Source of the DNA: an uncultured Candidatus Actinomarina sp.
Lineage (GTDB): Bacteria; Actinomycetota; Acidimicrobiia; Actinomarinales; Actinomarinaceae
Assembly: GCA_902634185.1 (NCBI GenBank)
Contig: CACPJC010000007.1
Coordinates: 1 to 34,408, forward strand
Direction of reading: 5' to 3'
Length of the DNA: 34,408 bases
Shown: positions 1-34,408 of the stretch, piece after piece
Layout of the letters: every line of letters starts with the position of its first letter
How positions within the stretch are numbered: the first letter of the stretch is position 1
Translations under genes and position numbers: made by a program
Notes under the pieces: model-generated
The model's database searches: none
What the model was told of the DNA's origin: nothing
What the model saw: only the letters and a program-made list of their open reading frames with translations

Positions 1-2
1 TT

Positions 3-635
3 ATCAGAAAGCCAAATGAAGAAAAAATAGAGTATGAGATTGTTGCTAAGTACGCAGGTACTATTGAAACACTATATCTTGAAGAAGGAAAATCACTAAA
101 AGTGGGTGAAGAATTTTATGAGATTCAAGTTACAGAAGGTGATCCATTTACACTATCAAGACCAAGGATTGAGCAAACAGGTACTACAAAATTTAAGAGA
201 TACTCTGATGATTATGGTAAAAAGTTGTCAGTTGGTTATTTTGCAACTTGGGTAGGAGTAGTTTTATACACTGCAATATTTATATCCGAAGTAGTAAGAG
301 CAGGCATTATGGCTGTTGCCAAAGGGCAATCTGAAGCTGGACTTTCTTTAGGTTTTAGAAGGAGTGCTCTTTTGAGGTTAATTGTTATACCCCAGGCAAT
401 AAGAGTGATGTTGCCTCCGATGGGTAACCAGTATCTAAACCTTGCAAAAAATACTTCATTGGGTATTGCTGTAGCTTTTCCCGAAATTGTTGCTGTTGGT
501 CAAACTTTATACAACCAGGAAGGACAAACTTTACCTGTATTTATTGTATGGATGATCTTTTACAGTACCGTAAGTTTGACAATTTCTAGCATAATTAATT
601 TTTACAACAGAAAACTGAAGATTGTTGAGAGATAA
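3..635 (+). CDS. aapQ: Polar amino-acid ABC transporter permease, AapQ/BztB-like (5'-truncated by the window edge)
   Basis: The frame is open from position 3, so the GTG at 102 is internal. LYTAIFISEVVRAGI...KGQSEAGLSLG is an EAA loop and NQYLNLAKNTSL is typical of AapQ. Confidence 0.85.
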   Translation: MRKPNEEKIEYEIVAKYAGTIETLYLEEGKSLKVGEEFYEIQVTEGDPFTLSRPRIEQTGTTKFKRYSDDYGKKLSVGYFATWVGVVLYTAIFISEVVRAGIMAVAKGQSEAGLSLGFRRSALLRLIVIPQAIRVMLPPMGNQYLNLAKNTSLGIAVAFPEIVAVGQTLYNQEGQTLPVFIVWMIFYSTVSLTISSIINFYNRKLKIVER

Positions 636-2438
636 ATGAATTTAGAATATAAAAAATCAATAGCCTGGATGAGAGAAAATCTATTTTCTTCAATTCCATC
701 ATCAATACTTACCGTAGCTACATCATTTTTTGTCTTGGGTTTCTTTAGAGGATTGTTTGGATTTGCAATGGCATCCGATAAAGACTGGCTGTCTGTCTTA
801 AATAATATGCAACTTTATATGGTCCAGGCATATCCTGAAGAAGATTTTATTAGGGTGTGGATATCTGTAGGATTAGCGTTAGTTTTTGCTGGAATGTCTA
901 TAGGGTTGTGGAAAAGTACAGAAGAATCATCACTTTCTGATGTATTCTCAAAATTTATGAAAGTTAGTTTAGCTTTTCTTTTCTTTACTGTTGTAGCACC
1001 TACCTTTTCAAGTGTTACAGACAACGATGGAATCATTCAGACAGAAGAGTCCTTCCCAATGGAAACACGCTTACAACTGCTTATACCTTCTGCAATATTA
1101 GTTGTCGTATTTTTTGTACTAAAGAATGTAAAACTGAATTACAAATTCAATAAATCAGACTTATTATGTTTTTATTTGGCAATACCAATAGTTTTGTTGT
1201 GGATTATAAAGCTACCGACAATACAGCTTGATAGCAGTAACCAAAGAATAATTCCAGATCCCTTAATGCCAATTGCTGATACAACAAAGATTCCTTGGAC
1301 TATCATTTTTGGATTATTTTTAGCTTTTTACTTTATAGGATCTAGATTTAAAGATTCTAAAAATATGAAGAGAACAATGTCTATCTCATGGGTTCTTTTA
1401 CCATTATTTATTTTTTCATGGATTTTCAAAAAGCCAGAAATAGACCTACCAACAATTCTTGGTCAAGATATACCAATTTTTATAGGAATCTTTTTAATTG
1501 GAGCATTGACAATTACCTTTATAAACAATCCAATTGTTGAAAAATATTTTTCTATATATTTGGGTGTATTGGTTGCTATTACGGGAATAGCACTTTTTAT
1601 CTCGATCCCTATTCTTCTTAAATCAGCACTCTTACTACTTGTGTTATTTACTATCGTAATTCCAGCCGTGTCTTCATCTGCAAAAGGTAAGAGAAATCTT
1701 ATTATTGTCTGGGGTGTTTCACTATTTACTTTATCTGTTTTAATTCGTGGTGGCTCTTCAGATACACAGATTATCGTACAGCAGCAAAGTATTTTTGGCG
1801 GCTTTTCTCTAACTTGGCTTCTTGCAATATTTGGAACTTATGTTTCATTTCCTCTGGGAGTGCTTTTAGCCTTAGGAAGAAATTCGAAACTACCTATTGT
1901 TAGACTTGTCTGTACGGGAATTATTGAATTAACTCGTTCTGTTCCTTATATTACATGGCTTTTCTTTGCCAGTGTTACCATGGCAGTTTTCTTACCAGAA
2001 GGTGTCAACTTTGAGTTAGTTGTAAGAGTCCTTATGGTAACTGCATTTTTTAGTGGAGCATATTTCGCAGAAAATATTAGAGGGGGACTTCAATCAATTC
2101 CAAAAGGACAATATGAAGCGGCTGATGCAATTGGAATGAGTCCTTTTCAAAAAACTTCATTGATTGTAATGCCACAGGCATTAAGAGCAATTATTCCTAC
2201 ATTAGTTAGTAGTGCGATAACTGCATTTAAAGATTCTAGTCTGGTTACAATTATCGGTCTTATTGACTTCCTCACAATCGGTAAGGTAATAATTGGTACT
2301 CAATCAATACCAGTAAATTTTGTTGGTCATGATAGAGAGAATTTATTATTCATTGCATTTTTCTATTGGATATTTACATTTACTCTATCCAGAAGAAGCA
2401 TGAAAGTTGAAAAAAGATTAGGATTAGGAGAAAGATAA
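636..2438 (+). CDS. aapM: Polar amino-acid ABC transporter permease, AapM/BztC-like, with enlarged N-terminal membrane region
   Basis: N-terminal WMRENLFSS; C-terminal AYFAENIRGGLQSIPKGQYEAADAIG and FKDSSLV; lies between a permease and an ATPase. Confidence 0.85.
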   Translation: MNLEYKKSIAWMRENLFSSIPSSILTVATSFFVLGFFRGLFGFAMASDKDWLSVLNNMQLYMVQAYPEEDFIRVWISVGLALVFAGMSIGLWKSTEESSLSDVFSKFMKVSLAFLFFTVVAPTFSSVTDNDGIIQTEESFPMETRLQLLIPSAILVVVFFVLKNVKLNYKFNKSDLLCFYLAIPIVLLWIIKLPTIQLDSSNQRIIPDPLMPIADTTKIPWTIIFGLFLAFYFIGSRFKDSKNMKRTMSISWVLLPLFIFSWIFKKPEIDLPTILGQDIPIFIGIFLIGALTITFINNPIVEKYFSIYLGVLVAITGIALFISIPILLKSALLLLVLFTIVIPAVSSSAKGKRNLIIVWGVSLFTLSVLIRGGSSDTQIIVQQQSIFGGFSLTWLLAIFGTYVSFPLGVLLALGRNSKLPIVRLVCTGIIELTRSVPYITWLFFASVTMAVFLPEGVNFELVVRVLMVTAFFSGAYFAENIRGGLQSIPKGQYEAADAIGMSPFQKTSLIVMPQALRAIIPTLVSSAITAFKDSSLVTIIGLIDFLTIGKVIIGTQSIPVNFVGHDRENLLFIAFFYWIFTFTLSRRSMKVEKRLGLGER

Positions 2439-2441
2439 TTT

Positions 2442-3170
2442 ATGAGCATTATTAAAACAAACGATGTTAAAAAATGGTTTGGAGACTTCCAAGCTCTTAA
2501 AGGCATTTCTATGGAAGTGCAAGAAGGTGAAGTATTAGTTATTTGTGGACCATCAGGTTCAGGAAAATCAACCTTTATTAGATGTATTAACAGACTAGAA
2601 CAACACCAAGAAGGTGAAATTATTGTTGATGGAATTGAATTAACTAATGACCTTAAGAACATTGAGGCAATTAGATCAGAAGTTGGTATGGTTTTTCAAA
2701 GTTTCAATCTTTTTCCTCACTTAACAGTAATGCAAAACATTACTCTTGCCCCAATTTGGGTTAGAAAAAAAAGCAGAAGTGAATCAGAAGAAAAAGCAAT
2801 GGAGCTTTTGACAAGAGTTGGTATTCCTGAGCAAGCATCAAAATTTCCAGGCCAACTATCTGGTGGCCAACAACAAAGAGTGGCAATAGCAAGAGCATTA
2901 GCAATGGAACCAAAAATAATGTTATTTGATGAGCCAACATCAGCACTTGACCCTGAAATGATAAAAGAGGTATTGGATGCTATGAAAGAGTTAGCTTTAT
3001 CTGGAATGACAATGATTGTCGTTACTCATGAAATGGGGTTTGCTAAAGAAGTTGCCGACAGAGTTATGTTATTTGATGAGGGATTGATGGTTGAGGAAAA
3101 TACCCCCACAGAATTTTTTGATAATCCTCAAAATGACAGAACCAAGTTGTTCTTAAGTCAGATTCTTTAG
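2442..3170 (+). CDS. aapP: Amino-acid ABC transporter ATP-binding protein (AapP/GlnQ family)
   Basis: Walker A GPSGSGKS, signature LSGGQQQR, Walker B MLFDEPT; LAPIWVRK resembles AapP/BztD. Confidence 0.92.
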
Positions 3171-4306
3171 AGTTTATCCCAGAGATTTTTTTCAGCTAAA
3201 TCAATAATGGTTGCACCCATTCCATATGCTCCATCGAATATAGCTTTATGACCACCAGCTTCAATTGTAGCTGCTGCAAATTCAGGCTGATGATTGACTG
3301 CGTCTCCTGAGTCGATAGCCAACATAGGATGAATAGATGGCATCGCGAAGGATATGTTTCCCATATCTGTTGATCCTAAGCCAAGTTGTGCCGGATCTTG
3401 TAGTGGCATGTCTCTTCCAATTTCATTACAGTTTTCCATAAACAATTCGAACATTGTTTTATTATTCAGAATTTCTTGGTATCTAAAGTCTGGAGAAGTA
3501 ACGTCTGATTTGCATTTAGTTGCAATTGCCGCCCCGTTTACGAAATTTAAAAAATCTTGTTCCAACTTGTTCAGCCTATCTTCGTTTAAAGATCTAAGGT
3601 ACCACTCTGATGAAGTATAAGATGGAATAATGTTCGGCTTAAACCCTCCATCTTTTATAACTCCGTGCATCCTATCAGTTCTTAACATTTGTTGACGATA
3701 GGTAGAAGCATTTACAAATAGTTGTATTTGGGCATCTAGTGCATTTATACCCTCTTCCGGCGCACCAGCAGCATGTGCGTCCTTCCCAAAGAACTCAACT
3801 TTATATTGTTGAATTGTAGAAAATGTAGGATTAGCCACATCATAAGGACCAGGGTGAATCATCATCGAACATTTTGCATCTTCAAATGCTCCATTGTCTA
3901 ATAATATTATTTTTCCACCACCACCTTCTTCGGCAGGAGTTCCTAGTAGCTTAACTCTGATACCTAGTTGGTCGACAAGATTTCTCAAACCTAATCCAGC
4001 CCCAATTGAGCAAGTGGCAATTATGTTGTGGCCACAGGCATGTCCAATCTCTGGCAATGCATCGTATTCGACACAAAGTACAACGAGAGGACCATCTTTA
4101 CCAAAAGTTACCTCAAAAGCTGTATCAAGACCGTGTGTTGGGTACATTACTTCAGGATCATATTTTTTTATGTAGTTAACGAGATACTTTGACGTTTCAA
4201 ATTCTTCGAAGGCAAGTTCTGGATTTTCGTACATCCAGTCATTTACTTCAATAAGGCTTTTGTGCAAAGATTCTAATTCAGATTTAAATTCTTTTTTAAT
4301 TGTCAT
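3167..4306 (-). CDS. M20 family amidohydrolase (AbgB/PM20D2-like)
   Basis: [29 protein letters not shown] and GSTDMGN motifs. Confidence 0.88.
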
Positions 4307-5568
4307 GAATCAAGCTTACTAAAATAACCCAAATTATACGAAGAGGAAACGTTCCAAATTATCCAATCCAAATTCTTATCTTCAGCTGCGCGAATATTTT
4401 CTTGGACTTCAGCGTCAGAATGCCAAAACCCCTGTAAAAATGGCCTTAATTTTACTTCTTCAACACCTCTTTGTAATGCATCATCTAAAGCTGAGGTGAT
4501 GACTCCATATGGGTTTCTATTCGGGTTTTGATATCCAAATGAACCTTTACTGTAATGTGATGGATAAACCATTGGTGATAAGAAGTCAACATTTTCGATA
4601 ATTGTTTCAAGATTCTGACCAATTCCTCCATCAAATTTATTTGTTAAAATAAACCCAAATACATCTGCCGAAACAAAACACCCAAGACTATTTATCTCTT
4701 TTTTGGCAATCATAAGAAAACTATTAATATTTTTTATTCTGTTTTCGTAAGTATTTTCATCTTTGAAAACCATGTACTTGTAGTTCGAATCTGGATATCT
4801 AATATAGTCAAACTGGATTTCGTCAAAACCTAATTCGCATGCTTCCTTTGCGATATTGATCACGTAGTTTCTTGCCTTTTCACTACCGGGATCAATAAAA
4901 TATTGACCATCTTGGGAATATATCTTGTTTTTATATGAATCAAATACTGCTTCATTCGGATAATTTTTAGCAAATAACGGATCTTGAAAAACAACAACTC
5001 TTCCTATTAAGTAAAGATCATTTTTATCTTTTAAAGTATTTAATGTTTCACTGTTATATTTACTTCTAACATTTGACATTTCTACAGCAAGTTCATTTAC
5101 AGAATCAAATAAAATATGTCCATTATCAGTTTTTACATCAATGACAAGGCTATTGACATTTGTATTATCTAAGATGTTGTTGATTATTTCTAACTTTGAA
5201 TTATTGGTCATGTGGTAGCCATTGAGGTAAATTCCTCTGACTCCTCCATGCTTTTCTCTAAATTGAGAAAATTTTTGTTGTTGTATTAAAAAAGTAATTT
5301 CTTGATTGAGAACAACTAGCTCTTCATTCAAACCTGAGATTAGTTTTGAACTAAACTGTTGTTCTTTATTAGCTATGTCTGCATCGATTTTATTTGTATC
5401 AATACTATTAATAGTTTTTGATATCTCTACAGCAACATCTCTTTTGTATATGGTTGTGTTCGTGACTATTTGATTATTAGATATTTCGCTGTTGATATCT
5501 CTTGAAAAATAATTTGTAATGGCAAATGCCAATACAAACACAAGAAAAAAATTTGTTACCCTGTTCAT
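4303..5568 (-). CDS. Exported putative glycoside hydrolase (DUF4015-like TIM barrel)
   Basis: Hydrophobic N-terminal anchor; VIDVKTDNG, GFDEIQFDYIRYP, SADVFG, SPMVYPSHY. Confidence 0.75.
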   Translation of the reverse strand: MNRVTNFFLVFVLAFAITNYFSRDINSEISNNQIVTNTTIYKRDVAVEISKTINSIDTNKIDADIANKEQQFSSKLISGLNEELVVLNQEITFLIQQQKFSQFREKHGGVRGIYLNGYHMTNNSKLEIINNILDNTNVNSLVIDVKTDNGHILFDSVNELAVEMSNVRSKYNSETLNTLKDKNDLYLIGRVVVFQDPLFAKNYPNEAVFDSYKNKIYSQDGQYFIDPGSEKARNYVINIAKEACELGFDEIQFDYIRYPDSNYKYMVFKDENTYENRIKNINSFLMIAKKEINSLGCFVSADVFGFILTNKFDGGIGQNLETIIENVDFLSPMVYPSHYSKGSFGYQNPNRNPYGVITSALDDALQRGVEEVKLRPFLQGFWHSDAEVQENIRAAEDKNLDWIIWNVSSSYNLGYFSKLDS

Positions 5569-5574
5569 CTTCTT

Positions 5575-5619
5575 ATTTTAAGAATACTTATTAATTTCTT
5601 TCAAAGCTAGTTTTATAAT
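5575..5619. promoter_or_regulatory. Back-to-back promoters for two apparently leaderless divergent genes
   Basis: Minus-strand TAAAAT (5580-5575) is 6 nt before the ATG at 5568. Plus-strand TATAAT (5614-5619) is 6 nt before the ATG at 5626. Confidence 0.6.
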
Positions 5620-5625
5620 ATCTAT

Positions 5626-6372
5626 ATGCAAAATTCGAGATATCAAAAAGTTGAAAAGTTTTATGAAGTTCCTGTTTTTATAGCAGTTGTTTTGCTTATA
5701 CCTGTAATAATCATTGAATATAGAAGTTCAGCACTAAAGGAATTCGCAAACTATTTGAATTGGGGGATATGGGTCATATTTTTGTTAGAGTACGTCCATT
5801 TATTGATTCTTTCTGAAAACAAAAAAGACTATGTTCTCAATCACAAACTGGAACTTTTTATTGTAATTGGCTCAATACCATTTGTCCCCCAAGGATTAGA
5901 ATCGTCCAGATTTCTTCGCTTTGTTAGACTACCAAGACTACTTAGAGTATTACAGTTATTTAGACTTGCAGTTGTAGTTGCAAAATTTGGAGCTGATATA
6001 AAAGCTATTTTTAATAGCAGGGGACTAAGGTCAATTGTTTATGCAACTATATTTTTAATAATTTTCTTTGGATTCCTTTTCTTTGTTTCTGAACCTGAGG
6101 TTGAAACATTTAGTGATGGAATATGGTGGGCTTTGGTTACCATTACAACTGTTGGATATGGAGATATAACACCTTATACGACACTAGGAAGAATTGTTGC
6201 AAGTTCCCTAATGATTTTAGGTATTGGATTTATAGCAACTATAACAGCAACTGTTTCTGCTTATTTCTTATCGAATTTTGGAGAAAAACAAACTACTCTT
6301 GATGATATTCTTATTAAGCTTGAAAAAATTGAAAATGAAATAGAAAAAATAAAGGAAGAAAAAAATGAATGA
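5626..6372 (+). CDS. 6-TM voltage-gated-type potassium channel
   Basis: Selectivity filter TTVGYGD; Arg-periodic S4 segment RFLRFVRLPRLLR; C-terminal coiled coil. Confidence 0.92.
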   Translation: MQNSRYQKVEKFYEVPVFIAVVLLIPVIIIEYRSSALKEFANYLNWGIWVIFLLEYVHLLILSENKKDYVLNHKLELFIVIGSIPFVPQGLESSRFLRFVRLPRLLRVLQLFRLAVVVAKFGADIKAIFNSRGLRSIVYATIFLIIFFGFLFFVSEPEVETFSDGIWWALVTITTVGYGDITPYTTLGRIVASSLMILGIGFIATITATVSAYFLSNFGEKQTTLDDILIKLEKIENEIEKIKEEKNE

Positions 6373-8053
6373 GGCATTAAGTAAGTTAGCAGATGATTTC
6401 TTTAAAAATACTTTAAATTCATCCCCAACATCTGCAATCATGAGAGGATACAGGGAATACTTTGATCAAATCGAAGAACTAACTGAAGCCAGATTTGATC
6501 AAAACTTAAAAGATTTAGATAAGTTTGAAAAAAGATTAAACGAGATAGATTTCAATAATTTATCAAATAAGGAAAAAGTTACCCACGGAATGTTGGAGTA
6601 TGCTTTTGGATCAAACAAAGATTCATTACTTGATAAAAGCTGGGAGTTTGGAGCTGGAGTTTCTGGTTTTACAGGCTATTTGATTGATTATAACCAGCAA
6701 ATGTTTATTCCTGATTTAGAATCAGCTGATCTTTTATTGAAAAGATTAGAACTATATAATCAATTCTTTAATCAAGTGTCTTTAGTTCAAAAGAAGGGTT
6801 TAGATGGAAATAGAGTAGCAACTGAAAGAAACATATTAAGGACAATCGACCAAATTGAAAGCTATCTAAAAACATCGTTAGAAGAGGACCCTCTTTTATT
6901 AGTAAATTTTTCTCCCGAAGTCTCTGAAGAAGATGTAATTAACTGGAAAGAAAAAGCAAAATTAATCATTGATGGCTATGTGAGGCCAAGTGTTAATACA
7001 TATCTTGAACAACTCAAATCTGAGCATTTACCCAAAGGAAGATCGGATATGAATCCTGGGATAATGTGGATTGAGGGTGGTGACGATATTTATTTAAGAA
7101 GTTTAAGAAAATTTACAGGAAATAAAGACATAACTGTCCAACAAGTACATGAAACAGGCTTATCTGAGATTAAAAGACTAAAAAAAGAATTTCTTGAAAT
7201 TGGAAAAAAAGTTTTTAAAGATGTAACAACTCCAGAAGAAGTTATCTATAAGATGCAAACTGAACCATCGATGCGCTTTGAAAGTAAAGAACAGATGCTT
7301 CAAATGGCTGAAGATACTATTAAAAGAGCATATGAACCACTTGCTGATTGGTTTACAGTATTTCCAAAAGCCCCTTGCAATGTTTTGCCAGTGCCCAAAG
7401 AGTCAGAAAAACACGCTCCACCAGCCTACTACTATTCACCTTTGCCGGATGGTTCAAGAGAGGGAACTTATTTTTTAAATACATATAAACCAGAAACAAA
7501 AAGTATTTTTGAAGCTGAATCCGTTGCTTTTCATGAAGCAATACCAGGACATCATCTTGATAGAACAATTGCTGTAGAGCTTAAAAATGTTCCTGACTTT
7601 CAGAGGTATACAGCCTCCACAGCCTTTGTAGAGGGGTGGGGTTTATATTCTGAACAGCTAGCAAACGAAATGGGCTTATATTCAAATGATGTTCAACAAC
7701 TTGGAAGACTTGGTAATGATGCTTGGAGAGCATGCAGGCTAGTATTAGATACAGGAATGCACGGAATGGGTTGGTCAAGAGATTCAGCAATTGATTTTTT
7801 CAGAAGTAACTCACCAATTGAAGAAATAAATGCAAATATAGAAACCGACAGATACATTGCATGGCCAGGTCAAGCCTGCTCGTATAAAATGGGACAATTA
7901 ACAATTGAGCAACTTCGAAAAAAGGCCGAAGAAGAGCTTGGTGAAAAATTTGATATAAGATATTTTCACGATGAAGTTTTATGTGACGGTGGAATTACAC
8001 TCCCAATTCTAGAAAATAAAATTGATAGTTTTATTGAAAAATTTAGAAATTAG
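6365..8053 (+). CDS. DUF885 family protein (putative metallopeptidase)
   Basis: HEAIPGHH, EGWGLYSE, RACRLVLDTGMH and RYIAWPGQACSYKMG; no signal peptide evident. Confidence 0.85.
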   Translation: MNEALSKLADDFFKNTLNSSPTSAIMRGYREYFDQIEELTEARFDQNLKDLDKFEKRLNEIDFNNLSNKEKVTHGMLEYAFGSNKDSLLDKSWEFGAGVSGFTGYLIDYNQQMFIPDLESADLLLKRLELYNQFFNQVSLVQKKGLDGNRVATERNILRTIDQIESYLKTSLEEDPLLLVNFSPEVSEEDVINWKEKAKLIIDGYVRPSVNTYLEQLKSEHLPKGRSDMNPGIMWIEGGDDIYLRSLRKFTGNKDITVQQVHETGLSEIKRLKKEFLEIGKKVFKDVTTPEEVIYKMQTEPSMRFESKEQMLQMAEDTIKRAYEPLADWFTVFPKAPCNVLPVPKESEKHAPPAYYYSPLPDGSREGTYFLNTYKPETKSIFEAESVAFHEAIPGHHLDRTIAVELKNVPDFQRYTASTAFVEGWGLYSEQLANEMGLYSNDVQQLGRLGNDAWRACRLVLDTGMHGMGWSRDSAIDFFRSNSPIEEINANIETDRYIAWPGQACSYKMGQLTIEQLRKKAEEELGEKFDIRYFHDEVLCDGGITLPILENKIDSFIEKFRN

Positions 8054-8437
8054 TTATTTACGGATTGATTTATCTGTTTTCTTAACAATTTCATTTTTAT
8101 AGCTTTTATGTATCTCTTTTTCTTTGAGTCTTGATTGAGTTTTTTGATTTGTTATTTCATTTTCTAAAGCAATTAATTTTGCCTGGAGGTTTTCAATTTT
8201 ATCTTTCATTTCATAAATTATTTTTATCCCATCTAAATTTATACCTCTTTGAGATAGCTCTTGAATTTGAATCAATTTATCAATATCTTGTTGAGAATAG
8301 CGCCTAGTACCTCCACCTGTTCTGTAAGGTTTAATAAGACCTTTGTTTTCATAGGTTCTAATTGTTTGTTGATGTATTCCAGACAAAGAAGATGCAACTG
8401 AAATAAAATATATAGCGTTTGATTCTTCGCTACTCAT
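8054..8437 (-). CDS. hspR: Heat-shock repressor HspR (MerR family)
   Basis: YFISVASSLSGIHQQTIRTYE...RTGGGTRRYS...GINLDGIK; last gene of the dnaK-grpE-dnaJ operon. Confidence 0.9.
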   Translation of the reverse strand: MSSEESNAIYFISVASSLSGIHQQTIRTYENKGLIKPYRTGGGTRRYSQQDIDKLIQIQELSQRGINLDGIKIIYEMKDKIENLQAKLIALENEITNQKTQSRLKEKEIHKSYKNEIVKKTDKSIRK

Positions 8438-9299
8438 CTAAATACTTTCTTGGAGAATCACCCGATTCAAATTGATCTCGAAATTTTTCTAAATGTTTTT
8501 TTGCAGATCTTGATAAGTTTGTTGGAGGTATTATAAATACTTTCACATACAAGTCTCCTGATCTTCTACCTTGTGGTGTAATACCTTCACCTCTAATCTT
8601 AAATGTCTTACCACTTGGGGTACCTGAAGGAATCTTCAATGTAACAGATTTAGTTAATGTTGGAATTCTGATGCTTGAACCCAATGCAGCTTCTGTAAAC
8701 AAAAGAGGAACCTCAAGAATTAAATCCATGTTATTTCTCTTAAAGAATTTATGTGGCTCTACAGATACTTGAACTAATAAATCTCCATCAGGAGCACCAG
8801 CTGCACCAGGACCACCTCGACCTCTAAGCCTAATTACACTCCCATTGTCAACACCGGCTGGAACTTTAACTTTAATTGATTCGTTTTCGAGGGGAAGCAC
8901 AACTTCAATTCCTGATGCAGCCTCTGTAAATGAAATATTAATATTAGTTTGATACGTCTGACCTTTCCTTCGGCCACCAAATCCAAATATATCTCCTAAA
9001 TTTTCAAATATATCTCCAAAGTCATCTACTGTAAACCCCTGGCTTGTGAAGCCACCAAACCCTGAAGCACCCATTGATCTTATCTGATCATATTCTTGTT
9101 TCTTTCTTTCATCTCCAAGCACTGAATGAGCTTCAGAGACCTCTTTAAATCTTTTTTCTGCTTCTAAGTCTCCAGGATTAAGATCTGGATGATTTTCACG
9201 AGCTAATTTTTTATACGCTTTTTTTATTTCTGAAATGGAGGCATCTTGAGGAATACCTAATGTAGCGTAGAAATTCTTATCTAACCAGTCTCTACTCAC
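8430..9299 (-). CDS. dnaJ: DnaJ co-chaperone lacking the zinc-finger domain
   Basis: J domain with HPD, a G/F-rich linker and C-terminal domains; no cysteines. Confidence 0.9.
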   Translation of the reverse strand: MSRDWLDKNFYATLGIPQDASISEIKKAYKKLARENHPDLNPGDLEAEKRFKEVSEAHSVLGDERKKQEYDQIRSMGASGFGGFTSQGFTVDDFGDIFENLGDIFGFGGRRKGQTYQTNINISFTEAASGIEVVLPLENESIKVKVPAGVDNGSVIRLRGRGGPGAAGAPDGDLLVQVSVEPHKFFKRNNMDLILEVPLLFTEAALGSSIRIPTLTKSVTLKIPSGTPSGKTFKIRGEGITPQGRRSGDLYVKVFIIPPTNLSRSAKKHLEKFRDQFESGDSPRKYLDE

Positions 9300-9777
9300 T
9301 TTTAACTTTTACCATAGCAGGGCGTATTAAGTTGCCTTGAAAAAGGTATCCTTTCCTAAGAACACTTTCAACCTTTTGTGAGTCCCCATTACCACTGTGT
9401 TCAACGGCTTCGTGTATGTTTGGATCAAAATCTTCTCCGTGAGCTCCAATCTCTTCTATTTGTAAAGAGTTCAAAACTGTTGAAAGCATATTTCCCAAAG
9501 TTTTAATTTCTTCATTTACATTATCTTGTGACAAAGCTATTTCAAAATTATCAATGAGAGGAAAGAGACTTTCTACAAAGTAAGCTATCGACGCATTCCC
9601 AATACTGTCTCTTTCTTTCTCTGATCTTTTTTTAAAGTTATCAAAATCTGCAGCAAGTCTGAGATACTCATCTTTAATTTTTTCATATTCAGACAAAGCA
9701 ACTTTTTCTTCTGATTTGGAACCAGCTTCGGATATAGAGTCCTCAATATCCTCAGTAGATGATTCTTCTTTATTCAT
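9292..9777 (-). CDS. grpE: Nucleotide exchange factor GrpE
   Basis: [24 protein letters not shown]...IRPAMVKV. Confidence 0.95.
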
Positions 9778-11578
9778 CCTCTATAACTTCGCCTTCAACT
9801 ACATCATCGGATTCATCTGATGAAGGGTCAGTTTTTTCATTTTGTGCTTCAGAATATAATTTCTCCGCAAACGACTGACTGGCTTTTGATAGGTCCTCAA
9901 TACCAACTTTTAAGTCGTTGGTTGTTATATCTTCTTTTTCTAAAAGCTTTTTTAACTTATCATTAGCATCGTTAATGGTAGCTAGTTCTTCTTCAGTTGC
10001 TTTCTCTTTATTTTCTTCAAGCATCTTTTCTGTAGATGTAACCATGCCTTCAGCCATATTTCTTGTTTCAACAAGTTCTTTCTTTTTTGCATCTTCATTA
10101 GCGTGCTGCTCGGCATCTTTAATCATTCTGTCAATTTCTTCATCTTCTAATGCAGTTCCGCCAGTTATTGTAATTGCCTGTTCCTTTCCAGTTCCAAGGT
10201 CCTTAGCGTTTACATTGACAATACCATTAGCATCTATATCAAACGTTACCTCAATCTGAGGTATTCCAGCCATTGCTGCAGGTATGTCGGTTAGGGTAAA
10301 CCTTCCAAGAGATTTATTTCCAGAAGCAACTTCTCTTTCTCCCTGTAGAATATGAATTTCTACTTGTGTTTGGTTGTTTTCAGCAGTACTAAAAACTTCG
10401 GATCTTTTTGTAGGAATAGTAGTGTTTCTTTCAATCATCTTTGTCATAATCCCACCTTTTGTTTCTACTCCTAGAGTAAGTGGTGTTACATCCAATAATA
10501 AGACATCTTTAACATCACCTTTTAAAACCCCTGCTTGTATGGCTGCTCCAGAAGCAACAACCTCATCTGGATTTACACCCTTGTGAGGATCTTTACCTGT
10601 TAGTGACTTTACAAGTTCTTGAACAGATGGCATTCTTGTTGATCCACCAACTAAAATAATGTGATCTATATCGGAATAGGTCATATCAGCATCTTTTAGT
10701 GCATTTTCCACTGGAGCTTTAGTCCTTTCGACTAAATCAGCAGTGATCTTTTCAAACTCGGACCTGCTTAGTTTTTCAACTAAATGCTGAGGACCAGAAT
10801 CATTAGCAGTAAGAAATGGTAAATTTATTTCTGTTTCACTTGTAGATGAGAGTTCAATTTTTGCCTTTTCTGCACCCTCTTGAATTCTTTGAATTGCCAT
10901 ATTGTCATTTGATAGATCTATTCCAGTTGATGACTTAAATTTTTCAATTATCCAATCCATAATTCTTTGGTCCCAATCATCACCACCCAGTTTTGAATCA
11001 CCGGATGTAGACTTTACTTCAAACACACCCTCCGAGATTTCCAATATTGAAACATCAAAGGTCCCTCCACCTAAATCAAATACAAGAATTTTTTGGTCTT
11101 CGTTATTTTCAAGCCCATATGCTAGTGAAGCAGCTGTTGGCTCATTAATTATTCTTAGAACCTCTAAGCCAGCAATTTGCCCAGCTTCCTTGGTGGCTTG
11201 TCTTTCAGCGTCATTAAAATATGCAGGAACAGTTATAACAGCCTCGGTAACTTTATCTCCTAGATAAGCTTCTGCATCCCTCTTTAATTTTTGAAGGATA
11301 CGTGCTGAAATTTCTTGAGGGGTATAATCTTTATTTTCAAAATTTTGATTCCAATCGGTACCCACATGTCTTTTTATTGACCTGACAGTATTATCTGGAT
11401 TTGTTATCGCTTGCCTTTTTGCAAGTTCTCCAACAAGTACATCATCTGATTTGAAAGCAACTATTGAAGGAGTAGTTCTATTTCCTTCAGCATTTGCAAT
11501 TACAGTTGGCTCACCACCTTCTAAAACCGAAACAACACTATTTGTTGTTCCGAGATCAATTCCTACTGCTTTTCCCAT
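9770..11578 (-). CDS. dnaK: Chaperone DnaK
   Basis: [35 protein letters not shown]. Confidence 0.99.
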
Positions 11579-11595
11579 ATTTAACTTAATCCTCT

Positions 11596-11802
11596 CTAAT
11601 CAATCTGTGGTTCTTGTTCTCTTGGTAGATGTCCACGCACCCTTGGATAGGAGATAGGGGCATGTAAAAAACAAAATTTCTTTTTGTTGTAGACACTAAT
11701 TACTGTTTCACATGAATCAAATTCGCAAACTCTTCCAGAAGTGTATTTTTTTGATCTTCTCACCCCAGGCTTAACTGTTGAGGCTGTTAATGTTCCGCTC
11801 AT
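11596..11802 (-). CDS. Small basic protein with C-x4-C-x12-C-x2-H putative zinc finger
   Basis: ATG preceded by SD-like GAAAGGA; C26/C31/C44/H47; stop 17 nt before dnaK on the same strand. Confidence 0.75.
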
Positions 11803-11838
11803 TTATTTCCTTTCAATCTTACCACATTTGTTTATATT

Positions 11839-11860
11839 ATCTAAGTATATTTACTTAGAT
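11839..11860. promoter_or_regulatory. Perfect inverted repeat, candidate HspR operator (HAIR-like)
   Basis: ATCTAAGTA-TATT-TACTTAGAT, immediately upstream of a minus-strand -10-like TAATAT (11839-11834) for the dnaK operon. Confidence 0.55.
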
Positions 11861-11963
11861 CTATTACTAATATAATATAATTAGTTTTTTATGCAAACTT
11901 TTATTTAGGTTTCTTTGAATATCCTTATTTTTAGATAGTTTCTGTGCTTGATAATATTAAATA

Positions 11964-12749
11964 ATGGCAGAAATAGACGTTCATATAGTTGGAATTGGTA
12001 ACCTCGGAAAGTCTTTTCTAAGTGGTTTTGGATCTATCTCAGAAGGACCAAAACTATATCTATATGAATCAAACGAGGATATTGTTGCATCATTTAGTGA
12101 TAAACAAGAACTCAAATCAAGCTTAGGACAGCTAGATGAGGGAGTTCTTTTATTATGTATAAAACCAAATAATTTAAATGAATTTATTACTACAAACAAA
12201 GAACTTATATCACCTGACGTCTTAATAGTCACAGCACTTGCTGGATTAAATATAACCCACTTTGAAAATATTTTTAAGAATAAAATTTTGAGATTGATGC
12301 CTAATCTGTCCATAAAAGATAATAACGGTTTTATTCCTTACACAAAAAATTATGAAGATGATTACCTAGGCTTCATTAAATGCCTTAACGAACTTGGAAA
12401 AACTGCTGAATACCCTGAAAATTTATTTGATATTATTACCGCAATTTATGGAAGTGGACCAGCTTGGTATTTTGAAATGTCTTCAAAAATAGTTGACGCT
12501 GCTGAAAAACTCGGCATGGAAAAAGAGGAAGCCAACTTTATTGTTGAACAACTAATATTATCTTTGCCTTCATTATTAGGTGAGATAAGTTTTGATGAAA
12601 TTGTTGATAACATTAAATCACCAAATGGCACTACTGAGGCTGGTATCAATTCGCTGTCTGAAAACTATTTTGATAAAATAATATTTGACGCAATTGAAGC
12701 AGCGACTAACCGCTCAATTGAAATCTCAAAAGAAAATAACAATGAATAA
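11964..12749 (+). CDS. proC: Pyrroline-5-carboxylate reductase
   Basis: GIGNLG Rossmann motif, LCIKP, RLMPN, TAIYGSGPAW, SPNGTTEAG. Confidence 0.9.
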   Translation: MAEIDVHIVGIGNLGKSFLSGFGSISEGPKLYLYESNEDIVASFSDKQELKSSLGQLDEGVLLLCIKPNNLNEFITTNKELISPDVLIVTALAGLNITHFENIFKNKILRLMPNLSIKDNNGFIPYTKNYEDDYLGFIKCLNELGKTAEYPENLFDIITAIYGSGPAWYFEMSSKIVDAAEKLGMEKEEANFIVEQLILSLPSLLGEISFDEIVDNIKSPNGTTEAGINSLSENYFDKIIFDAIEAATNRSIEISKENNNE

Positions 12750-14901
12750 TAGTAAACCGAAAAAACAAGTCAATGATTATGTTTTATTGTTTTCTGCTGG
12801 TGCTGCTCTTTCGGTAGTATTTTTATGGCTTGCTAGCTACATATTTCCTGAAGGTGAAATTATTGGGGGGAGAAGAGTCTTTGAAAATATACCTAAATCA
12901 ATTCAATATATATTTTATATACTTAGTGCGTCATCAATATTTATTTCCGGTTATTTGTTTTCTCTTCGTGCAAAAAATTGGTCAAGAGGATCTGAAGAAA
13001 AAAGAAAAGTAAAAATTTCAGATAGGATATTTAGTTTCTTTGATGGAATACTCATGAGAACAACTTTAAGATTTAAAGCAGCTGGCTTAATGCACTCAAT
13101 GATATATTTAGGCTTTCTTGGATTATTTGCAGGAACAATAACTTTGGAGATTCACCACTTGATGCCGCCATCCTTAAAATTTTTGCAAGGTACAACATAT
13201 ATTGTTTATTCATTTTTACTAGAACTAGCATCACTTCTTTATCTCGCAGGGCTTGTTTGGGCTTTTTATAGAAGAATTTTTGGTACTGAAGACAGAATAA
13301 AAACTAAGACAAAAATAGACGATTATTTAACACTGTCCCTTTTAGCTTTTATGGGTGTTTCGGGTCTTACAACTGAAGCAGGAAGGATAATTGTTGAAGG
13401 ATTTCCTAACTATGAGAAGTGGAGTTTTGTAGGCTATTTTATTGCCACCCTTTTACCTCTTGAAAGCGGTGTGATATTTCATAGAATCTCGTGGATTCTT
13501 CATACTGTAAGCTTTTTTGTATTTTTACTAGTACTTCCACAATCAAAATTAAGACACATAATCACTTCTCCAGTAAATATGTATTTGAGTCCAAAAGAAA
13601 GACCAAAAGGTGCGATGAGAGATATTGGAAATCTAATTGAGGCGGAAGATATTGAAACTGTGGGTGCTGAATTAATTGAGAATTTTACATGGAAGCAACT
13701 TTTAGATCTTGATGCATGTACTGTGTGTGGTCGCTGTACTTCCGTTTGTCCAGCTAACCTTACAGGAAAACCATTGGATCCCCGAGAGATTATCTTGAAA
13801 GTTGGACAGGTTATGTCAGAAACCGGAAATCCTGCTGTACCTACAACCGTATCAACTCCTATAGACTTAAAAGTAAAATCATCAAGTGTATTTGAGCGAA
13901 TTACACCAGAAGAGCTTTGGGCTTGTACTTCTTGTAAAGCATGTGATGAAATTTGTCCTGTAAACATTGAAATTCTAGACAAGATACTTGATATGCGTAG
14001 ATACTTAGCATTGATGGCTTCCGATTTTCCTTCTGAGTTAGGAAAGGCATATGTTGCGATGGAAAATTCTTCAAATCCTTGGGGTGCATCTCAAGAAGAT
14101 AGAATGAAATGGTCAGAAGATTTAGATTTTGAAGTTCCTTTACTTGATGAAAAAAATAAAGAGGAAATTGATTACCTGTACTGGATAGGTTGTGCAGGAG
14201 CTTTTGATGATAGAAATGTCCCTGTAACAAGAGCTGTTGCAACACTCCTCAGAAGAGCAAATGTATCATATGCAGTCCTAGGTCCAAAAGAAGTTTGCAC
14301 AGGTGATTCTGCAAGAAGAACTGGAAATGAATTTGTATTTCAGCAGTTAGCAATTCAAAATATTGAGACGATGAATAACCTTGATGTTAAAAAAATTATC
14401 ACTCAGTGTCCGCACTGTTTTAATACAATTAAAAATGAATATCCCCAATTAGGCGGAAATTTTGAGGTCATACATCACAGTCAATTGTTGACTGAACTTG
14501 TCCAATCAGGACATATTGAAGTAGGAACAAGTGACAAACCACATGTCATTACATATCATGATTCCTGTTACCTAGGTAGACATAATGATATTTACACTGC
14601 TCCAAGAGAGATAGTTGGATCTATTGGTGGTATTGAAATTCGAGAAATGAAAAGACAAGGAACAACAAGCTTCTGCTGTGGTGCTGGTGGTGGACGAATG
14701 TGGATGGAAGAAGCAACCGGTAAAAAAGTTAATATCGAAAGAGTAGAGGAAGCTGTCGAAACTGGTGCTGATGAGGTCGCTGTTGCTTGTCCATTTTGTT
14801 ACATAATGATGGATGATGGAATGAAAGAGATTGGCCAAGGAGATAATGTCAGAGTAAGAGATGTTTCTCTTATATTGCTTGATAATTTAAGAAAAGATTA
14901 A
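12742..14901 (+). CDS. Membrane Fe-S oxidoreductase (NarI-like TM region, 2x[4Fe-4S], two CCG domains; FadF/EtfD-like)
   Basis: CTVCGRCTSVCP, CTSCKACDEICP, CPHC, YHDSCYLGR, CCGAGGG, ACPFC. The ATG at 12742 overlapping the proC stop is more plausible than 12685. Confidence 0.85.
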   Translation: MNNSKPKKQVNDYVLLFSAGAALSVVFLWLASYIFPEGEIIGGRRVFENIPKSIQYIFYILSASSIFISGYLFSLRAKNWSRGSEEKRKVKISDRIFSFFDGILMRTTLRFKAAGLMHSMIYLGFLGLFAGTITLEIHHLMPPSLKFLQGTTYIVYSFLLELASLLYLAGLVWAFYRRIFGTEDRIKTKTKIDDYLTLSLLAFMGVSGLTTEAGRIIVEGFPNYEKWSFVGYFIATLLPLESGVIFHRISWILHTVSFFVFLLVLPQSKLRHIITSPVNMYLSPKERPKGAMRDIGNLIEAEDIETVGAELIENFTWKQLLDLDACTVCGRCTSVCPANLTGKPLDPREIILKVGQVMSETGNPAVPTTVSTPIDLKVKSSSVFERITPEELWACTSCKACDEICPVNIEILDKILDMRRYLALMASDFPSELGKAYVAMENSSNPWGASQEDRMKWSEDLDFEVPLLDEKNKEEIDYLYWIGCAGAFDDRNVPVTRAVATLLRRANVSYAVLGPKEVCTGDSARRTGNEFVFQQLAIQNIETMNNLDVKKIITQCPHCFNTIKNEYPQLGGNFEVIHHSQLLTELVQSGHIEVGTSDKPHVITYHDSCYLGRHNDIYTAPREIVGSIGGIEIREMKRQGTTSFCCGAGGGRMWMEEATGKKVNIERVEEAVETGADEVAVACPFCYIMMDDGMKEIGQGDNVRVRDVSLILLDNLRKD

Positions 14902-15215
14902 CTGTTTTTACCCATAAAAAATTTCGAAATATTTCCCTTTGATTTATTTAGGCTGTAGATAACATATATTGCTGTAGTTAAATTACCTAAAATCATCAAG
15001 AAAAAAATCCAAATTAATGCAGATAATGCTTTTTCTTTATATGATATCCAAATTCCAATGAGAATAAACCCAGCATATAAATCAACAAGCGAGACGATAC
15101 CCCAAGGAAGAGATGGAATTGTTGAATCAAATAAAGAGACTTGGCTCTGAGCCCAAAATATTGTTGATACCATAGCTATAGTTATTAAATAAGCTATTAC
15201 TTTTGTTATAGTCAT
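14898..15215 (-). CDS. Small membrane protein, DUF1475-like
   Basis: PWGIVSLVDLYAGF and LGN motifs; about three TM segments. Confidence 0.65.
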   Translation of the reverse strand: MTITKVIAYLITIAMVSTIFWAQSQVSLFDSTIPSLPWGIVSLVDLYAGFILIGIWISYKEKALSALIWIFFLMILGNLTTAIYVIYSLNKSKGNISKFFMGKNS

Positions 15216-15245
15216 ACATTAGATTTTAAAGAAGAAGAAAAGTAT

Positions 15246-15866
15246 ATGGGAAACAATAGACAAGTAATTTTAAAAATATTTAGATTGGATAAAAATATTT
15301 ACAATGAACTTGCATCAGAAGTTAGCAATTTCCAAATTGCTATTGCAATCTACATTTCTGGTTTCTTATTTAGTGGTCTTGCAGCCTTAAACTTTTTAAG
15401 AAACTCACTTGTTTATCTTGAGGAAAATCTTGGATTAATTGTTGGCACCCTTCCGGTACAAACAGTCAATGAATTAAATAATTTAATAAGAGAGTTCGAG
15501 AATGTATTCGATTCTCAACAATTATTTGGATTACTTACAAGTTATTTAATTTCTAGCTTTGTATCAGGGTTTGTTGGTGTTGGCCTTGTTTATTTATTGT
15601 TGACACGTTTTTTTAGGAAAGAGACAGATTTTAGGCAAGTAGGAATAATTTATGGATTTTCAAACATTCCAGTTTTTTTAAATGGAGTAATCTTCTTTAC
15701 TAGTTCAATCCCTCTTCAAATATTTTTAATTATTGGAACTGCTATTTTTGCACTGGTTTGCTTAGGGTCAGGTTTAAAACAGGTATATCTTCTGAGAAAC
15801 ATTGAAGCTTTTTTATTAGTAGTTGTTTCTGGCTTCGGTAGTTCACTTTTTTCACAAGTAATATAA
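15246..15866 (+). CDS. Yip1-like multi-pass membrane protein
   Basis: About five hydrophobic segments; F.QV...YGFS.IP pattern. Confidence 0.55.
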   Translation: MGNNRQVILKIFRLDKNIYNELASEVSNFQIAIAIYISGFLFSGLAALNFLRNSLVYLEENLGLIVGTLPVQTVNELNNLIREFENVFDSQQLFGLLTSYLISSFVSGFVGVGLVYLLLTRFFRKETDFRQVGIIYGFSNIPVFLNGVIFFTSSIPLQIFLIIGTAIFALVCLGSGLKQVYLLRNIEAFLLVVVSGFGSSLFSQVI

Positions 15867-16460
15867 ATGAAAGCAGCAATTATCTTAGCCGCTGGAGAAT
15901 CGTCTAGGATGGGATTCCCAAAACAATTGGCTGAATATAAAGGTAAAACAATTTTGGAAACTGTTGTAGAAACCGTTTCCAATAGTATTGAAAATTCAAT
16001 TGTTGTATTAGGGCATGAAAACGAAACCCTTACTGAAAAGATTGATTTTAAAAACAGCACAATTCTTATCAATGAAAGTTGGGAGGAAGGAATTATTTCA
16101 TCAATTAGAACCGGATTATTCTATTTGAGCTCGGATAAAAATATCGATGGAGCATTGATATTCATGGGGGATCAGCCAGCAATTAATTCAGAAGTAATTG
16201 AAAAATTACTATTAACAAAGCATGATGATGATGAGGTCGTAGTCCCTCAATACCGATACGAAACAGGATACCCAATCTTGATACCTAGATATTTCTGGAA
16301 CAAACTTGAACTCATTACTCAAGATGATATTGATGGTGATGATTCAGTATTTAAAAATTTTGATTTGATTGACTTCTTTGAATCATCTGAATCAAAAATG
16401 AAAATTCTAAATTTTAATTTTCTTAAACCTACAGATTTTGACAAACAGTCTGATTTTTAA
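15867..16460 (+). CDS. MocA/MobA-like nucleotidyltransferase
   Basis: AIILAAGESSRMGFPKQL, GIISSIRTGL, MGDQP, C-terminal DFD..SD. Confidence 0.85.
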   Translation: MKAAIILAAGESSRMGFPKQLAEYKGKTILETVVETVSNSIENSIVVLGHENETLTEKIDFKNSTILINESWEEGIISSIRTGLFYLSSDKNIDGALIFMGDQPAINSEVIEKLLLTKHDDDEVVVPQYRYETGYPILIPRYFWNKLELITQDDIDGDDSVFKNFDLIDFFESSESKMKILNFNFLKPTDFDKQSDF

Positions 16461-16522
16461 GAGTGGGAAAATCTCCCTAAAAATTTTCTTAGTTTTTAAA
16501 AAAAATTTTGTAAACTTTAAAC

Positions 16523-16927
16523 ATGAATTCAATTGACTCAATAAATGGCATGACGCATACAGAAGCTACAAAATTAAGAAGAGCTAGAGTCAGAACTACA
16601 GTAACATTTCTCCAAATCGCATCAACTCGATCTGGAAGAGCATTACTTACAAAAGAGACTGGAATAACATCACCAAAACTTTTGCATTGGGCCAAACGCG
16701 CTGAACTGATGAAAATTAAGAACCTAGGTAGAGATTATGCAGATCTCTTAGAAGCTGTTGGTGTTGAAAGTGTGGCTGATCTTAAAAGAAGAAACCCTGA
16801 AAGCCTTCATGAGGTGATGCATAATGCAAATCAGGCAAAAAAAATTGTTGATAGAATGCCTTCACTTAAAAGAGTAACTAATTGGATTGATGATTCAAAA
16901 GATATTGTCATAACGGTATCTTCTTAG
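16523..16927 (+). CDS. DUF4332 family protein (helix-hairpin-helix-like)
   Basis: LLHWAKRAELMKIKNLG..YADLLEAVGVESV..L..RNP...N....V.RMPS...V..WI. Confidence 0.8.
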   Translation: MNSIDSINGMTHTEATKLRRARVRTTVTFLQIASTRSGRALLTKETGITSPKLLHWAKRAELMKIKNLGRDYADLLEAVGVESVADLKRRNPESLHEVMHNANQAKKIVDRMPSLKRVTNWIDDSKDIVITVSS

Positions 16928-16952
16928 TTAATCATTTAATTATCATTATTGT

Positions 16953-18659
16953 GTGAATACAAAAACACTAAGAATATCTTGTGCACAATTATCTTTTCCT
17001 GTTGGTGCGATCCAAGAAAATAAAGATAAAATAATCAACACATTAAAAGAGGCTGAAAAAGTACATTCTGATATTGTCTTATTTCCAGAACTTGCACTTA
17101 CAGGCTATCCTCCCGAAGATTTGCTACTAAGAGAAAGTTTTATCGGAAAAAATTTTGCGGTTATGGAAGAGATTGCGGAGTTTTCTGGAAAAACAAGTGG
17201 TGTAATCGGGTTTGTTGATCGTAGCTTAAAGAAACAAAAAAATGATAATGTCGACAGAGATATAGCCAATGCTGCTGCGATTGTTCAAAATGGTGATGTA
17301 AAAGGAATTTATCATAAATGTTTCCTACCTAATTATTCCGTTTTTGATGAAGCGAGATATTTTGACAAAGGTACAAACGCTTCAACTCTTTTTTGGTATG
17401 AAGATATTGCTGTAGGGATAAATATATGTGAAGATATTTGGATCGAAGATGGTCCAGCCGAAGAACAAGTAAAAAAGGGCGCTTCAATCATATTAAATAT
17501 AAATGCATCCCCATTTGATTTAAACAAAATTAACCAAAGGAAAGACAAAGTAAAAAATAAAGCAAAAAAACTAGGTGTACCAATTGTTTATCTAAATATG
17601 GTTGGTGGTCAAGATGAACTTGTTTTTGATGGTGGTTCATTTGTGGTTGATAAAAATGGAGAAATTATATACATGGCTCCACAATTTGAAGAAGACTTTT
17701 TTACTTTAGACGTTGAACTCGATGTAAAAGATATTATTTCAGAGTCAAATTTATATTTGAATGACAAGAATGTTGAGCTAGAACCATTAGTTAGTACAAA
17801 AGAGCTTGATAAAATCGAGTCTATGTATGCTGCTTTGAAACTAGGTCTATCTGACTATGTAACAAAAAACAAATTCAACAAAGTACTTGTTGGACTATCT
17901 GGTGGAATTGATTCAGCTCTAACGGCAACTATAGCTTGTGATGCGTTAACACCAGAACGTGTCATAGGTGTTGCAATGCCATCAAAATACAATCCAGAAT
18001 CATCCTTAGATGATGCAAAACAACTTGCTAAAAACTTAGGTATAAACATGAAAGAAATCACTATTGAGGATACTGTTGAAAATATAAGAACATTAGTTTC
18101 TGCAAATATTGAAGAACAATTGAAAAGTGTCGTAGATGAAAATATTCAGTCGAGGGTTAGGGGTAACCTCCTTATGGCACTATCAAATCAGTTAAATGCT
18201 ATGGTTGTCTCTACAGGCAACAAATCAGAAATGGCCGTAGGCTATGCTACTTTGTATGGGGACCTAGTTGGAGGATTTGCGCTCCTTAAAGATGTTTACA
18301 AAGCAGATGTATATAATCTGGCAAAATATAGAAATTTGATATCGGAGGTTATTCCACAAAACACTATAGACAAAGAACCAAGTGCAGAGCTTAGCGAAAA
18401 TCAGTTTGATTCAGACTCTCTTCCTGATTACGACACTTTAGATAAAATAATAAAACTTTATATTGAAGAAGATTTTTCCTCTGAGAAAATTATAAATTCT
18501 GGAATTGATAAGAATGTTGTATACGATGTGCTCGAAAAGATTGACAGAAATGAATATAAGAGAAATCAAGTCGCTCCTGGTGTAAAATTGACAAACAGAG
18601 CTTTTGGAAAAGATAGAAGAATGCCAATTACAAATACATATAAAAGGGAAAGAAATTAA
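16953..18659 (+). CDS. nadE: Glutamine-dependent NAD+ synthetase
   Basis: Nitrilase domain (FPEL, HKCFLPNY, ICEDIW) plus synthetase domain (GLSGGIDS, ENIQSR, STGNKSE, PSAEL). Confidence 0.96.
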   Translation: MNTKTLRISCAQLSFPVGAIQENKDKIINTLKEAEKVHSDIVLFPELALTGYPPEDLLLRESFIGKNFAVMEEIAEFSGKTSGVIGFVDRSLKKQKNDNVDRDIANAAAIVQNGDVKGIYHKCFLPNYSVFDEARYFDKGTNASTLFWYEDIAVGINICEDIWIEDGPAEEQVKKGASIILNINASPFDLNKINQRKDKVKNKAKKLGVPIVYLNMVGGQDELVFDGGSFVVDKNGEIIYMAPQFEEDFFTLDVELDVKDIISESNLYLNDKNVELEPLVSTKELDKIESMYAALKLGLSDYVTKNKFNKVLVGLSGGIDSALTATIACDALTPERVIGVAMPSKYNPESSLDDAKQLAKNLGINMKEITIEDTVENIRTLVSANIEEQLKSVVDENIQSRVRGNLLMALSNQLNAMVVSTGNKSEMAVGYATLYGDLVGGFALLKDVYKADVYNLAKYRNLISEVIPQNTIDKEPSAELSENQFDSDSLPDYDTLDKIIKLYIEEDFSSEKIINSGIDKNVVYDVLEKIDRNEYKRNQVAPGVKLTNRAFGKDRRMPITNTYKRERN

Positions 18660-19487
18660 ATGTATCTTATTAATGGGGTTGAGGTATCAAAAGAAGAATT
18701 TAATATACCTGTAGAAAACCTAGCTATTTGGAGAGGTGATGGAATTTTTGAAGCAATAGCCATACATAAAGGCTATTTATTTGGAATCGACAAGCACATG
18801 GAAAGATTCGCCCAATCTGCAGAAAAAATGTTTTTCAACAATATTAATTTTCAAGAAATAAAAGACAATCTTATTTCAATTGCTTCAAATTATGATGATG
18901 GCTACATGAGGGTAATTATTGGAAGAGGCTCGGATAAAGATAAAAGTGATGTCTATATTTTTTATCAAGAACTTATAAACTTCCCTGAGAGCTTCACATT
19001 ACAATCTCATTTGGCGCACTGGCATGCTGGAGGTGATTTTGATTTAAATGAAGTAAAAAATATTGGTTCAAAATCAATTTCCTACGCAATGAATCTTAAT
19101 CAGACAAGATTAGCTGAAAGAAATGGGTACACAGATTCATTGTTATTGAACAAAGATGGAATAGTACTAGAGGGTCCAACATTTTGTGTAAGTTGGATAA
19201 TTGATAACAAAATTTATGTACCTGATTTAGAACTTGGGATATTGGATTCCATTACTCGCCGCTCTCTTATCGACATAGCAAACGAGACAGATTTAGATTT
19301 AGAAATTTCCAGAATTCATATTAATGATATTTATAATGTCGATACAGTTTTTGCCCTTTCAACAGCTAAACATGCAATTTTTGTAAGTAAAATTGATGAC
19401 CAAGTTTATACTCAATCGCCTCTTTTAGAGAGAATCCGACATTCATTTACTGAATTTATTGAAAAAGAAAGACAATTAAACAAGTAA
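18660..19487 (+). CDS. Class IV PLP-dependent aminotransferase/lyase (IlvE/PabC/Dat-like)
   Basis: RGDGIFEAI, HMERF, putative PLP lysine in KSISY, EGPT, ILDSITR. Confidence 0.85.
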   Translation: MYLINGVEVSKEEFNIPVENLAIWRGDGIFEAIAIHKGYLFGIDKHMERFAQSAEKMFFNNINFQEIKDNLISIASNYDDGYMRVIIGRGSDKDKSDVYIFYQELINFPESFTLQSHLAHWHAGGDFDLNEVKNIGSKSISYAMNLNQTRLAERNGYTDSLLLNKDGIVLEGPTFCVSWIIDNKIYVPDLELGILDSITRRSLIDIANETDLDLEISRIHINDIYNVDTVFALSTAKHAIFVSKIDDQVYTQSPLLERIRHSFTEFIEKERQLNK

Positions 19488-19502
19488 TCAAAGGAGGTTC
19501 AA

Positions 19503-20525
19503 TTGAGATTAACTGAATACTCTCATGGCGCTGGTTGAGCTTGTAAACTCTCACCTGGTGAGCTTGCTCAAGTTTTGACGCAATTTAAAAATCATAAATC
19601 TACTGAATCTCCAAATTTATTAGTTGGATTAAATAATCCTGATGATGGAGGAGTTATTCAAGTTGGCGATCAAAAAATAATTCAAACTGTTGATTTTTTT
19701 ACTCCCATTCTTGATAATCCTTACGACTGGGGAAGAGTAGCAGCCGCAAATGCGCTATCAGATGTTTATGCAATGGGAGGAGAACCTATTTCAGCTTTGC
19801 AGTTAGTTTGTTGGCCTCGAAGTGAATTAAGTTTTGATATATTGTCTGAGGTGATTAAAGGTGGTCTTGACACAATGCAAAAAGCAAATTGTACTGTCAT
19901 TGGAGGTCATAGTATCGATGACAAAGAACCAAAATATGGTTTCTCCATCACTGGTGTTATAAAAGATAAGATATTTAAAAATAATGAAATTAAGGATGGA
20001 GATAGACTTTTTTTAACAAAACCAATAGGAACTGGGATTATTACAACTGCAATTAAAAGAGGAGTTGCTTCTGACGAAAGTGTAAATATTGTAACTGACA
20101 TTATGACTGAACTAAATAAAAAATCTTTAAATTTTTCATTGGATAATAATGCAAATGCAATTACAGATATAACTGGTTTTGGATTGTTGGGGCATTTGTA
20201 TGAAATGCTGAATGATTCCAAATTATCAGCAACAATTAAATTTGATTCTGTTCCTTTGATTGAAAATATTTATGATTATCTGGATAAAGAAATATTTCCT
20301 TCTGGAAGCTTGAGAAATTATGAATACCTATCAGACAAACTTATTTCTGATCTGGATGAGCAATCTTTAAAAATACTATGTGATGCACAAACTAATGGTG
20401 GCTTTCTCATTTCAATACCTAAGAACCAAAATATTAAACTTCAAAAAGATATGGAGCTCAACAAAAATATTTGGGAAATAGGTGAAATTAATTCTAAATA
20501 TAATGAAAAGATAAATATTATTTAA
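19503..20525 (+). CDS. selD: Selenide, water dikinase (selenophosphate synthetase) containing selenocysteine, 340 aa
   Basis: SD AGGAGGT at 19492-19498, TTG start at 19503, MRLTEYSHGAG-U-ACKLSPGEL with in-frame TGA at 19536-19538, then DD, QTVDFFTP, ANALSDVYAMGG, GGHS, TDITGFGLLGH, DAQTNGG. Confidence 0.95.
19535..19571 (+). promoter_or_regulatory. Bacterial SECIS-like hairpin
   Basis: Upper stem CTCAC-CTG-GTGAG (19550-19562) begins 11 nt after the UGA and has a G in the loop; lower stem TTGAGC/GCTCAA (19535-19540 / 19566-19571). Confidence 0.7.
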
Positions 20526-20528
20526 AAG

Positions 20529-21449
20529 ATGATAAAAACAATTGCTAAAGTTTTCGCTTTCACTTCCATATTCAAGAATTTGGTTTTGACTCAAAAAAGT
20601 AAAACAGAAGGAATAACCCAATTACATCCTATAAAGATTCCTGGAAGAACTGTCTTTGTGAGAGAAAAAGAATATTTTATTAGAGAAAACAATGTTGAGG
20701 GCACAATACCAATTGTTTTTCTGCATAGTTGGGGTACTGACTCACTTGGTAGTTGGTTTAATGTTCTTCCTAAAATTAAAAATGTTAGTTCATTTATAAC
20801 TATTGATTTTAAAAATCATGGAAGATCGGATGCCAGTTGGGAAAGATGGAGTGTTGATGAGAATGCAGACATAGTAATAAGCATTCTAGATGAATTAAAT
20901 GTATCAGAATGCTATTTAGTAGGTTGGTCCATGGGAAGTGCAGTTGCACTAACAATATCCAAAAAAATTCCGGAAAGAATAAACAAAATGGTTTTGGTTA
21001 CACCATTTAGCTGGATCGAGGGAGAGAGGTATAAAGATAACTTTCTTTTCAAATTACTTGTTGGTGGTGTAAGGATTAGAGAAAGACTTTTTCCCAACAA
21101 AAATCCACAATCTAAATATTCTTTTCTTAAAAAATCTAGTGCTCTAAAAAATGAGTTTACTGATTGGGCGTGGAACAATCTTCATCGTTCTAAAGATGAT
21201 TTTATCTATGGAGATGGTGGAAGACACGTAGTAGCTTTTGATTCAAGAGACTGGCTAGGTGATATTGAAACTGAAACCTTGGCGCTAATTGGTGGTAAAG
21301 ACAGTCTTGTACCTCAAAAAGCATCGCAAGAAGTGACTACAAAAATGCAAAATATTACATCAATAACATTTACTAATGCACTTCATGGAATACCATGGAC
21401 ACATGATGAAGAACTTGTTGAAGAACTCACTAAATTTTTAAATTTATGA
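20529..21449 (+). CDS. Alpha/beta hydrolase
   Basis: FLHSWG, D.KNHGRS, nucleophile elbow GWSMG, GGKD acid and late His. Confidence 0.88.
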   Translation: MIKTIAKVFAFTSIFKNLVLTQKSKTEGITQLHPIKIPGRTVFVREKEYFIRENNVEGTIPIVFLHSWGTDSLGSWFNVLPKIKNVSSFITIDFKNHGRSDASWERWSVDENADIVISILDELNVSECYLVGWSMGSAVALTISKKIPERINKMVLVTPFSWIEGERYKDNFLFKLLVGGVRIRERLFPNKNPQSKYSFLKKSSALKNEFTDWAWNNLHRSKDDFIYGDGGRHVVAFDSRDWLGDIETETLALIGGKDSLVPQKASQEVTTKMQNITSITFTNALHGIPWTHDEELVEELTKFLNL

Positions 21450-22576
21450 AAAATGTTCTATTTATTGCACCCACTACATATCAACTTCCTTTAACTGAAA
21501 ACTTAAAAAAAAAGTTCATTACATTAAGTGAAGTTTGTAATGTTTCTGTTCTAGCTTTTGCAAACAGTAAAACTTTTTTAAACGAGACGTATGGAAACTT
21601 CTACTTAAATAAGAAAATAAAAAATCGTTTAATAAATTATTTTAGAATTATTCAAATTTCAATCTTTACCACCCACAAAATTATTAAAAAGGAAAATATA
21701 GATATTGTATGTTTTCAAGATCCAGTATCTTCTTTTTTTTCAATTCTATTTTTAAAGGTAAGAAGAGCTGAAGTAAAAATAGTTGTTGAAACTCATGGCG
21801 ATTTCATTGAGACCTTGAGTTTAGAGAAAAATTTAGTTTTACCAAGGTTGTACAAAAAACTATTTTACATAATGGCAAAATACTCTATTGGTAAATCAAA
21901 TATTATAAGAGCAGTTTCATCTTCGACTGAACAACAAGTTTTAGATATAGATTCTTCAAAAAGTGTTGTAAGGTTTCCTGCTTGGATTGATTTTAAGGAT
22001 TTTCAAAATATTGAACCTAAGCCACTTTCTAAAGACAAATTTAATATTCTATTTATTGGAAGTGTGACAGATAGAAAAAAACCTCATATGATTATTGAGG
22101 CAATTCAAAGAATCAATGACAAAAGTTATAACTTATCAATTGTTGGGCCCGCTCCTAATGAAAAATATTTTAAAGAGCTCAAAGACTTAATAGATAAATC
22201 AGACCTTCAAAATCAAGTTTCATTGATAGGGCCTGTTGATAGGGAAAGTGTTAAAGATTATTATTCAACTTCAAATTTAATGATTCTACCTTCAATATCA
22301 GAGGGGCTTGCACGGGTAATATTTGAATCACAAGTAGCAATGTGTCCAGTACTTGTTACAGATGCTCCAGGAATGAGTGATATTGTTATTGATGGCCAAA
22401 CAGGATATGTATTTGAAAGTAATAATCTTGATAGCCTCTCATTAAAGATTGAATATATAAAAAATAATTATGATGAGGCATCTTTAGTAGCCAAGAATGC
22501 AAAGGGATTTATTTTATCTAATTATTCTGAAGATAATTTTAAATTTAGCTTCAAAAAACTTTTTGATACGGTTTAA
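21446..22576 (+). CDS. Glycosyltransferase family 4 (GT-B)
   Basis: ETHG, FIGSVTDRKK, PSISEGLARVIFE, IDGQTG. Confidence 0.88.
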   Translation: MKNVLFIAPTTYQLPLTENLKKKFITLSEVCNVSVLAFANSKTFLNETYGNFYLNKKIKNRLINYFRIIQISIFTTHKIIKKENIDIVCFQDPVSSFFSILFLKVRRAEVKIVVETHGDFIETLSLEKNLVLPRLYKKLFYIMAKYSIGKSNIIRAVSSSTEQQVLDIDSSKSVVRFPAWIDFKDFQNIEPKPLSKDKFNILFIGSVTDRKKPHMIIEAIQRINDKSYNLSIVGPAPNEKYFKELKDLIDKSDLQNQVSLIGPVDRESVKDYYSTSNLMILPSISEGLARVIFESQVAMCPVLVTDAPGMSDIVIDGQTGYVFESNNLDSLSLKIEYIKNNYDEASLVAKNAKGFILSNYSEDNFKFSFKKLFDTV

Positions 22577-22613
22577 TTTCAAAACTGTCCACGCAACTTG
22601 CTATTCTTGTAAC

Positions 22614-23639
22614 ATGGAAATTTTATTTTTAGGGATAATTTCAGCGCTTTTAATCGCAATTTTATATTTTGTTACAAAAAAAGATAATTCTGATAAACAA
22701 AATAAGTACGAATATTTGATTAAAGGAATTGTTAGTGAAATTATTGAAAATGAAGAATCTCAAATTTATAAATTATTAAACAAATCAGATCAAACTGTAA
22801 AAGAATTTCTTGAAAAAACTGGTGAAATAAAAAGTTCTATATCAGGAGTAGATCAACAAACTCGAAATTTAATATCAGTATTAAACAATAATCAAAGTAG
22901 GGGTCAGTGGGCTGAGTTTCAAGTTGAAGATCTTCTAGGAATTATGGATTATAAAGAAGGGATCCATTACGAAACTCAAAAAATAATGAAGAGTGGTACA
23001 AAACCTGACTTTACTTTTTACCTTCCAGATGACAAATCGATCAATATGGATTCAAAATTCCCGCTTACGATATATATGGAAATTTCAAAACTTAATAGAG
23101 ATTTAGAAGATGAAACTTTAGATGAAATAGCAAGACGAGAAATAACAGACTCTATTAAGGCCAAAACTAAAGAATTTTTAGATAAATCAATTAAAACAAA
23201 AATAGATGATACTGCTTCGAGGGAGGGCTACATTGCTCCTGATGAAGATACCGTAGACTTTGTTTTAATGTATATTCCACTTGAGAATTTATATCACTTT
23301 CTTCTTACTTCAGTTATTGGTTCTTCAAAAACACCAGTTATTGAATATGCTTTTTCAAGGAAAGTTATATTAGTAAGCCCCCAAACACTAATGGCCTATC
23401 TTGAAACAATAAGACATTCAATGAAATTATTTAGTTTACAAACCGATACTAAGAATATTCTTGCTACTCATGAAAAAATAAAAAATGAAATTAGGAAATT
23501 TATTGATTCATTTGATGATGTAACAAAGAGATTAGACCAAACTGTTCAATCGTTTGAATCTTTAAAGACTACAAGAGTCAATAAACTTGAAAAATCATTT
23601 GAAGAACTTGATCAGGTAAATAAACAACTTGAAGATTAA
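22614..23639 (+). CDS. rmuC: DNA recombination protein RmuC family
   Basis: N-terminal TM anchor from ATG 22614, RGQWAE, KPD...LP, MDSKFP, DFVLMYIP.E, LVSPQTL. Confidence 0.85.
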   Translation: MEILFLGIISALLIAILYFVTKKDNSDKQNKYEYLIKGIVSEIIENEESQIYKLLNKSDQTVKEFLEKTGEIKSSISGVDQQTRNLISVLNNNQSRGQWAEFQVEDLLGIMDYKEGIHYETQKIMKSGTKPDFTFYLPDDKSINMDSKFPLTIYMEISKLNRDLEDETLDEIARREITDSIKAKTKEFLDKSIKTKIDDTASREGYIAPDEDTVDFVLMYIPLENLYHFLLTSVIGSSKTPVIEYAFSRKVILVSPQTLMAYLETIRHSMKLFSLQTDTKNILATHEKIKNEIRKFIDSFDDVTKRLDQTVQSFESLKTTRVNKLEKSFEELDQVNKQLED

Positions 23640-24028
23640 TAATTAGAAGATAATCTTGTTACAACCATAATGCATTTGTCATCTATGTAACTTTTTTTGT
23701 TAATTTTTAAGAATTCTGAGATTTCATCACTTTCCGCACCTGGTTGGTACCAAAAATTGTCATACCCCTTCTCAACCAAATCCCGTGTAACAATTAATCC
23801 TTCATACGGAGGTATTACAAAATTGATTATCGAGGGGATTTCTTCAAGCATTTCTATATTTTTATATGCTTTAAGTCCTTCAATTTCTTTTTCTTTCTTG
23901 TTAACCGGATAAACAGTGTATCCCTTTTTTGTTAAATCTAATAAAATTTTATTTCCATATTTTCTGGGATCATTTGATGATCCAATCAGAGCAATAGAAT
24001 TACTTTTATTCTTTAAAGATTCAATCAA
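23636..24028 (-). CDS. CoA-binding protein (YccU-like)
   Basis: IALIGSSNDPRKYG, VYPVN, WYQPGAES, CIMV. Confidence 0.88.
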   Translation of the reverse strand: MIESLKNKSNSIALIGSSNDPRKYGNKILLDLTKKGYTVYPVNKKEKEIEGLKAYKNIEMLEEIPSIINFVIPPYEGLIVTRDLVEKGYDNFWYQPGAESDEISEFLKINKKSYIDDKCIMVVTRLSSNY

Positions 24029-25819
24029 TTAGAAATTATCAGCCTTCATGGCATAAAGATCATCTTTACCTGCTGTAACAGCTGAAGCATAACCAGATGT
24101 CAATGGAAGTAGTTGTTCCATGTAAAATTTTGAAAGGGTTAATTTATCGGTATAAAACTCATCATTAGTTTCTTTAAATTTTTTGTTTGCCAAAATAGCA
24201 GCTTTACCCATATAGTATCCACCAAGAACCTGTCCAAACATTTTCAAATAAGGTGTAGCAGCAGCACTTGCGTCAACAAGTTCTCCTTCTAACATTCTTC
24301 CACCAAGCCATAATGTAACCTCGGACAATGTAGAGACTTCTTTTTCAAGCTTTTCTGCCATAGATGAAATTACTTCATCATCTTTCTTCATTTCCTCGAT
24401 AAGTTCATTTACATCACCCAATAATCTTTGCATTGCTTGACCATTGTCTAATGGCAATTTTCTAAACATTAAATCTAAGGCCTGAATTCCATTTGTTCCT
24501 TCATAAATTGGTGCAATTCTTGAATCCCTCAGATATTGAGCTACTCCAGTCTCTTCGACATAACCCATTCCACCATAAACTTGTATAGCCATAGAAGAAA
24601 GCTCAACTCCTAAATCTGATATCCATGCTTTAGTAATTGGAGTCAAGATTCCACATCTTTCCTCACCAAACGCCTTCATTTCCTCATCTTCTGCAAAGTA
24701 TTCTACATCCAGCATTAATTGATTGTCATACATCATATATCTCATTGCATCAACGTATGATTTAATTGTCATAAGCATTCTTCTAACATCTGCATGATCA
24801 ATAATTGTTGAATTTTTAGCATCCTCTTTTGACATTCCAACAGGGCGACCTTGGACTCTATCCCTAGCATATTGGGCAGCACCCTGAAGAGATCCTGATG
24901 CGCAAGCAAGACCTTGTCCACCTACCCATACTCTTGCCTCATTCATCATTGTGAACATGTAGTTAAGGCCTCTGTTTTCCTCTCCAACTAAATAGCCAAC
25001 TGATTCGTTATATTCCATAACACATGTTGGACTTGCGTGAATACCTAATTTTTCCTCAATAGAGATACATGTTACATTGTTGCTTTCGCCAGAAGAGCCA
25101 TCTTCATTGACCATCATTTTTGGAACTATAAACATAGAAATACCTTTTGTTCCTTCAGGTGAACCAGGTACTTTCGCAAGTACTAAATGAATGATGTTGT
25201 CAGTCATATCATGTTCTCCAAAAGTAATCCAAACTTTTGTTCCAGTTATTTTATAAGTTCCATCATCTTGAGGCTCTGCTTTTGTAGTGATTGTTCCAAG
25301 ATCAGATCCTGATTGTGGCTCACTAAGGTTCATAGTCCCTGTCCACTCACCTGAAACTAATTTAGGTAAAAACTTTTCTTTTTGTTCTTCACTTCCATGA
25401 AAATTAATTGCTGAAATTGCTCCGGCACTTAAACCTGGTGCTAGTCCAAAAGCGAGATTTGCACTACTTAAAATTTCAAGAGTTCCTCCGGAGAGTGCGA
25501 TTGGCATTCCTCCTCCACCAATTTCTGATGGTAACGAAATTGAAGCCCACCCAGCTTCGGCAAATCTTTTATAAGCGTCGACAAATTCAGGTGGCATCGA
25601 TACTTTTCCGTTATCAATAGTCGCTCCTTGTTGGTCACCAATTGCATTTATTGGTGCCAAAACTTCTTCTGCAAATTTTGCACATTCTTCCATAGTTGGA
25701 ATGACAATATCTTCAGTGAAGTCACTAAATGCTGGTATTTTACCAATAACGTCATAAGTGTCTACTACTTCGTATCCAAACACTATATCTTTAATTGGGG
25801 CCTTGTATGCGACAGCCAT
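24029..25819 (-). CDS. Long-form acyl-CoA dehydrogenase (DmdC/FadE5-like)
   Basis: GTMNLSEPQSGSDLG, GTKVWIT.GEHD, KLGIHASPTC, QVYGGMGY, IYEGTNGIQALDL. Confidence 0.92.
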   Translation of the reverse strand: MAVAYKAPIKDIVFGYEVVDTYDVIGKIPAFSDFTEDIVIPTMEECAKFAEEVLAPINAIGDQQGATIDNGKVSMPPEFVDAYKRFAEAGWASISLPSEIGGGGMPIALSGGTLEILSSANLAFGLAPGLSAGAISAINFHGSEEQKEKFLPKLVSGEWTGTMNLSEPQSGSDLGTITTKAEPQDDGTYKITGTKVWITFGEHDMTDNIIHLVLAKVPGSPEGTKGISMFIVPKMMVNEDGSSGESNNVTCISIEEKLGIHASPTCVMEYNESVGYLVGEENRGLNYMFTMMNEARVWVGGQGLACASGSLQGAAQYARDRVQGRPVGMSKEDAKNSTIIDHADVRRMLMTIKSYVDAMRYMMYDNQLMLDVEYFAEDEEMKAFGEERCGILTPITKAWISDLGVELSSMAIQVYGGMGYVEETGVAQYLRDSRIAPIYEGTNGIQALDLMFRKLPLDNGQAMQRLLGDVNELIEEMKKDDEVISSMAEKLEKEVSTLSEVTLWLGGRMLEGELVDASAAATPYLKMFGQVLGGYYMGKAAILANKKFKETNDEFYTDKLTLSKFYMEQLLPLTSGYASAVTAGKDDLYAMKADNF

Positions 25820-25858
25820 ATTCTATTTTAAACGTAAAGTATCAAAATTATAAAATTC

Positions 25859-26704
25859 TCAGCGCGGTTTTATTTCAATTAATTCTGAGACTTCCTTTAT
25901 TTTCTCCATAGTGGGAAGTTCATTAGTTCCAGCAACAATTGCTCCAGATGCACAAGCACCTTTAACATTCTCAATTAAGTTTTCTACACCAAATGCACCA
26001 ATGTATGCAGCTGTTGCATCTCCAGCCCCAGTTGAATTTATAGTTTTGAAATCTGGCGGTGTAATTTCTAATACCCCATCTTTACTAATCAACCTTGCAG
26101 GAAGATTTGATGATGTTAAAAGAATCCAATCAACGTATTCTTCATTTATTAATCTGTTTGCTTCAATTACATCAATTTCATCTTTACTTACAACTAAAAA
26201 ATTAATTTTGTAAGTAATTTCTTCTTGATAGCCTGCCTGTGTAATAAACATATCATGGCTTACACTTTCTAAATCTTGTTTTATAAACGGAATAGAATAC
26301 CTATCTACTATCAATGAGTCAAAGTTTTTAACTTCTTTCAAATTATTCCACTTACAAAAGTTATAACCCGAGGAAATTATTGTCCTCTCACCATTTTTAT
26401 CTACATAAATCGAACAAGTTGGAGTATCGTGATTTTCAAAAATTATATTTTCGTAGTTTATGTTTGAATTTTCAAAATGTTTGATCATATATTTACCAAA
26501 TTCGTCACTTCCTATACTATTTCCTGCGACCCCAACATTAAGACCCCAGTTGGCTATATTTTCAGCACAATTAGTTGCTGTACCTCCTGCTCTGATTAGG
26601 TATTTATTACTCCTTATATCTCCACCTAAATTCGGGAGTTCATCGATGAAATATATAAAATCAGGATTCAGAGTGCCAAAACTCAATATATTATTAAAAG
26701 ACAT
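25859..26704 (-). CDS. PfkB/ribokinase family carbohydrate kinase
   Basis: GGTATNCA, IGSDEFG, NGERTI, anion hole NSTGAGD. Confidence 0.88.
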   Translation of the reverse strand: MSFNNILSFGTLNPDFIYFIDELPNLGGDIRSNKYLIRAGGTATNCAENIANWGLNVGVAGNSIGSDEFGKYMIKHFENSNINYENIIFENHDTPTCSIYVDKNGERTIISSGYNFCKWNNLKEVKNFDSLIVDRYSIPFIKQDLESVSHDMFITQAGYQEEITYKINFLVVSKDEIDVIEANRLINEEYVDWILLTSSNLPARLISKDGVLEITPPDFKTINSTGAGDATAAYIGAFGVENLIENVKGACASGAIVAGTNELPTMEKIKEVSELIEIKPR

Positions 26705-26765
26705 AGTTACTATTCTATGCTTTAAAAATTTATCATATAAGCCGAATTTTGTTTAAATATTAACT

Positions 26766-27173
26766 ATGAACGTAAAAACATTAAATGCAAAAATTGATGA
26801 ATTTGTATCAAACACAATGAGTTTTTTAAACAATATCCAAGTTTATCATTGGCAAACTCAGTCTTATTCAGAACATGAAGCATTGGGCGAATACTATGAA
26901 ACTCTTACTCAGTTAAATGATAAGCTTGTCGAGTCATGGCAGGGAAATCAAAATACCAGACTGAGATTTAGTGAAGGTCCTTACTCAATTGAAAACTATT
27001 TTTCAAAAGAAGAAACTAAAAATAAAATTGTCGAGTTTAAAAAACATGTAACCACAATTTCAGGATTTGTATCTGAATTAAATGAGACAAACCAGTTTGA
27101 TGATATTGAAAATATTCTTGAAGAAATATCAGAAGTTAATAGCCGAACTCTTTATCTTTTAAGTTTGAGTTAA
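26766..27173 (+). CDS. Short Dps/ferritin-like four-helix protein (DUF5856-like)
   Basis: HWQTQSYSEHEALGEYY...DKLVE is a Dps-type H-W...H...D...E ferroxidase pattern; C-terminal LYLLSL. Confidence 0.7.
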   Translation: MNVKTLNAKIDEFVSNTMSFLNNIQVYHWQTQSYSEHEALGEYYETLTQLNDKLVESWQGNQNTRLRFSEGPYSIENYFSKEETKNKIVEFKKHVTTISGFVSELNETNQFDDIENILEEISEVNSRTLYLLSLS

Positions 27174-27222
27174 TTCAATATCTGAATACTCTATACTGAG
27201 AAAACAAATTAGAAAGATACAT

Positions 27223-27588
27223 ATGAAAGTAGCCTATGTTTTAAATACACCTAACGCTGCAAATTATAAAGTTGGAGAAATGATACTTCCTCAACTTGAA
27301 AGTGATAGTCATGGTGTTGATGTTGTAGGAATTTTCTTTTTTGATGATAATACAATGCTTCTTCAAAAAGGAAACCCTAAAGGCGAAAGACTTGCAAAAA
27401 TTGCTGCAGAAAAAGGCATGCTCTTAATGATGTGTGACCAATGTGCAAATCAAAGAGGTCTAGCTTCTGAAAACAGCGATGGTGGTTATCCACCTGAAGG
27501 TACAGTTGATGGAGTAGCAGTTGGTTGTTTCCCAGATCTCTATAGTGCATTATCAGGTAATATGCCTGATCAGGTCATTTCACTTTAA
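27223..27588 (+). CDS. DsrE-related small protein (SaoD-like by recall)
   Basis: GIFFFDDN (compare DsrE FFxxDGV), CDQCA.QRGL, GCFPDLY. Confidence 0.65.
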   Translation: MKVAYVLNTPNAANYKVGEMILPQLESDSHGVDVVGIFFFDDNTMLLQKGNPKGERLAKIAAEKGMLLMMCDQCANQRGLASENSDGGYPPEGTVDGVAVGCFPDLYSALSGNMPDQVISL

Positions 27589-27602
27589 CCTAAGAATTAC
27601 TT

Positions 27603-27634
27603 AAAACAAATTACCACTACAAACGGCAATTTGT
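27603..27634 (-). terminator. Hairpin and probable terminator of the aceA-aceB-SDR transcript
   Basis: Minus-strand ACAAAUUGCC-9 nt-GGUAAUUUGU, a 10-bp stem with one G-U, followed by UUU. The wobble pairs only on the minus strand. Confidence 0.5.
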
Positions 27635-27717
27635 CTAGGTTTTCGGTTATTGAAAATAAACAATTTTTTCACTCATTGAATTTAAAGGATGAAAGAATTA
27701 ATAGACTTTTGTTGTGA

Positions 27718-28566
27718 TTAAGCTTGTAGCCAGTCTTCAGGATTATCATCTACAAAAAAATCTGAAACTAAAGTTGCGTCTGGATCTACTGCATATTGAT
27801 CAAAATCTGTGATACCTTCTTCTTCAAGAACATCTTGGTCTAAAAAGAAGTTTCCGGTGCATGATGATGAATCTCTCTTCAAGACGGCGTATGCAGCATC
27901 AGCATATATAGAAGGTTTCCTTGATCCTTTTACAAGTTCTGCCCCAATTACATTCCTTACAGCAGCTGTATCTAATGAAGTTCTTGGCCATAGACAATTT
28001 GATGCGATTCCAAATTTACCAAGTTCTTCTGCTAATCCATGAGCTATCAATGTCATACCGTATTTTGCAGTTGTGTAAGCTAATGTCATTCCAAACCATT
28101 TTCTATCAAAGTTCAAAGGCGGGGAAAGTGTAAGGATGTGTGGGTTTTTTCCATTTTTTAAATGAGGAATTGTTTTTTGACTTAACAAGAACGTCCCTCT
28201 TACATTAATTCCATGCATTAAGTCATATCTTTTCATTGGAGTATTTACTGTATCAGTAAGATGAATGGCACTTGCATTATTTACACAAATATCTATTCCA
28301 CCAAACTTTTCAACAGCTTCATTGACGGCGCTTTCTACTTGTTCTTCAAATCTTATATCACAAACGATAGGCAAAGCTTTCCCACCAACTGACTCAATCT
28401 CTTCTGCGGCTGTATAAATTGTTCCAGGAAGCGTAGGATGAGGCTCAGTTGTTTTTGCGAGTATAGCAATGTTTGCTCCATCTTTACCTAGTGCTTTTGC
28501 TATTTCAAGGCCAACACCTCTTGACCCTCCACTCATAATTATTGTTTTATCTTTAAAAAATGACAT
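27718..28566 (-). CDS. Short-chain dehydrogenase/reductase, HSDL2-like
   Basis: SGGSRGVG, AKTTEPHPTLPGTIY, NNASAI, YTTAK. Confidence 0.9.
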   Translation of the reverse strand: MSFFKDKTIIMSGGSRGVGLEIAKALGKDGANIAILAKTTEPHPTLPGTIYTAAEEIESVGGKALPIVCDIRFEEQVESAVNEAVEKFGGIDICVNNASAIHLTDTVNTPMKRYDLMHGINVRGTFLLSQKTIPHLKNGKNPHILTLSPPLNFDRKWFGMTLAYTTAKYGMTLIAHGLAEELGKFGIASNCLWPRTSLDTAAVRNVIGAELVKGSRKPSIYADAAYAVLKRDSSSCTGNFFLDQDVLEEEGITDFDQYAVDPDATLVSDFFVDDNPEDWLQA

Positions 28567-28569
28567 AAT

Positions 28570-30141
28570 CTAATCTATCAAATTATAAGCTGGTAATGTT
28601 AAAAATTCTTCAAAATCTTCATCAAAAATAAGATCGCTAAATAATGTTACTGCTTCACTTAGCATTTCTGAATTTTCTTGAATTTCTTTTATTTTATTTA
28701 CTTCATCTTCGATTAGCTCGGTTACAAAACTTTTATCAATACTTTTGTTTACGTCTGTTTTTGCTTCATTCTTAATCCACTGCCATAATTGAGATCTAGA
28801 GATTTCAGCTGTTGCAGCATCCTCCATTAGATTAAATAATGCAGCGGCTCCCTGTCCCAAAAGCCATGATTGAACATACAAGATACCAACACGTATATTA
28901 GTTCTAATACCTTCTTCGGTAATTGTTGCTCCAGGGATATTAAAATCTTGAAGCATGTCCTCAGATATAACTGGTTCATTGGGTATAAAATCAATTTGGT
29001 TTTCCTTAGCGCCTAAGGAATCTTTGAATACATCTTTACATACTTGTACTAAATCTGGATGTGCTACCCAAGAGCCATCAAAACCCATAGTTACTTCACG
29101 TTCTTTATCTTTTTTCACTTGATCTATTGCCTTTTCTGTAATTTCAGGATCTCTTCTATTTGGTATAAACGCAGACATACCCCCTATTGCATGAGCACCT
29201 CGTTTGTGACAGCTCTGTACAAGCAATTCAGTGTATGCTTTCATAAATGGAACAGTCATAGTAATTTGTGATCTATCTGGAAAATTTATTTCTGGCAAGT
29301 CCCTATGTTTTTTGATCGCGCTAAAAATATAATCCCATCGGCCTGCATTCATTCCTAGAGAATGCTCTTTTAGTGAGTAAAGAATCTCCTCAATTTCAAA
29401 AGATGCTGATATTGTCTCTAGGAGTACAGTTGCCCGCAAAGTTCCTCTAGGCAAACTCAGTTCATCTTCAGAAAAAGAAAAGATATCATCCCAAAGTTGT
29501 GACTCTGAACTATTTTCAAGCTTTGGTATGTAAAAATATGTACCTATCCCATTTTCTAATCTCAATTTTGCATTGTGAAATGTATATAAAGCAAAATCTA
29601 AAAATGCTCCTGATATAGGGGCTCCATTTAGTAATACATTTTTGTCATCAAGGTGTAGGCCTCTTGGCCTTACAAAGAGACTCGTGTTACTTTCTGGGTT
29701 TAAAGAGTATGTTTTCTCATTTTTTGGATCCACAAATTCAAGGTCTCTAAGATTAGCATCAAGTAAATTGACTTGGCCATCCATAATATTTTTCCATGTA
29801 GGGGAAGTTGAATCTTCAAAATCTGCCATGAATACATCAGCTCCAGAATTCAATGCATTTATAATCATTTTTCTATCCACTGGTCCAGTAATTTCTACAT
29901 TTCTATTTGCCACATCTGCTGGGGGTGCTGTAACCTTCCAATTGTCTTCTCTTATTTTTTTGTCTTTTGGGAAAGAAAGTCTTTTACCAGATGAAATATC
30001 ATTTTGCATTTTTACCCTATTTTTTAGAATTTCTTGACGGGTATTCTCAAAAGTTAAACAGACTTTTTCTAGAAAACTAATAGCCTCATCCGTCAATATA
30101 TTTTGATATTGACTTTTTTTTTCAGAATTAATATCGATCAT
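28570..30141 (-). CDS. aceB: Malate synthase A
   Basis: VEITGPVDRKMIINALNSGA, DFED, VRPRGLHL, NAGRWDYIFS, LMEDAATAEISR. Confidence 0.97.
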   Translation of the reverse strand: MIDINSEKKSQYQNILTDEAISFLEKVCLTFENTRQEILKNRVKMQNDISSGKRLSFPKDKKIREDNWKVTAPPADVANRNVEITGPVDRKMIINALNSGADVFMADFEDSTSPTWKNIMDGQVNLLDANLRDLEFVDPKNEKTYSLNPESNTSLFVRPRGLHLDDKNVLLNGAPISGAFLDFALYTFHNAKLRLENGIGTYFYIPKLENSSESQLWDDIFSFSEDELSLPRGTLRATVLLETISASFEIEEILYSLKEHSLGMNAGRWDYIFSAIKKHRDLPEINFPDRSQITMTVPFMKAYTELLVQSCHKRGAHAIGGMSAFIPNRRDPEITEKAIDQVKKDKEREVTMGFDGSWVAHPDLVQVCKDVFKDSLGAKENQIDFIPNEPVISEDMLQDFNIPGATITEEGIRTNIRVGILYVQSWLLGQGAAALFNLMEDAATAEISRSQLWQWIKNEAKTDVNKSIDKSFVTELIEDEVNKIKEIQENSEMLSEAVTLFSDLIFDEDFEEFLTLPAYNLID

Positions 30142-31427
30142 TAAAACTGTTCTTCTTCAGTGGACCCCTCTAGTGCTAATGTTGAGGCATCTCCTCCAGA
30201 AATAATTGTTGATACTTTATCAAAATAACCAGCTCCAACTTCTCTCTGGTGTTTTACTGACGTAAACCCTTTTTCTTCAAGTGAGAATTCTTTCTCCTGA
30301 AGCTCGACATAAGATGACATATTTCCACCTTTGTAATTTGAAGCTAGTTCAAACATTGAAGTGTTTAAGGCATGAAACCCTGCCAATGTGATGAACTGAA
30401 ATTTGTAACCAAATGAATTTAATTGCTCTTGAAATGTTTCTATTTCTTTTTCATTTAAAGAGGCTTTCCAATTAAAAGATGGAGAACAATTATAAGCCAT
30501 CAGCTTGTTTGGATACTTGTCATGAATTGCATCTGCAAAATCCTTTGCAAAACCGAGGTCAGGTTTTCCAGTTTCACACCAAACCAAATCAGAATAAGGA
30601 GCATAAGAAAGTGCTCTTGAGATAGCTGCATCTGGACCATTGTCTACTCTGTAAAATCCTTCTGCTGTTCTTTCTCCAGTAACAAATTCTGCATCAATTT
30701 CATCGATGTCACTTGTGAGTAAATTTGCACCCAAAGCATCAGTTCTTGCAATGATTACAAGTGGAACACCAAGAGTATCGGCTGCTAGTCTAGCAGATGT
30801 TAATGTTCGAATATGCTGACTAGTAGGGACTAAAACTTTTCCACCCATATGTCCACATTTTTTTTCTGCGGCAAGCTGATCTTCAAAATGAACCGCGGCA
30901 ACACCAGCTTCAATGAATTTTTTAGTAAGTTCAAACACATTTAATGCTCCACCAAAACCTGCTTCTCCATCTGCAACAATTGGAACAATATAATTTGTAG
31001 AATCGATACCGTCAGTTTTATCAACTTGCTCAGCTCTTAATAAAGCATTATTTATTTTTTTGGCAAGGTTGGGTGCACTATTGCTTGGATATAATGATTG
31101 ATCAGGATAAGTTGTATCTCCAAGGTTTGAGTCAGCTGCAACCTGCCAACCACTTAAATAAATTGCTTCAAGCCCAGCCTTTGCCATCTGCACTGCTTGA
31201 TTGCCTGATAATGCGCCTAAAGCTGAAACCCACTCATCTTTACGGTTGAGTAAGTTCCATAAATTTGTTGAACCATTTTGAGACAGGGAATACTCAATTT
31301 GAATGGAATTTCTTAACGAAACAACATCTTCAGCAGAAAAGTTACGCTTTGTATCTTTCCACCTGGGGTTTGTTTCCCATTCTTCACTCAGTAAAGAGGG
31401 ATCCAAATGATTTTTATTCTCCATCAT
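30141..31427 (-). CDS. aceA: Isocitrate lyase
   Basis: [37 protein letters not shown]. Likely start is ATG 31427 or 31424, overlapping the upstream ORF stop. Confidence 0.98.
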
Positions 31428-31638
31428 AAAAACTTTCGTAAATGTCATCTTTTGTTTGTTTTAATTTTTTTGCAACATTTCGATAAGTTTGTACAATTCC
31501 TATTTTTTTCAAAAAGTTGTAAGGAGCCCTAAAAATTTTATCTTCAAAAGAAAGAAAATTATTCACAAATTTTGAAGAATTCTTTTCATCGTCTTTTTCG
31601 TAATATTCTTCATCGTAAAATGTATTCTCGTCTATCAT
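31414..31638 (-). CDS. Hypothetical 74-aa protein, first cistron of the aceAB operon
   Basis: SD-like GAAAGGA about 7 nt before the ATG; stop overlaps the aceA start. Confidence 0.65.
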
Positions 31639-31650
31639 TTTTTTCCTTTC

Positions 31651-31676
31651 AAAAAAAATCCGGGCTATTTGCCCGG
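31651..31676 (-). terminator. Intrinsic terminator (3:4 hairpin of the attenuator)
   Basis: CCGGGC-AAATA-GCCCGG-A-T8 on the minus strand, ending 12 nt before the next ATG. Confidence 0.9.
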
Positions 31677-31703
31677 TCCATCAAACGCATAAGACAGGGC
31701 TGA

Positions 31704-31748
31704 TTATGTATAAATCACCACTACTTTTGACGCGTTTAAATTTTGCAT
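31704..31748 (-). CDS. Putative leaderless attenuator leader peptide MQNLNASKVVVIYT
   Basis: ATG CAA AAT TTA AAC GCG TCA AAA GTA GTG GTG ATT TAT ACA TAA; the ATG is 6 nt after an extended -10. Confidence 0.7.
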   Translation of the reverse strand: MQNLNASKVVVIYT

Positions 31749-31754
31749 GAAAAC

Positions 31755-31763
31755 AATATAGCA
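31755..31763 (-). promoter_or_regulatory. Extended -10 promoter TGC-TATATT
   Basis: TGn-TAnnnT placed so that +1 falls on the A of ATG 31748, the same geometry as other gene starts in this window. Confidence 0.65.
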
Positions 31764-31798
31764 GTCATTCAAAAATAATGTATTCGATTTTTGTTAAA

Positions 31799-32863
31799 TT
31801 AATTCTGACTCGCAGCCACACTAGCAATTATTACAGTTAATGTGATAACCCCTGCTGCAGCGATAAGCACTTCGTTTCTAGTAATTTTAATCTTTGGCGC
31901 AGAACTCATCACCGAAGCAAATAGTAAAATTGCCGCAGATATTATAAGAGCAAATAAAGGTGCATAATCGTGAAAATTAATAAATACTTGAGAAATTAAA
32001 ACTGATATTACACCACCAAATAAAATTGCCCCCAACGGAATTACAATAGATCCAGTCACTCTATTTCTAATTACATTTGCCTCTTTCAGCTCATATAAGT
32101 CCAAACCTTTAGGTATACCAAGGACGATCACGATTGAAGCAATTATTGCTTGAGAGACAGTTGAGAACAATACAATCCTCCAAAAAGATCCAATTACTGG
32201 AATTAGATAGGTCGTAACGTCGTCTTCAAGTATTGCTTCAATTGTTACACCAATATCTGAAGTTATTACAAATCCAATTGAAGAACCAAATATTAAACCA
32301 AGGCCAACTCCAAGAAATAACGACTCCCTATCATTTGTAAGAATTCCAAAACCTTCATAATTTTTTTCAAGAATTTTTTTTAAGTTTATTGAACTTATTA
32401 CAGCAAAAAAAGTTGTAGTTAAAGCAATATTCAAAATGTACTGAGTAGGCGTATAGTTTGCAATTAAATTTAGAGTTTCAGACTCAAGAATTAGACCTTC
32501 ATAAAGATATGAACTTACAATAAACGCCTGAATAAACCCAGCAACGATTCCAAAAACTGTTCCGTACTGTAAAGCTCTAAAAATTTTAACTGAGAGTTGA
32601 GCTGGTGGGGGAATATCTTCATCAACATAACTAAGCACTGTTTCTACTGGAGCCTCTTCTACAACCGTTTCTACTGGAGCCTCTTCTACAACCGTTTCTA
32701 CTGGAGCAGAACTCACTGCTGGAGCTTCTCCGCTGGACCAACTTGCGAGAATTGCGTTAACATCAACTCCATTAGCTTGCGCTCTAGCCTGTGCTGAACG
32801 AGAAACCAATTCTTGAGGTACACCTGTATCTGTACTTATTTGTTCTACTAATTTTTCGTCCAT
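31799..32863 (-). CDS. Hypothetical multi-pass membrane protein at the end of the cytochrome oxidase operon
   Basis: Small soluble helical N-domain, acidic repeat linker, about seven hydrophobic segments; 16 nt downstream of ctaG. Confidence 0.75.
   Translation of the reverse strand: MDEKLVEQISTDTGVPQELVSRSAQARAQANGVDVNAILASWSSGEAPAVSSAPVETVVEEAPVETVVEEAPVETVLSYVDEDIPPPAQLSVKIFRALQYGTVFGIVAGFIQAFIVSSYLYEGLILESETLNLIANYTPTQYILNIALTTTFFAVISSINLKKILEKNYEGFGILTNDRESLFLGVGLGLIFGSSIGFVITSDIGVTIEAILEDDVTTYLIPVIGSFWRIVLFSTVSQAIIASIVIVLGIPKGLDLYELKEANVIRNRVTGSIVIPLGAILFGGVISVLISQVFINFHDYAPLFALIISAAILLFASVMSSAPKIKITRNEVLIAAAGVITLTVIIASVAASQN
32640..32707 (-). repeat. 27-bp perfect tandem repeat (about 2.5 copies) encoding APVETVVEE
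   Basis: Plus-strand GTTTCTACTGGAGCCTCTTCTACAACC at 32640 and 32667, partial copy at 32694. Confidence 0.95.
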
Positions 32864-32879
32864 AGGATTTATTTAAATT

Positions 32880-33656
32880 TTAGTCTGATGAGACATTTCT
32901 AACCACGTCATCAAAGGTTTTTTCTGTTTTGTACCATCTCATCCAAATTGTTAAAATTGATACCCAAAGAATTATTCCTCCACCTAATTTCAAAATTAAT
33001 CCACCAAGAACCTGGTCATTCAAAGTAGAAATATTAAATATGTTATCAATGCCAACATATGCTGAATATAGAGGTTCGGTACCAAATGCTAAGAAACTTG
33101 CAGGCACTGTCGGTAATAATGATTGTAAGAACAGGTATCCTATGCTTGCAGCCGAACTTAACCTTTTTACTTCATCGCTGAAACCAATAACCGGGACCCA
33201 CATGTTAAGTGATACAAGCAACATTATTGAATGTACAAAAAAATGGAATATATGATTTGTGACCATCAAGTTAACAACTGTACTCCAATGCATCCCTACC
33301 ATTACAAAATTAAATAAAAAGAAAGCAACTACAGGTTTACTAGTGATTTTAAGTAGATTTATAAAAGGTTTTATTGATATTAGTTTTTTCTGTGAACTGT
33401 GTAGACCAAGAAGAAGCAATGGGGGAGAAACAAGCGCCAGTACAAGATGCTCAACAGAGTGAACTGAAAATAAATACTTTTCTCCAATATCATGTATTGG
33501 CCAGTCTGTAAAGAGCCAGAGAATAAACAAGCCAGAATACCAAAATTTTCTTTTTGGTTTTTTTAATTCATTGTTATCGGTTGTGTATTCAAAAAATATA
33601 ACTAATGAGATAATAAGTGCCCATACGTCAAAATGTGGATGCCATTCAAGAATCAT
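32880..33656 (-). CDS. ctaG: Cytochrome c oxidase assembly protein (caa3-type CtaG)
   Basis: YLFSVHSVEHL...PPLLLLG, MHW, HFFVH, MWVPV, DQVLGGLILK; adjacent to cox subunits. Confidence 0.85.
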   Translation of the reverse strand: MILEWHPHFDVWALIISLVIFFEYTTDNNELKKPKRKFWYSGLFILWLFTDWPIHDIGEKYLFSVHSVEHLVLALVSPPLLLLGLHSSQKKLISIKPFINLLKITSKPVVAFFLFNFVMVGMHWSTVVNLMVTNHIFHFFVHSIMLLVSLNMWVPVIGFSDEVKRLSSAASIGYLFLQSLLPTVPASFLAFGTEPLYSAYVGIDNIFNISTLNDQVLGGLILKLGGGIILWVSILTIWMRWYKTEKTFDDVVRNVSSD

Positions 33657-33657
33657 G

Positions 33658-33957
33658 TTAAAAGAAATTACCTACAGCACGCTCAATCATTACAATTGCA
33701 AACAATATCAAAGCAAGAATCATTCCACCTGCGAAAAATTTATTTACCAAACTATTTTCATATCTTAAGTGCATAAACCAACCAACCACAATTACAAATT
33801 TCCCAACAGCTAAAATAATCAATAATGGTGGTGCAAGAGCGCCAACAATATCTTCTGTGTAATATAGTGCAACCTCTATTGCTGTAAGTATTGCTAGAAC
33901 AATTGCAATTTGTACATATTTTGTTGGGCTGGGGTGTTCTTTATGTGTTTCTGACAT
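33658..33957 (-). CDS. Cytochrome c oxidase subunit IV (prokaryotic)
   Basis: Y..IAIVLAILTAIEV, KF..VVGWFMHLRYE. The real start is ATG 33957, in a TAATG overlap with subunit III. Confidence 0.88.
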   Translation of the reverse strand: MSETHKEHPSPTKYVQIAIVLAILTAIEVALYYTEDIVGALAPPLLIILAVGKFVIVVGWFMHLRYENSLVNKFFAGGMILALILFAIVMIERAVGNFF

Positions 33958-34406
33958 TAGATAAGATAGACTACCGTAAACAACACAATCCAAACAATGT
34001 CAACAAAGTGCCAATAAAGTGCAATAAATTCAAGATTCATACCTTCATTTAAAGATAGGCCTTTTTGTCTTTGTCCAATGCCCCATAAAGCTAGTAACAA
34101 AACAACACCAATAAATACATGAAGTCCATGAAAGCCAGTCAAAACATAAAAAGTTGAACTAAAGATGTTGGTTGATAGTTCAAACCCCTTATGATAAAAC
34201 TCTGTAAACTCATAAATTTGACCAGCTAAAAAAACAGCACCAAGCATAGCTGTTGCAAGTAACCAAACCCTAGTTTTTTCTTGATCATTAGTCTCAAGGG
34301 CGTTGTGCGCGAGGACCATTGTTAATGAACTCATTAACAAGACGAAAGAACTGACAGATGTAAATGGAATATCGTAAACATCAGTTAATTTGATACCTGG
34401 AAAATC
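33957..34406 (-). CDS. ctaE: Cytochrome c oxidase subunit III (5' part outside the window)
   Basis: Frame open to the window edge; LLMSSLTM, FYVLTGFHGLHV, LYWHFVDIVW. Confidence 0.95.
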   Translation of the reverse strand, partial: DFPGIKLTDVYDIPFTSVSSFVLLMSSLTMVLAHNALETNDQEKTRVWLLATAMLGAVFLAGQIYEFTEFYHKGFELSTNIFSSTFYVLTGFHGLHVFIGVVLLLALWGIGQRQKGLSLNEGMNLEFIALYWHFVDIVWIVLFTVVYLI

Positions 34407-34408
34407 CC

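Follow-up and report, generated by a model that had tools for sequence, protein, structure and literature searches.

A valine-rich mini-gene, inferred to be leaderless and followed by a switchable transcription stop, lies upstream of aceA and aceB, the genes for isocitrate lyase and malate synthase A, in the uncultured Candidatus Actinomarina. We consider it likely that this element is a ribosome-mediated leader-peptide attenuator on a leaderless transcript and that valine limitation turns aceA and aceB on. In kind it is a classical ribosome-mediated attenuator, and what is new is its wiring, i.e., its target genes; translation, coupling, and the response to valine are inferred. A first-pass annotation had proposed a leaderless Val attenuator of the trp/ilv architecture gating aceA-aceB, and this reading is supported because its parts are conserved in 30 of 30 copies, ribosome-masked folds fit it, and four sister leaders in the same genome match their operons; its function remains an inference.

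Architecture of the aceA Leader

The leader was analyzed within the window, the whole 34,408-nt stretch of contig DNA, and all features described here lie on its minus strand. An extended -10 promoter, TGCTATATT (TGn followed by TATATT; 31763-31755), has its last base 6 nt upstream of the A of an ATG (31748-31746) that opens a small ORF (sORF), MQNLNASKVVVIYT, of 14 codons plus TAA (31748-31704, with the TAA at 31706-31704). The sORF carries a GTA GTG GTG ATT run (31724-31713), in which GTA GTG GTG (codons 9-11, 31724-31716) are the putative regulatory Val codons and, judging from sequence and folds together, also the anti-antiterminator strand. In the minimum free energy (MFE) fold, a protector helix forms between UUAAACGCGU (31739-31730), which lies within sORF codons 4-7, and AUGCGUUUGA (31690-31681). 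The first base of the antiterminator 5' strand, GCCCUGUC (31700-31693), lies 3 nt past the stop codon; its 3' partner, GACCGGGC (31678-31671), assigned from sequence and masked folds, overlaps the 5' arm of an intrinsic terminator identified by sequence, fold, and scan, CCGGGC-AAAUA-GCCCGG (31676-31660), which is followed by an A and U8 (31658-31651). The promoter, sORF, Val run, pairing strands, and terminator of the first-pass annotation were each confirmed at these positions, as was its argument that the 12 nt between the U-tract and the orf74 ATG (31638), GAAAGGAAAAAA, leave no space for another promoter.

A consensus scan found the terminator to be the sole all-G-C hairpin on the minus strand across 27500-34408 and, in the subgroup to which the window belongs, also the first terminator after the cta cluster. 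The same scan did not call the TGCTATATT promoter, which has no -35 match, and promoter-like matches were no commoner than in shuffled sequence. No copy of the leader has a Shine-Dalgarno (SD)-like motif ahead of the sORF ATG. Because the extended -10 is only 6 nt upstream of this ATG, we infer that the transcript is leaderless and has its 5' end at, or adjacent to, the A of ATG 31748, although the transcription start site (TSS) was not measured. The stretch was contained in 20 of the 23 sequencing runs listed, 12 of the 20 being recorded as RNA, and in four RNA-library runs from four studies one contig each spans the whole of 31200-32097 (at least 99%). These contigs show no starts, ends, or strand and may reflect DNA carry-over, and no conclusion was drawn from them.

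The Downstream Genes

The first gene past the attenuator, orf74 (31414..31638), is preceded by an SD-like AAGGA and belongs to no Pfam family; it has a conserved C-terminal motif, TK(A/D)(D/E)(I/L)YES(F/L)Y, and a counterpart of 28-74 aa in 30/30 cassettes. It overlaps the likely start of aceA by 14 nt. The aceA ORF (30141..31448) is identified as isocitrate lyase by Pfam (ICL, 9e-108) and by the NCBIfam equivalog NF011645 (702 bits against a cut-off of 562), and its true start is probably ATG 31427 or 31424. Directly after it, in other subgroups as well, comes aceB (28570..30141), a malate synthase A (TIGR01344, 672 bits vs. 594.5) whose start overlaps the aceA stop. An SDR oxidoreductase gene (27718..28566; Pfam) follows 4 nt past aceB and is probably cotranscribed with aceA-aceB in the window; no SDR follows aceB at four of four loci of other subgroups searched by tblastn (L066, L067, L068, and L070). 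Of the orf74-aceA-aceB-SDR unit originally proposed, orf74, aceA, and aceB thus stand as a conserved cassette, to which the SDR gene does not belong. Control by EttA through the acidic N terminus of orf74, an idea prompted by the part of PMC11282234 available, was dropped since no EttA equivalog above cut-off was found in the window's genome (best match 72.5 bits against 806.75).

Conservation among Relatives

Covariance model R1 returned one match, at 81-129 bits, in each of 30 of the 62 family genomes. Downstream of all 30 leaders, a small ORF lies 12-19 nt away and aceA comes next; the genes upstream of the leader differ among subgroups. The leader thus accompanies aceA into other neighborhoods, and the reading of the hairpin as only a cta terminator was rejected. 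The aceB gene is present in 31 of the 62 genomes, 29 of which have the leader cassette on the same contig, and the three mismatches between leader and aceB are contig ends, two falling before the leader and one, in a leader-bearing genome, before aceB.

Leader identity among the copies in these 30 genomes is 57-83%. Every copy retains the GCCC strand and the terminator and, within the sORF, the start codon ATG, the frame, and a core that reads V-x-V-V or V-V-V. The sORF spans 13-15 codons in 30/30 copies, with length differences in multiples of three and N-terminal codons that vary; the first-pass annotation had staked its reading on conservation of the sORF, and its ATG, frame, and stop position are indeed kept in all 30. 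GTG-GTG is invariant, both in a 13-row alignment and in all 30 copies, and GTG is the rarest Val codon of this genome (6.7% of Val codons); the third Val codon varies synonymously among GTA, GTG, and GTT. Each copy has 3-5 Val per 13-15 codons, compared with 6.4% Val genome-wide. Of the Val/Ile codon run originally described, the Val core held up as invariant, but ATT or ATC after Val occurs only in the window's subgroup; Ile is not a conserved sensing codon, and the invariant core is V-x-V-V or V-V-V.

Outside the codon run, G-C-C of the antiterminator 5' strand forms invariant alignment columns. In the window, 3 nt separate the TAA from the GCCC; in the other copies, whose stop codon overlaps or abuts (G)UGCCC, the distance is 0-3 nt. 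The terminator stem is invariant in 26/26 distinct copies, all of which also have a TAnnnT hexamer 5-7 nt upstream of the ATG, with TG two bases ahead in most.

A scan of public collections used a loose pattern that matched at least 117 stretches and cannot show absence outside the lineage. Among the matches listed, 21 are leaders, 20 of them with aceA downstream; the remaining locus ends 113 nt past the terminator, at the first aceA codons. Where a genus was named for the leaders among the matches listed, it was Candidatus Actinomarina sp. in 11 of 11 cases. Another 95 of the matches listed were set aside by a filter for lacking the promoter-sORF arrangement, and one, L115 from a Proteobacteria MAG, was judged a chance sORF and not a leader.

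Folding and Alternative Structures

The unconstrained MFE fold of the leader (-31.4 kcal/mol; z = -2.91, with 2 of 200 shuffles equally stable) contains the 10-bp UUAAACGCGU/AUGCGUUUGA helix, an inner UGAUU/AAUCA helix, and the terminator, reproducing the protector and terminator pairings that the first-pass annotation had drawn from the letters; in this fold the Val codons (GUAGUGG) pair with the GCCCUGUC strand. When a ribosome is modeled on the Val codons of the window, 31700-31693 pairs with 31678-31671 at -11.9 kcal/mol, compared with -11.5 kcal/mol for the terminator alone. The same holds in 14 of 14 representative leaders: with the ribosome masked on Val-Val and the RNA extending only to the terminator loop, GCCC...:...GGGC helices make up an antiterminator of -8.5 to -13.9 kcal/mol, before the terminator 3' arm exists, and the terminator alone is worth -11.5 to -11.9 kcal/mol. 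With the ribosome masked at the stop codon, these 14 leaders form only the terminator. The claim that stalling yields the antiterminator and a ribosome at the stop codon yields termination is therefore borne out in silico, and only there. For the full-length RNA at equilibrium, masked folds favor the terminator even with a stalled ribosome; read-through would thus need kinetic trapping, as in classical attenuators.

The protector helix was found in every relative folded, its registers shifting between subgroups, and folds of the protector alone have z scores of -3.37 to -0.47, with a median of -1.67 (26 rows, of which L044 was mis-parsed at a promoter-internal ATG). In a model-fitted alignment of the 30 copies (26 distinct), one fixed register pairs 84.6% of cells, vs. 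34-49% with a slid partner; the covariation score is 0.154 vs. 0.145 at a +2 slide, and only four pairs change on both sides. The stem-covariation check suggested earlier thus gave pairing above slid controls but only modest covariation, which is for this reason not the main support for the attenuator reading.

An Rfam 15 scan of 31300-32100 at E <= 10 gave nine weak matches, all with E > 1 and none near its gathering score; the top match was Leu_leader (RF00512; 16.6 bits vs. a gathering score of 50, E = 1.3). These scores rule out membership in a riboswitch, T-box, or known-leader family, and the exclusion of known riboswitches that the first-pass annotation called for is met over this interval.

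Sister Leaders and Kinship to the Trp Leader

Besides the aceA leader, the window's genome carries four other leaderless leaders, each made up of an sORF and a terminator and each with a codon run that fits its operon. They are MKKSVNLISLLVLVLM (LISLLVLVL) before ilvB-ilvN-ilvC-leuA, MINFIIII before the genes for citramalate synthase (cimA) and acetate-CoA ligase (acs), MKNITSWNWWSTT (WNWW; C2:120796-120906) before the gene for a TrpB-like enzyme (trpB2), and MKINTYFYFRAHI (YFYF) before aro genes (DAHP synthase and prephenate dehydrogenase). Five further candidates of the genome-wide leader scan (MLLLFHS, MVLKIYN, MGPVYAGKLFVDFKEGETPN, MISKKVKHQINIV, and MDLIINCVIFN) were taken as ordinary 3' terminators because no same-strand gene lies just downstream; MLLLFHS, MVLKIYN, and MDLIINCVIFN were inspected individually, and MGPVYAGKLFVDFKEGETPN and MISKKVKHQINIV were rejected on the scan alone.

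Sequence comparison identifies the Val leader as a relative of the Trp leader of trpB2, read one base out of frame. R1 scores Trp leaders at 48-58 bits, Val and Trp leaders are 0.53-0.71 identical in pairs, and the alignment score of the Val/Trp core was reached by 0 of 2000 shuffles in four of the five pairs tested. The two share the promoter type, an M-x-K/N-L/I-N start, a GGUGG tract, a GUGCCC strand past the stop codon, and the CCGGGC terminator. They differ in the gene downstream, aceA as against trpB2, and in an extra base before the sensing codons of the Val leader; with this base, its frame reads GTG-GTG where that of the Trp leader reads TGG-TGG, and its peptide therefore has V-x-V-V and not W-x-W-W. 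From this kinship follows a broader proposal, in which the complete glyoxylate shunt would be an accessory module of about half of the Actinomarina species, always gated by Val-tRNA, and its attenuator would be a duplicated Trp attenuator shifted by one base (TGG-TGG to GTG-GTG) that substitutes for a transcription factor without any protein; we regard this proposal as evenly poised between right and wrong.

Proposed Mechanism and Alternatives

We propose that transcription starts at or beside the A of ATG 31748 and that a 70S ribosome translates the 14-codon sORF. In RNA left untranslated, GUAGUGG and sORF codons 4-7 would pair with the region past the stop codon and sequester GCCCUGUC, in which case the CCGGGC/GCCCGG+U8 terminator would form and the RNA would end ~98 nt from its start. 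A ribosome that reaches the stop codon would cover GCCCUGUC, 3 nt downstream, and termination would again result. When charged Val-tRNA is scarce, on the other hand, the ribosome would stall on GUA-GUG-GUG, mask the partner of GCCCUGUC, and leave GCCCUGUC free to pair with GACCGGGC once the latter is made; no terminator could then form, and polymerase would read through into orf74-aceA-aceB (and the SDR gene here). Valine limitation would in this way induce both isocitrate lyase and malate synthase. The start site, the translation of the sORF, and the specificity for valine are all inferred, as are the direction in which the switch responds and the physiological purpose that it serves.

The alternative that survives best is that the sORF is translated and the attenuator works but senses general translation speed or ribosome availability instead of valine, the GUG codons being kept for pairing. 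GUGGUG is paired with GCCC in every fold, so its conservation alone is no proof of valine sensing; the tract is common to the Trp leader in another frame, which RNA constraint alone could explain, the regulated genes are not valine genes, and one subgroup has just 3 Val codons. Such an attenuator would not account for the Val codons outside the paired tract, codon 6 (GTT/GTC/GTA) and codon 9 (GTA/GTG/GTT), which are kept with synonymous change, nor for the strict amino-acid matching of the four sister leaders in the same genome. A stall, moreover, requires a limiting substrate, and runs of a single codon family are the known way to get one. We therefore hold a valine-blind switch to be unlikely, though it cannot be set aside.

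Doubtful to a greater degree is the possibility that the sORF is untranslated and that the element is a structured 5' RNA (riboswitch-like, protein-bound, or a trans-acting sRNA) or an insulator terminator, with aceA expressed by read-through or from another promoter. There are no TSS or translation data to contradict it, the terminator is the first after the cta cluster in the window's subgroup, and attenuator RNAs can act in trans, according to the available part of PMC6614838. However, ATG, frame, and stop position are kept throughout with indels in threes, no Rfam family comes close (the Leu_leader score given above), and no conserved core resembling a ligand pocket exists besides the helices. 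The element also accompanies aceA behind unrelated upstream genes, and the 12 nt after the U-tract have no space for a promoter. It is scarcely credible that a terminator, a short ORF, and a -10-like hexamer came together by chance in AT-rich DNA: a 14-codon open frame is not rare at 33% G+C (p ~0.34, estimated from composition), TAnnnT hexamers are common, and the promoter-like scan shows no excess over shuffles, but all parts recur in 30 genomes, with 57-83% identity between leaders and with aceA downstream every time, and this comparison has already refuted the idea.

Relation to Known Attenuators

Leader-peptide attenuation is familiar as a feedback device, in which a pathway responds to the amino acid that it produces or charges; examples are the enterobacterial trpL, ilvGMEDA and ilvBN leaders, leuL, hisL, and pheL. 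The Actinomarina attenuator resembles these in its short ORF with a codon run, its predicted protector, antiterminator, and terminator alternatives, a stop codon set for masking the antiterminator strand, and a terminator just before the first gene. Unlike them, it is inferred to be leaderless (no SD motif, with the ATG at +1) and is ~98 nt in total, its Val codons themselves would form the anti-antiterminator strand, and its targets are isocitrate lyase and malate synthase instead of an amino-acid pathway. Nor does it belong to them by sequence (Leu_leader, 16.6 vs. 50 bits), the Rfam Leu_leader and Trp_leader models having served as stand-ins for the enterobacterial attenuators.

The same phylum and the same kind of switch are represented by the leader peptides that precede ilvB, trp, leuA, and aro genes in Corynebacterium, Mycobacterium, and Streptomyces, described by Seliverstov et al. 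2005 (PMC1262725), where, in the available part of that paper, ilvB leaders with Ile/Val/Leu runs overlap terminators; for ilvBNC of C. glutamicum, the accessible portion of PMC11857589 gives a three-hairpin model. In contrast to the Actinomarina leader, these regulate cognate biosynthetic operons, as far as that source goes, and neither "isocitrate" nor "glyoxylate" occurs in the text of PMC1262725 that was available. The same source reports that mutating the candidate regulatory codons of the Streptomyces coelicolor ilvB leader had no effect; actinobacterial attenuator look-alikes can therefore fail a functional test.

Leaderless polycysteine short ORFs of mycobacteria, according to the abstract of bioRxiv 10.1101/834739, sense one amino acid and attenuate the downstream genes of their operon; they are leaderless first cistrons, as is inferred for the Actinomarina sORF, but their targets are cysteine-related, unlike aceA and aceB, and the abstract names no intrinsic-terminator switch, in contrast to the canonical terminator/antiterminator pair here. 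A functional analogue is found at the malate synthase gene (glcB) of SAR11, which is described in the available part of PMC5069720 as under a glycine riboswitch. As proposed for Actinomarina, a glyoxylate-cycle enzyme of a streamlined, abundant marine heterotroph is there under an amino-acid-sensing cis RNA without a protein regulator; the riboswitch binds free glycine, whereas the Actinomarina ribosome would sense Val-tRNA charging, and the two sequences are unrelated. In the literature searched, which includes PMC2965389 and excludes supplements and subscription journals, there was no report of a leader peptide or attenuator on aceA or aceB, nor of any attenuator in Actinomarina.

Metabolic Context and Implications

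Whether a cell burns its acetyl units or retains them as biomass is decided by isocitrate lyase and malate synthase. Their genes are not valine-biosynthesis genes, so that the departure from other attenuators is one of wiring and not of mechanism. The first-pass annotation had suggested that Val/Ile charging serves as a proxy for pyruvate or oxaloacetate shortage, and here the evidence goes against it. None of six leader-bearing genomes (the window's and five others, 90-94% complete) yielded a malic enzyme (PF00390), none of the five genomes searched yielded an ATP-type PEPCK, and GTP-type PEPCK was not found in the window's own genome, the sole one searched. With malic enzyme and PEPCK not found, a shunt that feeds pyruvate for valine has no obvious route, and this rationale is unsupported by these searches, which did not cover other C4-to-C3 routes. 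An argument that Actinomarina has no source of isocitrate was likewise not adopted: the available part of a preprint (10.64898/2026.04.03.716425) states that Actinomarina lacks citrate synthase and aconitase, but Pfam searches of the window's genome found one ORF of the citrate synthase family (318 bits) and two of the aconitase family (593 and 448 bits). The purpose may be to signal famine without a protein in a streamlined cell that scavenges amino acids, or to spare pyruvate; we offer either with low confidence.

If the valine-attenuator reading is true, the SAR11 glycine riboswitch would be joined by a second, independent example of a streamlined marine heterotroph whose glyoxylate cycle is tied to an amino-acid signal by a cis-acting RNA, and the leader would be an unusually clear case of a change in attenuator specificity, with one G-rich tract read in two frames for Trp and Val. 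The leader would also be a compact (~98 nt), promoter-included, putatively amino-acid-responsive part, testable in tractable actinobacteria. In the surface ocean, Candidatus Actinomarina ranks with the most abundant bacteria, and its ~1-Mb genome has little room for regulators; in this minimal genome, a central carbon pathway is probably coupled to the supply of valine with no regulatory protein involved. Actinomarina aceA and aceB would then be expected to rise in metatranscriptomes together with signs of valine or amino-acid limitation.

Leader Architecture and Gene Context

To the minus strand of 31651-31763 the first-pass annotation had assigned a leaderless Val/Ile leader-peptide attenuator, and re-reading the sequence confirmed every listed element in place. 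An extended -10 promoter, TGCTATATT (31763-31755), is followed 6 nt later by an ATG (31748) that opens a 14-codon sORF, MQNLNASKVVVIYT, with a GTA GTG GTG ATT run at 31724-31713 and its TAA at 31706-31704. The GCCCUGUC strand (31700-31693) begins 3 nt past the stop codon and the GACCGGGC strand lies at 31678-31671; the terminator, CCGGGC-AAAUA-GCCCGG (31676-31660), runs through an A into a U8 tract (31658-31651), which a 12-nt spacer including an SD-like AAGGA separates from the orf74 ATG (31638). This terminator was the only all-G-C hairpin in a consensus scan of the minus strand of 27500-34408. RNA-library contigs cover the whole leader region and are uninformative on transcript ends; one of them (run X8) carries an A>T change (plus strand) at window position 31667, in the terminator loop, leaving the stem unaffected.

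Downstream on the same strand, aceA and aceB score as an isocitrate lyase (ICL) equivalog (702 bits versus a cut-off of 562) and malate synthase A (672 bits versus 594.5), with an SDR gene 3' of aceB. Upstream of the leader, a gene for a caa3-type CtaG is followed directly by a 354-aa ORF on the minus strand (31799-32863), a predicted membrane protein that matched no Pfam or NCBIfam family; it is conserved as the closing gene of the cta cluster throughout the genus. Between attenuator and aceA, every cassette holds a small ORF (31414-31638, minus strand, in the window; counterparts at loci L032-L061), which encodes 74 aa in the window (orf74) and 28-30 aa in other subgroups and has a conserved C-terminus, TK(A/D/S)(D/E)(I/L)YES(F/L)Y(D/N)xE; no Pfam family matched orf74. 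Its overlap with the likely aceA start (ATG 31427/31424) is ~14 nt, and because substitutions there seem conservative in the small-ORF frame versus radical in the aceA frame, orf74 and its counterparts probably represent a genuine gene, translationally coupled and of unknown function.

Distribution and Conservation

The window's assembly (G000), treated here as Candidatus Actinomarina, one of the streamlined genera of marine Acidimicrobiia, comprises 0.97 Mb in 16 contigs, is 83% complete and has 32.6% G+C. We compared aceA upstream regions from this genome and 12 congeners (aceA 78-100% identical to the window's) and found the same arrangement in 13 of 13. The hairpin is not simply the terminator of the cta cluster, since the upstream genes in 6 of these 13 genomes are unrelated to that cluster. 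A covariance model built from the 13 leaders (R1) gave exactly one match, of 81-129 bits, in 30 of all 62 family genomes; in each case a small ORF (28-74 aa) begins 12-19 nt past the U-tract, and aceA comes next. Malate synthase occurs in 31 of the 62, and in 29 of those aceB adjoins aceA on the leader-bearing contig; the three mismatches between leader and aceB are contig ends (a leader-bearing contig of only 2,286 nt in G078, a contig breaking off 1,214 nt upstream of aceB in G058, and one beginning within aceB in G073).

A second ICL type, ~55% identical, is the sole ICL in other species, where the gene for the 354-aa membrane protein ends 5-15 nt before it (congener loci L019-L030); these loci have neither leader nor small ORF, and their genomes have no malate synthase. 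Both ICL types occur together in six genomes. The attenuated cassette of the window's subgroup occupies the exact site of the unregulated ICL in other species. High-G+C relatives of the class carry aceB-aceA with no leader. A loose-pattern scan of public genomes matched at least 117 stretches. Among the 117 matches listed, 21 are leaders of this kind, 20 of them with aceA downstream and the remaining locus stopping within the first aceA codons, 113 nt past the terminator; a further 95 lack the promoter-sORF arrangement, and one, from a proteobacterial MAG, was rejected as a chance sORF.

Across the 30 leader copies (26 distinct) the predicted sORF is retained: every copy has the ATG, the frame is open over 13-15 codons, and copies differ in length only by multiples of three. 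Its N-terminal residues are variable (MQNLN, MFKLN, MLILN, MKINN, MTNYN, MQKYN), the stop codon abuts a (G/U)GCC(C/U) strand, and the terminator stem is without variation. The sensing core reads K-V-V-V in the window's subgroup, V-V-Q-V-V-V in the second, (V/A)-V-Q-V-V-S in the third and I-V-N-V-V-K in the fourth. The Ile codon after the run is limited to the window's subgroup, leaving Val, not Val/Ile, as the conserved signal. GTG-GTG is invariant, yet in G000 only 6.7% of Val codons are GTG; the Val codons beside it vary synonymously (GTA/GTG/GTT/GTC). ARAGORN (39 tRNAs) found only the UAC and GAC species of tRNA-Val and no tRNA-Val(CAC) in this incomplete (83%) assembly, so the GUG codons may be read by wobble.

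Alternative Structures

The unconstrained fold of the window's leader (-31.4 kcal/mol, z = -2.91; 2 of 200 shuffles equally stable) contains the 10-bp UUAAACGCGU/AUGCGUUUGA helix, the inner UGAUU/AAUCA helix and the terminator, with the Val codons GUAGUGG paired with the GCCCUGUC strand. We then folded 14 representative leaders with the bases under a modelled ribosome barred from pairing. Ribosome-free RNA folds as protector plus terminator, and a ribosome at the stop codon leaves the terminator only. With the ribosome on Val-Val and the RNA ending at the terminator loop, an antiterminator (post-stop GCCC strand with the terminator 5' arm) forms in 14 of 14, at -8.5 to -13.9 kcal/mol; the terminator by itself has -11.5 to -11.9 kcal/mol. 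Because the terminator is still favored in the stalled state at equilibrium, switching must depend on kinetics, as it does in classical attenuators. The statistics back the leader helices only modestly. In a model-fitted alignment of leaders, 84.6% of cells pair, versus 34-49% when the partner is slid, and the covariation score is hardly higher than that of a slide (0.154 versus 0.145 at +2); the outer helix has registers shifted between subgroups, and protector-only folds have a median z-score of -1.67.

Sister Leaders and Kinship with Trp Leaders

We searched the full assembly for ORFs of 6-30 codons that start 4-9 nt past a -10 hexamer and are accompanied by a terminator, and obtained ten distinct sORF candidates at nine terminator sites. 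Five of the nine sites, the Val leader before aceA among them, lie just upstream of a same-strand operon that their codon runs match; we discarded the other candidates, taking them for ordinary 3' terminators. At G000:C10:~250-420 (L062), a leaderless sORF, MKKSVNLISLLVLVLM, with a GCCUCCCC/GGGAGG+U9 terminator heads ilvB (C10:424)-ilvN-ilvC-leuA (NCBIfam equivalogs), which by its sequence is a classical multivalent branched-chain attenuator; two operons would thus sense valine limitation. On the minus strand of C1:46187-50300 (L063), the leaderless sORF MINFIIII and its terminator head citramalate synthase (TIGR00977, 637 bits), followed by acetate-CoA ligase (1019 bits) and a hotdog thioesterase, so that this putatively Ile-sensing leader, too, stands before a gene of central carbon metabolism (acetate activation). 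Trp leaders precede a TrpB-like gene in G000 (MKNITSWNWWSTT; C2:120796-120906, L064) and in the related genome G009 (MYKLNNWHWWRIHK; C4:28866-28975, L069). A Tyr/Phe leader (MKINTYFYFRAHI, leaderless, with terminator; C1:116916-120940, minus strand, L065) lies before DAHP synthase and prephenate dehydrogenase; two further ORFs there (439 and 262 aa) are putatively EPSP synthase and shikimate dehydrogenase, judged by their N-termini alone. This lineage is thus predicted to use the leader device routinely and amino-acid-specifically, and it is mainly because the sister leaders match their operons that we read the aceA leader as valine-sensing rather than as a generic hairpin.

R1 also matches the Trp leaders (48.2 bits in G000, 57.7 bits in G009) and, more weakly, the Tyr/Phe leader (35.2 bits). 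Aligned Val and Trp leaders share promoter type, an M-x-K/N-L/I-N start, a GGUGG tract, the GUGCCC strand past the stop codon and the terminator, at 0.53-0.71 pairwise identity, and second-subgroup Val leaders are equally close to the Trp leaders and to the window's subgroup. The core alignment score was reached by 0 of 2000 shuffles for four of the five pairs tested and by 29 of 2000 for the fifth. One extra base before the sensing codons places GTG-CAA-GTG-GTG in frame versus TGG-CAT-TGG-TGG in the Trp leader. Val and Trp leaders are, on this alignment evidence, sequence relatives offset by one base; that the change went from Trp to Val is an inference. In both, the partner of the C-rich antiterminator strand is the same G-rich tract, and since both frames use it, specificity could change without rebuilding the switch.

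Mechanism and Metabolic Meaning

Leader-peptide attenuators are well described, including actinobacterial candidates before ilvB, trp and cys genes (PMC1262725); the same paper reports that a look-alike ilvB leader of Streptomyces coelicolor failed mutational tests, and attenuator function therefore needs experimental proof. Two further sources describe leaderless polycysteine sORFs in mycobacteria (bioRxiv 10.1101/834739) and malate synthase under a glycine riboswitch in SAR11 (PMC5069720). We found neither a leader peptide or attenuator on aceA/aceB nor any attenuator in Actinomarina in the literature, PMC2965389 included (supplements and subscription journals were outside the scope); the Val leader thus joins an established mechanism to a new target, with a change of specificity that can be traced. 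With no TSS, 3'-end, translation or physiological data, we regard it as likely that the element is a leaderless, ribosome-mediated attenuator and that a shortage of Val-tRNA would cause read-through into orf74-aceA-aceB.

The earlier suggestion that valine serves as a proxy for pyruvate/oxaloacetate has no evident metabolic route behind it: searches for malic enzyme in six leader-bearing genomes and for ATP-type PEPCK in five genomes gave no hit, nor did a search for GTP-type PEPCK in the window's own genome, the only one covered. A 2026 preprint (10.64898/2026.04.03.716425) reports ICL in 84/84 and malate synthase in 20/84 Actinomarina genomes, which fits the accessory cassette seen here. It also reports citrate synthase and aconitase as absent at KO thresholds; this was not upheld at the Pfam level for G000, which has a citrate-synthase-family ORF (318 bits; C3:121778-122779) and two aconitase-family ORFs (593 and 448 bits; C9:7076-8428 and C1:53068-54333), one of which may be LeuC.

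Why valine would be sensed can only be inferred. It may simply be what the frame-shifted Trp chassis offers. Valine may instead be a sentinel for scavenged amino-acid supply; the preprint reports branched-chain amino-acid ABC transporters in 82/84 Actinomarina genomes. The shunt, for its part, may spare pyruvate by replacing pyruvate-consuming anaplerosis.
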